Assembly: GCA_964596525.1 (NCBI GenBank)
Contig: CAZQUL010000001.1
Span: 1,147,773 to 1,211,772 of the forward strand
Direction of reading: 5' to 3'
From: an uncultured Gammaproteobacteria bacterium
GTDB taxonomy: Bacteria; Patescibacteriota; Patescibacteriia; Magasanikbacterales; GWA2-37-8
Length of the DNA stretch: 64,000 nt
In this document: piece by piece, positions 1 to 64,000 of the stretch
How the letters are laid out: every line of letters begins with the position of its first letter
Position numbering within the stretch: the stretch's first letter is position 1
Program-made: the position numbers and the translations under genes
The notes under the pieces: generated by a model
Told to the model about the DNA's origin: nothing
What the model saw: the letters and a program-made list of their open reading frames with translations, nothing else
Database searches by the model: none

Positions 1-36
1 GCACTGGCTACCAAAGCCTAACTCTAAATAACGAAA

Positions 37-63
37 CGCCCTGGAAACAGGGTGTTTTGTTTT
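37..63 (+). terminator. Rho-independent terminator-like hairpin (cgccctg-gaaa-cagggtg) followed by a T-run; implies a + strand transcript ending just inside the window
   Basis: Inverted repeat plus TTTTGTTTT read directly. Confidence 0.45.
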
Positions 64-220
64 AAATATGGCCAGGAACTGATAGAACGAGCTGAGTGAA
101 CCATGGACGACGCGTACCAGGTCACTACTATTTTACCGCCACAACATTGCATTCTCCCAATCTTTAAAGCGATTTTGGCTGCTTGCTTGCTTCTTTTTAT
201 TAGTTATCCACAAAATATTC

Positions 221-249
221 TTGACAAGAGTATCCGACCAACGTAAGAT
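221..249 (+). promoter_or_regulatory. Sigma70-like promoter: TTGACA, 17-nt spacer, TAAGAT
   Basis: Hexamers and spacing read from sequence; no convincing ORF downstream before tRNA-Asp. Confidence 0.35.
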
Positions 250-512
250 GCGTGTATCACTAAGAGCTCTCAGTTGTGTCTGGCGACGCTGGCCGGGGTT
301 TCCCCCTCCTTAACCCTTGCCTCTCGCCGGGCACTCTGAGAGCTTTTTGATTTGCCCAAATAAGATGACTCGATGTCGCCTTGGGCTAGAACTTTCTGGT
401 TATCCCCATTTCCAACCACACCAATCACTCTTGATTTCGTCGGCAGAATCCGGTAGCATAACGACATCTTGCGCAAAATGCAGGATACAACATAAAAACT
501 TCAGTACTCTGC

Positions 513-586
513 GGGCTGGTAGTTCAACTGGTTAGAGCACCGCCCTGTCACGGCGGGGGTTGCGGGTTCGAGTCCCGTCCAGCCCG
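513..586 (+). tRNA. tRNA-Asp (anticodon GUC)
   Basis: Cloverleaf folded by hand: acceptor gggctgg/ccagccc, anticodon loop cuGUCac, T-loop ttcgagt, discriminator G; resembles the remembered E. coli tRNA-Asp. Confidence 0.85.
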
Positions 587-602
587 CAGAGGCTTGAACA
601 AA

Positions 603-627
603 AAACATCGATCCGATGTTTTTTTGT
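603..627 (+). terminator. Intrinsic terminator after tRNA-Asp (aacatcg-atc-cgatgtt plus T7)
   Basis: Hairpin plus T-run. Confidence 0.6.
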
Positions 628-706
628 TTACGCACAGTTTTTTGATTGCAGTACGAGGATGAATTTGTTATGGTGGAACGTGAAAAAGCTGGAGGGAGAC
701 ACGGCA

Positions 707-1384
707 ATGCTTAATCAGAATGGAACGTTTATCGTCGTACACGGAATGCATCCCGCGGCGCGGGCCTGGGCCCACAACATCTGGGGCGACCCGGCAAACG
801 GACAGCTGGGCCGTCTTACCAAAGGATTGTGGCTTTTTGCTCACGAAGAGAAGGCGCGCTTATTCCTAGCCGGAGGGGGCCGGGGCGAAGCAGGGGCAGC
901 GCAGACGCATTTATTCACACACTGGAACGAAGTGATGCAAAGCCCCCTATTCCAGCACATCGATCAGGATCGTGTGCGCGATCGACTGGAAAAAAATCTT
1001 CTGATCGACTCGTATAGCACGAGCACAGCGGAAGAAATCCGGACTGCAGCGGGCGTGGCACTACAGTACGAACCCGATACTTTTGTTTTGGTTACCAGCC
1101 CGAGCCATGGGCCCCGTGTATTGCGCGAAGCAGTGGCGACCTTAGCGGCAGACCCGCGTTTTACACGGCTGCGCCTTGGTCTGAGGGTTGTGCCGAGCGA
1201 TATATATTTTGAAGGCTACGGCGAGAGTGATACGATTATTCTAGAACCGCCACACCACGCACAGCCCCATGAGGAAGAATTCCACAGCGCCATGAAACGC
1301 GCTCTGGAAGAAGCTCGACGCGATCCACGGCGTAAAAAGTCGTTTGAGACGCTCTTGCGGCAATTTGCAGACCGACACTACTAA
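707..1384 (+). CDS. DUF218/YdcF (ElyC/SanA)-like protein
   Basis: Motifs FIVVHG and LVTSPSHGPRV typical of DUF218. Start moved to ATG 707 (GGAGGGA SD upstream) because track start 560 overlaps the tRNA. Confidence 0.6.
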   Translation: MLNQNGTFIVVHGMHPAARAWAHNIWGDPANGQLGRLTKGLWLFAHEEKARLFLAGGGRGEAGAAQTHLFTHWNEVMQSPLFQHIDQDRVRDRLEKNLLIDSYSTSTAEEIRTAAGVALQYEPDTFVLVTSPSHGPRVLREAVATLAADPRFTRLRLGLRVVPSDIYFEGYGESDTIILEPPHHAQPHEEEFHSAMKRALEEARRDPRRKKSFETLLRQFADRHY

Positions 1385-1409
1385 CGGCACGGCAAGCTCC
1401 GTGTCGTTT

Positions 1410-2213
1410 TTAATTCTTTCTTGAAGAGGTAAAAAAATCTTTGAGGACTAAAAAGGGGAAAATTGCCGTCGCGTTAAAAATACGAACTAGGCGGTGCGGC
1501 TGGTAGGCAAGTCGAAACAACCATTCAAAACCAATTTTTCTCATAAAATAAGGCGCACGAGGGACTTTTCCGGCTAGATAATCCAACGCACCTCCCACTC
1601 CAATAGCAATTTTAACCGAAGGGAGCTCTGGTAAAAATTGATGAATCCATTTTTCTTGCTTGCCCATACCAAAGGCGACAATAAGCACTGCCGGACGCTT
1701 AGCATTAATATCCGCCAGAACGGCAGCGTGCTCTTCTGCATCGTATGAGAGCCCGGTGGCCGTTTCGGTGATGCGAGGACCCGGATGGAACCCCGCAACC
1801 TTCAGCAGTGGAAAGCGGGATGTCAGTTCGTTGGCCGCAGCAGAGACCGTAGCCTCATCGGCCGCACCTATAAGATAGATACTCACTCCGATTTTCTCTG
1901 CCTCCGCACATAACGTAGTAATAAAATCAGCACCTGGCTGGCGATAGACGCGCTCTTCTTGATTCATTTCTGCGATACGCAATGCAAGCTCCGCACCCCG
2001 TCCATCACATAAATTAATGTCGGCCGCATTGAGCACGTTTTTAAAGGCAGGGTCCCGAGACGCTTTGACAAGCATCTCGGGATTGGGCGTAAAAATTTTG
2101 GTTGGCAAGGACGAAGACAGCGCCGACTCTACAAGCAGAGGGAGCTTGGGGGGAGGGCAGCAAGAAAAATGCACGCCAAGCAAAAACCGCTGAGGAAAAC
2201 GTAGGGCGCTCAT
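1410..2213 (-). CDS. WecB/TagA/CpsF-family glycosyltransferase (N-acetylmannosaminyltransferase-like)
   Basis: TPNPE...DG, GFHPG, IAIGVGGALDYLAG and the GFEWLFRL motif; 4-bp overlap with the upstream helicase gene; N-terminal start uncertain. Confidence 0.7.
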   Translation of the reverse strand: MSALRFPQRFLLGVHFSCCPPPKLPLLVESALSSSLPTKIFTPNPEMLVKASRDPAFKNVLNAADINLCDGRGAELALRIAEMNQEERVYRQPGADFITTLCAEAEKIGVSIYLIGAADEATVSAAANELTSRFPLLKVAGFHPGPRITETATGLSYDAEEHAAVLADINAKRPAVLIVAFGMGKQEKWIHQFLPELPSVKIAIGVGGALDYLAGKVPRAPYFMRKIGFEWLFRLAYQPHRLVRIFNATAIFPFLVLKDFFTSSRKN

Positions 2214-3520
2214 ACATGTTCGGGATGAAGGGAGGCAATAAAATTAACAACCGAAGAATCGACCTGAATGTGGCGTGGCAGAAGCGGCCGTTTGAGGCGC
2301 AGGCCTTCGAGAGTGCGGCAGCGGCTGAGCGCTACGTAAAGCTGCCCGTGTGCAAACGTGCCAAAACCAATATCGATCATGACGTTATCGAATGTTTGGC
2401 CTTGGCTTTTATGGATGGTGATGGCCCAAGCCAATTTAAGCGGATACTGGGTAAACGAGCCTACTGCCTGGCTTTCTACAGCGTGCGCATCGGGATCGAT
2501 GACAAATTCATACTGGTCCCATTCATGAGGCATAACACTAACCACCCCTCCCCCATCGATTTCCACCATAACGACGCACGAACGATCGCTCCCGTCTTCA
2601 AATGACACGACGGTGCCGAGGGTTCCGTTGACCCAGCGGTTCTGCACGTCGTTATTGAGAAGCATAACGCGCGCGCCCACTTTGAGCTCAAGCACCTCAT
2701 CGGTCGGGAAACTTTTGGCATCAAAATCGCCAGCGACCCGGCCAATAAATGAACGCGGATCATCGGTCAGTTCTTTCAAACACTGATCGTTAATGTTTTT
2801 GGCGAGCGCATTGGTGGTGCACAGGTATACCGGCGGCCGATCGCTATCGGGCATAAAATCTGGATCATGACGATCGTTAAGCAGGCGAAAATGGTCATCA
2901 GTCGCAGTGTTGGACCGCACTGCATTGAGAAGATCAATAAAAATATGGTCATTCTGGCGAAAAATACGGCTTAACTCAATGGTGCGCATAGTAAAGCCGG
3001 TAAGGGGCTGAAGCGCACGAGCCGAAAAAAAATACGGCGTGTCGTAACGGCCTTTGAGCATTTCTTGATCGCGATCGGTAACGACCGGCGGAAGCTGAAA
3101 AAGATCGCCAATAAAGATCATTTTTACTCCGCCAAAAGGCGCGGTGCGGCTTGGACCGTTAAGACGAAGGAATTTATCGACGCAATCGAGCAGGTCGGCA
3201 CGCACCATGGAAATCTCGTCGATAACGATGATTTCAAGCGCGCGGTAGAGTTCATCTTCTTCTACTTTACGGACCTGTGAGAGCGTGACGCTGGGCTTGA
3301 AACCAAAAAACGAATGGATGGTTTGACCGGCGATATTTACAGCGGCAACGCCCGTAGGCGCGAGCGCAACGAGACTCCGTTTGGTAGCTGCGCGAAAGCG
3401 TTTGAGAAGTGTTGATTTTCCGGTTCCGGCCCGTCCGGTGATGAAGAGGTGCTCTGATCCATTTTCCATGAGTTCGATAATGCTGTCGAAGGAAAGGTGT
3501 TGGTTTGTCGCTGATTTCAT
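2210..3520 (-). CDS. PIF1/RecD-like superfamily-1 DNA helicase
   Basis: Walker A GRAGTGKST, DEISMV, and a C-terminal HKSQGQTFD...ALSRCR helicase C-domain motif. Confidence 0.75.
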   Translation of the reverse strand: MKSATNQHLSFDSIIELMENGSEHLFITGRAGTGKSTLLKRFRAATKRSLVALAPTGVAAVNIAGQTIHSFFGFKPSVTLSQVRKVEEDELYRALEIIVIDEISMVRADLLDCVDKFLRLNGPSRTAPFGGVKMIFIGDLFQLPPVVTDRDQEMLKGRYDTPYFFSARALQPLTGFTMRTIELSRIFRQNDHIFIDLLNAVRSNTATDDHFRLLNDRHDPDFMPDSDRPPVYLCTTNALAKNINDQCLKELTDDPRSFIGRVAGDFDAKSFPTDEVLELKVGARVMLLNNDVQNRWVNGTLGTVVSFEDGSDRSCVVMVEIDGGGVVSVMPHEWDQYEFVIDPDAHAVESQAVGSFTQYPLKLAWAITIHKSQGQTFDNVMIDIGFGTFAHGQLYVALSRCRTLEGLRLKRPLLPRHIQVDSSVVNFIASLHPEHV

Positions 3521-4077
3521 ACCCCCGCGCTCAACGGATAATGGCCGAGGATGGTATATTCCGATCGCCCATCCTGATGCTCGCTTTTCATAACGAAAAT
3601 TTCATTAACCGTCCATACTTTACGCTCGATCTCAATGGTATGCAAAGGTGCTTCATGGTGCCAGGCATGGCTCACCCGCCCGAGCGTGATGTGCGGATGC
3701 CATTCATGATCAGGCGTAATAAGCTTACGCGCCAAAAGTTCGGCACGTACCGTATCATGCAGATGGTTTAAAGCCGCTTTTTCTTCTCCAATGCGAACGA
3801 CCAGTATACGCGGATCGGAAAGGCTAGGAAACCCATCGAGACGCTCGAGCCAAACCGGCGTAGGCTGGGTGCGCTCAGCGGCAGTTTTAACGATACTTTT
3901 CACCTCTTCAACCTGCTCGTTCTCAAGTTCGCCGATGAATTCGAGCGTAATATGAAAATTTTCTGGCGGCGATAAGCGGACAGGCATTTTTCGGTCGATC
4001 ATCCGAATAGTACGCTGTACGGTTTGCAGATAATCACGTACTACGGACGGAACAGAGAAGGCAATAAAGGTACGCAT
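3517..4077 (-). CDS. thpR: RNA 2',3'-cyclic phosphodiesterase, 2H family (ThpR/LigT)
   Basis: Two H-x-T-x motifs (HITLEF, HITLGR), about 186 aa. Confidence 0.75.
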   Translation of the reverse strand: MRTFIAFSVPSVVRDYLQTVQRTIRMIDRKMPVRLSPPENFHITLEFIGELENEQVEEVKSIVKTAAERTQPTPVWLERLDGFPSLSDPRILVVRIGEEKAALNHLHDTVRAELLARKLITPDHEWHPHITLGRVSHAWHHEAPLHTIEIERKVWTVNEIFVMKSEHQDGRSEYTILGHYPLSAGV

Positions 4078-4217
4078 ATCAGAATGAAAAATGTATAGGA
4101 ATAATAATAAAAAAAAGACCCTTTAACAAGGACACGGGCAAAAGATACCTATCTAAAAAGCCGCACTTAGACGGCTTCACGTGGACAGGGAGACGGGAGG
4201 TTTAGAAAGGTATATGA

Positions 4218-4388
4218 CTAGATGCAATTCATATTAGGCGGGCAGCAGCCACTTTCAGGGTCAGAGCATCTAAAAATTGGTTCCGGTTCAGGCTCGGATT
4301 TATCTCCGCATCCCGGCTCGTTGAGGGCAACAGTGTAGATAGACAGGGCGACGAAAACTTTTTTTATTCTACTCACTAACAACTTCAT
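4218..4388 (-). CDS. Small secreted cysteine-rich peptide (56 aa), not in the ORF track
   Basis: ATG preceded by AAGGAG with a 7-8 nt spacer. Hydrophobic N-terminus, then CGDKSEPEPEPIFRCSDPESGCCPPNMNCI. Hairpin plus U-run terminator on the minus strand just downstream. Confidence 0.5.
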   Translation of the reverse strand: MKLLVSRIKKVFVALSIYTVALNEPGCGDKSEPEPEPIFRCSDPESGCCPPNMNCI

Positions 4389-4433
4389 GGTCCTTCTCCT
4401 TAATGCAGGGCAATTAACGGGCCCTGCTCCGTT

Positions 4434-5450
4434 TTAGGCCTTGCTAAAAGCAGGCAATGAAGTAATTTCCGGATGCAGTCCAAGATAGGCGCGTGTGATT
4501 TTTTCTACTTCTGCTGGCGAAGCGGCTTCATCCATAAGCTGAACACGTAATTCCTTGGCACCATCAAAACCGGAAACATACGCCTTGTAATGCTTCTTCA
4601 TAATTGCAAAATTCTTCTTATCACCAAGAAGCTCATGGAACAGGTACGTATGTTCGATCATTGTTTCGAGACGTTCACCGACGGTTACGGTGTGATAATC
4701 CCGATTACGATTAAAAAGCCAGGGATTGCCAAAAATACCACGGCCGATCATCACACCGTCGCAACCAGTTTGAGCGACTTTCTGGCGCGCATCATTAAGG
4801 TCAACCACATCACCGTTACCGAGAATAAGTGTGCGCGTCGGTGAACTGTCGTAGGTATTGCGAATTTCGACGGCGCGGGCGACTCGTTCCCACCGTGCCG
4901 GTACGAGCGATAATTCTTTTTTGGTACGACAGTGGAGCGTAATAGCTGCCGGCTCAGTTTCAAGAAGATACGGAAGCCACGTTTCGAGGGTGTCGGTATT
5001 AAAGCCGAGGCGGGTTTTGACCGATACCGGCAACGTGCCGGCACCGCGCTTGGTAGCGCGAATGATTTCCTGGGCGAGACGCGGAGTTTTAATGAGTGCC
5101 GCACCCGAAGCTTGTTTCCCGGAAACGCTCTTGTCCGGGCAGCCCATGTTAATATCGATACCATCAAAACCGAGCTCCGCGATAAGGCGTGCGGTTTCAT
5201 AAAACGTATCCGGGTTGGCACCGAAAATCTGAGCAATAATGGGCCGTTCTTCGTCGGTATAGATAAGATCAGTGAGAATGCTTTCGCGGCCTGGAGAGCA
5301 GAGCCCGTCGCAGGATACGAATTCGGTCCAGATGATATCCGGCTTACCATGGCGAGCGATAAGACGCCGAAAAGCCGCGTCGGTGACGTTAGCCATCGGC
5401 GCGAGCACAAAGCATGGTTTTGGCAGCGTGGTCCAAAAACCGGAAATCAT
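4434..5450 (-). CDS. dus: tRNA-dihydrouridine synthase
   Basis: LAPMANVTD N-terminus, TIM-barrel Dus motifs, catalytic-Cys region GCP. Confidence 0.8.
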   Translation of the reverse strand: MISGFWTTLPKPCFVLAPMANVTDAAFRRLIARHGKPDIIWTEFVSCDGLCSPGRESILTDLIYTDEERPIIAQIFGANPDTFYETARLIAELGFDGIDINMGCPDKSVSGKQASGAALIKTPRLAQEIIRATKRGAGTLPVSVKTRLGFNTDTLETWLPYLLETEPAAITLHCRTKKELSLVPARWERVARAVEIRNTYDSSPTRTLILGNGDVVDLNDARQKVAQTGCDGVMIGRGIFGNPWLFNRNRDYHTVTVGERLETMIEHTYLFHELLGDKKNFAIMKKHYKAYVSGFDGAKELRVQLMDEAASPAEVEKITRAYLGLHPEITSLPAFSKA

Positions 5451-5606
5451 ATAAGTGCTATATCAAGAATGTGGTCTATTTAAGCATTTCTAAAGCAACT
5501 AGGCAAGAGTTTACGGGAGTCTGCGGTAAAAATGACGGGCTTGCTTTTTCTTTGGCAGCATGCTATACTGCCGGTGCTTAACGAAGCTTTTTTAATTTAC
5601 GTCACT

Positions 5607-5717
5607 ATGAACGGCGCTCTTCGTGCGCGTCTCAACCAGGCGCGCAAAAATACCTCCAAAGGCCGTGCTATCAAGGATAAAACCAAAAATCAGCACGTTC
5701 GCATGAAAATTGCCTAA
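5607..5717 (+). CDS. Possible small basic protein (36 aa), hypothetical
   Basis: ATG ORF ending at a bidirectional terminator; no clear SD and no recognisable family. Confidence 0.2.
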   Translation: MNGALRARLNQARKNTSKGRAIKDKTKNQHVRMKIA

Positions 5718-5721
5718 ACAA

Positions 5722-5750
5722 AAAACACTCTCTTGCGAGGGTGTTTTTTG
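5722..5750. terminator. Bidirectional intrinsic terminator between the small + ORF and ftsL (-)
   Basis: aacactctc-ttgc-gagggtgtt with A/T runs on both sides. Confidence 0.55.
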
Positions 5751-5754
5751 TCGG

Positions 5755-6126
5755 CTAGCGATTGACGCCGGAGAACGCGGTAGCCTGATTTACGCCGGCG
5801 TCACGGAGGACTTTGGCCGGCTTGACGAGCGTGATCGTGCTCATAGCTTCTTCGATACGGCGTAGCGATCGTTCTTCGATGAGTGCAATTTCCAGGCGGC
5901 GCTGTTCCTCAGAAAGGAGTTCGAGTTGTTTTTCGAGGCGGCGGATGGTATAGCCGCTGACAGCTGCTTGTGAGAGTTGTCTCACATACAAGATGCCGCC
6001 GAGTGCGATAACGGCGATGAGCGCGTAGCGCAAAGCGCGGGAAGCGGTCCACTCCGGTAAGCGGAGCGAGGCAAGCGCTTCGCGGAAAAGAGCGATGTGA
6101 TGAACAAAACGAGCGGCGGTGGTCAT
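5755..6126 (-). CDS. ftsL: FtsL-like cell-division protein (TM plus coiled coil)
   Basis: Position directly after rsmH, one TM helix followed by a coiled coil; size typical. Confidence 0.6.
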   Translation of the reverse strand: MTTAARFVHHIALFREALASLRLPEWTASRALRYALIAVIALGGILYVRQLSQAAVSGYTIRRLEKQLELLSEEQRRLEIALIEERSLRRIEEAMSTITLVKPAKVLRDAGVNQATAFSGVNR

Positions 6127-6129
6127 ACG

Positions 6130-7041
6130 TTAGAGTTTGTACAGAGAGCGAAGTTTGGCGCTTCGGGCAGCCGGATTCTCCTTTAATTCGGAGGCAGAAG
6201 CAGTAGAAGGTTTTTTATGGACGAAATCGGCCAGACGGGCATGAGCGATTTTTTGGAAAAAATGTTTGACGATCCGGTCTTCGAGCGAGTGGAAGGTGAT
6301 AATCACGAGCCGACCGCCGGGTTTGAGGAGGCCGAAAGCCTGCGGCAGGACACGCTCGAGTACTCCTAGCTCGTCATTGACTGCGATGCGGAGCGCTTGA
6401 AAAACTTTGGTGGCCGGATGCAATCCTCCGACCCATGGAATCTCTTTGGTGCTCTTGAGCTTGGTACGGTAAGCACTAAGCACCACCGCAACAGCATCAC
6501 CGACCGTGCGCAACGGTTTCTTTTTCCGCTCTTCGCCGATTGCCGTAGCAATAGGCATGGCGAGCGGCTCCTCACCCAAGCGCCGCAAAAGCGAGGCGAG
6601 CTCCGCAATCGGTGTTTCGTTGAGAATATCGGCAGCGGTCGTATACTGCAGGGCCGGTGAGAATCGCATGTCGAGCGGCTCATCCGGCTTTTCAAAGCTG
6701 AATCCTCTCCCCCGCTCTTTGAACTGCGGCGTGGACCAGCCAAGGTCGAAAAGGATTGCGTCAACCTGGCTGAACCCGTACTCTTTGGCAACGGTTTCGA
6801 GTGTGGAGAAGTTGGCTTCAACTAACGTGACCTGTTCACGGAACGCAAGCAGGAAGCGGCGGGCGCGCGCAAGGCTTTCAGCATCGGCATCCAGGCCGAG
6901 CAAACGCCCGTTTGGACCGATGAGCTTGAGCATCGCTTCGCTATGACCACCGTCGCCAAGCGTGGCGTCGATCACCTGGGCGCCGGGCGCCAGCTTAAGA
7001 TCGACCACCACTTCGTTGAGGAGAACCGGGGTGTGACGCAT
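6130..7041 (-). CDS. rsmH: 16S rRNA (cytosine1402-N4)-methyltransferase RsmH/MraW
   Basis: LGDGGHSEAML SAM motif. Start trimmed to M42 (ATG 7039-7041), which abuts the mraZ stop instead of overlapping it. Confidence 0.85.
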   Translation of the reverse strand: MRHTPVLLNEVVVDLKLAPGAQVIDATLGDGGHSEAMLKLIGPNGRLLGLDADAESLARARRFLLAFREQVTLVEANFSTLETVAKEYGFSQVDAILFDLGWSTPQFKERGRGFSFEKPDEPLDMRFSPALQYTTAADILNETPIAELASLLRRLGEEPLAMPIATAIGEERKKKPLRTVGDAVAVVLSAYRTKLKSTKEIPWVGGLHPATKVFQALRIAVNDELGVLERVLPQAFGLLKPGGRLVIITFHSLEDRIVKHFFQKIAHARLADFVHKKPSTASASELKENPAARSAKLRSLYKL

Positions 7042-7042
7042 A

Positions 7043-7474
7043 TCAGACTCCGAGTTCAGCCATTTTTTCGGCAATGGCTTGGCTTTCCTGCTCGGTTGTT
7101 GCTTTGTAGGCATTCCATGCCGCCTCGTCCCAAATTTCAAGACGGTTGTAGAGCCCAGCAACAACCACGGTTTTGTTCAGGTGCGCAAAGGTGCGCAAGT
7201 ATTCGGGAATAACGAGGCGACCTTGTTTATCGATTTCCACATCCATGGCACCAGCGAGCATAAGGCGCGCGAAGGCACGGGAGTTGGCTTGGCTAAACGG
7301 CAGGCTGGCAAGTTTTTCAGCCAGGCGCTGCCATTCGGCGAGCGTGTAGACGAAGAGGCACGAATCAAGACCGCGCGTTACTACTGCACCGGAGCGCAGG
7401 GCCTCGCGGAATTTGACCGGCATAGCAATGCGGCCTTTGTCGTCGAGCGTGTGGGTGTATTCACCGATAAACAT
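7043..7474 (-). CDS. mraZ: Transcriptional regulator MraZ
   Basis: Two MraZ/SpoVT-AbrB repeats (DDKGRIAMP, DKQGRLVIP). Confidence 0.85.
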   Translation of the reverse strand: MFIGEYTHTLDDKGRIAMPVKFREALRSGAVVTRGLDSCLFVYTLAEWQRLAEKLASLPFSQANSRAFARLMLAGAMDVEIDKQGRLVIPEYLRTFAHLNKTVVVAGLYNRLEIWDEAAWNAYKATTEQESQAIAEKMAELGV

Positions 7475-7507
7475 ACGGAGAGATAGACAAGCATGGTATC
7501 CCTCACT

Positions 7508-7570
7508 GTTTCCACTTTATTCCACGTACTCCCATTTTATACCACTTTTATGCCACCGTCAAACCACCTG
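7508..7570 (-). promoter_or_regulatory. Six direct GTGG(N) repeats with 10-11 bp periodicity upstream of mraZ; putative MraZ operator
   Basis: CCAC(N) words on the + strand at roughly 7512, 7522, 7532, 7542, 7553 and 7564. Confidence 0.5.
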
Positions 7571-7677
7571 AGTGGATAAATGGCTAAAAATGGAGTCGAA
7601 ACGGAATCATGATATACTATAATCAACTTTTAACTACTTAAAATAGTCGTATGCCAAAAGAAGGAGGAAATGAATGA

Positions 7678-8205
7678 ATGTACGGTTTTATGGGAGAAGA
7701 TGGGAAAGCCCGAGAAGTTCAACCACGCGGAGTAAAGAAAAATGAAGCAATGGAATTACCCGCAATTACGGAAGAAATGCTAAAAGCCCACGAAGAAAGG
7801 GATGCTGCACGTCTTAACCAAGCAACCAGACAGCAACTAGAAGCATTGCCTAAAGCCCCGGGATATAATCATAAACACGAAGACGTAATGTTCGAGCAAA
7901 CCCCTGAACAAAAAGCTGAGCTTAAACAGCTCATTGCGCAGCGTGAACGACAAACTAAACCAACAATGATGATGGATGCGGTGAATCCATTAGATGAAAA
8001 AGTGATTGCCAGTGATCAGCGGTATAGAAAACCAAATGAAGCAACCTATTACATGGACAACGACCGCAAAACCCAAGAAATGCCAGCAATAAACGCATCG
8101 ACCAGAATAATGGAAGCACCAAAATTGCCACCAACCGCAGCACCCAAAGAATCGTTCTGGAGTAAACTTAATCCGTTCAAGAAGAAAGACGCTACTAAGA
8201 AATAG
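7678..8205 (+). CDS. Hypothetical protein (175 aa, hydrophilic, Lys/Glu-rich)
   Basis: Strong SD AAGGAGG 10 nt upstream; terminator downstream. Confidence 0.6.
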   Translation: MYGFMGEDGKAREVQPRGVKKNEAMELPAITEEMLKAHEERDAARLNQATRQQLEALPKAPGYNHKHEDVMFEQTPEQKAELKQLIAQRERQTKPTMMMDAVNPLDEKVIASDQRYRKPNEATYYMDNDRKTQEMPAINASTRIMEAPKLPPTAAPKESFWSKLNPFKKKDATKK

Positions 8206-8215
8206 TAGCCAACAT

Positions 8216-8245
8216 AAAACAAGTGCCTCGAGCACTTGTTTTATG
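8216..8245 (+). terminator. Intrinsic terminator (aaaacaagtgc-ctcgag-gcacttgtttt)
   Basis: Perfect 11-bp stem plus T-run. Confidence 0.7.
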
Positions 8246-8253
8246 TTAACAAT

Positions 8254-8360
8254 GTCATTGCGAGCCGAGGTGCGAAGCGAAGCAATCCCTTTGTTAACAG
8301 AGTGCGCTCTGAATTACAGAGGGATTGCTTCGTCAGTCGTTCCTCCTTCCTCGCAATGAC
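8254..8360. repeat. Palindromic intergenic repeat element, copy 1 (nested hairpins; outer arms gtcattgcgag / ctcgcaatgac)
   Basis: Shares the outer arms and the 27-nt core cagtcgttcctccttcctcgcaatgac with the copy at 46341-46401. Confidence 0.6.
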
Positions 8361-8390
8361 GGATTCTCTCTCGCAGCGTTTTTGTTTAGA

Positions 8391-9749
8391 CTAAATCTCT
8401 ATCGTCTCGCCGTAGGACACGACATGCGCATCGAGCCCTTTTTCTTTGAGCGCGGCGGAAAGGGCCATGGAAGAATTAGGGTCGCCGTGGTTGATGAGGA
8501 TACGACGCGGGTGCGGCTTCGCATCTTCGATCCAGCGCATGATTTTTTGATGATCGGCATGGGCCGAAAACACGCTCAGCGATTTTACTTGGCACCGCAC
8601 CGGAACGCTTTCATTGAGGACAATGACTGGCGATTGGCCCTCCAAAATCTGGCGGCCAAGGGTGCCTTGGGCTTGGTAGCCGACGATGAGAAGCGTGCTC
8701 CTGTCATCCGCGAGATAACGGAGCGCGTGATGAAGAATACGCCCGCCGTTCATCATGCCAGCACCGGCGATGATGACTTTCGCACCGGGTGTGCGGTTGA
8801 TGCGCTTGGATTCTTCACGCGTTGAAGCCATATGGAGGCCGGGAAAATCGAAGACATCGTCACCGTCGGCAATAAGACGTTTGGTGTCTTCATCGTAGTA
8901 CCGCGGGTATTTGCGGTAGACCGCCATAGCTTTTATGGCGAGCGGGCTGTCGAGGAAAATAGGAATCTGCGGCAATTCATGCCGCTCATCGATGATTTCG
9001 TTGAGGTCGTAGAGGATCTCTTGAGTGCGCTCGAGCGAGAACGCAGGTATCATGAGCACGCCGCCACGGCGATGGACATTGAGGATGGCTTCGGTAAGAA
9101 GCGCTTGGCGGGCGGCGCGATTTTCGTGGGCACGACCACCATAGGTGGATTCAACCACCAAAGCTGATAAACCACCGGGCAACGGTTCGGTTTCGCGCAG
9201 AAGAGGGACTTTGGTATTACCAAGATCGCCCGAAAATACCAGTGTTTTACCCTCGGCTGACAGTTTAACCCATGCCGCGCCGAAAATATGACCAGAGTCA
9301 TGGAGTTCAACTGCAATATCTTGATGCGGTCCAAGGTTAAGCAATTCATGGTATTCGAGTGGTTTTACCTGATCTAACACCTGAGCGATATCCGTTTGGG
9401 TGAAAAAGAGCGGTGCCCCGTAAAGCTCGTGGTCGTGAAACATGATGTCATAGGCATCTTCGAGGATAAGACCGATGAGCTCTGCGGTAGCGGGCGTGGC
9501 GTAGATAAGGCCTTGGTAGCCGCTTTTAATGAGGTGCGGAAGGCGACCGACGTGGTCAAGATGGGCATGAGTGATAATAACCGCGGAAATTTCATCAGGT
9601 TTAAACGGAAACGGTTGGCCGTTTCGTTCGTCAACAAACCGTGTACCTTGAAAAAGCCCGCAATCGATAAGAACTTTTGCTGAACTTGTTTCCACTAACG
9701 TGCAGGAACCGGTAACTTCATGGGCAGCTCCGCAAAATGTAAGACGCAT
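8391..9749 (-). CDS. MBL-fold beta-CASP family ribonuclease (RNase J/CPSF-like)
   Basis: HAHLDHVG metallo-beta-lactamase motif plus beta-CASP/RMMBL-like C-terminus; 452 aa. Confidence 0.7.
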   Translation of the reverse strand: MRLTFCGAAHEVTGSCTLVETSSAKVLIDCGLFQGTRFVDERNGQPFPFKPDEISAVIITHAHLDHVGRLPHLIKSGYQGLIYATPATAELIGLILEDAYDIMFHDHELYGAPLFFTQTDIAQVLDQVKPLEYHELLNLGPHQDIAVELHDSGHIFGAAWVKLSAEGKTLVFSGDLGNTKVPLLRETEPLPGGLSALVVESTYGGRAHENRAARQALLTEAILNVHRRGGVLMIPAFSLERTQEILYDLNEIIDERHELPQIPIFLDSPLAIKAMAVYRKYPRYYDEDTKRLIADGDDVFDFPGLHMASTREESKRINRTPGAKVIIAGAGMMNGGRILHHALRYLADDRSTLLIVGYQAQGTLGRQILEGQSPVIVLNESVPVRCQVKSLSVFSAHADHQKIMRWIEDAKPHPRRILINHGDPNSSMALSAALKEKGLDAHVVSYGETIEI

Positions 9750-9839
9750 AGAGGGTGTTTAAGATTATCTAAGTATAGCAAAAAGTGACCTCAGGGACGA
9801 GGGAGTTATCCGCGGATGGATTGACGGGGAGCTCAAATT

Positions 9840-10457
9840 ATGGTACAAGGCCGATTGTACTTGGATAATCTTAAAACCCCGGAGGGACACGTGGAAAGGA
9901 AGAAAAACTTGTATTCTCGCGACATCGCGGGGCGGTACACTGACAGTACAGCTATTGATGAAATCGATGAACACAACGTGATTTCTCTTGACGATTTTCG
10001 GACGCCGCAGAACGATGACGGGCGAACGACCGTTGACAGTGGCCTCATGACGCGTATTGAGGAATTGTACAATGAGAGCGTCTCTTCGCCAGGAATCGGC
10101 ACCAAACGAAGGTCTGGCTTGCGGCCGCTGCGAGAAATCATCAGGGAGGTCCAAGACGAGAACCGCATGGCGATCGAAGCGGCCAAGGCAAACGCAGCCT
10201 CGGAGATGCCATTTCTGCCATCTGAGGCGCTGGAAGAAATCCACCTCCTGCCCGCAGTTGCCCCAAAGGCAGGACCCACCATCCCGATCGAGATCGTAAT
10301 TCCCAAGCGTGTCACACCCTCGCACGCGCCTCTCACCCCGGTTACAGCTCCACCTGCGACCAAACCAGCCAGGGTCACGCGCGCGAGCCTTGCACCTATC
10401 ATCGCCCTGCTCTTCATCCTGATTGCCTGTGCGCTGTTTATGGGCGCCAGCTGCTAG
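9840..10457 (+). CDS. Tail-anchored membrane protein, hypothetical (acidic/Pro-rich with a C-terminal TM)
   Basis: C-terminal hydrophobic helix LAPIIALLFILIACALFMGA; overlapping minus-strand ORFs read as Arg-rich antisense junk. Confidence 0.45.
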   Translation: MVQGRLYLDNLKTPEGHVERKKNLYSRDIAGRYTDSTAIDEIDEHNVISLDDFRTPQNDDGRTTVDSGLMTRIEELYNESVSSPGIGTKRRSGLRPLREIIREVQDENRMAIEAAKANAASEMPFLPSEALEEIHLLPAVAPKAGPTIPIEIVIPKRVTPSHAPLTPVTAPPATKPARVTRASLAPIIALLFILIACALFMGASC

Positions 10458-10577
10458 AAAAAGAGCCCGTTGGTAGCTCTGAGCTACCACGTTTCGTTGA
10501 AAAGTCGAGTCATCGACTTCTGAATGGAACGGTCCGTTCGTTTACACCACCTCGAGCCAGAAGAAAGGACTCGAACC

Positions 10578-11447
10578 ATGAGCACGCGTACATCTCACGT
10601 CGACCAGAGCGCTGTTACTCCAACGACCCCGCTTCCCTTTCCCACTCCCTTGGCGGACGCACATTCGCAGAAAGAAAGGCCGCCAAAGGGTCCAGAAGGG
10701 AGGCATATTGAGGAAACCTCAGCAAACCTTGCAGCGCTGGTTCAGGCAGCGAAAAAGCACGGTGGATCTGACCCGGCCACAGGGGAATTTAAGCACCTAC
10801 CTCCCCTGGTCGCTCAATCGTCACCAGGCAGCGTAGTGATTGAGCGGTTGACGCGGCAGAAGGAAAGCCTTCTGAGGGAGCGGGAAGAACTTTGCGGCGT
10901 GATTGAACGCGAACGAAACGAGCGTGAACGGGTAGAACAGCAAAATCTTGAGCTGCACCACGCTTTGAGCACAGCGCAAGACGGCGCCCTGCAAGCACAC
11001 CTCGTGAGTCAGAAAACGCAGACTCGCTTTCTGATTTTCGTGATCCTGGCTGCTGCAGCACTCGTCATCGGCTTTGCCGGACTCTTCGTGGTGAGCGGCA
11101 TTAATACCCGGCTCCTGGCTCGCTCAAACCCGCCCGCTACACCGACCATTAAGCCCGAAATACCACCGGAGGCCTCTATTTCGTGCGCGCCCGAACCTGC
11201 GTTTCACACCGTACCGAACGCGACGGTCTTTCTAGCAGTGAAGATTGCTGAGGGCGACACTCCCCTGAAGATGGTCGAGCGCTTCGGCTGCACGCGCTTT
11301 AAGGGGATGAAATCGAAGCAAATCGCCGCGCTCATGAAGGAGAACGGTCGCTTCCTGCGCGGCGAATTCGAAGCTGGTGCGACACTCTACGTATCATCCG
11401 AAGACTGCGACGCGGTCATCGGCGGGATCCGTAGTACCACCCCGTGA
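10578..11447 (+). CDS. Membrane-anchored protein with a LysM-like C-terminal domain, hypothetical
   Basis: SD AAAGGA before ATG 10578; coiled coil, one TM (FLIFVILAAAALVIGFAGLFVV), C-terminal VKIAEGDTPLKMVERFG LysM-like motif. Confidence 0.5.
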   Translation: MSTRTSHVDQSAVTPTTPLPFPTPLADAHSQKERPPKGPEGRHIEETSANLAALVQAAKKHGGSDPATGEFKHLPPLVAQSSPGSVVIERLTRQKESLLREREELCGVIERERNERERVEQQNLELHHALSTAQDGALQAHLVSQKTQTRFLIFVILAAAALVIGFAGLFVVSGINTRLLARSNPPATPTIKPEIPPEASISCAPEPAFHTVPNATVFLAVKIAEGDTPLKMVERFGCTRFKGMKSKQIAALMKENGRFLRGEFEAGATLYVSSEDCDAVIGGIRSTTP

Positions 11448-11671
11448 AGTGCCCCTAAGGCCCATCGATACTGAAATCGGGGGCTTTTTTGATTAGAATA
11501 ATCTTAAAAGCCGCATTATTACACAGAATATCTTGACAATGGGCAAAAAAAATGATACAAAAACACGTCGTCGCCTTGCTGATATGAACATGAGGAGCGC
11601 GATCGACGCGAGCGCTCTTTAACCATACACGTGTATTCAAAACCGCTATCTGAACACGGAGGCACATCACC

Positions 11672-12628
11672 ATGAGCGAGACGAATAAGAACCTGATTCC
11701 GGCCACCGGCTTTGAGACACTGCCGACTGAAACGCAAGCCAATACAGAGGCAGACTCTATGGCTAGCCCATCGTCGCAGACCACGCTGCGCGACGTCGAG
11801 CTCATGCTCGAAGTGATCACCCAAGAAGTGGAGTCGCAAAAAACGCCGGAGCAGAACTCCGAGAAAGAAGATTCCCAGAAAACCCCGGCATGGAATGACT
11901 ACGAAGATTACGAAGACTGGGCGCGACGGCAGACCGGCATGAAGGCAGCGGATGAGAAGGACAGCGAGCCGATGATTGAGGACGTGCCGGGATATCTGCC
12001 GCCGGATTCGAGAGAAACACTGTCCATGCAAACGATTCCTCATGTGATCCCGGCGAGCGCCACGACCAAGATTCTCCCGCAGACCACCTCTCGGCTGACG
12101 GGCGAAAAGGCGGCGCTTCTCATGCTGGGTATGGTTTCGGGGGGAGTGCTCTCTCTTGCCGGTTTCACACTCGGTTTCGTGCTCAAGAGCGAGCTCGTGA
12201 AGCGGGCTGAGCTTGCGCAGTGCGGCAGCCCGCCGGCAGCGACGATCGCCGTCCGAGTGGCTACCCCGAACACGCCGACGCCGAGCCCTGCACCCGAGCG
12301 CCCCAAGCTCACGGAAGTCACGCTTCCCGAACTCAAGCTCCCGGCAAAGAACCAGGTGCCGACGAGGGAGCCGGCGCCGCGCGGTTTTTTCCTTCCCCGG
12401 CCGCGACCGCTCTATGTGCGCACCACGTTCACCCTCCCCAAGGCGGGCTGGAGACCGGTCCTCAGCATCGCCAAGAAGTGCGGCGTCAATCCCACGACGC
12501 TCACCTTCCCGCTTATGGACAAGGGGTACAGTCTCGAGTCTGCACCGCCGGCGGGGACGAGGATCACCACGATCTGCGCTACGTCGATCGCCACGCGGCA
12601 TCAGGCGCCAACGCGGATCTACTTCTAG
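11672..12628 (+). CDS. Membrane-anchored protein with a degenerate LysM-like C-terminus; paralog-like of the previous gene
   Basis: SD GGAGG 9 nt upstream; acidic N-terminus, one TM, Pro-rich linker, C-terminus alignable to the previous protein. Confidence 0.5.
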   Translation: MSETNKNLIPATGFETLPTETQANTEADSMASPSSQTTLRDVELMLEVITQEVESQKTPEQNSEKEDSQKTPAWNDYEDYEDWARRQTGMKAADEKDSEPMIEDVPGYLPPDSRETLSMQTIPHVIPASATTKILPQTTSRLTGEKAALLMLGMVSGGVLSLAGFTLGFVLKSELVKRAELAQCGSPPAATIAVRVATPNTPTPSPAPERPKLTEVTLPELKLPAKNQVPTREPAPRGFFLPRPRPLYVRTTFTLPKAGWRPVLSIAKKCGVNPTTLTFPLMDKGYSLESAPPAGTRITTICATSIATRHQAPTRIYF

Positions 12629-12643
12629 ACCAGCTCGTTTTCT

Positions 12644-12687
12644 GAAGCCCGCCTCTTTCCCCTGGGAGAGAAGTCGGGCTTTTTTGT
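12644..12687 (+). terminator. Intrinsic terminator (gaagcccg...cgggc plus T6)
   Basis: GC stem with T-run. Confidence 0.5.
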
Positions 12688-12777
12688 TGGGAGTCGATTC
12701 AAACTCGCCAAAAACCATCCAAAGCCGTATACTATCCCCTGTCTTAACCTTACAGTTCAACCACCTTCTCTACCCCC

Positions 12778-14418
12778 ATGTTACGCCGTTTTAACCCCCG
12801 TTTCGCATCATCACTTACCACTGCCGCCCTGTTTATGGGTGGTGCGACTCTTTTGAGCCGCATCATCGGTTTTGTGCGTACCCGCGCCCTCACGCACACG
12901 TTCGGTAGCAGCTACGTTACCGATGCCTATTATGCCGCCTTCAAATTGCCGGATCTTATCTACAACCTCCTTATCGTTGGTGCTCTTACTACCGCGTTCA
13001 TTCCGGTCTGGAGCGCTCTTTGGCATGAACATGATGATAAAACCACAGCGTGGCGTGCTGCTAGCAATTGTCTTAATATCATTGGCATTATTTTGATTAT
13101 CGCCGCTCTTATCGGCATTGCAGGCGCTGGCCGTCTGGTGCATGTGATTGGATATGGGTTTGACCCGGTAACTCGTGCGCAGACCGTGGAGTTCATGCGG
13201 ATTATGTTTTTGTCGCCGATCATTCTCGGCCTATCTATGGTGATGGGCGGGGTGCTGCAAACCTTGCGGCAATTCGCGCTCTACGCCTTCGCGCCGATCC
13301 TCTACAACATCGGCATTATCATTGGCATTACGGAATTAGTTCCCCTTATGGGCGTGAATGGCTTGGCTTGGGGCGTCGTGCTTGGCGCGCTCGGACATTT
13401 CGGAATCCAATGGTACGGAGCCTATCGCGCCGGTTTTCGCTGGACATACGTGCTTGATTGGCGCGCAGCATATCTTAAGACCATCGGCAAACTGATGATT
13501 CCGCGCACTGTGGGCGTAGCTATGACACAGATAAATATCGTTATAATTACGACTTTAGCCAGTGTCTTGCCTGTCGGCAGTATGACGAATTTTAATTTGG
13601 CAAACGATCTTTCCGCCGTAGGCACAGGTCTTATCGCCATCCCGTTCGCACTGGCCGTATTTCCCCTTCTCACGCGCGAAAGCCAACAAAAAAACTTTCC
13701 GACATTCGGCACACTCGCCGCATCTACGGCGCGACAAATCATCGTGCTCATCATTCCGTTTACCGTCATTTTTTTCATTTTACGCGCGCAAGTAGTACGC
13801 GTTATTTTGGGGAGTGGCGCGTTTGACTGGGATGCAACCGTGCAAACCGCCAATGCGCTCGCGCTTCTTGTGGTAGGGCTCCCGGCCCAGGCGCTTATCC
13901 CGCTTTTGGCCCGTAGTTTTTACGCTATGTACAATACGGCGACACCACTTATCGCTGGTGTAATTAGCGAGGCAGTGACCATCGTTTTGGCACTTGCTGC
14001 ACTCTCGGGATACTTGGGCACACCGCTTCAAAGCATTGAAGGTTTATGCCTCGCGACGGCCATCGGAGCGTGGACAAACGCTGTTCTTTTAACCCTTGCA
14101 CTGCGCCGCACCGTCGGCCCTGTACTCGAAGAGCGCAAGACGATGATCGTTGCAGCGAAAGTTTTAGTTTCGGGCGGGGCAATGGCTCTAGTGTGCCAGC
14201 TCACCAAAGACCCGATCGCGGGTTGGGTGGACATGACACGCTGGTGGGGCGTTTTTGTGCAGGGCTTAGGCGCCGGCCTCGCTGGTTTTGCCACCTACGG
14301 TACACTGGCTTATCTCTTTGAAATCGAAGAATGGCGTACCATCGTCATGAGCTTTAAGCGCCGTCTTTTCCGCGTCGCGCCGGTTACCCCGACGATTGAC
14401 GAAGGAAGCAATGTATGA
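12778..14418 (+). CDS. murJ: Lipid II flippase MurJ/MviN
   Basis: About 14 TM segments, conserved N-terminal RxxGxxR region, 546 aa. Confidence 0.8.
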   Translation: MLRRFNPRFASSLTTAALFMGGATLLSRIIGFVRTRALTHTFGSSYVTDAYYAAFKLPDLIYNLLIVGALTTAFIPVWSALWHEHDDKTTAWRAASNCLNIIGIILIIAALIGIAGAGRLVHVIGYGFDPVTRAQTVEFMRIMFLSPIILGLSMVMGGVLQTLRQFALYAFAPILYNIGIIIGITELVPLMGVNGLAWGVVLGALGHFGIQWYGAYRAGFRWTYVLDWRAAYLKTIGKLMIPRTVGVAMTQINIVIITTLASVLPVGSMTNFNLANDLSAVGTGLIAIPFALAVFPLLTRESQQKNFPTFGTLAASTARQIIVLIIPFTVIFFILRAQVVRVILGSGAFDWDATVQTANALALLVVGLPAQALIPLLARSFYAMYNTATPLIAGVISEAVTIVLALAALSGYLGTPLQSIEGLCLATAIGAWTNAVLLTLALRRTVGPVLEERKTMIVAAKVLVSGGAMALVCQLTKDPIAGWVDMTRWWGVFVQGLGAGLAGFATYGTLAYLFEIEEWRTIVMSFKRRLFRVAPVTPTIDEGSNV

Positions 14419-14427
14419 TGAGATATT

Positions 14428-14510
14428 AGACCTTAGACCCTAGACGTTAGTTTTTCATTTTTTTAAGGTCTGGGGTCTGACTAAGGTCTAAAGTCTGATA
14501 TCTAAGGTCT
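14428..14510. repeat. Imperfect inverted repeat (AGACCTTAGACCCTAGAC versus GGTCTGGGGTCTGACTAAGGTCT) around a T-rich core, followed by repeated TAAGGTCT words just upstream of lepA
   Basis: Read directly; at least three TAAGGTCT/AAAGTCT direct repeats. Confidence 0.5.
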
Positions 14511-14519
14511 TTCTCCTGT

Positions 14520-16331
14520 ATGTCCACCCACCACCTGCGTAATTTCTGCATCATCGCCCATATTGATCACGGCAAATCCACTCTCGCGGATCGGTTTTTG
14601 GAGCTCACCAAAACCGTTTCTGAGCGCGAGATGAAATCACAGCTTCTTGACTCCATGGATCTCGAACGTGAACGCGGCATCACTATCAAGCTGACCCCGG
14701 TCCGCATGCAGTATACGAGTAAAAAAACCGGCGAAAAATTCATTCTCGACCTTATCGACACTCCTGGCCACGTGGACTTTAACTACGAAGTTTCTCGCTC
14801 ACTCGCGGCTGTTGAGGGTGCGATTCTTCTGGTTGACGCTACCCAAGGCGTGCAGGCGCAGACGATCGGCAACTTATACCTGGCACTCGAGCAAAATCTC
14901 ACCATTATTCCCGTCATCAATAAGATCGACATGCCGATTGCCAACGTACCGAAAGCCAAAGAAGAACTGATCCAGCTCATCGGTTGCGCAGAAGAAGACA
15001 TTATTCTCGCATCCGGTAAAACCGGCCAAGGTGTACCGGAAATTCTAGAAGCGATCATCGAGCGTATTCCTCCACCGGCCAACCGCAGCGCCGAACCGTT
15101 GCGCGCACTCATTTTCGATTCGGCCTACAACGAATATAAAGGCGTTGTCACCTCTATCCGCATCGTCGATGGTGAACTTAAAAAAGGTGACAAGCTGTTT
15201 TTACTCGGCACCAAAACGCCGGCCGAAGTCTTGGAAGTCGGCTACTACCGGCCCAAATACGAACCGGCGGAAAAACTACTAAACGGCGAGATCGGTTACG
15301 TGGTCACCGGTCTTAAAGAAGTACGCGACTGTCGCGTTGGCGATACCATCACGCTCAAAAATGCAAATGATCGCTACGGCGAAGCACTCCCCGGCTATAA
15401 AGAAGTGAAACCCATGGTTTTCGCTGGCATCTTCCCCAAAGAAGGTGATGCCTACCAAGAATTGCGCGATGCGATCGATAAACTCAAACTGAGCGACTCG
15501 TCGCTCGTCTACGAACCTGAACATTCAGAAGCTTTAGGTTACGGTTTCCGCTGCGGTTTTTTGGGCATGCTGCACCTTGATATTTTCCAGGAACGCCTGA
15601 AACGCGAGCATAACATCGAGGTTGTCATCACGGTGCCGAGCGTAGCGTATCATGTCTTTAAGACCAACGGCGAGGAAACCTACATCCGGAGCGCGCAAGC
15701 CATGCCGGAACGTTCGTTCATCGAGCACGTTGAAGAGCCGGTCATGACGCTCGACATCATCAGCCCAAAAGACTACGTAGGCGGTATCATGGGCCTCATT
15801 GCTGAGCGCCGCGGTACATACCTCAACACCGAATATTTGTCCACTGGTGCGGATCAGCGAGCGCTTCTCCATTACCGCATCCCACTCGCTTCGCTCATCA
15901 CCGATTTTTACGACAAACTCAAAACCGTCACCTCGGGCTATGCTTCGATGAATTACGAATACTACGGCTACACCAAAACCAATATCGTAAAACTCGACAT
16001 TCTGGTCGCCGAAGAACCGGTTGAAGCGCTTACGACGCTCGTATGGGAAGACGAAGCCTACGCCACCGGCAAAAAAATTGTTGAATCCCTCAAAGAGTCG
16101 CTCCCTCGCCAACAGTTCGAGCTCAAAATCCAGGCCGCGATCGGAGGTAAAATCATCGCCGCCGAACGATTGTCAGCCTTGCGCAAAGACGTTCTAGCCA
16201 AGATGAGCGGCGGTGATTATACGCGCAAGATGAAACTCTTGCAAAAGCAAAAGAAAGGTAAAGCACGCATGAAGAGCCATGGCAAGGTGGACATTCCAGC
16301 TGAAACATATTTGGCGGTGTTGAAGAGATAA
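14520..16331 (+). CDS. lepA: Elongation factor 4 (LepA)
   Basis: GTPase motifs AHIDHGKST and DTPGH, plus the LepA C-terminal domain. Confidence 0.9.
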   Translation: MSTHHLRNFCIIAHIDHGKSTLADRFLELTKTVSEREMKSQLLDSMDLERERGITIKLTPVRMQYTSKKTGEKFILDLIDTPGHVDFNYEVSRSLAAVEGAILLVDATQGVQAQTIGNLYLALEQNLTIIPVINKIDMPIANVPKAKEELIQLIGCAEEDIILASGKTGQGVPEILEAIIERIPPPANRSAEPLRALIFDSAYNEYKGVVTSIRIVDGELKKGDKLFLLGTKTPAEVLEVGYYRPKYEPAEKLLNGEIGYVVTGLKEVRDCRVGDTITLKNANDRYGEALPGYKEVKPMVFAGIFPKEGDAYQELRDAIDKLKLSDSSLVYEPEHSEALGYGFRCGFLGMLHLDIFQERLKREHNIEVVITVPSVAYHVFKTNGEETYIRSAQAMPERSFIEHVEEPVMTLDIISPKDYVGGIMGLIAERRGTYLNTEYLSTGADQRALLHYRIPLASLITDFYDKLKTVTSGYASMNYEYYGYTKTNIVKLDILVAEEPVEALTTLVWEDEAYATGKKIVESLKESLPRQQFELKIQAAIGGKIIAAERLSALRKDVLAKMSGGDYTRKMKLLQKQKKGKARMKSHGKVDIPAETYLAVLKR

Positions 16332-16369
16332 CAAGGGAGAATATCCTGTAGTTTAAGAATAAGAAATAG

Positions 16370-16403
16370 AAAAAGCGCTGGTACCTAGTACCGGCGCTTT
16401 GTT
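16370..16403. terminator. Bidirectional terminator between lepA and the convergent gene
   Basis: agcgctggtac-ctag-taccggcgct hairpin flanked by A/T runs. Confidence 0.55.
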
Positions 16404-16438
16404 ATATAAGAGGCGCGAACTGCCCGCCTAGACCGGGC

Positions 16439-16804
16439 CTAGACCGGAAGGAACATGCGCAGCTCGTAAACCGAGGTGCCGTCGCGGCGGAGCTCATAGA
16501 TCTTGAGGTTGAGCTTGTCGTCGCGACCCTTGAGGTCATCGATGATGGCGGCGGCAAGCGTCCCTTCGTGGGGCGCAAAGAGCGGCGCACCCAGGCCGAC
16601 GTTCATCACCTCGTTCGGCGAGAGCTCGGCGACGAGGATCGTGGCCTGCATCGCTTGGCGCGCCTGGGTGACAAGCTCCGGCAGCCGCGCAAGGAAATCA
16701 TCGACCTTCGCCGCGGCGTGGCGCTGGACCTTGTCCCCGTCTACGACCTGGCTCGCGGGAGCGTTCGCGGCATCAATCTGACGCACCTTATCCAGAACTG
16801 ACAT
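16439..16804 (-). CDS. Hypothetical protein (121 aa; possibly roadblock/LC7-like)
   Basis: Start set at M20, which has AAGGAG 6 nt upstream. Confidence 0.45.
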   Translation of the reverse strand: MSVLDKVRQIDAANAPASQVVDGDKVQRHAAAKVDDFLARLPELVTQARQAMQATILVAELSPNEVMNVGLGAPLFAPHEGTLAAAIIDDLKGRDDKLNLKIYELRRDGTSVYELRMFLPV

Positions 16805-17132
16805 GAGCATCTCCTTATGGATGGTGGTAACGCTTGACCCAAAACAGACCAAGACAGACAATATTAACTTATTTTTCTAATTGTGTCAACTATACAAAAT
16901 AGAAAAGGACCACATGAACTCTAAAAACCCTGAAAATTGAGATAAAATGCAATCAACCTTGCCTTAACCCTCATTTAATAGTAATCTACGATCACCGAAT
17001 AAACTTCTACACACCCACACATTCCGATTACTATGCAACGTTTCTCTACCGCAAAAATCATTTGGATCGGCATTTCCGTTCTCGCCATTATTTCAATGAT
17101 CGCTGTTTCCATCATGCCCGCTTTTTATTAAC

Positions 17133-17160
17133 TAAAAAGTCCAAGAACGTGCCTTGGACG
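17133..17160 (-). terminator. Intrinsic terminator of the 17175-17648 gene
   Basis: gtccaag-N7-cttggac hairpin with a U-run on the minus strand. Confidence 0.5.
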
Positions 17161-17174
17161 GTGAGGACTAAAAA

Positions 17175-17648
17175 TCAGAAGGTGAAGTGATCTGTGCTAA
17201 GCCAACTAGCCACCATCTCGTTGGCCAAGCTCTCTTCGTTTGGCCCCCAAACAGAGATGGAATAGCCTGCATAGCGAAGTTCATCCATGATTCCGCTCGT
17301 CTCGAGCTGTGAGCGAAATGAGGGCGCAGCACCCATCGGCGAAAGAAGATACAGCCCTTTGAGGAGCATAATGTCGTCTTTGAGCGGTCCGACGATGTAC
17401 TGCGCACACCAGGCCAAGAAGGTAACACTGCCGGTAATTGCCACGAGAAGCAAGTCGGGAAAAACTGATTCGCTGATAGCAGCTATGAGAAGAAGCGCTG
17501 TTGTGCAGCAGCCAATGATCGTGGTACGCCGTAGGAAACGCTGCCAATCCAGAGCGCTCCGCACCCGACCGACAACGAGTGAAAGCCCCCGCTCGCGTCC
17601 ACGATCCTTAAGGTAATTTTCAACACTGTTTAGAGTTGCAGAAGACAT
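17175..17648 (-). CDS. Membrane protein, bPH_2/YdbS-like topology (2 TM plus a soluble domain), hypothetical
   Basis: Start at M14 with AAGGAGG 7 nt upstream; two hydrophobic helices. Confidence 0.5.
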   Translation of the reverse strand: MSSATLNSVENYLKDRGRERGLSLVVGRVRSALDWQRFLRRTTIIGCCTTALLLIAAISESVFPDLLLVAITGSVTFLAWCAQYIVGPLKDDIMLLKGLYLLSPMGAAPSFRSQLETSGIMDELRYAGYSISVWGPNEESLANEMVASWLSTDHFTF

Positions 17649-17756
17649 CGTAGCACCTCCTTTGTTGGGACTCTGTTCTTGTATCACTGCCGTTTTTATA
17701 CGTCAACCTGCCGTAGCGTGTTCGGATCGACCCTACCTGTCATTTTTTCAGCGTCT

Positions 17757-18959
17757 ATGACCTCGCCATACCATCACTTTTTCCCTCTGTTTGAACATCA
17801 TCCCACCCTCGCCTACCTCGACTCAGCCGCTACCACCCAAACCTGCAGCGCGGCCATTCAAGCGATGAACGATTACTACACCACCTACCGCGCCCCTGTG
17901 CATCGCGGGCTCTACAGCCTCGCCACCACTGCAACTGATGCACTTGAACATGCCCGAGAAGTAGTCGCACACTTCATCAACTCAGCACCCGAAGAGATCG
18001 TATTTACCGCCGGAACTACCGCCAGCCTGAACATGCTCGCGCATTCGCACGCCGAACGTTTGGGTGCCGACGACACCGTAGTGCTTACGGAGTACGAACA
18101 TCACGCGAACCTGCTGCCATGGCAAGAATTATCGCAGCGGTACGGTTTTGCGATTCGTTATCTAAAACTGACTGAGAATTTTGAGCTCGATGTTTCCAAC
18201 CTCGATGCGATGATCGACGCCTCAACGAAAGTTGTGAGTGTGGGTTCGGTTTCTAACGTACTTGGCACGCGGGCGCCGCTTGATGCACTCAGAACGCGAG
18301 CGCGGGCCGTGGGCGCGACATTCATCGTTGACGCGGCTCAAAGCGCTGCCCACGAACCGATCGATGTCCGAGCGTGGAATGCCGATTTCGTGGTTTTCTC
18401 CGGACACAAAGTATATGGCCCGACGGGTGTTGGCGTTATGTACGGCAAGAAGGAATTACTGAACGCACTTAATCCTATAAATTGGGGCGGGCATATGGTA
18501 GAAGAGGCATTCCTCGATCGTCCAGCCGTCTACCGCGCGGCTCCAGCCCGTTTTGAACCGGGCACGCCGCCGATCGCGGAAATTATCGGCCTGGGCGCCG
18601 CCCTCACCTGGCTGCGCAACCAAGGAATATCGCAGATGCACACCTATGAAGAAGGCCTTGTACGGTACTTTTTCGAGTCTCTCCCTGATTTTGTCCGCGT
18701 GATCGGACCGGGGTACGCGCCAAACCGGCACGGCATTATTTCTTTTACTCTCAATGGCGTTCACCCTCATGACATCGCCGAAGTGCTCGGACAAGAACAT
18801 ATCGCGGTACGTGCCGGGCACCATTGCGCCGCGCCGCTTATGAAACAGCTCGGCCTTAGTGGTACGACGCGAGTATCGTTTGGTGCCTACACATCAAAAA
18901 ACGACATCGATCGTTTATTCGCGGCGCTCAAGAAAACTCACCGTCTTTTCACCGCCTAA
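17757..18959 (+). CDS. sufS: Cysteine desulfurase SufS (class V aminotransferase)
   Basis: PLP-lysine motif SGHKVYGPTGVGV and catalytic-Cys region RAGHHCA; start set to M27. Confidence 0.8.
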   Translation: MTSPYHHFFPLFEHHPTLAYLDSAATTQTCSAAIQAMNDYYTTYRAPVHRGLYSLATTATDALEHAREVVAHFINSAPEEIVFTAGTTASLNMLAHSHAERLGADDTVVLTEYEHHANLLPWQELSQRYGFAIRYLKLTENFELDVSNLDAMIDASTKVVSVGSVSNVLGTRAPLDALRTRARAVGATFIVDAAQSAAHEPIDVRAWNADFVVFSGHKVYGPTGVGVMYGKKELLNALNPINWGGHMVEEAFLDRPAVYRAAPARFEPGTPPIAEIIGLGAALTWLRNQGISQMHTYEEGLVRYFFESLPDFVRVIGPGYAPNRHGIISFTLNGVHPHDIAEVLGQEHIAVRAGHHCAAPLMKQLGLSGTTRVSFGAYTSKNDIDRLFAALKKTHRLFTA

Positions 18960-18961
18960 CT

Positions 18962-19327
18962 ATGGATTCGTATACCGATATTCTTCTTGAGCTCTACCGC
19001 CACCCGCTCAACAAAAAACGGATCACCCATCCTTCTTTGTACCATCACGAAGTAAACCCGATCTGCGGCGATGAGGTGGAACTTTTTGTAATCGTCAAAG
19101 ACGAGCGCGTTACGGATATCGGTTTTGAAGGAAACGGATGCGCTATTTCGCAGGCTGCCGCCTCGGTGACGACCGAAGAACTGAAGGGGAAAACGCTTGC
19201 AGAAGCACAGCACATTACCCCCACCACCATCCTTTCTCTTTTGGGCTTGGAAAAACTCAATCCAACGCGCCTGCGGTGCGCGACACTCGCCCTTGAAGCG
19301 CTCAAAAAAGCCATAAAAACAGCTTAA
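18962..19327 (+). CDS. sufU: SufU/IscU-like Fe-S cluster assembly scaffold
   Basis: NPICGDEV, GNGCAISQAAAS and LRCATLAL conserved Cys ligands. Confidence 0.8.
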   Translation: MDSYTDILLELYRHPLNKKRITHPSLYHHEVNPICGDEVELFVIVKDERVTDIGFEGNGCAISQAAASVTTEELKGKTLAEAQHITPTTILSLLGLEKLNPTRLRCATLALEALKKAIKTA

Positions 19328-19373
19328 AGATGGTCTTTTTTCATTACGGACTGGATAAAAATCCGGTTTTTTA

Positions 19374-19402
19374 TTGACAAAAGGCTGATTTTTAGATAGT
19401 AT
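19374..19402 (+). promoter_or_regulatory. Sigma70-like promoter TTGACA-17-TAGTAT
   Basis: Read directly upstream of the 19435 gene. Confidence 0.45.
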
Positions 19403-19434
19403 ATTGAGTTCAGAAACGACGGAAAGGAATAAAC

Positions 19435-19848
19435 ATGTCGAACCTTGGAAAAACGTGCGATTGCCCGTGCCACCAGACGCTCGGTGGATACCTCAAAGAA
19501 CGCTCTCTCAAGATGGGAGTCTTCACCCTGCTGTGCTCCCTCCTGGCGCTCGGGTACGTTTCCAGTATTACGAACAATGTTTGCATTATCCTGCTTACTC
19601 TGGTCTGTTCTAACGCATCCGGCATGATGGTACTAACAGCAGACGAGATTGTCCGTCGGAAACACAATCTGAAGCAACCGCTCGGTCAATTAGGCACGGT
19701 GGTTGCCTGGATTTTTCTTCCACTGACCATGATGATCGCTTCGCAAACGAAATCTCAGCTCCGCAGCCTGACGGACCAGGAAATTCTTCACGGGCTGAAG
19801 GACCTGAATCCATTCAGACAAAAACTGCTGCCTGGAAAACATGATTAG
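19435..19848 (+). CDS. Membrane protein with an N-terminal CDCPCH motif, hypothetical
   Basis: GGAAAGGA SD; three hydrophobic segments. Confidence 0.4.
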   Translation: MSNLGKTCDCPCHQTLGGYLKERSLKMGVFTLLCSLLALGYVSSITNNVCIILLTLVCSNASGMMVLTADEIVRRKHNLKQPLGQLGTVVAWIFLPLTMMIASQTKSQLRSLTDQEILHGLKDLNPFRQKLLPGKHD

Positions 19849-19881
19849 CGGCCATTGTCTGACCGCATGGAGGAGAATGCA

Positions 19882-20439
19882 ATGGGCACAGAACTCGCTC
19901 TGATGAGGCGTAAAAACAACGGTCTTTCACTGTCTGTCGCCACCCATCTGCGGGAGCGGGCACTGGTCATGGCTCTTAAGGCGCTCGGGGCAAGCACGCT
20001 GACACTCCTGCCCTATACGCTTTTAGCTCAAAAAGTATCGTGCCTCACCTTCGTTGCAATAGAGGTAGCGCTCAACACGCTTATGATGCTTCTGGTGGTC
20101 AAGCACGAGATCTTTGAGCACACTCAGAAAGGTCGGCAGATCGCGGAAACATGGAACGAGTACAGGAGCGACTTTTTTGACCAGCACCCTTGGACATACA
20201 CGATTCTGTCCTTCGCGTTCCCCTTCATTTTTAGTCCGCTCTACGCCTCCTTTGTGGTTGAGAAAGGGAGGCGCGAAAACAGCATCACTGATGCCGAGCT
20301 TCTCAAGCCGCTCGCGAAACTCTTCGGACAACTGAACCCAGGGAGCTGCGAGTTGCAGCCCATGCTCGCACCCCACGTTGCCCTGCGAAGGCGCACGCGG
20401 CACCACCGCAAGCTCCTCAAGTGCTGGAAGGCAGCCTGA
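19882..20439 (+). CDS. Membrane protein, hypothetical
   Basis: Start at ATG with GGAGGAG 6 nt upstream. The overlapping minus ORF 20023-20856 is rejected because it overlaps sufC. Confidence 0.4.
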   Translation: MGTELALMRRKNNGLSLSVATHLRERALVMALKALGASTLTLLPYTLLAQKVSCLTFVAIEVALNTLMMLLVVKHEIFEHTQKGRQIAETWNEYRSDFFDQHPWTYTILSFAFPFIFSPLYASFVVEKGRRENSITDAELLKPLAKLFGQLNPGSCELQPMLAPHVALRRRTRHHRKLLKCWKAA

Positions 20440-20562
20440 TAAGGCAACATCACCGAGTTCACCATACCGCAACAACCCTAAACCGGTACGCGGGCCGACC
20501 ATAACGGCCCGCTTTCGTTTCTCGACAAAACCGACAAAACCAGGTACCGTAGGCCTACTTAT

Positions 20563-21300
20563 ATGTCTCTTGTTATCAGCAAACTTGAAGTTGTGAGTAA
20601 TGGCACGCCGGTCGTACAAGGCGTGTCTTTGACGATCAATCCCGGTGAACTGCATGTCATCATGGGCGCCAATGGATCCGGAAAAACATCGCTCGCCAGC
20701 GCACTCATGGGCCATCCACGCTATCCAGTTACCAGCGGAACCATCGAGCTTGACGGTGCGGACATTACTGCTTTTACCCCCGATAAACGCGCCAAACTCG
20801 GACTTTTTCTGACGCAGCAATACCCGCCTACGGTGAGCGGAGTAAGCACGGCCCAATTTTTGCGCTTGGCTAAAAATAATCTCACGTCAAGCGTCGCCAA
20901 TCCCCTATCGTTCAATAAAGAATTACGCCAACATTTGAGCGACGCGGGTTTAAATGAAACATTCCTCACCCGCAACGTTAACGAAGGATTTTCGGGCGGA
21001 GAAAAAAAACGCGCCGAACTGGCCGCACTCCTTACCCTCAATCCGCGGTATGCCGTTCTCGACGAGATCGATTCTGGCCTCGATGTGGATGGCGTAAAAA
21101 TGGTAGCAGGAGTTCTTGCAAAATTCCTTGGAACGGATAAAGGTGTACTGCTTATTTCGCATTCACCTCATCTTTTAAAAAATCTCAAACCATCATACGT
21201 TCATATCATGCGCAAGGGTAAAATTATTAAAACCGGATCCGCTGAACTGAGCGCTGAGATTGAAAAAACCGGTTACGAAAGTTTTAACGATAACGATTGA
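20563..21300 (+). CDS. sufC: Fe-S cluster assembly ATPase SufC
   Basis: Walker A GANGSGKTSL, signature FSGGEKKR, Walker B LDEIDSGLD. Confidence 0.85.
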   Translation: MSLVISKLEVVSNGTPVVQGVSLTINPGELHVIMGANGSGKTSLASALMGHPRYPVTSGTIELDGADITAFTPDKRAKLGLFLTQQYPPTVSGVSTAQFLRLAKNNLTSSVANPLSFNKELRQHLSDAGLNETFLTRNVNEGFSGGEKKRAELAALLTLNPRYAVLDEIDSGLDVDGVKMVAGVLAKFLGTDKGVLLISHSPHLLKNLKPSYVHIMRKGKIIKTGSAELSAEIEKTGYESFNDND

Positions 21301-21375
21301 CATACAAGCGGTAACCCTGTATGATGCGTCGTTACCGCAACGCTCTATGGATGACCAAACAACGAGGAGTAGAAC

Positions 21376-21783
21376 ATGCGAAAACATGCGGTTTCTTTGC
21401 TCATTGTGAATGCACTTGGCATGGTCGGCTGCATGGAGGATTTTCTCAAGCCACTGCCGGCCCCGTCGGCGCAAGAGCTTGCAGCTGAGCGTGCCGAGCA
21501 AGCACGGGTCGAACGCGAGAGCGCTACCAGCAACATCTTGTATTCAGCGCTTCATCGCCATACCAATAATTTCATCTTCGTTTTCGATATGCGCGATGGC
21601 ACATGCACGAAGATGGGATACTTCCCTATGAACTCGCACCACGGAACGGTGGTCGCGCTGCCGGTCCCTAGCCCCACATGCGCCAAGCCAGAGCTCAAGG
21701 ACCACCTCGTCACTCTCTACGGCCCGGATGAGGCCGCCGAAGCTCTGCCGGACGCCGGGGCACCCACCAAGGATCTGCGATGA
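21376..21783 (+). CDS. Putative lipoprotein, hypothetical
   Basis: Signal peptide with a lipobox-like LGMVGC; SD GAGGAG. Confidence 0.5.
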   Translation: MRKHAVSLLIVNALGMVGCMEDFLKPLPAPSAQELAAERAEQARVERESATSNILYSALHRHTNNFIFVFDMRDGTCTKMGYFPMNSHHGTVVALPVPSPTCAKPELKDHLVTLYGPDEAAEALPDAGAPTKDLR

Positions 21784-21911
21784 AGAACCGAACGCCGCGC
21801 GAGTCATGCGCCACGACCATCTTTTATCTACTCGCCGGGATCGCCGGGCTCACGATCACCATCCCTCTTCTCGCTCTCGCCCTCATGGCCGAACCGCGCC
21901 GCCAGCCGTAG
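21780..21911 (+). CDS. Small single-TM peptide (43 aa), translationally coupled (ATGA overlap) to the upstream gene
   Basis: ATG overlaps the TGA stop of the previous gene; hydrophobic core TTIFYLLAGIAGLTITIPLLALALM; hairpin downstream. Confidence 0.35.
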   Translation: MKNRTPRESCATTIFYLLAGIAGLTITIPLLALALMAEPRRQP

Positions 21912-21983
21912 CCAGGATAATCCCGGGCCGCACTGGCGGTTTTTGATTGCCCTTAAGTACTAAAGATGGTACATTTGTGCTAT

Positions 21984-22271
21984 ATGATGACCAAAGAAGA
22001 CATAGTCACTATTCTAAAAACTGTTAAAGATCCGGAGGTGCATCTGGATATCTGGACCATGGGCCTTATTTACGATATTTCGATCGCGGAGGACGGAAAA
22101 GTTCGCATCCTTATGACCTACACCACGCCGTTTTGCCCCTGGGGACCGGATATGCAGGAAGAAATAAAAAGCAAGCTAGTCGACGCCGGTATTGTAGAGC
22201 CAGAAATAACTATCACGTTCACTCCGCCCTACACGATGCCGCCTGACCTGCGTGCTTCACTGGGCATCTAA
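21984..22271 (+). CDS. DUF59/MIP18 (SufT-like) Fe-S assembly protein
   Basis: VKDPEV...DIWTMGLIY...TTPFCPWG matches the DUF59 pattern; start placed at the internal Met. Confidence 0.65.
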   Translation: MMTKEDIVTILKTVKDPEVHLDIWTMGLIYDISIAEDGKVRILMTYTTPFCPWGPDMQEEIKSKLVDAGIVEPEITITFTPPYTMPPDLRASLGI

Positions 22272-22336
22272 ATTTTCCACCTAACAGGCAATCAGGCTTG
22301 CCTGCCACAGGCAGGTACAAGCTAAAAGCTATTTCT

Positions 22337-22645
22337 ATGAAAACCATTCGGGTCTGTACAGGCCGGAGCTGCCGCGATCGCGGTGCCACCACGCTCATCG
22401 AAACCATCGCCACACACTACCGTACTAAACCGGGCGCGGATAACGGCCAGGTGGATTTGAATATCTGCGACTGTTTGGGTTACTGCGAACAAGCTCCGAG
22501 CGTCTTGGTGGACGACACGCTTCTTATTACCGAAGCTTCACCGACTAGGATTATTTCCGACATCGAAGCGAATAAAGGCCGAGACATTCGGAACATGTCA
22601 CTCGAGGAGCTGACCAAAGACGAGCTGTTCGATGATTTTATATAA
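22337..22645 (+). CDS. Thioredoxin-like [2Fe-2S] ferredoxin (NuoE-like)
   Basis: CTGRSC...CDCLGYCEQAP four-Cys pattern. Confidence 0.65.
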   Translation: MKTIRVCTGRSCRDRGATTLIETIATHYRTKPGADNGQVDLNICDCLGYCEQAPSVLVDDTLLITEASPTRIISDIEANKGRDIRNMSLEELTKDELFDDFI

Positions 22646-22830
22646 AAAAAGCGCTCACGGGAGCATGTCATGCGCTTGTCGGGCCACTGCCCGGGGGGGT
22701 GAGGCTCGGGGCCCAATACGAAGCGGATGCTGTACTACCGTGAGCTCTTTCTTTCTACCGCGCCCCAGAGCTTCTGTCAAGCGCGCATTTGTGCATAATT
22801 CTGGCTTAGATTTCAATTTCTCGCCCATCT

Positions 22831-23094
22831 ATGGACAACCAACCTTTTTCCGAAGGAGTAAAACCTACCGGACGCATCCGTAAAATCGTCGTTGACCGGG
22901 TAAAATGCATCGGCGCACGCTCCTGCGTGGCTGTGGCGCCGGGCGTTTTTCAGATGGATGACGGCAATTTAGCCTATGTTGTAAACCCGGAAAGCGAAGA
23001 TGATGATACCATTCTTCTGGCGGCGCAATCTTGCCCGGTATTGGCCGTACTGCTCTATGATGAAAACGGCAAACAAATCTTTCCCGAAGAATAA
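22831..23094 (+). CDS. Small 4Fe-4S single-cluster ferredoxin
   Basis: CIGARSCVAVAPGVF...SCPVLAV motif. Confidence 0.6.
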   Translation: MDNQPFSEGVKPTGRIRKIVVDRVKCIGARSCVAVAPGVFQMDDGNLAYVVNPESEDDDTILLAAQSCPVLAVLLYDENGKQIFPEE

Positions 23095-23107
23095 GCGGTC
23101 TCCCAAA

Positions 23108-25117
23108 CTAAAGCTCGCTAACAGCACTCCCCTGCGCGCCGCCGTAGCGCTCGCTTGCAACCAACTCCGCCGATGAACGGCCAGAACTTGTTTGAAATGC
23201 AAACTCTTTTAATTTCTTTCCGCCGAGCGAGAAAAAGCGTGCCATGCCTTTACTTTTGTTGATTGGCGCGGTGATTACAAGAAAATTCTCTGTCATAGAA
23301 TCTTTTATGACGGCAACGGAAACGCCATCGGCTTCCTTGGCGCTGTAGGGTGTAAAACGGCCGACAAAGCGGTCGTTTTGCTCGTTGTAGATAAGCACTT
23401 CGCCACCTTTCTTACCACGCACGCCGACGATGAGCTCGGGGTTTCCATTGCCGTTCGTGTCAGCCAGAGCAATACTCAAACCGCCGCGATAGGTGGTGCC
23501 GAGCGGATAAATCGTATGCACTTTTTGTATGCCGCGATAGACAACGATCGCTCCGCCGCCGCTCTTTTGCGCAACCGCATACGATAGTGGTTGCCCAGGC
23601 ACAGGGGTTGCAACCGCAAGAGTGTACGAAAAACTACCCTGCGCACCAAGCGGCAGATCGGAAAAAAGCACGGTGCCGTCTTTACTCCATACCTCGAGTT
23701 TATTTTTGGTAAGGACGATTTTTTGCTCTGTGCCGCGCCCCTCTACATCGCCGCTATACACATACGCTCCGGCCGGTACCGATGGGTCAGCCGCAAAAAC
23801 TCCTGGTGTTGTTGCGCCCACCGGCTGAAGATATGACCCGCTCATAAAAACGCTCTGTTCTGGAAGAACGGTTTTTTTAAGCAGGATAACGCCGTCGCGC
23901 GGTTGGATAGTTACCGAGCGCACCGCGCCGCCGTGGTTAACGCGCGTATCTTGGCTGCCGCCAAGCGCGTAATACACGGCACCGAGATTGACGGTCTGAA
24001 CCGAGTCTGTTGGGTTGACAAGCACACTACCGCCGGTAAAATCACGCCGCCATACCGCCGAACGGTTGAAAACCGTGTGGCCTTTGGTGTTATACGCCGC
24101 ACCCAACGGATCGCCCAAAGAAGTAGTGTATTCGTCATACCACCAGCGAGCGGCATGGTCGTGCGCGCCGTTATCGAAAGAAAAATAGGCATCGAGAAGA
24201 AGTGCACTTGTTAGACCATAACGCATCTGCGACCAGCTGGAAAAAACACCGGTATTATGCGTGTTGGAATTAAAGATAAGCGCTGGACGCCCGGCGATTT
24301 TTTTCTTTTGCGCCGCGACCTGCATAGTATATGCCCAGTCGAACTCCGGAAAACTCTCGATCATGATGCCGTCAACGAGCGCGTTGTAACGGGTGTGGCC
24401 CGGACCGGTATTGGCCAAAATCCAAAACGATTGCGGCACCAAACGACGCGTTTCGGTAAACAGGCGTTCATAACCTTGTTGCCACGCGCTATTCGCATCA
24501 GGGTCTAATTGCCCATCACGGTTAGCGTCTACGGTGATCTTGTTGTTTTTGGCGAGCCAGTCTACATCCTGCCAGGCATTATCATAAAAAATACCATCCC
24601 ACAAACCCGACGAGGCAATCTCTTGGTGGACAAAATTCGCCAAATGCGTTGACCATGTTTTTCCGTTTACTACCGGACTTAGACTGCTCATGTTAAGCAT
24701 GCTGGTATCTTTCCAGAAAGAAATACGGTTACCGCTCGTATCAAGCAGATACCATTCGAATTTGATGCCCGACGCCAAACGGCGGCGCATCTCACTCGTG
24801 CCAGATAGTGCATCATACCTGATCTCTTGAGATGTAACGTAGGCAATCAGTTTGATAGAGGGATTGAGAGTCCGGAGCTTGCGGAGTTTATCTGGGTTCG
24901 TAACTTGGTTTTCCATGTCGAGAATAAGCACGTCCCAGCGGGCAAGTTCGGCGAGTTCACCCTCACTGAGCTGCCAGGGTAAATAGTAGTTGACGAGCCG
25001 CGGCGCCCCGGGGCGACTACCTGCTGCCCGCGTTAACGAAGGAAAAAAACACACTGCAAGCAACAAAAAAACAGCGAGTTTACTCGTAAACAGGAGTTTA
25101 CAAACTCTCTGCAGCAT
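23108..25117 (-). CDS. Secreted GH114-like (TIM-barrel endo-alpha-1,4-polygalactosaminidase-like) glycoside hydrolase with C-terminal FG-GAP/integrin-like repeats
   Basis: Signal peptide from M20; LPWQL...DVLILDMEN...IKLIAYV pattern; TNGNGNPELIVG FG-GAP motif. The track ORF extends to 25174. Confidence 0.5.
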   Translation of the reverse strand: MLQRVCKLLFTSKLAVFLLLAVCFFPSLTRAAGSRPGAPRLVNYYLPWQLSEGELAELARWDVLILDMENQVTNPDKLRKLRTLNPSIKLIAYVTSQEIRYDALSGTSEMRRRLASGIKFEWYLLDTSGNRISFWKDTSMLNMSSLSPVVNGKTWSTHLANFVHQEIASSGLWDGIFYDNAWQDVDWLAKNNKITVDANRDGQLDPDANSAWQQGYERLFTETRRLVPQSFWILANTGPGHTRYNALVDGIMIESFPEFDWAYTMQVAAQKKKIAGRPALIFNSNTHNTGVFSSWSQMRYGLTSALLLDAYFSFDNGAHDHAARWWYDEYTTSLGDPLGAAYNTKGHTVFNRSAVWRRDFTGGSVLVNPTDSVQTVNLGAVYYALGGSQDTRVNHGGAVRSVTIQPRDGVILLKKTVLPEQSVFMSGSYLQPVGATTPGVFAADPSVPAGAYVYSGDVEGRGTEQKIVLTKNKLEVWSKDGTVLFSDLPLGAQGSFSYTLAVATPVPGQPLSYAVAQKSGGGAIVVYRGIQKVHTIYPLGTTYRGGLSIALADTNGNGNPELIVGVRGKKGGEVLIYNEQNDRFVGRFTPYSAKEADGVSVAVIKDSMTENFLVITAPINKSKGMARFFSLGGKKLKEFAFQTSSGRSSAELVASERYGGAQGSAVSEL

Positions 25118-25258
25118 ACACGGTAACGGTGATTGCAACCTAAAGTTAATAAGGGTGGCCAAAAGACCACCCAAGATTTTACCTAATCTTAGTCAAAATG
25201 TCAATTTTTACCCTCCTCCTCATGTGGATAGAACTAAAAAAATATTTTGGCTAAAATA

Positions 25259-27553
25259 TCATCTTTTTTCCGGTGGGACACGTTCGTCAAATCCTTTCCA
25301 CCACAAGCGTCCCTGTTCAAGGCGATCACGTCGGAATTGATAAAGTCGTAAAAGTTCGCATGATGTTATAGGGGCGGTAGAAGAAACGGTTAAATTTTCC
25401 GGGCATCGCAGAGTATCAGGCACTTCGTAGGTGATGCTACGCGCACCGTTTGGCAGCGCTTCGTTGCTGTATAAACCGAGTTCATGCATACCAATAATAT
25501 TGGGGTATTTCGCCCGATCATCAAACAGCGAATGGCCCTCAAACGAATGTGGCGTATTGATACCGAGAAGATGGAGGATCGTCGGCGTAAAATCGAGTCC
25601 TGACGACCAGATCGAAACATCTTTAGGCAGTACCGAATCCGGCACGTACATAAGGAAAACATTTTCGTCGTAGAAGGAAAGATTTGGCTCATTAGGGAAG
25701 AGATCTTTGGTGATAGCACCGGGGAAGATGGCATGGTCCCCAACCGCTATGAGGATAGTATTGGAAGCAAACGGGCTCGCCTTAAAGGTTTTCCAGAAAG
25801 ATAGGAGCGCATTATCGGTAGTGTGGAATGAATTGAGAACTGGTTGTTTACCATCACCATACGGCACAGCGTCTTGCGCCAATGTGAAGGGTGGGTGCGT
25901 ATCAACCGTAGAAAGCGTGATGAAAAACGGCGATGACGTACGATATTCGGTCTGCATGAGACGGTTTAAAAACGGCAGCATCTGATGATCGGAAAAGCCC
26001 CAGGACTGCGGTTTTTCAGGGATATGTTTAGCCAGTTCGTCGGTACCAAAAATATGCTCTACCCCCATGCTCGCGAAAATACCGTCTTTGTGGGCAAAGG
26101 TTTTATCGACCGCGGTGATATACGCGGTATACCCATACCCAAAACGGCGGAGCACTTCCGGCAAACACAGGAGTTTGTGGCGCTGGAGTTTACGATCGTT
26201 CTGGATTTCATCATGTCCGGTAGGTGGCAAGAACGAACACAGCTGTGACAAAATACCCGTAATGGTGGGAGTGGAAGCGTTATGGTATTTGCGGATAATC
26301 GTGGTATCTGGATCGGCCGCCATAGCATTAAGGCCGGGCGTTACGTCTTTAAACCGTTCATTGTAGGGCCCGGTAAGTCGCGCCGAATAGGATTCGAGAA
26401 AAAGAACGACGATGTTGGGTGGGTTTTCCTGCAACCGATCGGCCAAAAGCGCTGTTGTGGTGGAAAAAACCTGCGGGTGATACGACAGGTAAAAATCATC
26501 GACATTGTAGAAGATGCCAAAGCGACGGAGTTTTTCTTCTAACTCTTTGGGGAGAGTGACAGTTTTTACTGTACCGAAATAGCGGTTATAGAACGAACGT
26601 ACAATCGCATGCTCAGGCGTATTCTTGATCGAGGAAAGGCCGGTGAGCGACAGCACGGCCATAAGGAGAATCGCGAACGAATACCAGACCGAATACCGCC
26701 GCGGAACTTGGGTGTGGACGCGTAACCCTTGGCGCACCACCATAACGAATGCCGCCCCTACCAGAATAACCGCCGCGGTCATAAAATACGTAAACGAGTT
26801 AAGTAGCACACCGCGCGAACCTTCGGCATGATCGACAGAAACGGGACTCAGATAGAGGCCTGAAAAATAAAGAATGCCAATGTTAAACGCCCAGGCGATG
26901 AGCGCTCCGCCAAAAAAAACGAGCCACGCGAGAGCGGCAACGGAACGAAACCAAGAGCGCCCAGACCAGGCGATGAGCATTGCCACCGCCCATAGACCAA
27001 GCCAAAAAAAGGTCATGGCGAGCGATCGGAACAAGACGATGTTGAAAAACTTGATGTTCGCATCGAGAATATACCAGCGGTACGCGGAATACTGCAGGAG
27101 GGCCTGCAACAAGAAGATGCTGTACGTAAACAAAAAAGTGGAACGATGCACCGCGAGCCACGGCGCAGCCGCAGGATGTTTGGCCAAAATCCGCCCAGCC
27201 ACGAAAAAGAAAAAAGGCAACCAGAGCGCTACATATACAAGGGTTGCAAGCTCGTTGCGCGAGAAAAAAATAAGAAACAGGAGCGAGCCGGCAGCATAGA
27301 GCTTATCAAGTTCGGGAGTAAGAACCGTATACCAGAACGGATGACGACGTGTGCGCCGCATAATTTGAACTGCGATGCGCGAAAAAATAAGATACCCCGC
27401 CAATGCAACAATCGTGAGCGCAGCAACTTTACCCGAAAATTGAACCATGTCGCGACGGCTAAAATGGTACCATCCCCAACTTACTGCGACGATACAACTG
27501 GCCAGAGTACAATACAAAGCGGCCATCAAACGATCACGGCTGAAAAAAGTCAT
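25259..27553 (-). CDS. LtaS/MdoB-like sulfatase-family membrane enzyme (lipoteichoic acid synthase-like phosphoglycerol transferase)
   Basis: Multi-TM N-terminus plus an extracellular alkaline-phosphatase/sulfatase domain (VVLFLESYSARL); 764 aa. Confidence 0.65.
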   Translation of the reverse strand: MTFFSRDRLMAALYCTLASCIVAVSWGWYHFSRRDMVQFSGKVAALTIVALAGYLIFSRIAVQIMRRTRRHPFWYTVLTPELDKLYAAGSLLFLIFFSRNELATLVYVALWLPFFFFVAGRILAKHPAAAPWLAVHRSTFLFTYSIFLLQALLQYSAYRWYILDANIKFFNIVLFRSLAMTFFWLGLWAVAMLIAWSGRSWFRSVAALAWLVFFGGALIAWAFNIGILYFSGLYLSPVSVDHAEGSRGVLLNSFTYFMTAAVILVGAAFVMVVRQGLRVHTQVPRRYSVWYSFAILLMAVLSLTGLSSIKNTPEHAIVRSFYNRYFGTVKTVTLPKELEEKLRRFGIFYNVDDFYLSYHPQVFSTTTALLADRLQENPPNIVVLFLESYSARLTGPYNERFKDVTPGLNAMAADPDTTIIRKYHNASTPTITGILSQLCSFLPPTGHDEIQNDRKLQRHKLLCLPEVLRRFGYGYTAYITAVDKTFAHKDGIFASMGVEHIFGTDELAKHIPEKPQSWGFSDHQMLPFLNRLMQTEYRTSSPFFITLSTVDTHPPFTLAQDAVPYGDGKQPVLNSFHTTDNALLSFWKTFKASPFASNTILIAVGDHAIFPGAITKDLFPNEPNLSFYDENVFLMYVPDSVLPKDVSIWSSGLDFTPTILHLLGINTPHSFEGHSLFDDRAKYPNIIGMHELGLYSNEALPNGARSITYEVPDTLRCPENLTVSSTAPITSCELLRLYQFRRDRLEQGRLWWKGFDERVPPEKR

Positions 27554-27612
27554 ACAATAGGATTGAATTTAGATGTTTCGTAGTATATAATCTCTTAGAT
27601 AGAGAAACAACT

Positions 27613-28059
27613 ATGGCCGACATTTCCCTCGCTAAACTAAAGCAAAGCGGCCGACGGTCTACTCCCCTTCGGACTGTTTTATTATCCCTTTTCGAACACG
27701 GCACACATCCGCAAAGCGCTGCCGAATTGCAGCAGAAAATAGCCAAACAGGGTCTTAAAATCAACAAAACTACCCTCTATCGACAACTCGATACCCTCCT
27801 TGAGCATGGTATTATCCGCGAAATTCACCTTGATGACGAAGTGATGCGGTTTGAACTGGTGCGTCCTGGCGACCACCACCACCATTTGGTATGCCGCGGC
27901 TGCCGTACTATTCAGGATGTAGATTTTGACGACGGGACGAGCGAAGCCAAAAAGCTGGCCGAGCGGACCTTTGGATTTGTAACCCTCGAACACCGCCTAG
28001 AGTTTTTCGGCTACTGCAAAACATGCGCGCCCCGCTACCTGAAAAATTCCTCTAGTTAG
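27613..28059 (+). CDS. Fur-family metal-responsive transcriptional regulator
   Basis: wHTH plus HHHHLVCRGC...C..C metal sites. Confidence 0.75.
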   Translation: MADISLAKLKQSGRRSTPLRTVLLSLFEHGTHPQSAAELQQKIAKQGLKINKTTLYRQLDTLLEHGIIREIHLDDEVMRFELVRPGDHHHHLVCRGCRTIQDVDFDDGTSEAKKLAERTFGFVTLEHRLEFFGYCKTCAPRYLKNSSS

Positions 28060-29209
28060 ATTTTTGAGTCGTGGCGTGGCGCAGCCAAAGCGCAGCCAGA
28101 CCGGTCGTTATAGGCACGGCAATAACCAAAGCCGAACTTGCCACCATCGTACGAGCGATTTCTTCAGCCAAAAAATTGCCATTCAGCATTACCCATACCG
28201 GGACAGTCTGATGCAACAAATATAGGAGTACCACCGGAAACGATGCGCCGATATACGCCAAAAGAAGCGTATTAACGAGTGCTGCAATATGCTCGCGGCC
28301 AACCGATAAGCCGCGGCGATATAATTCTTTAAATCCGAGCGCTGGATTAGCACGCGAAACTTCTTCTACGGCGGCGGCCTGGGCCGTGGTCACATCATCA
28401 AGAACACCGATGACAGCAATAAGAACGCCGGCTAAAAGGAGTCCGCGCGCATTGATGTTGCCGCTGTCGAGCTGGAGGTAATACGCCTCTTCGCTACCCG
28501 TACCTGTAAGGCGTGCAACCCACACTACAAGATAATTGAGCCCGGTAGTGGCCGCGAGGGTCAACATGCCGGCAACAGCCGCCACCCGCGCCCGACGGTT
28601 GAAACCGTGCGAAATCGACAGGGTCAGCGTTAGCATGAGGATGCCGCCGATAAGACTGACCAAGACCGGATCGTCACCGGCCATGATGCGCGGGACGATG
28701 CCATAAAAAATAATGATGGCACTGATCGCCATGCCGAGTATGGCTGTAAAACCACGCCAGGCACCTACCATAATAACAAGAGCGAAAAACGCTAGTACGA
28801 TGAGATATAATCGCGGCAACCGGTACCAATCGACGATATAATAAAAATTTTCTTTAGCCGCATTGGCTGGCTTGGCAATAAGCACCTTATCCCCTTCTTT
28901 AACGCGCAAACTCTCATCAACCGCAAAAAGCCCGCCGTGATTGACCGTGATAATCTTCCCCTTCTCTGCCCCGTTGAGAATTTCTAACTCTACCACTTGG
29001 TACTTTTGTACCACTCCTTCTTCCATAGTTTTTTCCCCTTCTTCAAGAATCGCCTGCACGCGGGCCCGACTGTAGACATCGGGAGTTTCTTGAATGCTAG
29101 GGGCTGAAAGGTTCGCGTCATCTGGCATTTGGGCATATGAAACTGGAGCAATCGCGCAGACGGCAACCACCACGATCATTATGGATAGGATTTTTTTGAG
29201 AATATTCAT
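28052..29209 (-). CDS. YibE/F-family membrane protein
   Basis: N-terminal beta segment then multiple TM helices typical of the YibE/F family; start at M24. Confidence 0.55.
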   Translation of the reverse strand: MNILKKILSIMIVVVAVCAIAPVSYAQMPDDANLSAPSIQETPDVYSRARVQAILEEGEKTMEEGVVQKYQVVELEILNGAEKGKIITVNHGGLFAVDESLRVKEGDKVLIAKPANAAKENFYYIVDWYRLPRLYLIVLAFFALVIMVGAWRGFTAILGMAISAIIIFYGIVPRIMAGDDPVLVSLIGGILMLTLTLSISHGFNRRARVAAVAGMLTLAATTGLNYLVVWVARLTGTGSEEAYYLQLDSGNINARGLLLAGVLIAVIGVLDDVTTAQAAAVEEVSRANPALGFKELYRRGLSVGREHIAALVNTLLLAYIGASFPVVLLYLLHQTVPVWVMLNGNFLAEEIARTMVASSALVIAVPITTGLAALWLRHATTQKSN

Positions 29210-29285
29210 AAAGCAAAAGGAAGGTAGGGGTATAGTAGCATATTTAATAGCAAAACGGCGTCCGAAGACGCCGTCCAAAGCCTAA

Positions 29286-29789
29286 CTAGCCGAAGAAGGA
29301 AGGCGGCCAGTAGAGCTGGAAAGGTGGGATGGTCTCGATGGCCCGGATAAAGGCCGGGGCCAAACTCGAGAACAGAGGGCCAAAAATCCACTCCACAAGA
29401 AGGCCGAGGATGGCCCAGGGAATGGCATAGTCGCGCCGGATGAGGCCTCCAAAGCGCGCTTCGGGGTGAGGTCTGTAGTCCCAGGGCACCTTGGCTTTGA
29501 GCATGCCGCGGATAACGAGACCGCCCCAAATCAGCTCGGCCGCGAAGAAACCAGCAGCATACACGACGCCGCGTACGAAGAAGGGCCAGTGAGCAACCAA
29601 CATGAGCTTCCCTACATAGAGCAGGAGAGGCATGCCGGTAAAAAACATGATGAACGACCAACCGTTGGATTCGGTTTTGAGGCTTTTAGAGAGTTCGCGA
29701 TTCATCGTCCAAAAGCTCTCTACGATGACACCGAACCAACCGAACATGAAGCACATGACTGCGAATTCGAAGCTAAGAAACGCCGGCAT
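29286..29789 (-). CDS. Membrane protein (about 4 TM), hypothetical
   Basis: Hydrophobicity pattern only. Confidence 0.4.
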   Translation of the reverse strand: MPAFLSFEFAVMCFMFGWFGVIVESFWTMNRELSKSLKTESNGWSFIMFFTGMPLLLYVGKLMLVAHWPFFVRGVVYAAGFFAAELIWGGLVIRGMLKAKVPWDYRPHPEARFGGLIRRDYAIPWAILGLLVEWIFGPLFSSLAPAFIRAIETIPPFQLYWPPSFFG

Positions 29790-29988
29790 GACAGCCTCCT
29801 TTACGAGGATTGGTTGTTGTGCGGTTAAATAGCGTGAAAAGAGCTAAATCAGCAAATAATACCAAAAAATAGCCCTGTTGTCCAGCGTAAAGTGGGCAAG
29901 AGATGAAAAACGGATATTTCAGCTTGATTGACCGCACAGTTTAAACATGATATGCAAGAAACGGTTTTGTCCCTTACAAGGAGTTACC

Positions 29989-30852
29989 ATGATTCCGGAG
30001 AACGTGCGTAGGGCTCGCGGGTATTTTGAGCGGCTTAAGGGCGTTGCCTTCGATTTGGATGGCACGCTCTTGTACCACAAAAATTTTCCGCAGTTTGAAG
30101 AAGCACTCGTGAGGCGCTGCGCTGAAAAGCGGCGCATGGCGCAACCCGAGTTTGAAGCCGCATACCGACGGCACAAAGAGCGTGTGTCTGCCAACCGTTT
30201 GCGCGAGGGCTGGCGCGGAAAGAGCGGCAAGGTTGGTAGCGGCCCAAGCGACAATCTGATCATGTCGTCCATCGTGTTGCACAGCGCGTTGACCGAAATC
30301 GGGGTTAACGAGGCGGCGGAGCGCTCGGAGCTGACCCAAGAGATTTTCTCTGAATGCTACCCGCTTCTTGTCTCGGCTTGGCGCCCCGACGCGCTTGAGC
30401 TTCTCCCCCACCTCAAGGACGTTATTCCCATTCGGATCATTACCAATTCACCCGAGAAAGCGGTGCTGAGGAAGTTCCTCGACCCGGATACCACGCCGTC
30501 ACATCTGCGCTGGCTTGCCGACCATATCACGGGCAACGCGCAGAAGTTCGAGGTTATCGGCACGATCGACGAAGTGCCGACCGAGCTCGCAGTGCCCGGC
30601 TTCGAGCGACCGATCTTTCTGCACCGCACCCACTATTTTGAGGCGCTCAACGGCTTCCGGGCGCGGATCGGCGCACAATTCGCCGACATGGCCATGGTCG
30701 GAGATATCTTTGAGCTCGACCTGGCACTCCCGCTCGCACTCGGTATGTATGGCGTCCTGATCCAAACGCCGCTCACGACCCAGTTCGAAGGCGCATGGGT
30801 GGCGAACCATCCGCGCGGGCGCTTCGTCGAGAGTCTGCTCGATCTGGATTAA
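29989..30852 (+). CDS. HAD-superfamily hydrolase
   Basis: AFDLDGTL motif I, ITNS motif II, GD..ELD motif IV; SD AAGGAG. Confidence 0.65.
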   Translation: MIPENVRRARGYFERLKGVAFDLDGTLLYHKNFPQFEEALVRRCAEKRRMAQPEFEAAYRRHKERVSANRLREGWRGKSGKVGSGPSDNLIMSSIVLHSALTEIGVNEAAERSELTQEIFSECYPLLVSAWRPDALELLPHLKDVIPIRIITNSPEKAVLRKFLDPDTTPSHLRWLADHITGNAQKFEVIGTIDEVPTELAVPGFERPIFLHRTHYFEALNGFRARIGAQFADMAMVGDIFELDLALPLALGMYGVLIQTPLTTQFEGAWVANHPRGRFVESLLDLD

Positions 30853-30862
30853 GACAACCTTT

Positions 30863-30884
30863 AACCGCCCTTGGGCGGTTTTAT
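30863..30884 (+). terminator. Intrinsic terminator after the HAD gene (aaccgccc-ttg-ggcggtt plus T)
   Basis: Read directly. Confidence 0.5.
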
Positions 30885-30940
30885 AGTTGACCTCCTGCGC
30901 CAGAACAGCTACAGTTGAAAGGTAGCCTAAGGAGGCCGTC

Positions 30941-31165
30941 ATGACCCGTAGCGCGAAGAAACGTGTTGTGCTGTGCGCAGTTTTCAACCTCACACTGTTT
31001 CTCGGGTTTGGAGGTGACCGTCTCTTAATCGCGGCTCATGCGGCCGACAGAGGCAGCGGTGAAGGAGATAAGGGGGTCAAGCCGACCGACCCCCAGCCGC
31101 AGCCGCCCAAGCCGCCACCCAAGGACGACCCGCCGAACCCGCCGCCGGTCAAGGACAAGCGTTAG
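30941..31165 (+). CDS. Small secreted proline-rich protein (74 aa)
   Basis: Strong SD AAGGAGG; signal peptide; PQPQPPKPPPKDDPPNPPP tail; terminator downstream. Confidence 0.55.
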   Translation: MTRSAKKRVVLCAVFNLTLFLGFGGDRLLIAAHAADRGSGEGDKGVKPTDPQPQPPKPPPKDDPPNPPPVKDKR

Positions 31166-31187
31166 CGGCTGTGCGATCTGACAAAAA

Positions 31188-31225
31188 TCAAGAGCCCCTC
31201 ACGATGAGGAGCTCTTTTTATTTAG
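31188..31225. terminator. Bidirectional terminator (aagagcccctc / gaggagctctt)
   Basis: Hairpin with flanking A/T runs between convergent genes. Confidence 0.6.
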
Positions 31226-31237
31226 ATTACAACCGAA

Positions 31238-32509
31238 CTATCGTGCGGCAGCAGTAGATTTTACGGCCGGCTTGAGAATGAGTTCGGTTGCTTTCTGAAC
31301 CATAACGTCTTGGCCGACTTTTTCTTTCTCGAAGTCTTGCTTTACCTCGATATCCGGCTTAATGCCTTGCTTGTTGATATTGCGGCCAAACGGAGTAAAC
31401 CATTCGGCGATAGTAAGTTTAAGCGAAGACCCATCCGGAAAACCTTGCAAACCCTGTACTGATCCTTTACCGAAGGAAGTTTCACCCATTATGGTGGCGA
31501 TCTTGTAATCTTGCAAAGCGCCTGCGACGATCTCGGAGGCCGAAGCTGACCCTTTGTTGATAAGGACGACGGTCTTCACGCCTTTGAACGGCTGATCACC
31601 GGTTGATGTAAAGGAACCGAGAATGGAAGTGCGCCCGCGTTCTTCTACAACCATATTGCCGTTTTGAACCCATTTGCTCGCCACCTGCACCGCTACCGGG
31701 AGAAGTCCCCCGGGATTGCTGCGCAAGTCGAGGATAATGCCTTTGACGTTACGAGGAAGAGCTGCTACCACCTCCTCGAGTTTGGACGGAATTTCTTCGT
31801 TGAATTGCGACAAGCGAATATTCACGATGCCGTTCTTGATGGTGTAGGTGAGCGACGGAGCGATGATGCGCGCCCGAGTGATAGTGATATCGAAAGGTTT
31901 GACCACTTTATCACGGTTGATGGTGAGCGTAACCGTAGTGCTGGCCGGACCGCGAATCTTGCTGACAGCAGTAAACGTATCCATGCCGAACGTAGTCTCT
32001 TTGTTAATCGCCATGATACGATCGGCCGGACGAATGCCGGCACGTTCAGCTGGTGAATCCGCAAGCGGCGTAACGACAGTCAGTTGGCCATTTTTAATAC
32101 CGATTTCGGCGCCGATGCCTTCAAAGATGCCATCGAGGTCTTGGTTGAACTGTTCGGTTTCGGCCGGCGGCATGAAGACGGAGTACGGATCTTCAAGCGA
32201 AGCGACCATGCCTTCGAGCGATCCGTAGAACAGTTTTTTCTCATCAACGCCGTCTTTGATGTACTGGTCTTTGATCCGGTTCCAAACCGACCAGAACTGG
32301 GCAAAATCAGGCGTAGTTGAAGCAATGTTAAGGTCAAGCGTGACACTGCCGTTCGCCGGCACCACTTCTTGGGCCTTGCTAACCGATTTTTCGAGGAAGC
32401 TGTGGCCGATAAATACGCCCAGACTAAACGTGGACGCGACCACCAGAACCATAAGGTACTGGCGCAAGTAGCGCGAGGCTCGCAGGGCACGTGGGGAGAT
32501 ATTCATCAT
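31238..32509 (-). CDS. ctpA: C-terminal processing peptidase, S41 family (CtpA/Prc-like)
   Basis: PDZ domain plus S41 catalytic region (LDLRSNPGGLL, K-dyad). Confidence 0.8.
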   Translation of the reverse strand: MMNISPRALRASRYLRQYLMVLVVASTFSLGVFIGHSFLEKSVSKAQEVVPANGSVTLDLNIASTTPDFAQFWSVWNRIKDQYIKDGVDEKKLFYGSLEGMVASLEDPYSVFMPPAETEQFNQDLDGIFEGIGAEIGIKNGQLTVVTPLADSPAERAGIRPADRIMAINKETTFGMDTFTAVSKIRGPASTTVTLTINRDKVVKPFDITITRARIIAPSLTYTIKNGIVNIRLSQFNEEIPSKLEEVVAALPRNVKGIILDLRSNPGGLLPVAVQVASKWVQNGNMVVEERGRTSILGSFTSTGDQPFKGVKTVVLINKGSASASEIVAGALQDYKIATIMGETSFGKGSVQGLQGFPDGSSLKLTIAEWFTPFGRNINKQGIKPDIEVKQDFEKEKVGQDVMVQKATELILKPAVKSTAAAR

Positions 32510-32530
32510 AAAGAAAACATTTTTTATAAA

Positions 32531-33847
32531 CTAAGATGCGGGAACATCGGTTACGAGTTCGATGTCGGCACCGACGCTCTTAAGGGCTTCATGGAGGCGT
32601 TCATAGCCGCGATCGATCTGGTAGGTGTTGCGCAAAATTGACGTACCGCGCGCGGCGAGCATACAGATAAGCACGTCAACGGCCGGTCGCAAGGCGGGCG
32701 GAGATTCCAGATCGCCGGGCTTAAACACGGTCGGCCCTTCGACACCAGAGCGATGGATGTCGATAGCGTCGATTCTAGCACCGAGCTTGTTGAGTTCGGT
32801 AAGGTAGATGGAGCGATTTTCGTAGACCCAGTCGTGTACGAGGGTGCGGCCTTTGGCCTGGGTGAGGATGGGCACAAAAAGCGGGAGGTTGTCGATGTTA
32901 AGGCCAGGAAATGGACGGCATTCAAGCTTATCGGGCAATGCTTTGAGTTTGCTCGGGACGATGGTGATATCGACAAGGGGAAACTTGCCGTTTTTGGAGA
33001 TGCGGTGGTTAGAGAGCTCATAATTCTGCCCCATAGTTTTGAGCTTAAGGAGCTCGAGCTCCAAAAAGTCGAGTGGGCAATTGGCGATGGTGAGACGCGA
33101 TTTGGTGGTAATCGCGACCGCGATGTAGGTCATGGCCACGATCGGGTCCGGAACCAGCGGATAGTTTTTTACGGATTTGAGCTCTTTTACGCCTTCGATG
33201 GTGAGTGTAGTAGTGCCGATGCCTTTGATTTTGGCGCCAGCTTTGACCAAAAAGTAGCACAGATCTTGCACCATGTAGTTGGCCGAAGCCATTTTAATGA
33301 CCGTCGTGCCCGGTGCTAAGACCGCGGCCATAACCGCATTTTCGGTAGGCGTATCGCCGGACTCGTACATAACGACATAGGCCGAGCGCAGCGGTTCATT
33401 GACTACGTCGTAGTAGGTATCTTTAGACGTAACACGAACGCCAAAGGATTCAAGTGCGTATAAATGCGGGCGCACGGTACGCTTGCCAAGTTTGCAGCCT
33501 CCGGTGCGATACAAACGATATTTCTTGACACGACCGGCAAGCGCGCCCAGAAGCATAAGCGATGAACGGGTAGCTTCACAGGCACGGCGATCGATACTCT
33601 CAAGGCTAAGGGCACCGCTCGCATCAAGCTCTACAATGCCTGGTTTAGGGCGGCTCACGTTGACGCCGATGCTTTCCAAAAGTTCGATAATGCGGTTTAC
33701 TTCTTCAATATCCGGCACATCAGAGAGACGAGTCGAGCCTTTAATCATGGCCGCAGCACAAAGTATGGATACTGCCGAATTCTTGGCCGACTGATTAACG
33801 ATGGTACCGTGCAATTTTTTGCCTCCTTTGATGATAAAGTGGGACAT
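32531..33847 (-). CDS. murA: UDP-N-acetylglucosamine 1-carboxyvinyltransferase
   Basis: EPT-fold repeats; catalytic Cys region LGKRTVRPH-like; start at M13. Confidence 0.85.
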   Translation of the reverse strand: MSHFIIKGGKKLHGTIVNQSAKNSAVSILCAAAMIKGSTRLSDVPDIEEVNRIIELLESIGVNVSRPKPGIVELDASGALSLESIDRRACEATRSSLMLLGALAGRVKKYRLYRTGGCKLGKRTVRPHLYALESFGVRVTSKDTYYDVVNEPLRSAYVVMYESGDTPTENAVMAAVLAPGTTVIKMASANYMVQDLCYFLVKAGAKIKGIGTTTLTIEGVKELKSVKNYPLVPDPIVAMTYIAVAITTKSRLTIANCPLDFLELELLKLKTMGQNYELSNHRISKNGKFPLVDITIVPSKLKALPDKLECRPFPGLNIDNLPLFVPILTQAKGRTLVHDWVYENRSIYLTELNKLGARIDAIDIHRSGVEGPTVFKPGDLESPPALRPAVDVLICMLAARGTSILRNTYQIDRGYERLHEALKSVGADIELVTDVPAS

Positions 33848-33886
33848 AGGATATACTATCCCCATCCTAACACGGTTTTTCATCTT

Positions 33887-35254
33887 ATGGAATACCCCGG
33901 CAGCACCTTTACCAAGCCGTGGCGCATGGCGCTTCTGGCAGTTTTTATTGTTATTTTCGTTATATTAACACCAACGATTATACTCTACAGCGCTGGGTAC
34001 CGCTGGAGCTTTATCCAAAACAGATGGCAGCTGGTTGGAGGCTTGAGCATTGATACGGAGCCCAAAAACGTAGAGGTGTATCTTAACGGCAAAATGGTTG
34101 GGACCAAATCGCCACTTCGCCTCATGACGCTTGTCCCAGACACCTATGAGCTAACGCTGAGCGCGCCAGGATATTACGCGCTCTCGACGTTTGTTGGTGT
34201 TTCGAGTCAAGAGACCACGTATGTAAAAAATATTTCGCTTATCAAGAAAGACCCCTTTACACTCTACCTCCCTTTTCCAATCAAGAACTTGAGCGTAAGT
34301 CCTGACGAAAAGGTATTCATAGCCACCTATGCTACAGCGACCGGAACCGCAGTGGCAGTATTTTCTCCCGAAGAGGCAAACAGCACTCCAACTCCACGCG
34401 GCACACTTACACCGGGCGATTATACTATAAGCTGGCTCGATGGCGGTAATGAAGCTATATTCGCTTCCACTTCATCGCCTGTCATGCATATATTCAACCG
34501 TGCGCGAAATACCGTTAAAAAATACGAAATTCCCTTTGGCAGCGAACGCATCCAAGCCGACCCGGCAGCGCCGTTCGTATATTTTTTCTTTAATGACCAT
34601 GCCACCCGTTTTTCGCTGCGCTCCGAGAGCTACGATTCGGTGCAGCTTGATACTACGACGACGTGGTATGTAGCAAATGACGTATGGTACGGATTGCGCA
34701 CCGATCTCGCTTTCGGCGGGCTCGAAGTTGTGCGCGGAACGGTACGCAACGGAATTTTGGATGAGGAACCACTACGCGGCGATGGTTTTGACCGCTTGCG
34801 CAGCTGGATGAAAGGAAGTGATTGGCAGATCGTCAGCGTGCGCGAAGGTACTTTAGAGCTGTTCTCTGCCGCACGCAATGAACGCGCCATCGTTACGCGA
34901 GACGAGCTTGTGAGTGCAGAGGGGGGCAAGAGCCACTACTCCCCCACGCTCAATCGCTGGTATTTCATTGACACGTACGCGCTGCGAGATTTTACTCCCC
35001 AACAAGATATAACCCCCCGCCTTCTCTACCGTGGCGCTACAGCGTTCTCCCATGCTTTGCCGATCTTTGCTTCTGACATCTTCGCACTTCAACGAGACAA
35101 CATGGTGGTCGTCCGCTTTACGGAGCGCAATGTCGAACAAATTCTAGCCACCGACATGCACTGCACGAGGCTTTTGGCACATCTACCCGAACGCAAATTG
35201 TGGTGTGCTGGTACGCACCGTGGCACCGACGGATTGTGGGTTAAAAATTATTAA
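33887..35254 (+). CDS. Membrane-anchored PEGA-domain protein
   Basis: N-terminal TM; VEVYLNGKMVGTKSPLRL...PDTYELTLSAPGY PEGA motif. Confidence 0.5.
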   Translation: MEYPGSTFTKPWRMALLAVFIVIFVILTPTIILYSAGYRWSFIQNRWQLVGGLSIDTEPKNVEVYLNGKMVGTKSPLRLMTLVPDTYELTLSAPGYYALSTFVGVSSQETTYVKNISLIKKDPFTLYLPFPIKNLSVSPDEKVFIATYATATGTAVAVFSPEEANSTPTPRGTLTPGDYTISWLDGGNEAIFASTSSPVMHIFNRARNTVKKYEIPFGSERIQADPAAPFVYFFFNDHATRFSLRSESYDSVQLDTTTTWYVANDVWYGLRTDLAFGGLEVVRGTVRNGILDEEPLRGDGFDRLRSWMKGSDWQIVSVREGTLELFSAARNERAIVTRDELVSAEGGKSHYSPTLNRWYFIDTYALRDFTPQQDITPRLLYRGATAFSHALPIFASDIFALQRDNMVVVRFTERNVEQILATDMHCTRLLAHLPERKLWCAGTHRGTDGLWVKNY

Positions 35255-35260
35255 ACGTAT

Positions 35261-35674
35261 ATGCACCTGACTGTGTTTACTGACGGCGGGTCGCGCGGCA
35301 ACCCTGGACCGTCCGCGACCGGTATCGTGGTCAAAGACGCTAGCGGAAAAACCATCGCAGCTTACGGCGAGTATCTTGGCATCCAAACCAACAACGTAGC
35401 CGAATATCAAGCACTGCTTTCGGCTCTAACCAAAGCGCAAGAACTCGGCGGAACTCACGTCGACTGCGTGCTCGATAGCGAACTTGTGGTAAAACAAATG
35501 AATGGCCAGTACCGCGTGCGCAATCCAGAACTGCTAAAACTCTTTCTACGCATCTATAACCTGCGGCAGGGATTCAAAAAAGTGACCTTCCGGCATACAC
35601 TGCGCGAGGGCAACAAAGAGGCTGACGCAGAGGTAAACAAAGTGCTTGACGCGCATATGAAAACCACCGGTTAA
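35261..35674 (+). CDS. rnhA: Ribonuclease HI
   Basis: TDGGSRGNPGP...TNNVAEYQAL RNase H motifs. Confidence 0.8.
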   Translation: MHLTVFTDGGSRGNPGPSATGIVVKDASGKTIAAYGEYLGIQTNNVAEYQALLSALTKAQELGGTHVDCVLDSELVVKQMNGQYRVRNPELLKLFLRIYNLRQGFKKVTFRHTLREGNKEADAEVNKVLDAHMKTTG

Positions 35675-35708
35675 CCGGTGGTTTTCTGAACGTTTTTAAC
35701 TTAGCCGT

Positions 35709-36824
35709 TTAGTTGCTGGTGGAGGTAACGAGCGGGGGGACGATCATTGTGGGCGTGGTGAAGACCATTGTCGGCTGAGACTGGATAAACGGCCGGTTTT
35801 GAGCGAGTTCGGCAATAATGGTTTCGAATTTCTTGTAATCTGCGGGCATTACGACCGGACGGCCGGAGCCAAAATGCTCAAAAGTCATACGCATATTAAC
35901 CGTAAGATTATCGGTTTTATTCTTATTGACAGCAGATGACACGGAGAACGAAAGAAGTTCAGGCAACATGGTCCGCTTGTTCACAATAAGATCGGCCGAG
36001 AACGCAGGGAGCTTGGTAAAGAGCTTGTTGAGCTCGCGGATATCGGAGGCACTGGGTTTCTCACCGATGATTTTGGAGATATCGAGTATGAAGAGGCGAG
36101 CACCGACCGGATTCAGCTTGAGGCGCAAGCGGTAGGCCGGAGCACCGCTCGCATCTTTGGCATCGGCGACGCGCGTAGCAGTAACGACATTACGACTCCA
36201 GAAAGCCTTTTCAATCTTAGCGTTCATTTCTTTCATTTTGGCTTCGTCGGCGCTAAGTGGATTGCTGTACGAAGGGTTTTCCGCAGAGGTACCCTGCACG
36301 CCCAGAAGCGGCATTAAAGCCGGATTAAGGAAAGCATTCGGCACCGTCTGCTGGTCGATACGGATCCAGGTATTGAGATATTTACTCAAATCAAAACCGA
36401 GAGATGCAGTTGAGGTAGGCAGACTAAACCCGCTGACGCGGAAATTAAGTGTACCAGCTTCATCACCGACCATTTCAAGGAGTGGAGATTGTCCGGTGGC
36501 GGGATTATAGAAGGTTACGGCGGTGCTGTACGTCTTGGCCACCTGGTCGGCCGAACCGGTAAAGTAAGTGCGGAATTCTTGACCCTGGGCCAAAAAAGCG
36601 AGCGATGGGTCGATGGCCTCCTGACGGAGTTCTTCCGGCAAGACGATACCGACCCGGCCAGCGAAATCGTATGAGGGTAGCTTCTCTAGATTAGCGAACG
36701 ATTGTTTGAAGATAGTTTGTGCCAACGGCGTTGCGGCAGCTGCTGGGAGGGGAATGAAAGCGCCGAAGAGAGCGAGTATTGCCAACCCGGCAATGCCGCG
36801 CTTGAACGAGAAGGACATAAGCAA
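35709..36824 (-). CDS. Secreted protein, hypothetical (signal peptide)
   Basis: N-terminal signal sequence; no recognisable family. Confidence 0.5.
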   Translation of the reverse strand: MLMSFSFKRGIAGLAILALFGAFIPLPAAAATPLAQTIFKQSFANLEKLPSYDFAGRVGIVLPEELRQEAIDPSLAFLAQGQEFRTYFTGSADQVAKTYSTAVTFYNPATGQSPLLEMVGDEAGTLNFRVSGFSLPTSTASLGFDLSKYLNTWIRIDQQTVPNAFLNPALMPLLGVQGTSAENPSYSNPLSADEAKMKEMNAKIEKAFWSRNVVTATRVADAKDASGAPAYRLRLKLNPVGARLFILDISKIIGEKPSASDIRELNKLFTKLPAFSADLIVNKRTMLPELLSFSVSSAVNKNKTDNLTVNMRMTFEHFGSGRPVVMPADYKKFETIIAELAQNRPFIQSQPTMVFTTPTMIVPPLVTSTSN

Positions 36825-36941
36825 AGATGGTTAGTATAGATTAATTCCTTATATAAGTATCGTAGAGATATGAAATAAGGAAGTCAAGAGACAATTAGAA
36901 TTTCGGATTAACTCTCGGTATTGCACGATTATCAGGGAACT

Positions 36942-38045
36942 TTACAACACATCACGCAGTTCTTCGAGCTTACGCTTAAGTTCTTTGGATACTTTGCGCG
37001 GTACGTTGATTTTGAGCTCAACATAGAGATCACCGCGCGTCGAGGGACGATTGAGAACCGGAATACCGTGATGTTTGAGCCGGATACGTTGACCATGCTC
37101 AGAACCTTCAGGAATTTCTATCTTAAGCATTCCTTCGAGCGACTCGATCTCGACGGTATCGCCCAAAACAGCTTGCGTAAAGCTGATAGTTTTTTCTACA
37201 TACACATCGAACCCTTCACGGCGAAAACCTTTGAGCGGTTTAAGATGGACCGCGACGTACAGGTCACCTTTCACGCCGCCATGAGGAGCAGCTTCGCCCA
37301 AACCCGTAAGACGGATGGACTGCCCCGCGTCGATACCGGCGGGAATCTTGACCGTGTGCTTGACGGTTTTCGCAAGAATACCGTCACCACCACAGTGTTT
37401 GCATTTTTTAGCCGCATGCTCTCCCCTACCTTGACAGGTCGGGCACGGGGCAACCGTCTGCATGGTACCCAAAAAGGTGCGCTGATTCTGCACCACCTGG
37501 CCGCGTCCGTGGCAGGTACCGCATGTTTCCATTTTACTCCCGGGTTCGGCGCCACTGCCGGTACAAACTTCACACGTGTCTTGTTTGCGCAGCTGGATTT
37601 CTTTTTCCACGCCAAAAGCCGCTTCTTTAAAATCAAGTTCAATATCGACTTGAATGTCATTACCGCGCGCCCGGCCGCCTCCCCGCCCACCGCCGCCGAA
37701 ACCAAAGAGGTCGCCGAACATATCGCCGAAATCCATGCCGCCGAAATTGAAGTTGAAGTTGCCCTGCCCTCCACCGCCGCGCGTCGCGCGCATGAAATCT
37801 TCCCAATTCATACCGCCGCCAAAGCCGCCCTGCTGCTCAAAATCGGAACCGAACTGGTCGTAACGTTTACGTTTTTCCGCATCGTTAAGAACTTGGTATG
37901 CTTCATTGATTTCCTTAAACTTCTTTTCATCGCCCGTCGGGCGGTCGGGGTGATACTGCAACGCAAGCTTTTTGAAAGCTTTCTTTATATCGTCGGGAGA
38001 GGCGTTTTTTTCGACGCCGAGAATTTTGTAATAATCTTTGGACAT
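36942..38045 (-). CDS. dnaJ: Chaperone DnaJ
   Basis: J-domain HPD, Gly/Phe-rich region, four CxxCxGxG zinc-finger repeats. Confidence 0.9.
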   Translation of the reverse strand: MSKDYYKILGVEKNASPDDIKKAFKKLALQYHPDRPTGDEKKFKEINEAYQVLNDAEKRKRYDQFGSDFEQQGGFGGGMNWEDFMRATRGGGGQGNFNFNFGGMDFGDMFGDLFGFGGGGRGGGRARGNDIQVDIELDFKEAAFGVEKEIQLRKQDTCEVCTGSGAEPGSKMETCGTCHGRGQVVQNQRTFLGTMQTVAPCPTCQGRGEHAAKKCKHCGGDGILAKTVKHTVKIPAGIDAGQSIRLTGLGEAAPHGGVKGDLYVAVHLKPLKGFRREGFDVYVEKTISFTQAVLGDTVEIESLEGMLKIEIPEGSEHGQRIRLKHHGIPVLNRPSTRGDLYVELKINVPRKVSKELKRKLEELRDVL

Positions 38046-38224
38046 AAGGGAAATGAGGCTAGCGGATGATTATAGTACGGGATACTAGGCAGGAAATAAG
38101 AATTGCGATTTTTAAATAGATTTTTTCATACAAAGCATCCACAGGTATTATTGAATACATCGATAAAACCAGTAAACTGCATGCGCGGCCATTTATGGCT
38201 TGAACTAAAAACTGAGGTGGAACA

Positions 38225-38470
38225 ATGCGCACGTCCCTGTTTGCACTCCTGGTTTCCAGCGCCCTGTTTACTGGGGTGACGATTGGTTATACGCTCGAGA
38301 AGGGCAAACCAATCGTGAGGATCAAGCAGTCCTCCGCCAAGGCCAAGGCTGATGATGGTGAATCGACCAAGTGCAAAACCTGCACGACTAATGCTGACTG
38401 CACAGGCGGCGCGCCGTGCGGCAGCACATGCATCCAATCGATCGTACCAGACTATAAGTACTGCGGCTAA
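38225..38470 (+). CDS. Small cysteine-rich protein with N-terminal hydrophobic segment (signal peptide or anchor), family member A (6 Cys)
   Basis: SD GAGGTGG; hydrophobic N-terminal segment ...FTGVTIGY; C-terminus KCKTCTTNADCTGGAPCGSTC; terminator downstream. Confidence 0.6.
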   Translation: MRTSLFALLVSSALFTGVTIGYTLEKGKPIVRIKQSSAKAKADDGESTKCKTCTTNADCTGGAPCGSTCIQSIVPDYKYCG

Positions 38471-38498
38471 CAATCACTCCAAGCCACCCGCCCAATCA

Positions 38499-38535
38499 TC
38501 AGGCGCGTTTGAAACGCGCGTGATGATTTTTTTAT
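38499..38535 (+). terminator. Intrinsic terminator (caggcgcgtt-tgaa-acgcgcgtg plus T7)
   Basis: Read directly. Confidence 0.65.
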
Positions 38536-38740
38536 TTAAACAGAACCGGCTTGAATCGATCGAAATGCTGCTAAAAAAGGGAGCTGTGCGTGTAACTTCT
38601 TTCTTAAATCCGCTGTAATGTACCTGATTTGACTTGACAAATCAATCGGTTAGGAGTAAGGTGAGCTGTCCTAGCAGGATTTTCCGTACCCCCTATTTGT
38701 AACAACAGGAGGTGAGACATGGACCACTGAGGAGGTGCCC

Positions 38741-39082
38741 ATGTTCCAGGTTACGTATTGGACGCACGATGATCCCACCCGCTCACGCTGCATTGATCTT
38801 TTTCCTGCCGACCCTCGCTTCCCGATGGTGTGCATCTGGACCCAGGTTGAGTTCGCAGCCGAAGCGTGGGATGTGACCGTCGACCCGGAGGGTTTCACGA
38901 TCGTTCCTCAGCCGCCGGAGATCGTCGAGCCTTGTGAAATGGCGAGTGAGATCATCGACGTCGTGGTGGCGGATTCCCCTATCGCGACGGCACTCATCGA
39001 CGCGATTCTGGCCTTTATCGTGGCCACGACGCCGCACCAGGATGCGCTCTACGCTGGCCTCAGCCATCCGCAGCACGCTTAG
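38741..39082 (+). CDS. Acidic cytoplasmic protein, hypothetical (114 aa)
   Basis: SD GAGGAGG 6 nt before the ATG; no TM; promoter-like TTGACA-17-TAAGGT about 100 nt upstream. Confidence 0.45.
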   Translation: MFQVTYWTHDDPTRSRCIDLFPADPRFPMVCIWTQVEFAAEAWDVTVDPEGFTIVPQPPEIVEPCEMASEIIDVVVADSPIATALIDAILAFIVATTPHQDALYAGLSHPQHA

Positions 39083-39178
39083 CTCCAAGCCCCCCCGCGG
39101 GGCTTTTATGTTTGTTGACTAAGCAGGATTTTCTTGATACGTTCTCTTGCGGATTCATAGACCAACGGAGGACACCAG

Positions 39179-39475
39179 ATGAAAAAACGTCGCGGTTATC
39201 AGCGCTTATGGGTAATGCTTGGCGCGATGATGATCTCTTCTTTACTCGATAACGCAGCCCGTAATTATTCTCGAGAAACAACGCTTACCGCCAGAGTGCC
39301 ACAAGCATGCGCAGTTACCGGTTGCGGTACGGTCTGTACGAGCGACAACGAATGCCTAAACGACCGATGTCCCGACTGCGTAAAAAAAGGAGACCGCCAT
39401 GTGTGCTCAAAGATCGTAGACGAACGGACAGCCGGAAGCATCCGATTCACTACCCCCTCACGCTCACAGCATTAA
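39179..39475 (+). CDS. Small cysteine-rich protein with N-terminal hydrophobic segment (signal peptide or anchor), family member B (7 Cys)
   Basis: SD ACGGAGG; promoter TTGACT...TGaTACGTT; ACAVTGCGTVCTSDNECLNDRCPDC. Confidence 0.6.
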   Translation: MKKRRGYQRLWVMLGAMMISSLLDNAARNYSRETTLTARVPQACAVTGCGTVCTSDNECLNDRCPDCVKKGDRHVCSKIVDERTAGSIRFTTPSRSQH

Positions 39476-39503
39476 GCGCCACACTCGGGTGTTGAGCGCT
39501 TTT

Positions 39504-40124
39504 TCATTTAAAAACTACGGCAACCGATACGCTCGGAACGAGCAAACCCACCAAACGGCGTATTTCCTCTTCAGTCTCTCTCTGGATTTCCTGCCGCAGT
39601 TCGGGAGTTTGAGCAGCCTTTTCCGCCTCTGTTTTAAGGGCAGTAAGCGCTTGATTATATCCATCGTCGCTATCAAAGATCTTTTTGAGTACGCCTTGGG
39701 TATTTTTAACTGTCACCGCCCCGATAATTTCGGTACTATAGTGAGTCGGAAGCGGCAGGGCGATGGTTAATTGGCCGCCGCTCTCTTGAATATCGGCTGC
39801 GGCAAGTTTAGATAAATCGACACCCGAACTTATCTTTACGTGCGCGCTCGCGGAAATGTATTGTTTCCAGAGCACGTCTTTAAAGAAACTACCCGCAGTG
39901 TTGTTGATATCCACGGTTTGATTGAAGAGGTATGTTTGTGTAATAAGAAAGCCTTGTCCACGCAATGCTAAAAGGATGGTTTGGGACGTAGGTCGGGATG
40001 TTTCCGTTTCTGTCTTTCGATAGAGGCTGCGAGCGGTAAAAAAACCGCCGATGAACACAGCCGCGACGCACGCGGCAACGATGAGATATTTTTTAGGCAT
40101 ACGATGTTCTACAGACTTATCCAA
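39504..40124 (-). CDS. Membrane-anchored protein, possibly DUF4230-like, hypothetical
   Basis: Single N-terminal TM; about 200 aa. Confidence 0.45.
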   Translation of the reverse strand: MDKSVEHRMPKKYLIVAACVAAVFIGGFFTARSLYRKTETETSRPTSQTILLALRGQGFLITQTYLFNQTVDINNTAGSFFKDVLWKQYISASAHVKISSGVDLSKLAAADIQESGGQLTIALPLPTHYSTEIIGAVTVKNTQGVLKKIFDSDDGYNQALTALKTEAEKAAQTPELRQEIQRETEEEIRRLVGLLVPSVSVAVVFK

Positions 40125-40132
40125 AATATACT

Positions 40133-40160
40133 TGACTATTTTATCATGTTTAATATACTG
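40133..40160 (+). promoter_or_regulatory. Strong sigma70-like promoter TTGACT-16-TATACT for Cys-rich gene C
   Basis: Read directly. Confidence 0.5.
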
Positions 40161-40195
40161 TGTTTTGCCTTGATAACCCCAGAGGAGAACACATC

Positions 40196-40399
40196 GTGAA
40201 CAAGGTTAGAGCCTTAATCGTAGCTAGCACCACCGCGTTGACCATTCTTACCGGAATTGCGGCCGATCGTTTATGGAACGGCCGTTGGTTCTGGAAAAAT
40301 TCGGCGTGTGCCGGAATCGGCGAATGCATTCGCAATTCCTGCACGCAGCAGATGCAGTGTTCCGGCAATTGTAAGTGCATAAATAATATCTGCCAGTAG
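40196..40399 (+). CDS. Small cysteine-rich protein with N-terminal hydrophobic segment (signal peptide or anchor), family member C (7 Cys)
   Basis: GTG start with GAGGAG SD; ACAGIGECIRNSCTQQMQCSGNCKC. Confidence 0.55.
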   Translation: MNKVRALIVASTTALTILTGIAADRLWNGRWFWKNSACAGIGECIRNSCTQQMQCSGNCKCINNICQ

Positions 40400-40532
40400 G
40401 CCACGCCGCAAACGCCCCAAGGAGGGCTTTTTTGTAATCAGATTTTCACCTCTATTGACAAATAACTTACACCCCGGTTATCGTTAGAGATGTTCTTCTA
40501 AACAAACCACCCACACGAAGAAAGGAAGAGCC

Positions 40533-40823
40533 ATGCGCATGGGAAGCCTCCATCTGCCGAATTTTAAAAAAGCTTCTATTCTCTTGGGCATTACTTGTAT
40601 TTTTTCCGGACTCACCTGCAGCTTCCCATCCTCGCCAGGAAATAGACTGCCGACCATCGCCGTCAATCAGGCGTGCAGCGAAGGAAATTCTAATTGCCAG
40701 GTGTGTACTGAGGACAGGGAGTGTTCTGGAGCAGCGTGCGGGCCAAAATGCGATTGGTGGGTTTACATCGGACAAGTACCGGTCGAAAAGTATGGAAAAC
40801 GCTGCCGCGATCAGGTGCGCTAA
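40533..40823 (+). CDS. Small cysteine-rich protein with N-terminal hydrophobic segment (signal peptide or anchor), family member D
   Basis: SD AAGGAAG; hydrophobic N-terminus; ACSEGNSNCQVCTEDRECSGAACGPKC. Confidence 0.55.
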   Translation: MRMGSLHLPNFKKASILLGITCIFSGLTCSFPSSPGNRLPTIAVNQACSEGNSNCQVCTEDRECSGAACGPKCDWWVYIGQVPVEKYGKRCRDQVR

Positions 40824-40862
40824 AGAGGCTTTTCTATCTTGGCCCTGCAACCTTAGGAGGAC

Positions 40863-41123
40863 ATGATGCGACTAAGATCTCTCTCGAAACGTACGAGGAT
40901 AGGTATTTTCGCAGCTCTCGCGCTCACCACTACCTTTTTCGGCGGCGTGACGATCAAGCGCAATTTTCTTGAGCCGTCGCCGCGGGCAGCCTGCGCTTCT
41001 GGCGGATGTACCGCGGATTGTACAGCGAGCGGCAGCTGTAGCGGCGACTGCACCTGTAACGGCTCTGTCGGCGACAAGAAGCGCAGTTGCGTATCTCCTC
41101 CGGGCGGCCACGTCGGCCGCTAG
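40863..41123 (+). CDS. Small cysteine-rich protein with N-terminal hydrophobic segment (signal peptide or anchor), family member E (7 Cys)
   Basis: SD TAGGAGG; leader ...FGGVTIK; ACASGGCTADCTASGSCSGDCTC; terminator downstream. Confidence 0.6.
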   Translation: MMRLRSLSKRTRIGIFAALALTTTFFGGVTIKRNFLEPSPRAACASGGCTADCTASGSCSGDCTCNGSVGDKKRSCVSPPGGHVGR

Positions 41124-41296
41124 GATGAGCTGAACTGGGCAGAATATAGACTGTTTCTCCCACGCGCCTTAACGGCGCTTTTTTATTAATCTGCGTACTT
41201 ACTTCAATTTATTTTATCTTGACAATTCGCTGAACCGACCACATAATTCACATGGCCTTGAAAGAACAACATGATTACGAAAAAGGATGAGAACCC

Positions 41297-41710
41297 ATGC
41301 ACAATCCGCTCAAGAACCTGACTCGGACCAAACTCGCGATCGGTTTTTCGGTCGTCATTTCTGGTCTATTATCCGGAGTAACGATTGGCCGCCAGCACGG
41401 GCCCTTCAAGCAGAACAAGGCTTGCGCCGGGGATCGCGAGTGCGAGCCAACCTGTTCTAAAAATGAAGACTGCCACAGCATGTGCAAGTGCTGCATCCAA
41501 AAAGGTCGATCGACTGGAAAGTGCATTCAGAAGTGCACGAAGTGCGACACGAACGGCCCTATCGCCTCCTGGCTGGACCAGATGCTGTCGATCCCCACGG
41601 CAGCGGCAGACTGCCGGCCGGTTAATGCTTGTGAAGACGACTCCGACTGCCTAATGCCCGGTTCGCGGTGTGTCTCCACGCCGTGCGGAAACCGCTGCCA
41701 GGGAAAATGA
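41297..41710 (+). CDS. Cysteine-rich protein with N-terminal hydrophobic segment (signal peptide or anchor), family member F (two Cys-rich modules, 19 Cys)
   Basis: Promoter TTGACA-17-CATAAT; leader ...LSGVTIGR; ACAGDRECEPTCSKNEDCHSMCKCC plus a second Cys-rich module; terminator downstream. Confidence 0.6.
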   Translation: MHNPLKNLTRTKLAIGFSVVISGLLSGVTIGRQHGPFKQNKACAGDRECEPTCSKNEDCHSMCKCCIQKGRSTGKCIQKCTKCDTNGPIASWLDQMLSIPTAAADCRPVNACEDDSDCLMPGSRCVSTPCGNRCQGK

Positions 41711-41771
41711 ACAGTATCCTCCCCTAGTCAGCGCTACACTTGAAAGTAGCGCTTCTGGATCATAACCGCCT

Positions 41772-41797
41772 TTAGGCGGTTTTTTCATCCAAACATC
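41772..41797 (+). terminator. Intrinsic terminator (aaccgcc-tttag-gcggtt plus T6)
   Basis: Read directly. Confidence 0.6.
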
Positions 41798-41839
41798 TAA
41801 CCCCGTGCCACGCACAGGGTTAGTCTGTTTAGCGGCGAG

Positions 41840-43753
41840 CTATTTTACCACTTCGCCTTCAATCGGACCTTCATCTTTCTTGTCATTCGATGCTCCAGCA
41901 TCAGATCCTGGTGCGGCTCCCCCGCCCTGCTTAGCCTGCTGTTCCTGCGCGTACATCTTGGTTCCGACCGCCTGCGCTGCATTCGAGAGCTCGTCAACAG
42001 CTTTCTTCATCGCTTCTACATCATCCTTGTCTTTCACTTCCTTGAGTTTTGCGAGTCCTTCCTGGACTTTCTTTTTCTCATCGTCAGTAATGGAAGAAAT
42101 CTTTTTCTCTTCCACGTCCTTCATCATCTTTTCGGTCGTGTAGATCATCGTGTCGGCGATGTTGCGCGCTTCGATGAGTTCTTGTTTTTTCTTGTCTTCG
42201 CCAGCATGCGCTTCAGCATCTTTTTTCATGCGTTCGATTTCGTCTTTCGACAAACCGGTCGAAGCTTCGATGCGCACCGACTGTTCTTTGCCGGTCGCTT
42301 TGTCTTTGGCCTTCACGTTCAAGATGCCGTTAGCATCGATGTCGAAGGTTACTTCGACCTGCGGTACGCCGCGCGGAGCCGGCGGGATATCGCCGAGGAT
42401 GAACCGTCCGAGCGTCTTGTTATCTCCTGCCATCGGGCGCTCGCCCTGGAGTACGTGGATTTCCACACTCGGCTGATTGTCCGAGGCAGTCGAGAAGACC
42501 TGCGATTTGCTCGCCGGGATCGTGGTATTGCGTTCGATGAGTTTGGTCATCACGCCACCCATGGTTTCGATACCAAGAGAAAGCGGGGTGACATCAAGAA
42601 GAAGCACGTCTTTTACATCACCGCGGAGTACGCCTCCCTGTACCGCCGCGCCGACCGCGACGACTTCGTCGGGGTTCACGCTGATATTGGGTTTTTTGTT
42701 GAAGAATTTTTCGACCGAGGAGTAGACGAGCGGCATGCGCGTCATACCGCCGACCATCACGACTTCGTCAATCTGGCTCGTCGAGAGCTTGGCGTCTTCA
42801 AGCGCGCGCTTGACCGGTTCCATGGTTTTTTTAACCAGATCACCGACCAATTCTTCGAGCTTGGCACGGGTAAGTTTCATCACCAAGTGCTTCGGACCAG
42901 TCGCATCCGACGTGATGAACGGTTGGTTGATTTCGGATTCCTGCGCAGTCGAAAGTTCGATCTTCGCTTTTTCGGCAGCTTCTTTGATGCGCTGCAGAGC
43001 GAGCGGATCTTTGGAGAGATCGATGGTTTCGGTTTTCTTGAATTCATCGAGGATCCAGCGGATAATAACCTGATCGAAGTCATCGCCGCCAAGATGCGTA
43101 TCGCCGTTCGTCGAAAGCACCTGTACCGAGTCGGCGCTTACTTCGAGCACTGATACGTCGAACGTGCCGCCGCCGAGGTCGTAAACCATGATTTTCTGGT
43201 CTTTCTTTTTATCGAAACCGTAAGCGAGCGCGGCTGCGGTCGGTTCGTTGATGATGCGGAGCACTTTCAGACCCGCGATCTCGCCCGCATCTTTGGTGGC
43301 CTGGCGCTGCGCATCGTCGAAGTACGCCGGAACGGTGATAACCGCTTCGGTGATTTTTTCACCCACGCGCTCTTCGGCATCAGCTTTGAGTTTCTGAAGC
43401 ACCATCGCCGAGATTTCCTGCGGCGTGTATTCTTTGCCGCCCATCACGACTTTCACGCCTTCGCCGGACTTGATGATCTTGTACGGCATCAGGTTCAGGT
43501 CGCGCTGCACTTCGGCATCATCCCACTTGCGGCCGATAAGGCGCTTGATGGAATAGAGCGTGTTTTCCGGGTTGGTGACGGCCTGGCGCTTGGCCAGCTG
43601 ACCCACGAGGCGCTCGGCGCTTTTCGAGGTCGCGATCATGGACGGCGTCGTGCGCGCGCCTTCCTTGTTTTCTAATACTTTCGGCTGGCCGCCTTCGATG
43701 ATGGCCATGCACGAATTGGTTGTACCGAGGTCGATTCCGAGGACTTTGGACAT
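41840..43753 (-). CDS. dnaK: Chaperone DnaK (Hsp70)
   Basis: [16 protein letters not shown] and other Hsp70 signatures; start at M15. Confidence 0.9.
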
Positions 43754-43757
43754 AGAA

Positions 43758-44177
43758 TTATCTATTAGAGTTATAAATATGAGGCTTAAATACATTCACA
43801 GATTTTTTATTCTCCGGAAAAACTAGCAATTCATTACTACATTCTTGATTAGGGCATTTAAAATTATCTTCGTTTGAATTAACTGGGACAAGTCTCATGG
43901 CAATTTGTTTTTTATCCCAGCAGGATGTGCAAAATGGCCCTCTTTCATGCATGGGTATTTTTTTATCCTTGAGCCAATAAGTATAGTTAATAACCTCTAT
44001 ACTTTCTTTAAACTTCAGTTTCTCCATTAAATCCTGATTTTTTTCTTTTAGAGCTGCATTTTCTGCAAGTAATTTACTTACATCTTTTTGCAACTCAAGG
44101 ACATTATTATGCAATTCAATGTTTCGAGCTTGCCCAGCCAGGTCAGCTAAAGTTTTAAGATTATCTAGAATAGCCAT
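43758..44177 (-). CDS. Coiled-coil protein with a C-terminal CxxC...CxxxC zinc ribbon, hypothetical (AT-rich)
   Basis: CTSCWDKK...CPNQEC; markedly AT-rich codon usage compared with the flanks. Confidence 0.45.
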
Positions 44178-44180
44178 AAA

Positions 44181-44672
44181 TTAACTTAAAATTTTAACTA
44201 AAATTTTCCTCTTCATTTCATAACCAGAATTTTCATAAAACTTTATAACCTTTTCATTAGCACTTTCAACTTCAAGAAAAATTCTAGTACAATCCTTCTC
44301 TTTTAAATATTTCTCAATTTCTTCAATTAACCTTGAACCAATGCCTAATTTCCTCACTTCTTCTCTCACAAATAACTCAAGAATAAAACCATTCTTATTC
44401 TCCCCCTCCGCAATCCGCTCAGTTTCTTCCTGATCTTCAATGATACCTGCCGTAAAACCGACAATCTTACCATCATCAAGCGCCACGAACATCCGACCAT
44501 CCTTTTCTTCGAGAGATTTAAGCAGCGCAGGCACAAAAGCTTTTCCGAATTCCGGCGAGCGACTCGAACGAACAGGCTGTTCGAGTCCGGCGTAATAATC
44601 TTCAAACTCATTCATGAGACGGATTATCGAATCTGTGTCGCCGGTTTTAAATTCTCGAATCGAGATATCCAT
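44181..44672 (-). CDS. GNAT-family N-acetyltransferase
   Basis: Acetyl-CoA motif A-like RKLGIGSRLIEEIEKY; start at M18. Confidence 0.6.
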   Translation of the reverse strand: MDISIREFKTGDTDSIIRLMNEFEDYYAGLEQPVRSSRSPEFGKAFVPALLKSLEEKDGRMFVALDDGKIVGFTAGIIEDQEETERIAEGENKNGFILELFVREEVRKLGIGSRLIEEIEKYLKEKDCTRIFLEVESANEKVIKFYENSGYEMKRKILVKILS

Positions 44673-44685
44673 AACAGACGAATGA

Positions 44686-45255
44686 TTATTTAATCGGATC
44701 CGCCTCCAAATAAATATCCGCAAACCTCTTCTTCATCAATTTAACGTGCGTTTCGCGGATACTATCCGAAAAATCTTCCGGCTTAACACCCCATTTCTGT
44801 AATTCCGATTCAATATCTTCCGCGGTTTTTTTGACAATCAATACCGACGGAAATTTCTCTACTGAACGAATTTCTTCTCGCAAGAACTGCTGCCACGTGC
44901 CGTCGATGACCCATTCCTCCTTGTCGATTTCGGCGTTTATATAGTCGTGCTCGGTAACCACCCATCCACCGGGATATTCGTAGATCTGAGCGTTCGGCGC
45001 GATTTCTTTAACCAGCGGGAGAAGCTCTTCGCACACGACTATGCACGTACCTTTCTTAAAAACATCGGCCGCGTTCATTTTGCGCAGAGCGGCAACTTTT
45101 TCGTAGGCCTGATTCGTCATGTCAATGAGACGCTTTTTGATTTCGTTTTTTTCTTTGTTTTCTTTAAAACCGGAATCTCTCTGGCCAATGTTAGGGCGAA
45201 GCGTATCCATAGGATTACTTTTTGATTTCACTACCAACCTTTTTAATCTCTCCAT
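44686..45255 (-). CDS. Hypothetical protein (start uncertain; M16 at 45210 would avoid overlap with the upstream gene)
   Basis: ORF only. Confidence 0.35.
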   Translation of the reverse strand: MERLKRLVVKSKSNPMDTLRPNIGQRDSGFKENKEKNEIKKRLIDMTNQAYEKVAALRKMNAADVFKKGTCIVVCEELLPLVKEIAPNAQIYEYPGGWVVTEHDYINAEIDKEEWVIDGTWQQFLREEIRSVEKFPSVLIVKKTAEDIESELQKWGVKPEDFSDSIRETHVKLMKKRFADIYLEADPIK

Positions 45256-45760
45256 ACATCCAATACCCCCACAGTGCCGTAACGATCAGTTCAAAATACC
45301 GCCCGAACACGCGCGCGAACACGACGAATCCGTCGAACACCGCACCCGACACAGACCGAGGAAGGAAGAGCGTGACGATTTCAAACGCAAGCTGGAAAAG
45401 TAAAACGTAGAACAAGGCGTAAAAATACATATTCACCATGCGCCACATCGTAACGCTCGAATTTTTTATGGCCGGCACAAATTGTTTAAGACCATAACCG
45501 ACGACGCAGGTGGCCAGCAGACGCACTGCCGTAACACGCACCACAATAGCGATGACCGCAAAAACAGCAAACGCCAAAAAGCCCGCTGGCATCTGTTCTT
45601 TCACCTGGGTAAAAGCAGCAAAACCACCAAAAGCTAACGTGGCCGTAATAATAGCAAGCACTAACAGGACGGCATCAATAACCACGAGCTGCCACGCCAA
45701 TTTCGTCGATGACAACTCCGGCAAAAACTTCTGTGGTGAAAAAATATTTTTCCAATTCAT
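45215..45760 (-). CDS. Multi-TM membrane protein, hypothetical
   Basis: 4-5 hydrophobic helices. Confidence 0.45.
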   Translation of the reverse strand: MNWKNIFSPQKFLPELSSTKLAWQLVVIDAVLLVLAIITATLAFGGFAAFTQVKEQMPAGFLAFAVFAVIAIVVRVTAVRLLATCVVGYGLKQFVPAIKNSSVTMWRMVNMYFYALFYVLLFQLAFEIVTLFLPRSVSGAVFDGFVVFARVFGRYFELIVTALWGYWMYGEIKKVGSEIKK

Positions 45761-45841
45761 AGATGGGTTACAGAGAATTAGGCTTTCAGACCCCGACTGG
45801 TTGCGTGCAACGAGTCGGGCATCTGAAGGACCAATCGCGGT

Positions 45842-46276
45842 TTATTTCTTATTCACTTTCACTTCGATCTTTTTCGCCACTGTCGCCTCGGCTTTTGGGC
45901 AGCTGATTTTGAGCATTCCGTTCTCGAATTCAGCACTGACTTTGTCTTCCATTACCTGGGTCGGGAGGAGTACTTCACGATAGAACGAACCACTCCGTAC
46001 TTCTTTGCGGTAATAATTCTTCTCATCCACTTCGTGTTCGCGCTTGCTTTCACCTTTGATGGTGAGCACGCCTTTTTGCACGGTAATTTCTACATCTTCG
46101 GGCTTTACTCCGGCGAGCGGAGTTTCTACCATTACGGCTTTGTCCGTTTCATACACGTCAAGCGCTGGCACGAACGATTTGAGGGATTTTCCCGGCACCA
46201 CCATCGGGAAACGATCATTGAACATGTCTTCCATGTCTTTGAAGGCATCCATGGGAGACCAACGAATGAGTGACAT
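45842..46276 (-). CDS. Small heat-shock protein (Hsp20/alpha-crystallin)
   Basis: MSLIRW...alpha-crystallin domain; start at the ATG with AGGAG 6 nt upstream (track GTG start 46291). Confidence 0.8.
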   Translation of the reverse strand: MSLIRWSPMDAFKDMEDMFNDRFPMVVPGKSLKSFVPALDVYETDKAVMVETPLAGVKPEDVEITVQKGVLTIKGESKREHEVDEKNYYRKEVRSGSFYREVLLPTQVMEDKVSAEFENGMLKISCPKAEATVAKKIEVKVNKK

Positions 46277-46340
46277 ATACTTCTCCTGCACCTACAGTGT
46301 CGTAAGGCAAAGCAGGTGCTTAAGAATAAATAGTTTCTTC

Positions 46341-46401
46341 GTCATTGCGAGGAGCACAGCGATAAAGCAATCCCCAGTCGTTCCTCCTTCCTCGCAATGA
46401 C
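46341..46401. repeat. Palindromic intergenic repeat element, copy 2 (12-bp perfect stem gtcattgcgagg/cctcgcaatgac) in the hsp20 upstream region
   Basis: Shares arms and core with the copy at 8254-8360. Confidence 0.6.
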
Positions 46402-46408
46402 ATAACTA

Positions 46409-46957
46409 TTACTTTGCAACCATTACTTTCGCCACTTTAACGACTTTTCCGGCCAGTACATACCCGCCGTCCAGCTCGCGGATAATCTCGCCCGCTTTCT
46501 TTCCTTCCATATCTTCCTCGCCTACCGCTTCATGGCGCGAGGGATCGAATTGTTCACCGACGGTTTTTATTTCTTCGATGCCGTTATTTTTGAGCACGTC
46601 GCCGAATTGCTTCATGATGAATCCAATACCGGCCGCCCAATTTTCTTGCTCTTTGCTCCAACCATCCTGCTTTTTACTTGCGAACGCTTTCTTGAAATTG
46701 TCGTAGACCGGAATGAAGTCTTCGAGAATCTGAAGCTTGCTCATCTGTGCCCATTCGCTACGACGCGCAGCGGTTTCTTTTTGGAGGTTTTGATAATCAG
46801 CAAGAGCGCGCTGCCAGCCTTGCTTGTATTCTTCGCACTGTTTGGCGAGCGTATCGTCAAGCGGAGCGGCTTGAGGTTCATTCGGCTGCGATTGCGCCTG
46901 AGAAACATCGTTGGCATTCTGGATCTGTTCCTCATTATCAGGTGTTGTATCGAACAT
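46409..46957 (-). CDS. grpE: Nucleotide exchange factor GrpE
   Basis: Coiled-coil N-terminus and GrpE C-terminal beta domain. Confidence 0.8.
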   Translation of the reverse strand: MFDTTPDNEEQIQNANDVSQAQSQPNEPQAAPLDDTLAKQCEEYKQGWQRALADYQNLQKETAARRSEWAQMSKLQILEDFIPVYDNFKKAFASKKQDGWSKEQENWAAGIGFIMKQFGDVLKNNGIEEIKTVGEQFDPSRHEAVGEEDMEGKKAGEIIRELDGGYVLAGKVVKVAKVMVAK

Positions 46958-46969
46958 AGCGGTAAAAAA

Positions 46970-47659
46970 TTAGTTCCGTAAAAGTTCTGCGGCTTTGGCG
47001 ATGAGCGGCACATGATAGGTGTAATCCATGCGCTCCGGGCCGAGCATGATAAGGAGCTCGTCTTCTGCCCCCCAGCGCACCGCAACAAGGCCAAGACGCT
47101 CACCGAACGGATGTTCGCTGCCTACAAAGCACGTGGGAACGCTCGGCGCTTGTGGAGCGAAGAGCTGCACACAACGCTCGAATTGATCGAAAAGGCGCGA
47201 AAAGTTGGTGATTTCTTCAACATCTTTAAATTCCGGCTGGGCGAAAAGGCTGGAGAGTCCGGTATAATAGAATGAGCTGAGCGAAAAGGTGACAAGTACG
47301 AGTTCGGAGGTAAGTTCAACGAGCGTTTTAGCTACTTCTTTTTTCTGACGCTCCAGGTCTTTTCCGTCACGATGCGCGGATTCGAGCGCAGACTCATCAC
47401 GACGAGACAACTTTCCTTTGGTCCAATCGATGTTATTTAGATATTGTCGAAAGCCTTTGCTCGTGGGGATGCGTCCAGCCGAAGTGTGCGGATGGGTAAG
47501 AAAGCCATCTTCTTCGAGCGCGCGCAGGTCATTTCGCACCGTTGCCTCACTCCAATCAAGCCCGCCTTCGGCTACCAGAAATTTGGATCCTACCGGTTCG
47601 GCGGTCTTGATATAGTGATTGACGACAAGTTCGAAGAGGTGGTACTGGCGTTCGTTCAT
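46970..47659 (-). CDS. hrcA: Heat-inducible transcriptional repressor HrcA
   Basis: wHTH N-terminus (PVGSKFL) plus the HrcA C-terminal domain; start at M17. Confidence 0.75.
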   Translation of the reverse strand: MNERQYHLFELVVNHYIKTAEPVGSKFLVAEGGLDWSEATVRNDLRALEEDGFLTHPHTSAGRIPTSKGFRQYLNNIDWTKGKLSRRDESALESAHRDGKDLERQKKEVAKTLVELTSELVLVTFSLSSFYYTGLSSLFAQPEFKDVEEITNFSRLFDQFERCVQLFAPQAPSVPTCFVGSEHPFGERLGLVAVRWGAEDELLIMLGPERMDYTYHVPLIAKAAELLRN

Positions 47660-47663
47660 ATGA

Positions 47664-47690
47664 TTATCACTCTTACTGTCTGAGTGATAA
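47664..47690. promoter_or_regulatory. CIRCE-like operator TTATCACTC-N9-GAGTGATAA immediately upstream of hrcA
   Basis: Perfect 9-bp inverted repeat with a 9-nt spacer; CIRCE consensus is TTAGCACTC-N9-GAGTGCTAA. Confidence 0.7.
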
Positions 47691-47790
47691 TATAGCACTC
47701 CCCTCACTCGGTCTCAAGCAAAGTTATACACAACTCGAATCCCTCTGTAGATATGCTATAGTATGCCCTGTTACCTTAAGGAGAACCGAG

Positions 47791-48075
47791 ATGAATAAGA
47801 CCGCGCGCCGTTGGTTTGGATATTTTCTGGTCGGGGCCACCATTACTCTTGTCTACGGTGGCACCCGTGCCGAGTCCCCTCGGGCTTATACCCATGAGTC
47901 GCTTACCGCAGCCGTGAATAACAACAAGGCTGCCGCCCAAAATCAGGGCCGAAGCGGATGCAGCGGAGGCGGAAGCTCGTCAACCTCCGGCTCCCCGCCC
48001 AGCCCATCCTCTGCCGATTCCGCAGCGTCGGAAGCAAACAGCCCGCTCGATTCCCCGGCCATGAGCGCGCCCTAG
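47791..48075 (+). CDS. Small secreted Ser/Gly-rich protein, hypothetical
   Basis: SD AAGGAG; signal peptide; terminator downstream. Confidence 0.5.
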   Translation: MNKTARRWFGYFLVGATITLVYGGTRAESPRAYTHESLTAAVNNNKAAAQNQGRSGCSGGGSSSTSGSPPSPSSADSAASEANSPLDSPAMSAP

Positions 48076-48120
48076 TCGCGCACCATAACCCACCCTCATC
48101 GCCCGCGATGGGGGTTTAAT

Positions 48121-48156
48121 TAAAACAACCCTGATGTGTGTCAGGGTTGTTTTAAT
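48121..48156. terminator. Bidirectional terminator (aacaaccctga-tgtgtg-tcagggttgtt)
   Basis: 11-bp stem with A/T flanks. Confidence 0.65.
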
Positions 48157-48170
48157 TACTGCAAGGTGAG

Positions 48171-48737
48171 CTAATCCGGAATAGGAGAGATGTCACCGAA
48201 GAGCACATTCTCCACGTAGATACCGCGCGCATAAAAAATACGCTCAAGCTCACCTTTAAGATCGTTTTCCACTTCGATACGGCGCGAACCGATGATGTCT
48301 TGGTAGCTATAACGGCTAAAAACCATGCGAATACGGCTCCGGATGGTAGGACGAACGATTTTGGCAACAAAATCTTCGCCGATGGCCTGCCAGAGACCCG
48401 GAATCTGGTGCACGTCGAGACGTAAAAGAATCGTACCTTCAACTGCAACACGCTTGCCTTCTACCGTAACGCCGGCAATGGGAATATCGCCCAGCGCTTT
48501 CTCGTGTTCAGGCTTGAACTGACGGGTGATGCTGTATTCGAGCGTCTGCGTGTTGAACAGTTTGGCTTTTTGCCAGAATGGAATTTTGAGGTGCAGTCCG
48601 GGAGTAAGAACTTTTTTGAGCACCCCGCGCCCTAAATCGTACACGCAGGCCACATACCCGGGCGGAACGTAGATGAAAAGGCCCTTGAGTACGTCGTCAA
48701 CGACGAAGGAGTACATCAGTTTATCAATATCGGCCAT
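48171..48737 (-). CDS. SPFH/Band-7 domain protein (short, no TM)
   Basis: YVPPGYVACVYDLGRGVLKKVLTPGLHLKIPFWQ fits the SPFH core. Confidence 0.5.
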   Translation of the reverse strand: MADIDKLMYSFVVDDVLKGLFIYVPPGYVACVYDLGRGVLKKVLTPGLHLKIPFWQKAKLFNTQTLEYSITRQFKPEHEKALGDIPIAGVTVEGKRVAVEGTILLRLDVHQIPGLWQAIGEDFVAKIVRPTIRSRIRMVFSRYSYQDIIGSRRIEVENDLKGELERIFYARGIYVENVLFGDISPIPD

Positions 48738-48745
48738 AGAAAAGG

Positions 48746-49447
48746 TTAGGACTTGAGCTCTTTGCGACCATGGATGAGCATAAACAGCAGTTTAATACTA
48801 TCCGAAAAGATAGCGGTGGTCAATACAAAAAGCGACTTAACCATGGGCAAGTACCACAAAAAAACAAAGACCGCGAGCGGAAAAAAGATAAGAAAATAAA
48901 CATCGGATTTTTCCCAGCTTTTCTTGCGTAAAAGCCCCCAGGCGACAGTGGAAACCAAAAGATACCCGGCCGCAGCGACGGCCCACCCGAGCTGGTGGCT
49001 TTTGCCGATTTCAAAACCTAAAAATACAGTATTGAGTTTGCCCGGGTAACTCACACCCGGATAGAGGTCGTGGATGATACGCTCGTTACTGACACCATGG
49101 ATGAAAACTTGGTACAAAACCAAAATCATCGCTGCTTGTGCAGCTAACGTAAAAACACGTGCCCAGGGAGAAATACGATGCTTTTTCATCAGGCGGCGCA
49201 CCTCTTCTTCTTGTGCCACCGGATCGTTTTTGTAGATCTCACGCGCTTCAAGAGCGGCCTGTTCGATGAGCTGCTCTTTAAGGGCGCTGCGCTCTGACAA
49301 AATGCTGAAAGGAAGAAGAATTACACGCAAACATGCGGTCATGATAATAACCGCAACGCCTAAATTCTGACCGGCAACATGCGTATAAATCAGGATGAGG
49401 GCGTTCAACAGGGGCTGAAAGAGTGCAAAAAACCACAGTTGAGACAT
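48746..49447 (-). CDS. yidC: Membrane protein insertase, YidC/Oxa1 family (short form)
   Basis: Five-TM core with the conserved LPFSILSERS-type region. Confidence 0.65.
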   Translation of the reverse strand: MSQLWFFALFQPLLNALILIYTHVAGQNLGVAVIIMTACLRVILLPFSILSERSALKEQLIEQAALEAREIYKNDPVAQEEEVRRLMKKHRISPWARVFTLAAQAAMILVLYQVFIHGVSNERIIHDLYPGVSYPGKLNTVFLGFEIGKSHQLGWAVAAAGYLLVSTVAWGLLRKKSWEKSDVYFLIFFPLAVFVFLWYLPMVKSLFVLTTAIFSDSIKLLFMLIHGRKELKS

Positions 49448-49549
49448 ACGTACGATAGAAGGCAGATGGTGCGGACGCCAAAATTTGAAGTTCGTGGTTC
49501 AAGCGGCGCTTACGAGCACCGAAGTCCCTCTAAATACGCCCACGCAGTG

Positions 49550-49620
49550 TTCCGGGGCTTGGAATCGAACCAAGATACACAGCTTCAAAGGCTGTTGTCC
49601 TACCTTTAGACGACCCCGGA
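49550..49620 (-). tRNA. tRNA-Gln (anticodon UUG)
   Basis: Hand-folded cloverleaf: acceptor tccgggg/ccccgga, anticodon loop cuUUGaa, T-loop ttcgatt. Confidence 0.8.
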
Positions 49621-49622
49621 GT

Positions 49623-50531
49623 TTAGACGCGCAAATGTTTACGCATCGCGAGCCAGCTGGTGAGAATGGTGAGCGATAAAACCGCAACACCTTGCACCAA
49701 AGATAGGTACAGGATATGAGATTGGTAGTAGTTTGTCAAGGAGAATTGAGCCGGAAACAACGCCGTAATATAAGGATCGAAGCGCGTAAACACCGGATAC
49801 ATGCACAGACCCGCCAAACCCAAACTCACGATCGTGAAGATGAGTGCTTCCACTACATAGGGGCCACGGATAAACCAGTTATGAGCACCCACCAAACGTT
49901 TGATATTAATTTCAGTGCGTTGGGTGTAGATGGCCACGCGGATGGTATTGAAAATAACCATGAATGAAATGGCAGCAAACACGGCCACCAACCCAACCAC
50001 CACGTTCTCTACGCGGTTCATGATAATGGTAAGACGATCAACTGCCTGTTCGTTACCTTCAAAACTCTTGTCTTCGATAATCTTTTGATATTCGGCGATT
50101 TGGAGACGATTGGTAAGGGTTTTATAATCGCCTGGATCGCGGAGTTTAAGAACGATGGTCGGGCCAAACGGGTTGGCTTCGAGCTCTTTGAGCGCATCGA
50201 GAATTTCCGGGCTGGTGCGGTGACGGTTTTTGAACTGTTCAAGGACTTCGGCGGGGGTAATAACTTGCGACTCGACCACTTCAGGCAAACTTTTCACGAA
50301 CGAAAACAACTCGTCAAGCTCTTTATCTTTGGCCGTATTCTTGAGAAAAACATTGATGGTAACTTGATCTTTGACGAGAGAAACAGCCTCACGCGTAAGC
50401 ACTTTCACCGACCAGAGTAAATTGACGGCGATAAGCATGAGGGTGAGGATAAAGACCGTCATGAACGACAACCCGATGTTGCGCCCCATGTCTTGAAACG
50501 CGAATTTGATAACACGCCACAAAGAAATCAT
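49623..50531 (-). CDS. ftsX: Cell-division ABC transporter permease-like FtsX
   Basis: Four TM segments with a large periplasmic loop; follows ftsE. Confidence 0.75.
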   Translation of the reverse strand: MISLWRVIKFAFQDMGRNIGLSFMTVFILTLMLIAVNLLWSVKVLTREAVSLVKDQVTINVFLKNTAKDKELDELFSFVKSLPEVVESQVITPAEVLEQFKNRHRTSPEILDALKELEANPFGPTIVLKLRDPGDYKTLTNRLQIAEYQKIIEDKSFEGNEQAVDRLTIIMNRVENVVVGLVAVFAAISFMVIFNTIRVAIYTQRTEINIKRLVGAHNWFIRGPYVVEALIFTIVSLGLAGLCMYPVFTRFDPYITALFPAQFSLTNYYQSHILYLSLVQGVAVLSLTILTSWLAMRKHLRV

Positions 50532-50549
50532 AAAAGACAGTGCTCAGGG

Positions 50550-51242
50550 TTAAATAACGTACTTCCCCCCCAGTTCATCATTGATGATACGGCCGCCATG
50601 CAGGGTTACCACGCGGCGACGCAAATGATTCACCACTTCGCGGTTATGGGTAACGAGCACGACGGTCGTGCCGAACTCGTTGATTTTTTTGAAAATCTCG
50701 ATGATTTCGGCGGTATTGATGGAATCGAGATTGCCGGTTGGCTCATCCGCCACGATGATTTTGGGCGTGTGGACAAGCGAACGCGCAATAACCACACGCT
50801 GCTGCTCGCCGCCCGAAATTTGATTGGGGTAGCGGTCGCGTTTTTCAGCCAAACCGACGATTTCGAGTACTTCGGGCACCACTTTGTTAATACGATCGGA
50901 GCGCACGCCCGAAACTTCAAGCGCAAAGGCCACATTTTCAAACACGGTTTTCTTGGGCAGCAGTTTAAAATCTTGGAAAATAACGCCGATTTGGCGCCGC
51001 AAAAAAGGCACATCGCCTGAATTGATGCGCGTAATATCCCATCCGCCGATTTCGATTTTACCGCGCGTCGGACGCTCTTCAGCAATGAGGAGTTTTATGA
51101 GGGTGGTCTTCCCCACCCCGCTTTGCCCCACAACAGAGACAAATTCACCCGGTTCGATGGTTAGGTTGATGTCGAGAAGCCCGACCGAAGACGAGGTGTA
51201 AAGCTTACTAACACCATGAAACGTGATCATTGACATACGCAT
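50550..51242 (-). CDS. ftsE: Cell-division ATP-binding protein FtsE
   Basis: Walker A GQSGVGKTT, signature ISGGEQQR, Walker B IVADEPTGNLD; start approximated at M14. Confidence 0.8.
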   Translation of the reverse strand: MRMSMITFHGVSKLYTSSSVGLLDINLTIEPGEFVSVVGQSGVGKTTLIKLLIAEERPTRGKIEIGGWDITRINSGDVPFLRRQIGVIFQDFKLLPKKTVFENVAFALEVSGVRSDRINKVVPEVLEIVGLAEKRDRYPNQISGGEQQRVVIARSLVHTPKIIVADEPTGNLDSINTAEIIEIFKKINEFGTTVVLVTHNREVVNHLRRRVVTLHGGRIINDELGGKYVI

Positions 51243-51365
51243 GATCCGATTAACAACCTCCCTTGAGTAAGTCATGCTCATTATAACATACCACCTGCCC
51301 GCTGCCTAAAACTCGACACAAAAAAGCACGATCCTTCATGATCATGCTTTGTGTCTTTACCTGTG

Positions 51366-51438
51366 AGCCACCCATCGGGCTTGAACCGATGACCTGCGGT
51401 TTACGATACCGCTGCTCTACCAGCTGAGCTAGGGTGGC
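51366..51438 (-). tRNA. tRNA-Thr (anticodon CGU)
   Basis: Acceptor gccaccc/gggtggc, anticodon loop auCGUaa, T-loop ttcaagc. Confidence 0.8.
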
Positions 51439-51519
51439 GAGTCTCGAGCGGACGTACCTTAGCACTTTTCTATCACCTGTTCAAGATCGAAAAACCGATC
51501 TTTTCCACACATACTCTTG

Positions 51520-51590
51520 AGCGAGTGAGGGGAATCGGACCCCCGTCTCTTGCTTGGGAAGCAAGCATACTACCATTGTACTACACTCGC
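51520..51590 (-). tRNA. tRNA-Gly (anticodon CCC); unusual T-loop TCCGATT
   Basis: Acceptor gcgagtg/cactcgc perfect; anticodon loop uuCCCaa. Confidence 0.7.
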
Positions 51591-51631
51591 ATAGGGGCAG
51601 GAGTGCCTGCCCCGTATGCACACAAAGGGTG

Positions 51632-52672
51632 CTAGATATCTTTGAATGGATTCGGAAGGTTGCCGTAAACCTTGACCGGATTGGAGCGCAAGAGGCGTGC
51701 CAGATACGAATCAAGGCTCGGGAAACGGATGAGGATGTGGCGGGCTTTAACCTGCTCTTCGTCTACAGTCTTACCAGCATCATCTTTTACCTTCTCTACA
51801 CGACGGTCTTCGACGCGGATGATATGGTAGCCGTATTCGGTTTCAACGAGTTCGGGGGCGAGTTCACCTTTCTTGAGTTTGAAAGCCACTTCTTCGAAGG
51901 GCAAAACCATCTCGCCTTTCTTGAACCAGGGCAATTCTCCCCACTGCTTGGAAGAACCATCTTCGCTGTATTTGATGGCTAAATCTTCAAACGAAGCACC
52001 GCCTTTGATTTGGTCGAGGAGATCTTGGGCCTGTTTTTTGGCCGCATCTTTGAGAGCCGCATCGCTTAAAAGTTTTTGATCGAGCTTGCTTTGGAGCGCG
52101 TACGGGTACATCACACGGGCTTCGTATTCTTTAAGGCTTATGCCGAATTGGTTTTTGATATCCTGTTCAGCCGCTTCTTCATTCGGGAAGCGGGACAAAA
52201 GCTGGGTTTTGAGGACTTGAGTATCTTCTTCGCCAACTGTTATCCCCTGTTCTTTGGCCACGCGCTTGATGAAAACGTTGGCGATGAGGCGAGCCAACAC
52301 CTGTTGGGAGATTTCTTCTTGCGTGGGCGGGGTGGGCGGCAAGGTGGATTCTTCTTCGTGCGCAAGCTGGTAGGCAACGTACTGCGAAAGTGAGCGGTAG
52401 TCGAACGCGTAGTCGTAATAAGAGATAGACTCACCGGCGACTTTGGCTACCGGGAGCGGCAAGACTTTAGCAACAGCCATCGTGAAACGATCGGTATCGT
52501 TGGCTCCATACATCTTGTAGGCCCCTACCCCGACTATACCCGCCACGACGACAATAATAAAGATGACGAGGCCGGCAAAGAACATGGTTTGGTTGGAATG
52601 ACGGGGCGGCACACTAGACGCAGACGGACTCGGGGCTGGACGGGATACGGATTCGGGTGTAGTGGGAGACAT
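51632..52672 (-). CDS. Membrane-anchored PpiC/parvulin-type peptidyl-prolyl isomerase (PrsA/SurA-like)
   Basis: N-terminal TM; parvulin motifs ...ARHILI... and GELAPELVETEYGYHIIRV. Confidence 0.65.
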   Translation of the reverse strand: MSPTTPESVSRPAPSPSASSVPPRHSNQTMFFAGLVIFIIVVVAGIVGVGAYKMYGANDTDRFTMAVAKVLPLPVAKVAGESISYYDYAFDYRSLSQYVAYQLAHEEESTLPPTPPTQEEISQQVLARLIANVFIKRVAKEQGITVGEEDTQVLKTQLLSRFPNEEAAEQDIKNQFGISLKEYEARVMYPYALQSKLDQKLLSDAALKDAAKKQAQDLLDQIKGGASFEDLAIKYSEDGSSKQWGELPWFKKGEMVLPFEEVAFKLKKGELAPELVETEYGYHIIRVEDRRVEKVKDDAGKTVDEEQVKARHILIRFPSLDSYLARLLRSNPVKVYGNLPNPFKDI

Positions 52673-52705
52673 ACGCGACGTAAATGAAAAAGAGTAAAGG
52701 ATTAA

Positions 52706-53101
52706 TTAATCAAAAAACACGCGGCGCCAGCGCTCGGGGTTCGTGAGCCGTTCGGTGGCAGAAGCGGTTTCGGTGCGCGCAAGCGAACTGGTGGAGAGAA
52801 GCATCATCGATTCGCCCGGCTTGGCCAGATTGAACGTCTCACGCGCTTCGTCTTCAATAAAATCAGAAGAGCGGACATAACGCAAGAGTTCAAGGGTTTG
52901 CAAGCGTTCGTTCTTCAGATTTTCGGCTTCACGCTCGAGACGCGCGATTTCATCATCGACGCGCTTGTTCTCACGCCAGACGCGCACCCCGATTACCCCC
53001 ACGAATACCACCAAAACGAGTAACAAAAAAAGGAAGGTATTGGAGTAAAAGAAGCGCTTAAAGACGCGGCGGGACGGGCGCGGCATACGGAAGTGTAACA
53101 A
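52706..53101 (-). CDS. Septum formation initiator (FtsB/DivIC-like)
   Basis: Single TM then a coiled coil (LEREAENLKNERLQ). Confidence 0.55.
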   Translation of the reverse strand: MLHFRMPRPSRRVFKRFFYSNTFLFLLLVLVVFVGVIGVRVWRENKRVDDEIARLEREAENLKNERLQTLELLRYVRSSDFIEDEARETFNLAKPGESMMLLSTSSLARTETASATERLTNPERWRRVFFD

Positions 53102-53108
53102 AGAGCGC

Positions 53109-53681
53109 TTAACTGCGCAAACTAACCTCGTAAGCGATGTGTTGGAGTTTGGCGAGCGACTGTTTGGCCTGGTCGAACTTCTGGCGGTTGTAGCCGGTGA
53201 GGTCCATGGTAATCATCTCCCCCACGATATCCTCGGCGATCTTAAAGCAGCGCTCTGGTTCGGCAAAATTGCGCTCCGTAGCGGATTTGATGGCATACCG
53301 CAAAAGTTCGCCCGGCACATCAGCAAGCCCGCCGATGAAAACGTCGGGATCAACCATCACATCATCAATTGGACCGATTTTCTCGCCCTCAAGGCATTGC
53401 TTGAAGAGGATGGCCTCTACATATTCTTCGAGCGCGGCTTTGTAGGAACCTTCATCAAAAACACGCGGATCTTTGGTGTGTTTTTTAATGAGATCGCGCA
53501 ATAGTTCACGCGCCTCGCTCAAACTCTTGACTGCCTCAGCCTTCTCGTCGCGCTGGAGAGCGAAAATCGCCCGCTTGGCCCGATGCTGCACGTCACCGCA
53601 GACTTTAATGACTTCACGCCGTTTTTCGGCATACGACAGCAAATTTTGGCGAATTTTCTTGAAATAGGATTTATCCAGCAT
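53109..53681 (-). CDS. Translin-family-like all-alpha protein
   Basis: RREVIKVCGDVQHRAKRAIFALQR and YKAALEEYVEAILF resemble translin helices. Confidence 0.4.
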   Translation of the reverse strand: MLDKSYFKKIRQNLLSYAEKRREVIKVCGDVQHRAKRAIFALQRDEKAEAVKSLSEARELLRDLIKKHTKDPRVFDEGSYKAALEEYVEAILFKQCLEGEKIGPIDDVMVDPDVFIGGLADVPGELLRYAIKSATERNFAEPERCFKIAEDIVGEMITMDLTGYNRQKFDQAKQSLAKLQHIAYEVSLRS

Positions 53682-53792
53682 ATGAGGTCTTGATTTTAAA
53701 TTTAAAGTAGTATATCATCGGTGTAGTTTTTGGTCTATCTGGGTTTGGATTTGCTGTATCGAGCAAAGCCATCCCTCGAAAAGCACAACAAC

Positions 53793-53865
53793 GGGTCGGT
53801 AGCTCAGCCGGTAGAGCAGCTCCCTTTTAAGGAGACGGTCCCGGGTTCGATCCCCGGCCGACCCA
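53793..53865 (+). tRNA. tRNA-Lys (anticodon UUU)
   Basis: Acceptor gggtcgg/ccgaccc, anticodon loop cuUUUaa, T-loop ttcgatc. Confidence 0.85.
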
Positions 53866-53880
53866 CACAGAGAAACAAAA

Positions 53881-53912
53881 AATACCTCCTTTTAAAAGGA
53901 GGTATTTTTTGT
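53881..53912 (+). terminator. Intrinsic terminator after tRNA-Lys (aatacctcc-N8-ggaggtatt plus T6)
   Basis: Read directly. Confidence 0.7.
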
Positions 53913-53993
53913 TTGCTCTTTCAAACTAACTTTGGCACACTTGAATTACCTAACAAAGTAATTATCTAAAAATTACAACTACATCGGAAATCT

Positions 53994-54443
53994 ATGAACT
54001 GCATCTTCTGCAAAATCGTCAAAGGAGAAGCCCTTTGCCACAAAATCTGGGAAGACGAGAAACACCTCGCTTTTCTTTCAATTTTCCCTAACACCGAGGG
54101 ATTTTCTGTGGTTATTACAAAAGAACACTATCCGTCCTACGCCTTTGATTTACCCGAAGAAGTACTACTTGAATTAGTAAAAGCCGCTGAGAAAACTGCT
54201 CAGCTTCTAGATTCAAAACTGGAAGACGTAGGACGTACCGGACTGATCTTTGAGGGTTTCGGGGTAGACCATGTCCATGCCAAACTCTTCCCTATGCACG
54301 GCACAAAAATGGCAGAATGGAAACCGGTGAAATCCAATGTCGATAAATATTTCGATACCTACGAAGGCTACATCTCTTCTCATGATTACAAACGCGGGGA
54401 CGATACAAAACTTGCTGAGTTGGCGAAAAAGATTCGAGAATAA
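53994..54443 (+). CDS. HIT-family (histidine triad) hydrolase
   Basis: CIFCKI...GE N-terminus; HVHAKLFP histidine triad variant. Confidence 0.7.
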   Translation: MNCIFCKIVKGEALCHKIWEDEKHLAFLSIFPNTEGFSVVITKEHYPSYAFDLPEEVLLELVKAAEKTAQLLDSKLEDVGRTGLIFEGFGVDHVHAKLFPMHGTKMAEWKPVKSNVDKYFDTYEGYISSHDYKRGDDTKLAELAKKIRE

Positions 54444-54611
54444 TCGCGCTATTAGTCTAGCAAAGGAAACGGAAATTACTGTATATCTTTGAAGGTTTGC
54501 CAAGCGTCAAGATATCCTTGGATTATTTTATTGACAACAAGAAACGCCCAAACTATCTTAATGATCGGATTGCCAAATCAACCACGGCAATTCTGAGAAA
54601 AGGAGCCTGTC

Positions 54612-54800
54612 ATGACAGGAAAGTCCGTGCCCGAAGAGGGCGTCGTCACGCTGTGCGGTACGCAGGGATGCTGCCCCACGGTCGATTTCACCGAGCCCGG
54701 CAAGGTCATCATCAAGGATGACCATGGCGGCCGCGTCGAGCTGAACGCGGGCGAGTGGAACGATCTGAAGGGCAAGTTCTCCGCGACCGGCAAGCGCTGA
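54612..54800 (+). CDS. Small Cys-containing peptide (62 aa); candidate radical-SAM substrate or RiPP precursor
   Basis: SD AAGGAG 6 nt upstream; core TLCGTQGCCPTVDF; sits immediately 5' of the rSAM/SPASM gene. Confidence 0.5.
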   Translation: MTGKSVPEEGVVTLCGTQGCCPTVDFTEPGKVIIKDDHGGRVELNAGEWNDLKGKFSATGKR

Positions 54801-54889
54801 TCCAACCGCGCCTTCGGGCGCATCACCGGCTCCTAGCCACTACGCGTGGTTAGGAGCCATTTCATTTACGTGGAATTCGGAGGGCTCAC

Positions 54890-56224
54890 ATGTGGTCAAA
54901 ATATCTGTGCACGAAGGAACGTAATGGGATCGTGGCCGTATTCCACGAGCTGCATCCTGATCCGCTCTTTTTTCCCAAAGGTGAATGGGAGCGTCTAAAG
55001 CTAGGGAAAAATCTTGAAAACGAACAGGGGTTTGACGCCCTGCGCGACGCTAAGCTCCTTATCGTAGGACCGGAAGTGGATGAGGAGGAGTTCGCGACTA
55101 CAGAACGTCATCTTGAGCGTAAGCTCAGCCAACCAACCATCCTGTATCTTATGACCGCCCAAGGCTGCAACATGGTCTGCGGATACTGCCCGGTTCCCGG
55201 CTTGGCAAAAAAATACGGCGCATCATTGCTATCGGCGTCGGATGCCGTAGCGGGAATCAACCTGTGGCTAGAGCACCTCAAGGAGAGCTACAATCCTACC
55301 ACATCCTACTTCGTCATTTTCTACGGCGGTGAACCGCTCTTGAATAAACCGACTATCCGCGCATCAATTGATCATATTGCCAGGCTAAGAGCGGAAACAA
55401 ACGCCCTGCCGGAGAAGCTCAACCTTATGATCGCCACCAACGGCCTTCTCATGGATCAAGAGATGATCTCGCTCTGCAAAGAGCACGGCATCATGGTGGC
55501 GGTTGGGCTCGACGGTCCGCGTGAAGTACACGATGCGTTGAAAGTCGATACGCAGGGCTTGGGAACATTCGAGCGTATCGTTGCGGTCATCCGAATGCTG
55601 GTAGTGCAGGGGGTTAGAACAGTCGTATCGACGACAATTACCCCTTTCAACATAGGCCGGATGAAGGATTACTCCCGATTCTTTGAGGAGTTGGGCGTTG
55701 AAAAATTCGGCTTCAACTTCCTCAAAGGGAAAGCATTGCTCGAACTCGTTGGTCCTGACGGTCAAAAAAATTACTATCGTCAGGCTGCCCGCGGAGTCAT
55801 CGAACATGCTCGGCTGCAGCACCGAACAGGTTTTGAGTATCAGATGGAGAAGAAAGTGCTGGCTTTCAACCAGCGCGATTTTTTCCCGGTTGACTGCACC
55901 TGTTACGGAAACCAGCTCGTAATCCAACCCGATGGGCAGATTTCCAACTGCCCGTTCTACAAAGCCTGTCTGGGGCAGGTCGGAACAATCACCCCAGAGT
56001 TTCGCATAAGCGAGCAGGAAATTGTACATTCCTGGCGCAAACGACTTCCGCTCTATCATTCGGGTGCAGCCAAGGCTCTCAGCGGCGGGGGCTGCGCATG
56101 GAGTTCGATCGAAGTAAACGGCACACCTTCGACCGAAGATGAATCCAGCCGTATTTTCTCAGAGGAGGCGCTCGATGAACTCATCTGGTCTCGCTACGAT
56201 AAGCTCCGAACAGGCCAAGCCTAA
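54890..56224 (+). CDS. Radical SAM enzyme with a SPASM/twitch C-terminal domain and an N-terminal extension of about 85 aa (RRE-like?); peptide-modifying maturase candidate
   Basis: CNMVCGYCP (CX3CX2C); C-terminal CTCYGN...NCPFYKAC...GGGCAWSS auxiliary-cluster cysteines. Confidence 0.7.
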   Translation: MWSKYLCTKERNGIVAVFHELHPDPLFFPKGEWERLKLGKNLENEQGFDALRDAKLLIVGPEVDEEEFATTERHLERKLSQPTILYLMTAQGCNMVCGYCPVPGLAKKYGASLLSASDAVAGINLWLEHLKESYNPTTSYFVIFYGGEPLLNKPTIRASIDHIARLRAETNALPEKLNLMIATNGLLMDQEMISLCKEHGIMVAVGLDGPREVHDALKVDTQGLGTFERIVAVIRMLVVQGVRTVVSTTITPFNIGRMKDYSRFFEELGVEKFGFNFLKGKALLELVGPDGQKNYYRQAARGVIEHARLQHRTGFEYQMEKKVLAFNQRDFFPVDCTCYGNQLVIQPDGQISNCPFYKACLGQVGTITPEFRISEQEIVHSWRKRLPLYHSGAAKALSGGGCAWSSIEVNGTPSTEDESSRIFSEEALDELIWSRYDKLRTGQA

Positions 56225-57029
56225 GCTCGGGATCATTGGGGGTTCCGGGCTGTGCAGTTTTCCGGAAATTGAAGTGGTCGCACGGGTTAAACCATCGACC
56301 AACTACGGAGAACCTTCCGACGACATCCTGCTCTGCCGTCACGCCGGGGAATACATTGCGCTTCTTCCCCGCCATGGTTCAAAACATGCCTTTGCCCCCC
56401 ATAAGGTTCCTTACAAAGCGAACCTTTCCGCACTCAAAGCGCTCGGCGTGGAATATGTGATTGGCACCTGCATCGTCGGGAGTCTCAAAAAAGAACTACC
56501 ACCGGGCTCGTTGGTAATTCCGGACCAGTTCGTCAATCTTACCTGGGGCCGTGACGATACTGTCGCCGCCGACGCTGGAAGGTTCGTTCATCTGCCGATG
56601 GGGAACCCGTACTGCCAGCACCTGCGGGAAAAAATAACGGAAGCGGCGCGCGAGATCGGACAGGAATTGATAACCGAAGGGACTGTCGCCGTTATCCAGG
56701 GGCCGCGTTTTTCTACCGCAGCGGAAAGCCGCTGGCTCGCGAAGCAAGGCTGGGACGTGGTAAACATGACCCAGTACCCGGAGTGCTACTTCGCCCGCGA
56801 ATTGGGAATGTGCTATGCAGCCATCGCCGCCGTAACTGACTACGACGTGGGGCTCCAAGAGAGCCTGACCATCGATCCGCGTCATATGGAAGGCATTCTC
56901 GAAATCTTCAGGATGGATATCCTGAAGACCAAAGCCCTGCTTCTTTCCTTCATTGAACACCAGGCAGCGAGGCTGGCGTGTGGATGCGCCAACCTGACAC
57001 TTAAGGCGTACTACGAACACAACCTGTGA
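56175..57029 (+). CDS. S-methyl-5'-thioadenosine / 5'-deoxyadenosine phosphorylase (PNP/MTAP family)
   Basis: GIIGGSGL; AVIQGPRFSTAAESRWL...WDVVNMTQYPE; start overlaps the rSAM 3' end by about 50 nt and is uncertain. Confidence 0.7.
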   Translation: MNSSGLATISSEQAKPKLGIIGGSGLCSFPEIEVVARVKPSTNYGEPSDDILLCRHAGEYIALLPRHGSKHAFAPHKVPYKANLSALKALGVEYVIGTCIVGSLKKELPPGSLVIPDQFVNLTWGRDDTVAADAGRFVHLPMGNPYCQHLREKITEAAREIGQELITEGTVAVIQGPRFSTAAESRWLAKQGWDVVNMTQYPECYFARELGMCYAAIAAVTDYDVGLQESLTIDPRHMEGILEIFRMDILKTKALLLSFIEHQAARLACGCANLTLKAYYEHNL

Positions 57030-57151
57030 CCTTGTCCGCTCTTGGCAAGGTCTTTTTTATACTAAGGTTGTCAGATAATCCTTTTTATACTATTCTCAGA
57101 CATAGAGTAACGAACCTTAACAGTAGTAATGGCTGTGGCAGCCAAGGAGTT

Positions 57152-58834
57152 ATGAGCGTGCTTCAAGCAAAAAACATCGAAAAAAGTTACGGCCCTTTGA
57201 ACGTACTCAACGACGTTTCTTTTTCCCTTGCGCGTGGAGCAAAAGTGACCCTGGTAGGCGGGAACGGCAGCGGAAAAACTACCCTTCTACGTATTCTTGC
57301 TGGGCTGGAAACACCCGATCATGGGACGGTTGGATTTGCTGAAGGAAGCTGCCTTGGTTACCTGCCTCAAGATACCAGCCTCACCACGGATGAATCCATT
57401 ACCACGTATGTGCGAGCCGCTACGGGCATCGAAAAACTGGAGCATGAAATGGAGCGCCTGGCAGACCAGCTCGATAATCCTGAAAAGATTAGTCTTTATG
57501 GGAGTGTCCAGGACCGCTATGCGCATCTTGGCGGTTATGATTTTGACCGTAAACTCAAAGTGATGCTTGATGGTTTCGCCATGGGGACGGTTGAGCCGAG
57601 CCAATCTGTAGGCGAGCTGAGCAGTGGGCAAAAAACAAAGGTAGCCTTGATAGCGATACTGCTCAAAGGTGTCGATATCTTGCTCCTTGATGAACCGACT
57701 AACAATCTTGACCTGCCCGCCCTTATTTGGCTGGAAGATTTTCTCAAAAAGTCTCCAGCCGCCTGCTTGATCGTTTCGCACGACCGCCGTTTCCTCGACC
57801 GGATCGCCCGCAAAACACTTATTCTTGATACCAGGACCCACACTCTTAGCACCCATACCGGAACGTACTCCGAATACGTAGCTTCCGTTGCAAAGAATAC
57901 CATCCGCCAGCATGAGGAGTATGAGCAGCAGCAAAAGGAGATTGGACGTCTCGAACATCAGGCTCGCGAAAAGCGCTCTGCATCGGCGCGCGGCGAGCGT
58001 TTTGCCGGGAGCGATAACGACAAGTTTCTCCGCGGATTCAACCGTGATCGCGCCGGAGCGTCGGCCCATGTCGCCAAAACAATAGAGAAAAGGATCGAAC
58101 GGATCGAAAAGGTGGAAAAGCCGTTCGAGCGCGAGCCTCTTAAGATCCAGCTGACTGCCGAAAAGAATCCTGGCGTACGCGACATCGAACTCGTCAATGT
58201 CCTCGCTGGATACCAAAACGGATTCAGGATCGGCCCTCTTTCGCTCTCCATAAGCTACGCAGAGCGCATCGCTATTCTTGGTCTTAACGGGAGTGGTAAA
58301 TCCACGCTTCTGAAGGCGCTTACCGGCGAACTGTCGCCGCTCGGTGGACAGGTGGATATTGGTTCGGGTATTCGCTTGGGCAATCTCATGCAGGAGCACC
58401 AAAACCTGGACCGAGAGAAACGGCCGATTGACGCAGTGGTTGAAAAAACCAGCTTGAGCGAACAACTCGCTCGCGCCCAGCTGGCAAAATTCGGTCTCAG
58501 CGACAACCAGGCAACTTCTCCCATCAGCGCTTTAAGCCCCGGCTCTCGAGCACGCCTCATCCTTTCGGTCTTCGCGGCGCAGTCAGTCAATGCCCTTATC
58601 CTCGATGAGCCAACCAACCACCTGGATCTGGAGGCTCTAGAAGCGCTCGAAGAGGCCTTGGAAACGTATGCTGGCACCGTGATTCTTGTGTCGCACGACC
58701 GGGATTTCCTTGAAAAAACCGCCTTGAACGCCACCTACCTCCTTGAGGGCGGTGCGCTGACACGGATTCCAGACTATAAAGCCTATATCCGGGAGGCCGA
58801 AGAAAAAGCCCGGAAACTTCTCAAGCTCCTCTAA
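57152..58834 (+). CDS. ABC-F family ATPase (two tandem ABC domains, no TMD)
   Basis: Two Walker A sites (GGNGSGKTTL, GLNGSGKSTL), two signature motifs, an inter-domain linker. Confidence 0.8.
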   Translation: MSVLQAKNIEKSYGPLNVLNDVSFSLARGAKVTLVGGNGSGKTTLLRILAGLETPDHGTVGFAEGSCLGYLPQDTSLTTDESITTYVRAATGIEKLEHEMERLADQLDNPEKISLYGSVQDRYAHLGGYDFDRKLKVMLDGFAMGTVEPSQSVGELSSGQKTKVALIAILLKGVDILLLDEPTNNLDLPALIWLEDFLKKSPAACLIVSHDRRFLDRIARKTLILDTRTHTLSTHTGTYSEYVASVAKNTIRQHEEYEQQQKEIGRLEHQAREKRSASARGERFAGSDNDKFLRGFNRDRAGASAHVAKTIEKRIERIEKVEKPFEREPLKIQLTAEKNPGVRDIELVNVLAGYQNGFRIGPLSLSISYAERIAILGLNGSGKSTLLKALTGELSPLGGQVDIGSGIRLGNLMQEHQNLDREKRPIDAVVEKTSLSEQLARAQLAKFGLSDNQATSPISALSPGSRARLILSVFAAQSVNALILDEPTNHLDLEALEALEEALETYAGTVILVSHDRDFLEKTALNATYLLEGGALTRIPDYKAYIREAEEKARKLLKLL

Positions 58835-58885
58835 GAAGTCCGGCCCGGCATACTGCATGTCCGGGTTTTTAAACACTCCCAATCT

Positions 58886-59524
58886 ATGCCCACTCCCCGC
58901 GAGCTTGCCCATACCCTCAACAAGTCCCTGATGATCTGGCTAAAAGGAACCGGCCGTCTTGTCATCGGACTCGATGGTTACGCCGGATCAGGCAAAACGA
59001 CGTTAGCGGATGAAATTGAAAAAATTAACCCACACGTCCTCGTTATCCATCTCGACGATTTCATCAGGCACTGGAAAGTGAGAAAAAACTTGGTCGAAGC
59101 ATCCTCAGACCCAGCTATTCTTTTTGAGCACTCGTGGTATCGCTATGAAGAATTGGAAAAACTGATAGCAGCATTTCGACATGGCGAGAAAAATTTTTTA
59201 ACCCAGACGTACGATTTCGAGAAAAATGACTTCGGACCAGCCAAAGAGTTCGATCTTTCCAAAACAATACTGCTTGTCGAAGGAATATTTTTATTCAGCC
59301 ATAGAAATCCTCTGGGAAATCTCTGGGACAAACGGGTCTACATCGAACTTGATTTTACAGAAGCGGACAAACAGCGCATTGCTCGCGAACAAGAGAGATG
59401 GGGCGCGGCCTACGTACCCGAAGATCATCCGGATAACTGGACTAAATACTTTAAAAAGCACTATCGGAAGTATTGGGAAAATACCCAGCCCCAAAAATTT
59501 GCCGACCTCGTTTTAAAGAGGTAA
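58886..59524 (+). CDS. P-loop nucleoside/nucleotide kinase (uridine kinase/PRK-like)
   Basis: GLDGYAGSGKTTLA P-loop; LLVEGIFLF. Confidence 0.55.
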   Translation: MPTPRELAHTLNKSLMIWLKGTGRLVIGLDGYAGSGKTTLADEIEKINPHVLVIHLDDFIRHWKVRKNLVEASSDPAILFEHSWYRYEELEKLIAAFRHGEKNFLTQTYDFEKNDFGPAKEFDLSKTILLVEGIFLFSHRNPLGNLWDKRVYIELDFTEADKQRIAREQERWGAAYVPEDHPDNWTKYFKKHYRKYWENTQPQKFADLVLKR

Positions 59525-59893
59525 AATCCGATCTAAGAACTGATAGATTTTAATCGACGTGTTATACTATTTCTATTCATTATCCACCCTTTTCGTCGTC
59601 AGTTTTTTGATCAAAAAAGCGACAGAAAAAACAGTGCGGGAAATGGTTGTAGATTCCGAAATCCTTCATGCTTGATCGAAAATACTGCTCTTGATGAGCA
59701 GTATTTTTGTATGTTTATCACAACCCTCCTCGATCGTTTTTGCGATCATGGATAGAAAACACATGGGTGAGATTCTTTATCGCACCTCAATAGCCATCTA
59801 AATGGATACTAAGGTTTGAAGGGCATGTCGAGCGATCGGAAAGATCGTGACTTGTAGCTTTGCCCTGGAAGCGTGGATTGAAAACCGAACTAT

Positions 59894-61786
59894 TCAGACC
59901 GTCGTGCGTTCCTGGGGATCGATCCAACCCAGGTTTTTCAGCTCATCCTCGTTGAGGTCGCTGTACTCGGTCACGATAGTAGCTCGCGGATCCGGGAAGT
60001 AGCTCGGCCAGGCAGGCACTTCGCCACCGAGCTGACGGAGCCGACGCTCTTGGGTTTCCATCGTGCTGAGAAAGGGAAGGAGGGTGTTGTGCACCCAGTG
60101 CTGACGCTGGCGCTTGAGTGCCGCGATGGGCGTGTCCGGGGAGGTCTCGATGATGGAGCGTAGCTGACCGCTGTGCTCGGCGAGCATGACGGCCAGGGTG
60201 GTTTGGTCGGCTTGGCAGGCCGCAAAGAGACGCCGACGCTCCTCGATACTGCTCGTAGGATCGACCCAGCCGTACTCGCGACTGAGCCGGTCCTTACTGA
60301 CAGACCAGGGAGCCTTGTTGAGGAGCAGGTCAGATCCACTGATCAGCATGGCTGGCCAGATTGGTACGCTTATTCCATCGCGCATCATAGTTTCCTCACA
60401 GCTCACCAGGTTGATACGACACTTCTCACCATCGTCCAACCAGCGTTCGTGCAGCAGGCTCTCGATCTGGCGATGGGTGCGGCAGATGCCGTTCATGTCG
60501 GGGCGGGTAAGCTCACAGATCATGCGATCGAGGTTTAGGCGAGCCTCAACCAACTTCTGACGGGCGTCAAAGTGCTGTGCCAGCCGCAGCCGGACCTCGA
60601 TATTCAGGCCATATGTGTCGGGGTTGTAGCCTTCGAGGTCGATGTTATTCCTGGCCTCGCGGTGTCCTGCACGGCCCTGTTGCCCGCGGTTGCAGTACTG
60701 TTTCCAGTCATGGGGCGCAAAGCGCTTGCCACCGATGATGATGATCGTAAAGACCAGCATGATCCCGCGGCAGAGCCACTTTACGCACCAGGCAGGGGTC
60801 CAGATGGTGTCGGTCATTTCCACCATCTTGGAGAAACGATGCAGAGCGCCGCGAGAAACCTGCCAGCTTCCGCCACCGTACTTAGCGGCGAGTTCGTCGC
60901 GGCCAGCAGTGGTTTGCGAGAGCGCGGCAATTCGATCTAAGAAGACCTCCTTGTCCTTGCGGATCTGGTCGAGACGCTTCTGGAGCGCCTGCCGATTATC
61001 CTTCTGTTTGGCATCACGAAGAGCGGTGAGACGCTCTACTTCCTGGGCAGTCTTGGCGTCAAAGGGTTCAATGGTGGCAGCCAGGTTTTCTGCCTGCTCG
61101 GCCATCATTTTCGCGGCGGGCCCGTTACCGTAGTGACCGGAAATCTTTCCGGCAGCTTCGGTGCGGGCATCGCTGCGTACCTTGTCCACCTCCTTCACCA
61201 CGGCATCACGCTGCGCTTTGCGCTCGGCGACGTAGCGATCAAGATCGCCCTGCGCCTTCGCGGCCTCTGTGACGGCGTTCTCTCCGAGCTCCTTCTGAGC
61301 AGCGATGAGGAGTTGGTCGCACTTCTTCTCCTCGGTCTCGTTCGCCATCTGCACGATCTTGTCGACGTTGGCCTTCTCCTCAGCAACGATGCTTTTTTCG
61401 ATGTCTGGAGCAAACCAGGACACCTCGACAGCAACCGACGTGAGGCCCCAGCCGACGAAGAGAGCAAACAACAGGCGGAACACGTCGCCTTGGGTCGTGG
61501 AGGTAGACGTGTCCTGGGTGATGTACATGATCTCAAAGACCAAGATCACCGTCGAGAATATGAGTCCCAGAAACCGGGACCATATCCAGCCCAGCTGATC
61601 GTTCGCGGCGTACGTGAAGCCCCAGGTGTTACCCCAGGCCCACACATCCACGAACCACTGCATGCTGAGGATGAGAGAGAAGAAGATGATGTAGAGCGCA
61701 ACCCCTTTGGTGTAGAGAGGCGTGGCATCGCCATACTTCTTCATGCCCGGTAGCACAGGGATCCTGCTCAATTGACGAGCTTCCAT
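59894..61786 (-). CDS. Large membrane protein: 3 TM, about 200-aa coiled coil, TM, about 290-aa C-terminal domain; hypothetical (GC-rich)
   Basis: Start at M24 with AAAGGGGAG SD; architecture read from the sequence; no confident family. Confidence 0.5.
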   Translation of the reverse strand: MEARQLSRIPVLPGMKKYGDATPLYTKGVALYIIFFSLILSMQWFVDVWAWGNTWGFTYAANDQLGWIWSRFLGLIFSTVILVFEIMYITQDTSTSTTQGDVFRLLFALFVGWGLTSVAVEVSWFAPDIEKSIVAEEKANVDKIVQMANETEEKKCDQLLIAAQKELGENAVTEAAKAQGDLDRYVAERKAQRDAVVKEVDKVRSDARTEAAGKISGHYGNGPAAKMMAEQAENLAATIEPFDAKTAQEVERLTALRDAKQKDNRQALQKRLDQIRKDKEVFLDRIAALSQTTAGRDELAAKYGGGSWQVSRGALHRFSKMVEMTDTIWTPAWCVKWLCRGIMLVFTIIIIGGKRFAPHDWKQYCNRGQQGRAGHREARNNIDLEGYNPDTYGLNIEVRLRLAQHFDARQKLVEARLNLDRMICELTRPDMNGICRTHRQIESLLHERWLDDGEKCRINLVSCEETMMRDGISVPIWPAMLISGSDLLLNKAPWSVSKDRLSREYGWVDPTSSIEERRRLFAACQADQTTLAVMLAEHSGQLRSIIETSPDTPIAALKRQRQHWVHNTLLPFLSTMETQERRLRQLGGEVPAWPSYFPDPRATIVTEYSDLNEDELKNLGWIDPQERTTV

Positions 61787-62255
61787 AACACACTCCCCTT
61801 TCATTCGTAGCGTTTGCGAACCGTGCGTGTTTTTGGGTCGAAAATTCCTACCCACCTAGATGTTCTAGAAAAAAGCTAAGTAGATAGGAATTATCGGGTT
61901 TTCAATTGTACATGAACAAATGCCTGAGTTTCGCTCTTTATTTTGAGCTCATCAGTGCCACTATCTTTTGGCAGACTCAAACACCTGTATGAAGAGGTCT
62001 TTTTTTACCGTAAAAAATGGCTTTTTATACACTTGATCGTCCATTGAAATAACTACGGAATGTACCAGAAAATGGGATTTTGGTCAATAGATGTGCTTTG
62101 GCGCAGTTTCAGGTACTTTCTTCTGCGCATGAATAAAATCTTAAATTTGATACAGGAGTCTGAATCAAAGATTGAGATAAGAGAACTTTCTTTACAGATG
62201 CCTTTTAATAGTACCGGGTTCGGTCCTTGGCAGCAGAACTACAGAGGATAACAAA

Positions 62256-62283
62256 AGCACCGCGAAGGCGGTGTTTTTGTTTA
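62256..62283. terminator. Bidirectional terminator (gcaccgc-gaag-gcggtgt) downstream of the OLD-like gene
   Basis: Hairpin with flanking A/T runs. Confidence 0.55.
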
Positions 62284-62347
62284 ATAACTATTTATCTGGC
62301 GGACAAGTGCGGAGTATTTATGCGGGGGGATGAAGCGTTCATCGAAC

Positions 62348-63997
62348 TTATATTTTATTATTCTTCTCGATAAATTTTTGAATCTTTCTGCAGATTAGAA
62401 TCATTTCTGAAGAAAGATCGGAAGTGGTTTTCATATGACCAAGTGCTTTTTCCGCAAATTTTCTTTTGTTTTTAATCGCACCATATTTATCAGCTAAAGA
62501 TTCCAGGCCAAAGGTGCTTTTAAGATACTGGCCCATACGTTTATCTTTATAATCATCTTCAGTTATTTCTTTATCCAAGCCCTTTGTAGCACCCATTTCC
62601 TTAGCTACATTTTTTAAAATATTTGGGGATATAAGATTTTCAACCTCCCTTCTTCTTAGTCGATAAAAATTTATTCCCATCTTCTTTTTAATAGCTTTCA
62701 GGCGATCATCTTTCTTATTTTTTCTAGCAGTAGTTTTCTGTTCAATAGTCTCATCTATATCGTTATCCGCAATAAGAAATATATTAGACACAATACTACT
62801 TAAGGATATTTGATCTATCTGGTTATCTTCTATGAAATCCCAGTGCGATAGATTGGCACCTGAATACTCGATAAACGAATAATGCGCATCTTCGCGGTAA
62901 ACCTTATTCTTCTTAGCTATCATGTTCTGCTGCCATAGATTAAATGCATGTCTTAGATACATCCGATCAGTTATGCCCTCAACCCAAATTGTGGCGTTTG
63001 AAAGAAATACTGACGAGTTCTTAATCCCTAAGATCTCAAGCGTCTGCTTATCTTTATTGTTTACATTTTCAATTGAAAATCTTGGCGCTATTTCAACATG
63101 TTCGCTTTCTCTAAGTTCTTTTTTAAGCCTAAAAATAGAAACATCTTCATAATCCAGACTTAAATCTAGAAAATGGTTAGAATGAGTAGTGACAAAGAAT
63201 TGAATATTATTATACAAGGGAGAAGATAATAGTTCGTTCATTAATGTTCGCTGAAGGCCAGGATGGACTAGTAATTCAGGTTCTTCAATACATGCTATAA
63301 GAGGCTCATCTTTATTCTCCTTTGCATGTTCGAATAAAGGAAAGGTTATCGTTATTATATTTTGTAAACCATCACCAACGTTATAAATTTCTTTTTCTAC
63401 TTCTTTTCCAATTTTTATTGTTAAAACATCATGGCCAGCTCTAGGGATAAGAACAACTGACTTCCCTTCAAAAAATTTTTCCGATAAATATTCTTCGTAT
63501 TGCTGAACAAGATTTCTTTCTTTTAAAGTCCCAAGTAATTTAATTTTAATGGCTTCGTAAATGTGAAGGCCAGAAAACAATTTTATATTTGGGTACTTAA
63601 ATTCCTCACCTTTTGAAAAATAATCTCTTATGGTTCTTATTTCATAAATATCATCCTTTATGCCAATTGGGGGGCGCAAACCTCGAAGTATTGGTATATA
63701 CAATCGGTCAAATTTTTTTGCCTTTGAAACTCCATCCAGGAGAGTTCTAAATTCGGAGAAATCTACTAGACACAGACTATGTAATGCTGTTATAACCTGA
63801 CTTTCATTAGCATACCTAAGTGAACCGGAACGAGGCTCTGACGTGATTAAACGGACATGCCCTCTTTGTTTAAGATTTTCTACGACTTTATAAAGATCTA
63901 AAATTTTTGACACCAAGTCGTCTTCTTCACCGAATTCTCTTTCGAGATTAATTGATTCAATAGAAACTCTAATATCCGGACCGAGTTGGCTAGTCAT
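62348..63997 (-). CDS. OLD-family-like ATP-dependent nuclease (ABC/AAA_21-type ATPase C-terminal half plus Toprim-like domain); N-terminus likely beyond the window edge
   Basis: IACIEEPELLVHPGLQ (Walker B and Q/D-loop), FFVTTHSNHF (H-loop), IWVEGITDRMYL Toprim-like acidic motif. AT-rich codon usage. No P-loop within the window. Confidence 0.5.
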   Translation of the reverse strand: MTSQLGPDIRVSIESINLEREFGEEDDLVSKILDLYKVVENLKQRGHVRLITSEPRSGSLRYANESQVITALHSLCLVDFSEFRTLLDGVSKAKKFDRLYIPILRGLRPPIGIKDDIYEIRTIRDYFSKGEEFKYPNIKLFSGLHIYEAIKIKLLGTLKERNLVQQYEEYLSEKFFEGKSVVLIPRAGHDVLTIKIGKEVEKEIYNVGDGLQNIITITFPLFEHAKENKDEPLIACIEEPELLVHPGLQRTLMNELLSSPLYNNIQFFVTTHSNHFLDLSLDYEDVSIFRLKKELRESEHVEIAPRFSIENVNNKDKQTLEILGIKNSSVFLSNATIWVEGITDRMYLRHAFNLWQQNMIAKKNKVYREDAHYSFIEYSGANLSHWDFIEDNQIDQISLSSIVSNIFLIADNDIDETIEQKTTARKNKKDDRLKAIKKKMGINFYRLRRREVENLISPNILKNVAKEMGATKGLDKEITEDDYKDKRMGQYLKSTFGLESLADKYGAIKNKRKFAEKALGHMKTTSDLSSEMILICRKIQKFIEKNNKI

Positions 63998-64000
63998 TTC

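Follow-up and report, generated by a model that had tools for sequence, protein, structure and literature searches.

A conserved Patescibacteria gene set encoding a small cysteine-containing protein, a radical-SAM enzyme and a nucleoside phosphorylase, a candidate protein-maturation unit

Introduction

In a 64,000-nucleotide stretch of Patescibacteria DNA (the window), an ORF for a 62-residue protein with three cysteines lies directly upstream of a gene for a radical-SAM (rSAM) enzyme. The locus raises the question whether the two genes form a precursor-peptide and maturase pair, as had been proposed in an earlier note on the sequence, what kind of product such a pair would make, and whether the genes were acquired at a nearby tRNA gene or belong to the lineage.

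Results

Layout and transcription signals of the gene set

The small-protein gene (54612–54800), the rSAM gene (54890–56224) and a gene for an MTAP/MtnP-family nucleoside phosphorylase (56175–57029) follow one another on the plus strand. They are preceded by a tRNA-Lys gene (53793–53866) and then a HIT gene (53994–54443), and are followed on the plus strand by genes for an ABC-F ATPase (57152–58834) and a member of the PRK/uridine-kinase family (58886–59524, Pfam PRK). Re-inspection of ORFs, motifs, tRNA-Lys and HIT recovered all sequence features listed in the earlier note. The small-protein ORF has an AAGGAG element 7 nt before its ATG, and the encoded sequence begins MTGKSVPEEGVVTLCGTQGCCPTVDF. 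Approximately 50 nt before the gene lies a promoter-like site on the plus strand (54531–54559; TTGACA, 17 nt, TATCTT), the best in the region, assigned by consensus match alone (10 of 12 positions).

The 89-nt spacer between the small-protein and rSAM genes is predicted to fold into two plus-strand hairpins. A GC hairpin (GCGCC-TTCG-GGCGC, 54808–54821) directly follows the small-protein stop codon and has a counterpart in most related spacers folded. The other one, a putative terminator or attenuator detected in the terminator scan (54828–54868), comprises 13 bp and a T-rich tail; a strong hairpin with T-tract was found at this place in all 21 spacers folded, and the consensus structure showed compensatory changes at 8 of its 13 pairs. 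In the Rfam search only tRNAs reached the gathering threshold, and a weak match of the spacer to PhotoRC-I was judged to be due to chance.

The overlap of the phosphorylase gene with the 3′ end of the rSAM gene, described earlier, was confirmed, with the start moved from 56139 to the conserved ATG at 56175. This start agrees with the gene call of the source assembly, yields a protein of 284 amino acids and gives an overlap of exactly 50 nt in 17 loci. At the phosphorylase stop codon, the terminator scan detected a plus-strand hairpin of 9 bp followed by TTTTTT (57028–57052) that closes the gene set. The conserved overlap and this terminator-like hairpin therefore confirm the three-gene unit proposed earlier. 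Terminator-like and promoter-like sites lie between the phosphorylase and ABC-F genes, and the ABC-F gene is probably transcribed separately from the unit.

Conservation and composition

The order small protein, rSAM enzyme, phosphorylase was found in all 20 informative loci from species-level Patescibacteria genomes and in the four divergent contigs L024, L026, L030 and L056, so that the co-occurrence of small protein and rSAM enzyme, suggested earlier as a check, extends well beyond the window. In a metagenome sample in which small-protein loci were located with a degenerate DNA pattern, an rSAM gene was adjacent in 26 of the 37 loci with enough flanking DNA; the remaining loci were mostly phage-type copies or spurious matches. 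Across many Patescibacteria lineages, synteny is maintained at 44–64% protein identity. The upstream neighbors vary among related loci while the small-protein gene is always kept, and the linkage also holds in L026 and L030, whose surroundings differ. Across Patescibacteria the unit is usually followed by identical neighbors, the ABC-F and kinase genes: the ABC-F gene lies downstream in most related loci (in L026 it is adjacent but divergent), and the kinase gene in most related genome loci. No protease, exporter or leader peptidase was present in the conserved neighborhood. PADLOC returned no match to a defense system, with hits only to a generic rSAM protein (pVip, 36 bits) and a generic ABC ATPase, and no description of the unit was found in the literature searched.

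With GC content computed in 2.4-kb windows, the block had a value of 0.548 versus a mean of 0.509 for the entire window, corresponding to the 94th percentile; this is no more than about one standard deviation from the mean. The block, judged by eye before to be GC-richer than the genes preceding it, is only mildly GC-rich in relation to the window; the values that stood out were those of the HIT gene (0.431, low) and the small-protein gene (0.635, high). The related suggestion of an acquisition at the tRNA was not supported, as the same gene order occurs across Patescibacteria, mostly without a neighboring tRNA, and no att-like repeat copying the tRNA 3′ end was found.

A genomic island inserted at the tRNA was rejected on the basis of synteny in loci lacking a neighboring tRNA-Lys, ordinary GC content, the lack of an integrase among the window ORFs and the missing att-like repeat.

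Because the unit is conserved across many Patescibacteria, matches no curated family and is not described in the searched literature, we consider it an old, lineage-wide system of the ultra-small Patescibacteria/CPR bacteria and not an acquired antibiotic island.

The rSAM enzyme

The 444-residue product of the rSAM gene matched the Pfam family Radical_SAM (PF04055) with 52 bits (cut-off 29.5). The CX3CX2C motif noted before was confirmed at C93, C97 and C100 and is invariant in 37 homologues. In the C-terminal part, only C336, C338, C354 and C402 are conserved. A full SPASM motif (CX9-15GX4C … CX2CX5CX3C … C, two auxiliary clusters) is therefore missing; the remnant consists of C336, C338-x10-G-x4-C354 and C402, in which CX2CX5CX3C is reduced to its last cysteine. 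The auxiliary-cluster cysteines of the earlier note are thus present, but the four conserved ones suffice for one cluster and not for two. Since the L026 homologue retains the full CX2CX5CX3C motif, the single-cluster state clearly reflects decay of a SPASM domain. Judged by its sequence, the C-terminus is a degenerate, Twitch-like SPASM domain with the Aux I cysteines retained.

The AlphaFold model of the enzyme had a pLDDT of 91.8, and its residues 1–79 were modeled as three strands (6–11, 14–19 and 22–29) followed by three helices (30–37, 45–53 and 61–79). In the architecture of RRE, rSAM core and SPASM/Twitch domain that has been described, the RRE occupies the position of these residues (PMC6231123). 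The predicted RRE-like N-terminal topology, the rSAM core and the SPASM-derived C-terminus give the enzyme the build of a peptide maturase, in line with the earlier view. A Pfam scan of residues 1–85 gave no match even at E 10, PqqD/RRE included. Foldseek placed CteB, aligned over the full length, on top, followed by TigE and anSME, and CteB was also the best solved relative by sequence profile.

The best NCBIfam matches were all peptide maturases, namely FibroRumin (E 3.5e-35), QhpD, nif11, PapB and YhhB. No curated NCBIfam family reached its cut-off: the enzyme scored 121.8 bits with FibroRumin (TIGR04136, cut-off 400), 89.1 with QhpD (TIGR03906, cut-off 453), 87.1 with PapB (NF047865, cut-off 340), 65.6 with anSME (TIGR03942, cut-off 349) and 63.5 with the SCIFF maturase (TIGR03974, cut-off 425). 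With the anSME models far under their cut-offs, the earlier alternative of an anSME acting on an LtaS-like protein was abandoned; the LtaS-like ORF (25259–27553, minus strand) contains no [CS]-x-[PA]-x-R motif.

The 62-residue protein

An alignment of the small-protein homologues revealed 20 invariant positions, including L14, C15, C20, C21, P22, D36, D37, G39 and G40, and a profile search recovered 350 cluster representatives. These findings and the constant place upstream of the rSAM gene identify the ORF as a real gene and not a chance ORF. Its characteristic motif is L-C-G-x3-C-C-P-T-V. C15, C20, C21, D36 and D37 are conserved across all enzyme-linked copies; among the homologues C20 is less conserved than C21, and in C21-x3-D25, position 25 is non-acidic in some enzyme-linked copies (L030, L056). 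As remarked by eye before, the anSME-type C-x-P-x-R motif is absent, the corresponding C-C-P-T-V lacking the arginine. A signal peptide or double-glycine motif was not seen in the sequence. The predicted fold comprises four strands and one helix (mean pLDDT 80); in this topology one sheet edge would carry both the cysteine loop, which joins strands 1 and 2, and the Asp-Asp turn, which joins strands 3 and 4.

Searches against Pfam, NCBIfam and PHROGs assigned no family to the small protein and gave only sub-threshold matches to DUF397, T4_y05I_C and RHH. Its profile found nothing among the sequences of solved structures even at E 10, no viral structure matched its model at E ≤ 0.001 in a fold search, and neither the family scans nor the solved-structure search indicated similarity to ferredoxins or rubredoxins. 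The predicted topology matches that of DUF397 (PF04149), found in BldB/WhiJ-associated small proteins of actinobacteria, in which a terminal helix follows four strands, Cys-x-Glu lies in strand 2 and Arg-Asp-Ser closes strand 3 (PMC7159879). The corresponding motifs of the small protein, C-P-T-V-[DE] entering strand 2 and [KR]-D-D ending strand 3, are analogous and not identical, and the best DUF397 score was 16.3 bits (E 0.011, cut-off 24), with matches in 2 of 24 distant members that cover the C-terminal half only. The L-C-G-x3-C-C-P-T-V motif sets the small protein apart, and DUF397 proteins are reported only from actinobacteria, where they pair with XRE-type regulators and not with rSAM enzymes.

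Copies of the small protein without the enzyme occur in phage head modules and on one archaeal contig. They keep the C…CC and acidic-pair motifs, and these residues may therefore have an intrinsic role, e.g. in metal binding; the archaeal copy carries a fourth cysteine. The number of residues before L-C-G is often 8–14 in enzyme-linked copies and 2–5 in some phage copies, with overlapping ranges and uncertain start codons. In a tblastn search, a phage-type copy had no match among GenBank phages.

Of the proposed precursor and maturase pair, the conserved linkage of the two genes stands, but the product is unlike a classical precursor. It is predicted to be folded, it has no linked protease or exporter and it has phage and archaeal relatives without the enzyme; for these reasons it does not look like the leader-plus-core precursor of a secreted natural product.

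The phosphorylase

The phosphorylase belongs to Pfam PNP_UDP_1 (E 6e-37; 127.6 bits, cut-off 25.1). It falls narrowly under the equivalog cut-offs of the MTAP/MtnP models TIGR01694 (252.5 versus 274.85) and PRK07823 (271.3 versus 306). In Synechococcus, MtnP cleaves 5′-deoxyadenosine, which is an inhibitor of rSAM enzymes (PMC8102628). The enzyme of the window is of the same family as MtnP/MTAP of this salvage route; for known salvage genes, unlike this one, no overlap with the gene of a specific rSAM maturase is reported.

Discussion

Comparison with known rSAM systems

The SCIFF system of Clostridia, with the maturase CteB (ScfB), is lineage-wide and housekeeping-like and has neither exporter nor protease, and the Patescibacteria unit has the same appearance. 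Besides the profile and fold matches to CteB, both systems combine an N-terminal peptide-binding domain (only predicted, from its topology, in the enzyme of the window), an rSAM core and a SPASM-type C-terminus, and both have a short cysteine-containing partner gene directly upstream. They differ in the low score with the SCIFF maturase model, the loss of the Aux II ligands, the coupled phosphorylase gene and the partner itself, whose three cysteines lie within a domain predicted to fold, compared with six in a short tail of SCIFF.

QhpD, the second-best NCBIfam model (E 2.5e-25), forms thioethers in QhpC, the gamma subunit of quinohemoprotein amine dehydrogenase, by joining Cys sulfur to methylene carbons of Asp/Glu. 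Its target stays a protein and is not a cleaved peptide, and Cys and Asp are residue types that are invariant in the small protein. The score with the QhpD model is far under the cut-off, and dehydrogenase subunit genes, similarity to QhpC and a signal peptide are all lacking here. Among the ranthipeptide systems, PapB cross-links Cys-x3-Asp units in PapA (freyrasin), and its model spans residues 85–413 of the rSAM enzyme (E 1.3e-24). C21-x3-D25 resembles these units, but there is one motif instead of repeats, some enzyme-linked copies have a non-acidic position 25, and the score with the PapB model also lies below its cut-off. The Twitch-domain sactisynthase SkfB has an RRE, an rSAM core and a C-terminal domain for a single auxiliary cluster (PMC6231123), an arrangement that the window enzyme is predicted to resemble. 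It was found by sequence profile and by fold, though only as a weak match (E 2e-7, TM about 0.5), and in the Patescibacteria enzyme the single-cluster state clearly goes back to a decayed SPASM domain.

A putative protein-maturation unit and its alternatives

On balance, we favor a three-gene protein-maturation unit conserved in Patescibacteria, in which the rSAM enzyme would cross-link the small protein and the phosphorylase would clear 5′-deoxyadenosine. Transcription of the small-protein gene would be driven by its own promoter. The conserved hairpin and T-tract after its stop codon would admit only some transcripts to the rSAM and phosphorylase genes, so that substrate would be made in excess over enzyme. 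The RRE-like domain may grip the small protein, with the conserved segment just before L-C-G as the likely contact. Cleavage of SAM would generate the 5′-deoxyadenosyl radical, which would abstract a hydrogen atom and initiate an intramolecular cross-link to at least one of the three invariant cysteines. By analogy with QhpD and PapB, this cross-link would most likely be a sulfur-to-carbon thioether, probably joining an invariant Cys to the invariant Asp-Asp turn. The retained Aux I cluster may serve in substrate binding or oxidation, and the translationally coupled phosphorylase would convert the inhibitory 5′-deoxyadenosine to adenine and 5-deoxyribose-1-phosphate. With neither a protease nor an exporter linked to it, the unit probably yields a stapled mini-protein that stays in the cell.

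Counting against such a maturation are the N-terminal domain without a Pfam PqqD/RRE match, the predicted fold of the small protein together with enzyme-free relatives that have the same Cys residues and acidic pair, the non-acidic position 25 in the enzyme-linked L030 and L056, and a phosphorylase just under the MTAP equivalog cut-offs. The phosphorylase, ABC-F and kinase genes could also represent a merely syntenic block of nucleoside-salvage and housekeeping genes.

The compact predicted fold, the placement of the cysteine loop and the Asp-Asp turn on one sheet edge, and the retention of C…CC and the acidic pair in phage and archaeal copies, one with a fourth cysteine, would also suit a partner of the enzyme. 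In that case the small protein would be a metal or Fe-S mini-protein with three Cys and Asp that supplies the rSAM enzyme with electrons or a cluster, or it would act as the enzyme's chaperone, and the substrate would be encoded elsewhere. We regard this as unlikely, given an N-terminal domain with peptide-recognition topology, closest families that all modify an adjacent small peptide, an attenuator-like hairpin that suggests an excess of small protein over enzyme, and no resemblance to ferredoxins or rubredoxins. Slightly less probable still is a modification of the small protein other than a thioether, i.e. anSME-like conversion of C20 to formylglycine, epimerization or a carbon–carbon cross-link. 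anSME is among the top structural and sequence matches of the enzyme, C20-C21-P22-T23 agrees with the sulfatase motif in its first four positions, and dehydrogenases, BtrN for example, are among the enzymes with a single auxiliary cluster (PMC6231123); against this, the Arg of C-x-P-x-R is missing in every member, C20 is the less conserved of the adjacent cysteines, and anSME models score below those of thioether and cyclophane maturases. anSME is also not known to have an N-terminal peptide-binding domain.

Horizontal acquisition of the unit at tRNA-Lys as a cluster for a secreted RiPP antibiotic, with the ABC-F protein conferring self-resistance, is very improbable. The ABC-F protein exceeds the cut-off of the model for ribosomal protection-like ABC-F proteins (ribo_prot_ABC_F, 411 versus 380 bits) and stays adjacent even when its orientation changes, and the block is slightly GC-rich. 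Synteny over many lineages at the observed protein identities fits vertical inheritance, and the mostly missing tRNA, the absence of an att-like repeat, the neighborhood without integrase, exporter or leader peptidase, a small protein with neither signal peptide nor double-glycine motif, and the terminator-like site before the ABC-F gene all argue against such a cluster. We give slightly less credence still to mere neighborhood, with an rSAM enzyme acting on an unrelated housekeeping substrate and an independent small ORF and phosphorylase. Gene order is generally conserved in these small genomes, as the co-conserved but unrelated ABC-F and kinase genes illustrate; yet the linkage survives changed surroundings, the small gene is kept where upstream genes vary, and conservation extends to the intergenic hairpin and to the overlap of 50 nt.

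Implications

The proposed maturation of the small protein would present rSAM enzymology with a maturase that lacks Aux II in a family in which a relative keeps it, with a folded substrate candidate and with a built-in scavenger of the by-product. In a more specific version, which we consider unlikely, a folded DUF397-like mini-protein would be covalently stapled by the enzyme or given a cofactor-like site; the product would remain intracellular, and the phage copies would be mimics or competitors. The product could then serve, for example, as a regulator or as a factor that binds nucleic acids, with ties to SAM status and the ABC-F translation factor. If true, an rSAM enzyme would be seen for the first time to modify a DUF397-type domain, and the conserved gene set of these organisms would become functionally tractable. 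The DUF397-type fold may reach beyond actinobacteria to phages and archaea, here with a testable biochemical partner.

The analysis corrects the tempting interpretation as an acquired antibiotic cluster and draws attention to a small protein and an rSAM enzyme that no curated model names. Patescibacteria have very small genomes with few biosynthetic genes; that the unit is nevertheless kept across many of their lineages suggests that it is likely to matter to their biology.

Gene organization and conservation of the unit

The gene layout in the window was as described in the earlier note. The small-protein ORF (62 aa, 54612-54800, plus strand) is preceded by AAGGAG 7 nt before its ATG, and a spacer of 89 nt separates it from the ORF of the radical SAM (rSAM) enzyme (444 aa, 54890-56224, plus strand), the 3' end of which is overlapped by a PNP-family ORF. 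Genes for tRNA-Lys (53793-53866) and an HIT-family protein (53994-54443) lie upstream of this unit, those for an ABC-F ATPase (57152-58834) and a PRK/uridine-kinase-family protein (58886-59524) downstream; neither the small gene nor that of the enzyme has a second copy within the window. Adjoining tRNA-Lys on the minus strand (53109-53681), a Translin-family protein of 190 aa is encoded (Pfam, E 1.6e-19), which is unusual in a bacterial genome because Translin-family proteins are known mainly from eukaryotes and archaea.

A linkage scan using one genome per species identified 21 loci, of which nearly all bear labels of Patescibacteria groups (Zambryskibacteria, Vogelbacteria, Uhrbacteria, Minisyncoccales, Parcubacteria, and others) and a few have implausible bin labels. 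The rSAM gene was followed by the phosphorylase gene in all 21 loci, and the small gene was present in all 20 loci that include upstream DNA, with a degraded copy in locus L014; the proposed linkage of the small gene to the rSAM gene in related genomes was thereby confirmed. The unit was also found in a Kerfeldbacteria genome (L024), in two further loci (L030 and L056), and on a contig of 64% GC that bears a Pseudonocardiaceae label (L026), the true taxon of which is uncertain. In most of the 21 loci, ABC-F and then kinase genes follow downstream. On the Pseudonocardiaceae-labelled contig, the ABC-F gene (L026:3091-4764) is still adjacent to the unit, but upstream and divergent; the ABC-F protein of the window passes the 'ribosomal protection-like' NCBIfam cut-off. 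The linkage of the ABC-F and PRK-family kinase genes to the unit may be either functional or just old synteny.

Using a degenerate DNA pattern for L-C-G-x3-C-C-P-T, 120 metagenome stretches were retrieved, 53 of which encode true family members. An rSAM gene was adjacent in 26 of these and absent from this position in 11, and the flanking DNA was too short to judge in 16. The 11 cases comprised three spurious, five phage-type, one archaeal, and one frameshifted member, and one with the rSAM gene further away.

Conservation and predicted fold of the small protein

The first search with the small protein yielded 13 homologues with 20 invariant positions, including T13, L14, C15, the run Q18-F26 (QGCCPTVDF), D36, D37, G39, G40, and W49. 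A profile search of 1.84 billion representatives gave 350 matches at E ≤ 0.001, almost all of 47-90 residues in length; in the distant set, L14, C15, C21, D36, and D37 are retained without exception, and C20, G39, and G40 almost without exception. The small gene is real and conserved. AlphaFold predicted a compact protein (mean pLDDT 80) with strands at residues 11-13, 23-25, 31-35, and 41-45 and a helix at residues 46-60. Predicted fold and motif positions agree with the published description of DUF397, comprising four strands and a terminal helix, with Cys-x-Glu in strand 2 and Arg-Asp-Ser ending strand 3 (PMC7159879). Weak Pfam matches to DUF397 were obtained for two distant relatives (E 0.011). 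The small protein is probably distantly related to DUF397 and is not counted as a member of that family. The 116-aa protein P0135 (L058:1135-1485) consists of two tandem copies of the small domain, the second of which has lost the C...CC motif; its contigs are too short to include neighbouring genes.

The rSAM enzyme and its auxiliary cluster cysteines

Radical_SAM was the sole domain found in the enzyme by Pfam. Nearly all of the best 25 NCBIfam matches listed were peptide/protein maturases of the SPASM group, with FibroRumin (E 3.5e-35), QhpD, nif11, PapB, and YhhB at the top; the scores were far below the curated cut-off for every one of these 25, and thus the enzyme belongs to no named family. 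CteB (5wgg) was the best solved-structure match to a profile of 37 enzyme homologues, followed by TigE, ChlB, anSME, and SkfB. With the confident AlphaFold model (pLDDT 91.8), Foldseek gave a full-length alignment to CteB (E 2.7e-18), followed by TigE and anSME. Residues 1-79 were modelled as three strands and three helices N-terminal to the rSAM core, and the model corresponds to the tripartite layout (RRE, rSAM core, SPASM/Twitch domain) reported for CteB, SuiB, and SkfB (PMC6231123). As no Pfam sequence match was obtained for the N-terminal domain, its putative assignment as an RRE is a purely structural one. In some related loci, a second, distant rSAM gene was observed within a few kb, e.g. 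upstream in L007 (L007:2935-4119, 28% identity) and, for a B12-binding rSAM protein, downstream in L056 (L056:6820-7333).

Among the 37 homologues, C93, C97, and C100 are invariant, as are C336, C338, C354, and C402. The first SPASM motif reads C338-x10-G349-x4-C354, and of the second (CX2CX5CX3C) the last cysteine, C402, alone is left. In anSME, this last cysteine ligates Aux I; by analogy, Aux I appears to be retained and Aux II lost in this enzyme lineage. Such an Aux I-only enzyme would be in a Twitch-like state, as is SkfB (PMC6231123). The divergent homologue on the Pseudonocardiaceae-labelled contig (L026:5330-6550) keeps the whole CX2CX5CX3C motif (CRPCDAKSICGGGC) and has Gly at the position of C338. 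The full motif in this homologue suggests that loss of Aux II is in progress within the family.

Overlapping phosphorylase gene and transcription signals

The phosphorylase is a member of the PNP_UDP_1 superfamily, and its scores narrowly miss the MTAP equivalog cut-offs. Its conserved start is the ATG at 56175, as in the gene call of the source assembly. Counted from this ATG, the overlap with the rSAM gene measures exactly 50 nt in 17 loci and 47 nt in an Uhrbacteria locus; the overlap first noticed in the window is a conserved trait. rSAM enzymes are subject to product inhibition by 5'-deoxyadenosine, which MtnP cleaves in Synechococcus (PMC8102628); by analogy, coupling a candidate 5'-deoxyadenosine phosphorylase to an rSAM gene would be functionally sensible.

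Of the promoter-like sites in the region, the best is situated ~50 nt before the small gene. The small gene is separated from that of the enzyme by a 13-bp hairpin with a T-rich tail (54828-54868), and a second terminator-like hairpin coincides with the stop codon of the phosphorylase gene. When related spacers were folded, each of the 21 showed a strong hairpin with a T-tract behind it, and an alignment of 16 spacers revealed compensatory changes in 8 of the 13 hairpin pairs. RiPP operons classically have a read-through terminator between the precursor gene and the enzyme gene, and the hairpin with T-tract is consistent with production of a substrate in excess of its enzyme. The hairpin sequence is also conserved in the window (54828-54858) and the equivalent spacers of loci L002-L022 (consensus ~AGCTCCTAGCCAC...GTGGTTAGGAGCT), across genomes of 34-56% GC. 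As this conservation goes beyond the need of an ordinary terminator, the hairpin may bind a protein or act as a regulatory RNA element. Upstream of it, a smaller hairpin, e.g. CGGTCTCGTGCACGATGCCG, recurs in related spacers.

Origin and proposed function

The earlier note had considered a GC-rich block acquired at tRNA-Lys. The GC content of the block (0.548) indeed exceeds the window mean (0.509), but by about one standard deviation only. tRNA-Lys is not beside the unit in 18 related loci, and neither an att-like repeat nor an integrase was found; with a gene order shared across lineages at 44-64% protein identity, the unit is not a recent island. Elsewhere in the window, GC reaches 0.57-0.61 in the stretch 59750-61750, over a DUF4407 gene on the minus strand, and falls to 0.32-0.36 from 61750 to the window end at 64000; these sharp shifts deviate much more than the block under study and are better candidates for foreign DNA. 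The alternative that the enzyme is an anSME acting on the LtaS-like protein was also rejected, as that ORF lacks a sulfatase motif and anSME models score low.

We consider an enzyme-substrate maturation unit somewhat the more probable function of the three genes; thioether chemistry specifically is a more tentative proposal. The rSAM enzyme would cross-link the small protein as its substrate, most likely through a bond between a Cys sulfur and the carbon of an Asp in the D36-D37 turn, which in the model is predicted to lie on the same sheet edge as the Cys loop. The by-product would be cleared by the coupled phosphorylase, and the product would remain intracellular; no protease or exporter is present within the conserved neighbourhood of the unit.

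The small protein might instead be a partner of the enzyme and not its substrate, and the main argument for this comes from copies without the enzyme. Such homologues, with the L-C-G...C-C-P-T and D-D motifs kept, occur in the head modules of phages, where they follow Mu-F and HK97 gp10-like genes (L028:4649-4828, L029:3791-3970, and L054:3471-3617) or a Gp23-type capsid gene (L060:4001-4183); IMG/VR loci L032, L036, L041, L045, L052, and L053 belong to this group, and relatives without a nearby enzyme are found on ~16 IMG/VR contigs. As enzyme-free copies retain the cysteines and an acidic pair, this motif may have an intrinsic role, e.g. metal binding. A stand-alone 54-aa relative on an archaeal contig (L114:12320-12484; MKIVTLCGEGSCCPTVEV...IGEEGNLCKL...) has an additional, fourth cysteine, with Asp-Asp replaced by Glu-Glu, and its neighbours encode ribosomal proteins S13 and S4, a ferritin-like protein, a ZIP transporter, and a Rieske protein, features that hint at an intrinsic, possibly metal-binding, role of the fold.

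The unusual traits of the maturation unit favoured here have precedents in other systems (a single auxiliary cluster in SkfB, a protein as substrate in QhpC, and lineage-wide conservation in SCIFF), with the exception, to our knowledge, of the overlapping phosphorylase gene. The small protein is covered by no model in Pfam, NCBIfam, or PHROGs and the enzyme by no equivalog, and a description of the three-gene module was not found in the literature searched. The unit represents a new family of a familiar type of system, in which an rSAM maturase is paired with a cognate cysteine-containing small protein.

Follow-up and report, generated by a model that had tools for sequence, protein, structure and literature searches.

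A probable pair of unrelated neighbours: a stand-alone OLD-type ATPase-nuclease gene and a DUF4407 membrane-protein gene with a hammerhead-type leader in a candidate-phyla-radiation bacterium

The stretch of DNA analysed here (the window, 64,000 nucleotides) ends in a GC-rich membrane-protein gene followed by an AT-rich gene for an OLD-like ATPase/Toprim nuclease, and a sequence-only reading had raised the question of whether the two make up a single anti-phage defence module. Our analysis speaks, with good though not full confidence, for two unrelated genes in independent minus-strand transcription units. One of them is probably a horizontally acquired, stand-alone OLD-type ATPase-nuclease gene with an anti-phage role. 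The other is a lineage-conserved DUF4407 membrane-protein gene with a transcript that includes, besides a hammerhead ribozyme, two conserved RNA elements. The positions and the gene description of the sequence-only reading were confirmed, and the features are collected in Table 1.

Table 1. Positions of the genes and of the regulatory and RNA elements at the window tail (window coordinates; L001 is the contig identical to the window's)
Feature	Position	Strand	Basis
Likely bidirectional terminator: 14-bp hairpin with A and T runs on both sides	59677..59709		Terminator scan (L001 12078-12110; L001 minus is window plus strand)
Structured 3' element directly past the DUF4407 stop, ~120 nt	59774..59893	-	Alignment, consensus fold
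630-aa DUF4407 membrane-protein gene	59894..61786	-	Pfam, hydropathy, orthologues
Long conserved leader hairpin, arms AATTCCTATCTACTTAG and CTAGGTGGGTAGGAATT	61843..61892	-	RNAalifold on 7 loci
DUF4407 5' leader segment ATTGAAAACCCGA	61894..61906	-	Complementary to 59877-59889 just past the stop codon
Type III hammerhead ribozyme, 5' leader of the DUF4407 unit	61923..61981	-	Rfam RF00008
Sigma-70-like promoter of the DUF4407 unit: TTGACC, 17 nt, TACATT	62059..62087	-	Promoter scan, upstream alignment
Intrinsic-terminator-like hairpin, CACCGCcttcGCGGTG then CTTTTGTT	62250..62273	-	Terminator scan (L001 9514-9529) and sequence reading
OLD-family ABC-ATPase/Toprim nuclease gene, 3' 85% (549 codons and stop) of 644 aa	62348..64000	-	Open at window edge; full length from the identical contig

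The two genes lie on the same strand, 561 nt apart, and the composition changes abruptly on both sides of the first one, as had been noticed from the letters alone and is now borne out by the computed GC and GC3 values. The GC content is 0.454 in the PRK-like gene, 0.396 in the spacer, 0.588 in the DUF4407 gene, 0.403 in the spacer between it and the OLD fragment, and 0.335 in the OLD fragment, with a window mean of 0.513. Using size-matched sliding windows over the rest of the window as background (mean 0.513, sd 0.025-0.026, range 0.396-0.586), the OLD fragment falls at about -6.8 SD, lower than all other sliding windows, and the DUF4407 gene at about +3 SD, higher than all others. The GC3 values are 0.74 for DUF4407 and 0.27 for OLD, the mean of the window's genes being 0.56 (sd 0.09). 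Three short genes elsewhere in the window also have GC3 of 0.71-0.80, however, so that the DUF4407 gene is a less extreme outlier than the OLD gene. The Arg-rich open reading frames reported antisense to the GC-rich gene are present as well (121-206 aa). The hairpin at the far end of the DUF4407 unit separates it from the convergent PRK-like kinase gene.

We consider first the OLD gene. The part inside the window is indeed C-terminal, but it amounts to 549 of 644 residues rather than to the two thirds estimated previously. The full-length sequence was obtained from L001, where the remaining 95 codons, with the Walker A motif GVNNSGKS, reach 282 nt past the window edge (L001 7505-7786); the P-loop N-terminus that an extension past 64000 was expected to recover was thus found. 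Within the window, the reading frame contains EEPELLVHP (Walker B and D-loop His) and TTHSNH (H-loop), and then the Toprim motifs WVEGITDR and IADNDID.

In an alignment of 40 family members, the ATPase motifs GVNNSGK48S, IE333E334PE, LLVH340P and TTH367S are invariant, as are E435/D439, D506, E546/E548 and K606, with D508 nearly so. The invariant residues correspond, in the same order, to the catalytic residues of P2 Old, K37, D299, H306, H332, E398/E402, D453/D455, D541/E543 and K550 (PMC7049728), and the motifs align with P2 Old D299/H306/H332. For the ATPase part, Pfam AAA_15 and AAA_21 exceed their cut-offs. For the Toprim part, hhalign pairs VEGITD with VEGKTE at a probability of 97.1%, the metal A and metal B acidic residues of an OLD-type C-terminal Toprim are in place, and four helices follow the Toprim core. 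The Pfam model OLD-like_TOPRIM (PF20469) gives 14.6 bits (E 0.051), under its curated cut-off of 23.2; it is matched at E<=1 by 29 of the 40 family members, with a best value of 6.5e-4, and a sequence search of PDB and PADLOC with the C-terminal fragment alone gave no match. The sub-cut-off score reflects the limited sensitivity of the sequence model and is outweighed by the predicted fold match. The OLD-family identity proposed earlier thus stands, with the P-loop found at full length and an OLD-type C-terminal region in the fold comparison, and the refutation foreseen for it, a full-length protein that lacks Toprim, fails on that same comparison.

The OLD gene is solitary. Past the window edge, where a GajB- or AriB-type partner had been envisaged, the upstream neighbour codes for a small secreted DUF3761 protein. 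Downstream, the terminator-like hairpin begins 75 nt past the stop codon and no reading frame is found within the 561 nt before the independent DUF4407 unit. No helicase, reverse transcriptase or AriB was found among the gene neighbours, no retron RNA by Rfam in L001 1-7800, and no reverse transcriptase domain across all L001 genes. Over 18 family loci including this one, no partner is kept: 13 have no abutting downstream reading frame, four have mutually unrelated ones, one has a 156-aa frame 109 nt downstream, and no conserved upstream partner was found. At four close or distant homologues, downstream genes abut tightly, among them PIN_12 and DUF3427+NOV_C. Family members may at times act together with an effector absent from the locus studied here, in which case the window copy could be incomplete.

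One alternative is that the OLD-like gene encodes a host ATPase-nuclease of DNA repair, replication or the cell cycle, either SMC/RecF-like or of the Cran1 class, an archaeal OLD class reported to have a cell-cycle role rather than a defence role. We regard this as unlikely. The GC content is about 7 SD below that of the genome, and family members are AT-rich in every host looked at. The OLD segment is missing from the closest syntenic relative, L035, where the DUF4407 unit is present. The distribution is patchy, covering Bacillus, Paenibacillus, Methanosarcina, Geobacteraceae and CPR at 36-40% identity. Relatives are carried by 10 prophage contigs of IMG/VR and by Bacillus plasmids; in a P2/186-like Vibrio prophage, the position is between cI and int; serine recombinases adjoin two homologues, one of which has a Shedu gene nearby. 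The best structural matches, finally, are defence OLD proteins. The location of the gene in a variable, horizontally acquired segment, as suggested previously, is borne out. The gene was probably gained as part of a variable segment of 5.7 kb; the recipient is a candidate-phyla-radiation bacterium with a small genome, a relative of Candidatus Magasanikiibacteriota.

If the encoded protein acts in defence as P2 Old, Vc OLD and Ts OLD do, its ATPase would control a two-metal Toprim nuclease. On infection, this nuclease could cut phage DNA, host DNA or tRNA, which would block phage replication or kill the infected cell with no need for a partner protein. This mechanism, with its candidate substrates, is carried over from these relatives.

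We now turn to the membrane protein. Pfam DUF4407 (PF14362) matches residues 55-299 with 60 bits against a cut-off of 31.3, and it also matches 34 of 34 relatives tested. The layout of three transmembrane helices, a coiled coil and a fourth helix holds: hydropathy places the helices at about residues 27-51, 65-91, 101-124 and 332-353, and residues 126-325 form an Ala/Glu/Lys-rich helical stretch of ~200 aa. The helical C-terminal region, on the other hand, is computed as ~275 aa and not about 290. The all-helical layout is repeated in an AF2 model of low confidence. The start codon, the ATG at 61786, is supported by the N-termini of orthologues and by a GGGGAG ribosome-binding site. The likely topology has the N-terminus inside the cell; the helical domain would be outside and the C-terminal domain cytoplasmic. 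There are eight close orthologues, with 65-77% identity across seven other loci of related bacteria; the full-length subfamily has 75 clusters at E<1e-10, and only 93 subfamily clusters occur among 1.84 billion representatives. A full-text literature search gave no functional data on the DUF4407 family, and we infer a function in the cell envelope.

The suggestion that this protein is an abortive-infection effector finds no support, as PADLOC gives no consistent defence-model match among the 34 family members. A LeoBC identity, based on a weak match at 1e-4 in one of the 34, was rejected as coiled-coil noise. Nor is the gene unrelated island cargo, the other option put forward from the letters alone: it is conserved at the seven other loci, in three other contexts, and never beside an OLD gene.

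The gene would be transcribed from its own promoter, which has TG ahead of the -10 element and an equivalent upstream of the orthologue at other loci (the L035 copy was seen). The leader contains a hammerhead, with cleavage predicted after GUC, the C being at window position 61974. The RF00008 score is 46.4 bits, below the gathering score of 48.5, with an E-value of 2.4e-8 in 3 kb that becomes 5.2e-7 over the whole window; copies at the equivalent place in L004, L034 and L036 score 42.6-42.8 bits, also below 48.5. Hammerheads have been recognised by a conserved core and three stems with no mispair beside the core (PMC3088659). Here, the core is canonical throughout (C3 U4 G5 A6 N7 G8 A9, G12 A13 A14, A15.1-U16.1, H17), with a C at the free position 7 in L034, and 16 of 16 pairs form in all four sequences, including two compensatory pairs in stem II. 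Activity in the cell is predicted from these patterns, in which case the ribozyme should cleave off ~90 nt at the start of the transcript, and the resulting 5'-OH mRNA would begin with the folded ribozyme. Among eight DUF4407 loci the hammerhead is intact in four, degenerate in two and absent in two, which means that it is dispensable for the gene.

After the ribozyme would come the long leader hairpin, in which three of 23 pairs show compensatory changes (RNAalifold, 7 loci). The 3' element folds into two hairpin arms closed by a weak stem of 3 bp. Its mean pairwise identity is 0.89, compared to 0.85 at codon positions 1+2 and 0.64 at position 3, making it more conserved than the DUF4407 coding sequence; the changes in the consensus fold are only one-sided G-U changes, with no compensatory pair. 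It has no Rfam match, known ribozyme classes included, and its covariance model matches only at DUF4407 3' ends; we regard it as a candidate new RNA motif. The start of the element could pair with the leader: the 5'-3' complementarity has RNAduplex z values of -3 to -6.7 in seven of eight loci, with one A-U to G-C compensation (L004 vs L002) and 19 bp reached in L036. The RNA elements may control an abundant envelope protein through its stability or its translation.

A more far-reaching reading, which we find rather doubtful, is a ribozyme-processed, end-paired bacterial mRNA specific to a CPR lineage, where the hammerhead trims the 5' end, the 3' element is a new functional RNA, and the 13-19-nt complementarity of leader and 3' UTR closes a loop or circle. 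If true, the gene would sit in a previously undescribed RNA architecture, and the 3' element could be a second self-cleaving ribozyme, or could guide ligation or protect the 3' end.

A further, improbable reading takes the DUF4407 unit for a mobile or phage-derived RNA cassette, bounded by ribozymes and moving between genomes. In this reading, the hammerhead at the 5' end and the 3' element, as a possible new self-cleaving or ligation-guiding RNA, would excise an RNA with pairing ends that may circularise. The typical place of a bacterial hammerhead is on the flank of a single gene in a prophage transcript, and clustering with other ribozymes is typical as well (PMC3088659, PMC4604425). The unit occurs in four contexts among the eight loci, its conservation breaks off abruptly at the promoter on one side and where the 3' element ends on the other, and its ends are complementary with one compensatory pair. 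Furthermore, the protein is just 69% identical between L001 and L035, compared to 90% for the flanking HIT gene, and the GC content of the gene is above that of the flanks in four of four loci tested (L001, L002, L004 and L005). However, synteny is retained within subsets (L001 and L035; L004, L034 and L036; L002 and L033), as expected under vertical descent with rearrangement, and no recombinase, PHROG match or copy in viral contigs was found. Known ribozyme classes gave no match to the 3' element, and this element is intact in the half of the loci where the hammerhead is lost or decayed.

A two-gene defence module, with OLD as sensor or nuclease and the membrane protein as abortive-infection effector, is very unlikely: the genes are adjacent on one strand, both deviate from the window mean, the variable genes abutting some OLD homologues make a swappable partner conceivable and there is the single LeoBC match, but the compositions are opposite (GC 0.33 for OLD, 0.59 for DUF4407), the stretch between the genes has a terminator and a conserved promoter, which speaks against co-transcription, and co-occurrence is nil, with OLD near none of the seven other orthologous DUF4407 loci, DUF4407 beside none of 17 other OLD-family loci, and the DUF4407 unit without the OLD segment in L035.

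With two independent units as the preferred reading, each can be compared with known systems. Like the Class 1 OLD proteins (P2 Old, Thermus scotoductus OLD 6P74, Vibrio cholerae Vc OLD, E. coli YbjD), the window protein is encoded by a single gene with no dedicated partner and fuses an ABC-type ATPase, with Walker B Glu and D-loop His, to a Toprim with the metal ligands E-x3-[DE], DxD and [DE]xE. Its relatives hold prophage accessory positions as P2 old does, and its best PDB sequence match is the Class 1 Ts OLD, at an identity of just 18%. It is longer, however (644 aa vs 528-586), its invariant basic residue K606 lies far downstream instead of 7 residues past the second acidic pair, and the C-terminal region of the Class 2 Bp OLD aligns with its own in 170 of 204 residues. 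The Class 2 region includes a helical domain said to be absent from the smaller Class 1 proteins (PMC7049728), and the window protein may thus be a poor fit to that description of Class 1. Unlike Class 2 OLD and Gabija GajA (8SM3, 8X5I; Bp OLD 6NK8), it has no adjoining GajB/UvrD-like helicase, and the gene pair that defines this class is therefore absent; none was found beside the OLD gene in 16 of 17 homologue loci examined, while at L010 an ATP-dependent helicase is annotated on the upstream and not on the downstream side. In contrast to Class 3 OLD (retron I-B), there is no adjacent reverse transcriptase and no msr/msd RNA at the locus, and in contrast to Class 4 OLD (PARIS), a single 644-aa protein combines the ATPase with the Toprim nuclease, which are not divided between AriA and AriB.

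Pfam DUF4407 comprises uncharacterised bacterial membrane proteins, to which the window subfamily adds the fourth transmembrane helix and the ~275-aa helical C-terminal domain with invariant Trp and Pro residues. Known bacterial type III hammerheads are mostly in prophage transcripts, whereas the window copy belongs to a chromosomal, lineage-conserved CPR gene with no phage genes nearby, and it follows the promoter of this gene at a distance of ~65 nt rather than lying between cistrons. It shares with type III hammerheads (RF00008; Perreault et al. 2011) the core CUGAUGA, GAA and GUC and three stems, of which I and II are loop-closed, and, like the bacterial ones, it stands directly upstream of a single gene, where its cleavage would set the 5' end of the mRNA.

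Both long ORFs of window 59530-64000 lie on the minus strand, and the composition changes abruptly along them (see the table). Measured against size-matched windows across the remaining sequence (sd 0.025-0.026, range 0.396-0.586), the GC content of the OLD fragment is ca 6.8 SD low, under all other such windows, and that of the DUF4407 gene is ca 3 SD high, over all of them. The corresponding GC3 values are 0.27 and 0.74, with a gene mean of 0.56 (sd 0.09). Since three short genes elsewhere have GC3 values of 0.71-0.80, only the AT-rich OLD gene can be regarded as a gross outlier. The two abrupt shifts described in the sequence-only reading are thus borne out by the numbers, and so are the Arg-rich ORFs antisense to the GC-rich gene and the open reading frame of the AT-rich gene at the window edge. 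A second low-GC islet (GC 0.32-0.38), coding for a 139-aa coiled-coil protein and a GNAT acetyltransferase, lies beside dnaK at window 43758-44723 (minus strand).

Features of the region, of the adjoining locus and of related loci (window coordinates unless a locus is named; L001, locus identical to the last part of the window; L004, L034 and L036, DUF4407 orthologue loci; L007, L008, L009 and L012, loci of OLD homologues)
Feature	Coordinates	Strand	GC	Remarks
PRK-like kinase gene			0.454	window mean 0.513
Spacer, PRK-like kinase to DUF4407 gene			0.396	
Candidate 3' element, ca 120 nt	59774-59893	minus		directly after DUF4407 stop codon
DUF4407 gene	59894-61786	minus	0.588	
Long leader hairpin	61843-61892			three compensatory pairs
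Leader segment complementary to start of 3' element	61894-61906 vs 59877-59889	minus		
Type III hammerhead ribozyme	61923-61981	minus		46.4 bits vs gathering score 48.5; E 5.2e-7 for whole window
Intact hammerhead copies, equivalent position	L004 7765-7821; L034 1419-1475; L036 4714-4770			
DUF4407 unit promoter	62059-62087			within 561-nt spacer; conserved upstream of orthologues
OLD gene terminator	62250-62273			within 561-nt spacer
Spacer, DUF4407 to OLD gene			0.403	
OLD fragment	62348-64000	minus	0.335	
Gene run with secreted, lipoprotein or anchored products	L001 1547-7493			functions not assigned
cas1 and cas2	L001 1-906			6.9-7.8 kb past window end
Abutting or overlapping downstream genes of OLD homologues	L007 5469-6212; L008 7460-8353; L009 7930-9078; L012 6767-8143			no two alike; PIN_12 and DUF3427+NOV_C once each, the other two unknown

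A 22.9-kb assembly contig likewise codes for the exact 630-aa DUF4407 protein. The locus L001 on it agrees with the final 10 kb of the window at every position (0 mismatches) and extends 7,786 nt past its end (window = 71787 - L001); an NCBI contig of 1.34 Mb has the same proteins as well. The extension in L001 recovers the P-loop N-terminus that had been expected beyond position 64000, with the Walker A motif GVNNSGKS at the start of a 644-aa product. The NCBI record gives the gene as 660 aa from a GTG start (L001 7457) that overlaps the neighbouring DUF3761 gene; the ATG at L001 7505, giving 644 aa, is favoured by the N-termini of the homologues and by an AAGGAG site.

We now turn to the identity of this protein. 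Pfam assigns AAA_15 and AAA_21 only, and the PADLOC models NsnB, GajA, Old and AriA match it at 1e-15 to 1e-18. In the PDB, sequence comparison retrieves a single relative, the Class 1 OLD 6P74 from Thermus scotoductus, in an alignment that extends through the Toprim glutamate. With a limit of E<1e-5, a homologue search yielded over 2,300 relatives; most are full-length proteins (ca 620 aa) that share 36-40% identity and belong to Bacillus, Paenibacillus, Halobacillus, Methanosarcina, Methanoculleus, Geobacteraceae and CPR. In a 40-sequence alignment of the family, K48, E333/E334/E336, H340, H367, E435, D439, D506, E546, E548 and K606 are invariant and D508 is nearly so. The essential residues of P2 Old are K37, D299, H306 and H332, E398/D453/D455 for metal A, E402/D541/E543 for metal B, and K550 (PMC7049728), and the conserved residues of the present family match this list in order.

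For the Toprim half, sequence models by themselves are weak: the PF20469 match is sub-threshold, and searches with the C-terminal fragment alone gave no match. An hhalign comparison of the family with P2 Old has a probability of 97% and ends with VEGITD against VEGKTE. The AF2 model of the 644-aa protein, which is confident (pLDDT 85.3, pTM 0.82), places full-length OLD proteins at the top of the Foldseek ranking, namely Retron-Eco8 OLD, GajA and Ts OLD (E 9e-13 to 1e-9). On full-length sequence and predicted fold, the AT-rich gene is thus an OLD-family ATPase-nuclease with a complete predicted catalytic set. The ATPase/Toprim assignment made from the sequence alone is correct on this basis, and the alternative it allowed for, a protein lacking Toprim, is not what is found.

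It was further proposed that the nuclease and the neighbouring membrane protein may form a two-gene defence module. This is not supported. None of the seven other DUF4407 orthologue loci has an OLD gene beside it; their neighbours are instead Dus with RsmH/MraZ, RF1/L31 with DsbA/UvrA, or a nearby DUF4419 gene. Nor did the DUF4407 protein give a consistent PADLOC match, a PDB relative, or a PHROG or NCBIfam match. Finally, the 561-nt spacer between the two genes holds both a terminator for the OLD gene and a conserved promoter for the DUF4407 gene, which means that they are two separate transcription units. Splitting the membrane protein from the nuclease averts a false call of a new defence system.

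The 630-aa protein matches Pfam DUF4407 at 60 bits (cut-off 31.3). The three N-terminal hydrophobic helices, the Ala/Glu/Lys-rich helical stretch and the fourth helix (332-353) described earlier were recovered by hydropathy, with a C-terminal region of ca 275 aa. The charge distribution suggests an N-in topology, which would place the ca 200-aa helical domain outside the cell and the C-terminal domain within it. The protein has only eight close homologues (65-100% identity), and extending the search profile to distant relatives brought back just these eight; the wider full-length family is small, with 93 clusters among 1.84 billion representatives. The only named relative is from a Candidatus Magasanikiibacteriota MAG of the Patescibacteria/CPR group, which points to a probable CPR host. 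Scanning genome contigs with the single protein gave nothing, and scanning with the alignment gave one MAG only, the source of this taxonomic pointer. No block of the DUF4407-family alignment is conserved well enough for a scan of viral contigs. The AF2 model from eight sequences is poor (pLDDT 59.9, pTM 0.28), and a full-text literature search for DUF4407 gave passing mentions only. Synteny is shared among subsets of the loci, which is consistent with vertical descent, and GC3 of the gene is high in all four loci tested, which fits a well-expressed gene. We consider the protein to be a lineage-specific envelope protein.

A comparison with L035, a locus from a close relative that is collinear with L001 on both sides, is informative about the surroundings. 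It is without the 5.7-kb segment L001 4100-9805, which holds the OLD gene and takes in part of the secreted/lipoprotein gene run. On the other side, a block comprising a PRK-like kinase, an ABC-F ATPase, an MTA/purine phosphorylase and a radical SAM gene (L001 12037-17335, that is, window 54452-59750) is absent from L035, where the HIT gene directly follows the DUF4407 unit. As both segments are missing there, each edge of the DUF4407 unit borders an indel of ca 5 kb. The DUF4407 proteins of L001 and L035 share only 69% identity, compared with ca 90% in tblastx for the flanking HIT gene, reflecting either fast evolution or exchange between lineages.

The region's most original feature lies outside the original finding and consists of a hammerhead ribozyme and conserved UTR elements around the DUF4407 ORF. 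In an eight-locus alignment, conservation reaches past the ORF on either side. The hammerhead, the sole non-tRNA Rfam match in the window at E<=0.01, is located in the 5' leader, with the gene's own promoter ca 65 nt upstream of it. Four of the eight orthologous loci have an intact copy, L035 and L033 a decayed one, and L002 and L005 none. Its core is canonical, all 16 pairs form in each of the four intact sequences, and stem II has two compensatory pairs.

The 3' element has a mean pairwise identity of 0.89, compared with 0.78 for the coding sequence (0.85 at codon positions 1+2 and 0.64 at position 3). Its consensus fold has two hairpin arms and is closed by a weak stem of 3 bp, with one-sided G-U changes only. 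It has no Rfam match, and a covariance model run on the window and 11 loci found no further copy; an exact 19-mer of it occurs in 19 metagenome stretches and one viral stretch, all chance matches in unrelated coding sequence. We regard it as a candidate new structured RNA motif.

The start of this element is complementary to a leader segment, which immediately precedes the leader hairpin, over 8-19 nt in seven of the eight loci. The duplex energies are 3-6.7 SD better than those of shuffles, and there is one A-U to G-C compensation. The longest duplex, 19 bp, is that of L036, where an insertion of ca 90 nt (L036 ~4771-4860), flanked by duplicated AATTGAA, separates the hammerhead from the leader; it is the inserted end that stretches the complementarity to this length. 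That the 13-nt inverted segments are transposon ends was rejected, since conservation runs well outside them on both sides. The complementarity could be either end-to-end pairing of the mRNA or an inverted repeat at the DNA level.

Beyond these sequence facts, we infer the following mechanism. Transcription would begin at the conserved promoter, and the hammerhead would cut off ca 90 nt, leaving a 5'-OH RNA with the folded ribozyme at its head. The leader hairpin and the 3' element would then set the stability or translation of the membrane protein, perhaps with the two ends paired. Bacterial hammerheads are known mainly from prophage transcripts. They lie on the flanks of single genes there, and their supposed role is to divide long RNAs into mRNAs of gene length (PMC3088659); they also cluster with other self-cleaving ribozymes (PMC4604425). 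Our literature search did not link hammerheads with CPR bacteria. With the DUF4407 unit, a link between a ribozyme and mRNA processing becomes testable for a chromosomal gene that has no phage context.

Returning to the OLD gene, its family is AT-rich (0.28-0.40) in every host, even in those with a GC of 0.55-0.58. Relatives are carried by ten IMG/VR prophage contigs, often at the contig ends, and by Bacillus plasmids. Serine recombinases adjoin some of them, at one locus with a Shedu gene also near, and in a P2/186-like Vibrio prophage one has the cI repressor on one side and the integrase on the other. At the present gene, no convincing direct or inverted repeats bound the insertion and no integrase was found in the 17.9-kb locus L001. 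Solitary OLD proteins studied so far defend against phage, and by analogy the gene most likely provides a single-gene, ATPase-gated nuclease defence. Vc OLD is a DNA-nicking protein that blocks the replication of ICP1 (PMC12392090), and P2 Old cleaves tRNA anticodon stems (PMC12445682).

The possible partner gene to be sought past the window edge did not appear there: no helicase, RT, AriB or retron RNA is present. What precedes the OLD gene is a gene for a secreted 103-aa DUF3761 protein, ending 12 nt before the OLD start, and before it three unannotated genes, two of them with secreted or lipoprotein-like products. Farther out come a gene for an anchored 169-aa protein, more lipoprotein genes and cas1-cas2, ca 6.6 kb from the OLD gene. 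One lipoprotein of this run bears a HEIGH zinc-protease motif, and the 800 nt that follow cas2 are without CRISPR repeats.

OLD classes are set by gene context: Class 1 stands alone, Class 2 is with the GajB helicase, Class 3 is in retrons, and Class 4 is PARIS, with a separate AriB (PMC10568477). We surveyed the context of 18 loci of the family, counting the present one. An abutting downstream ORF is absent in 13 of them. At four loci there is one, tightly abutting or overlapping, but the four are unrelated to each other (247 aa, 297 aa, a PIN_12 protein and a DUF3427+NOV_C protein); some members of the family may thus have a slot for exchangeable effectors. At L045, another homologue locus, a 156-aa ORF lies 109 nt downstream. 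A common upstream partner is found at none of the 18 loci, and remnants of the homologues' downstream partner genes were sought in L001 and not found.

By context, the OLD gene is Class 1. This solitary class is the least understood, with an anti-phage role shown for few members. For a CPR bacterium with its tiny genome, the gene is a candidate for defence by a single gene, located within a few kilobases of cas1-cas2. Its moderate interest comes from the combination of Class 1 context and Class 2-like architecture in a CPR host. Compared with Class 3 and Class 4, it has no RT, retron RNA or separate AriB. By size and predicted C-terminal fold the protein looks more like Class 2, but the GajB helicase context is missing at this locus. 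We file it as a solitary OLD. The occurrence of a solitary context and a Class-2-like C-terminal region in one family thus blurs the current classification, which rests on context and size.
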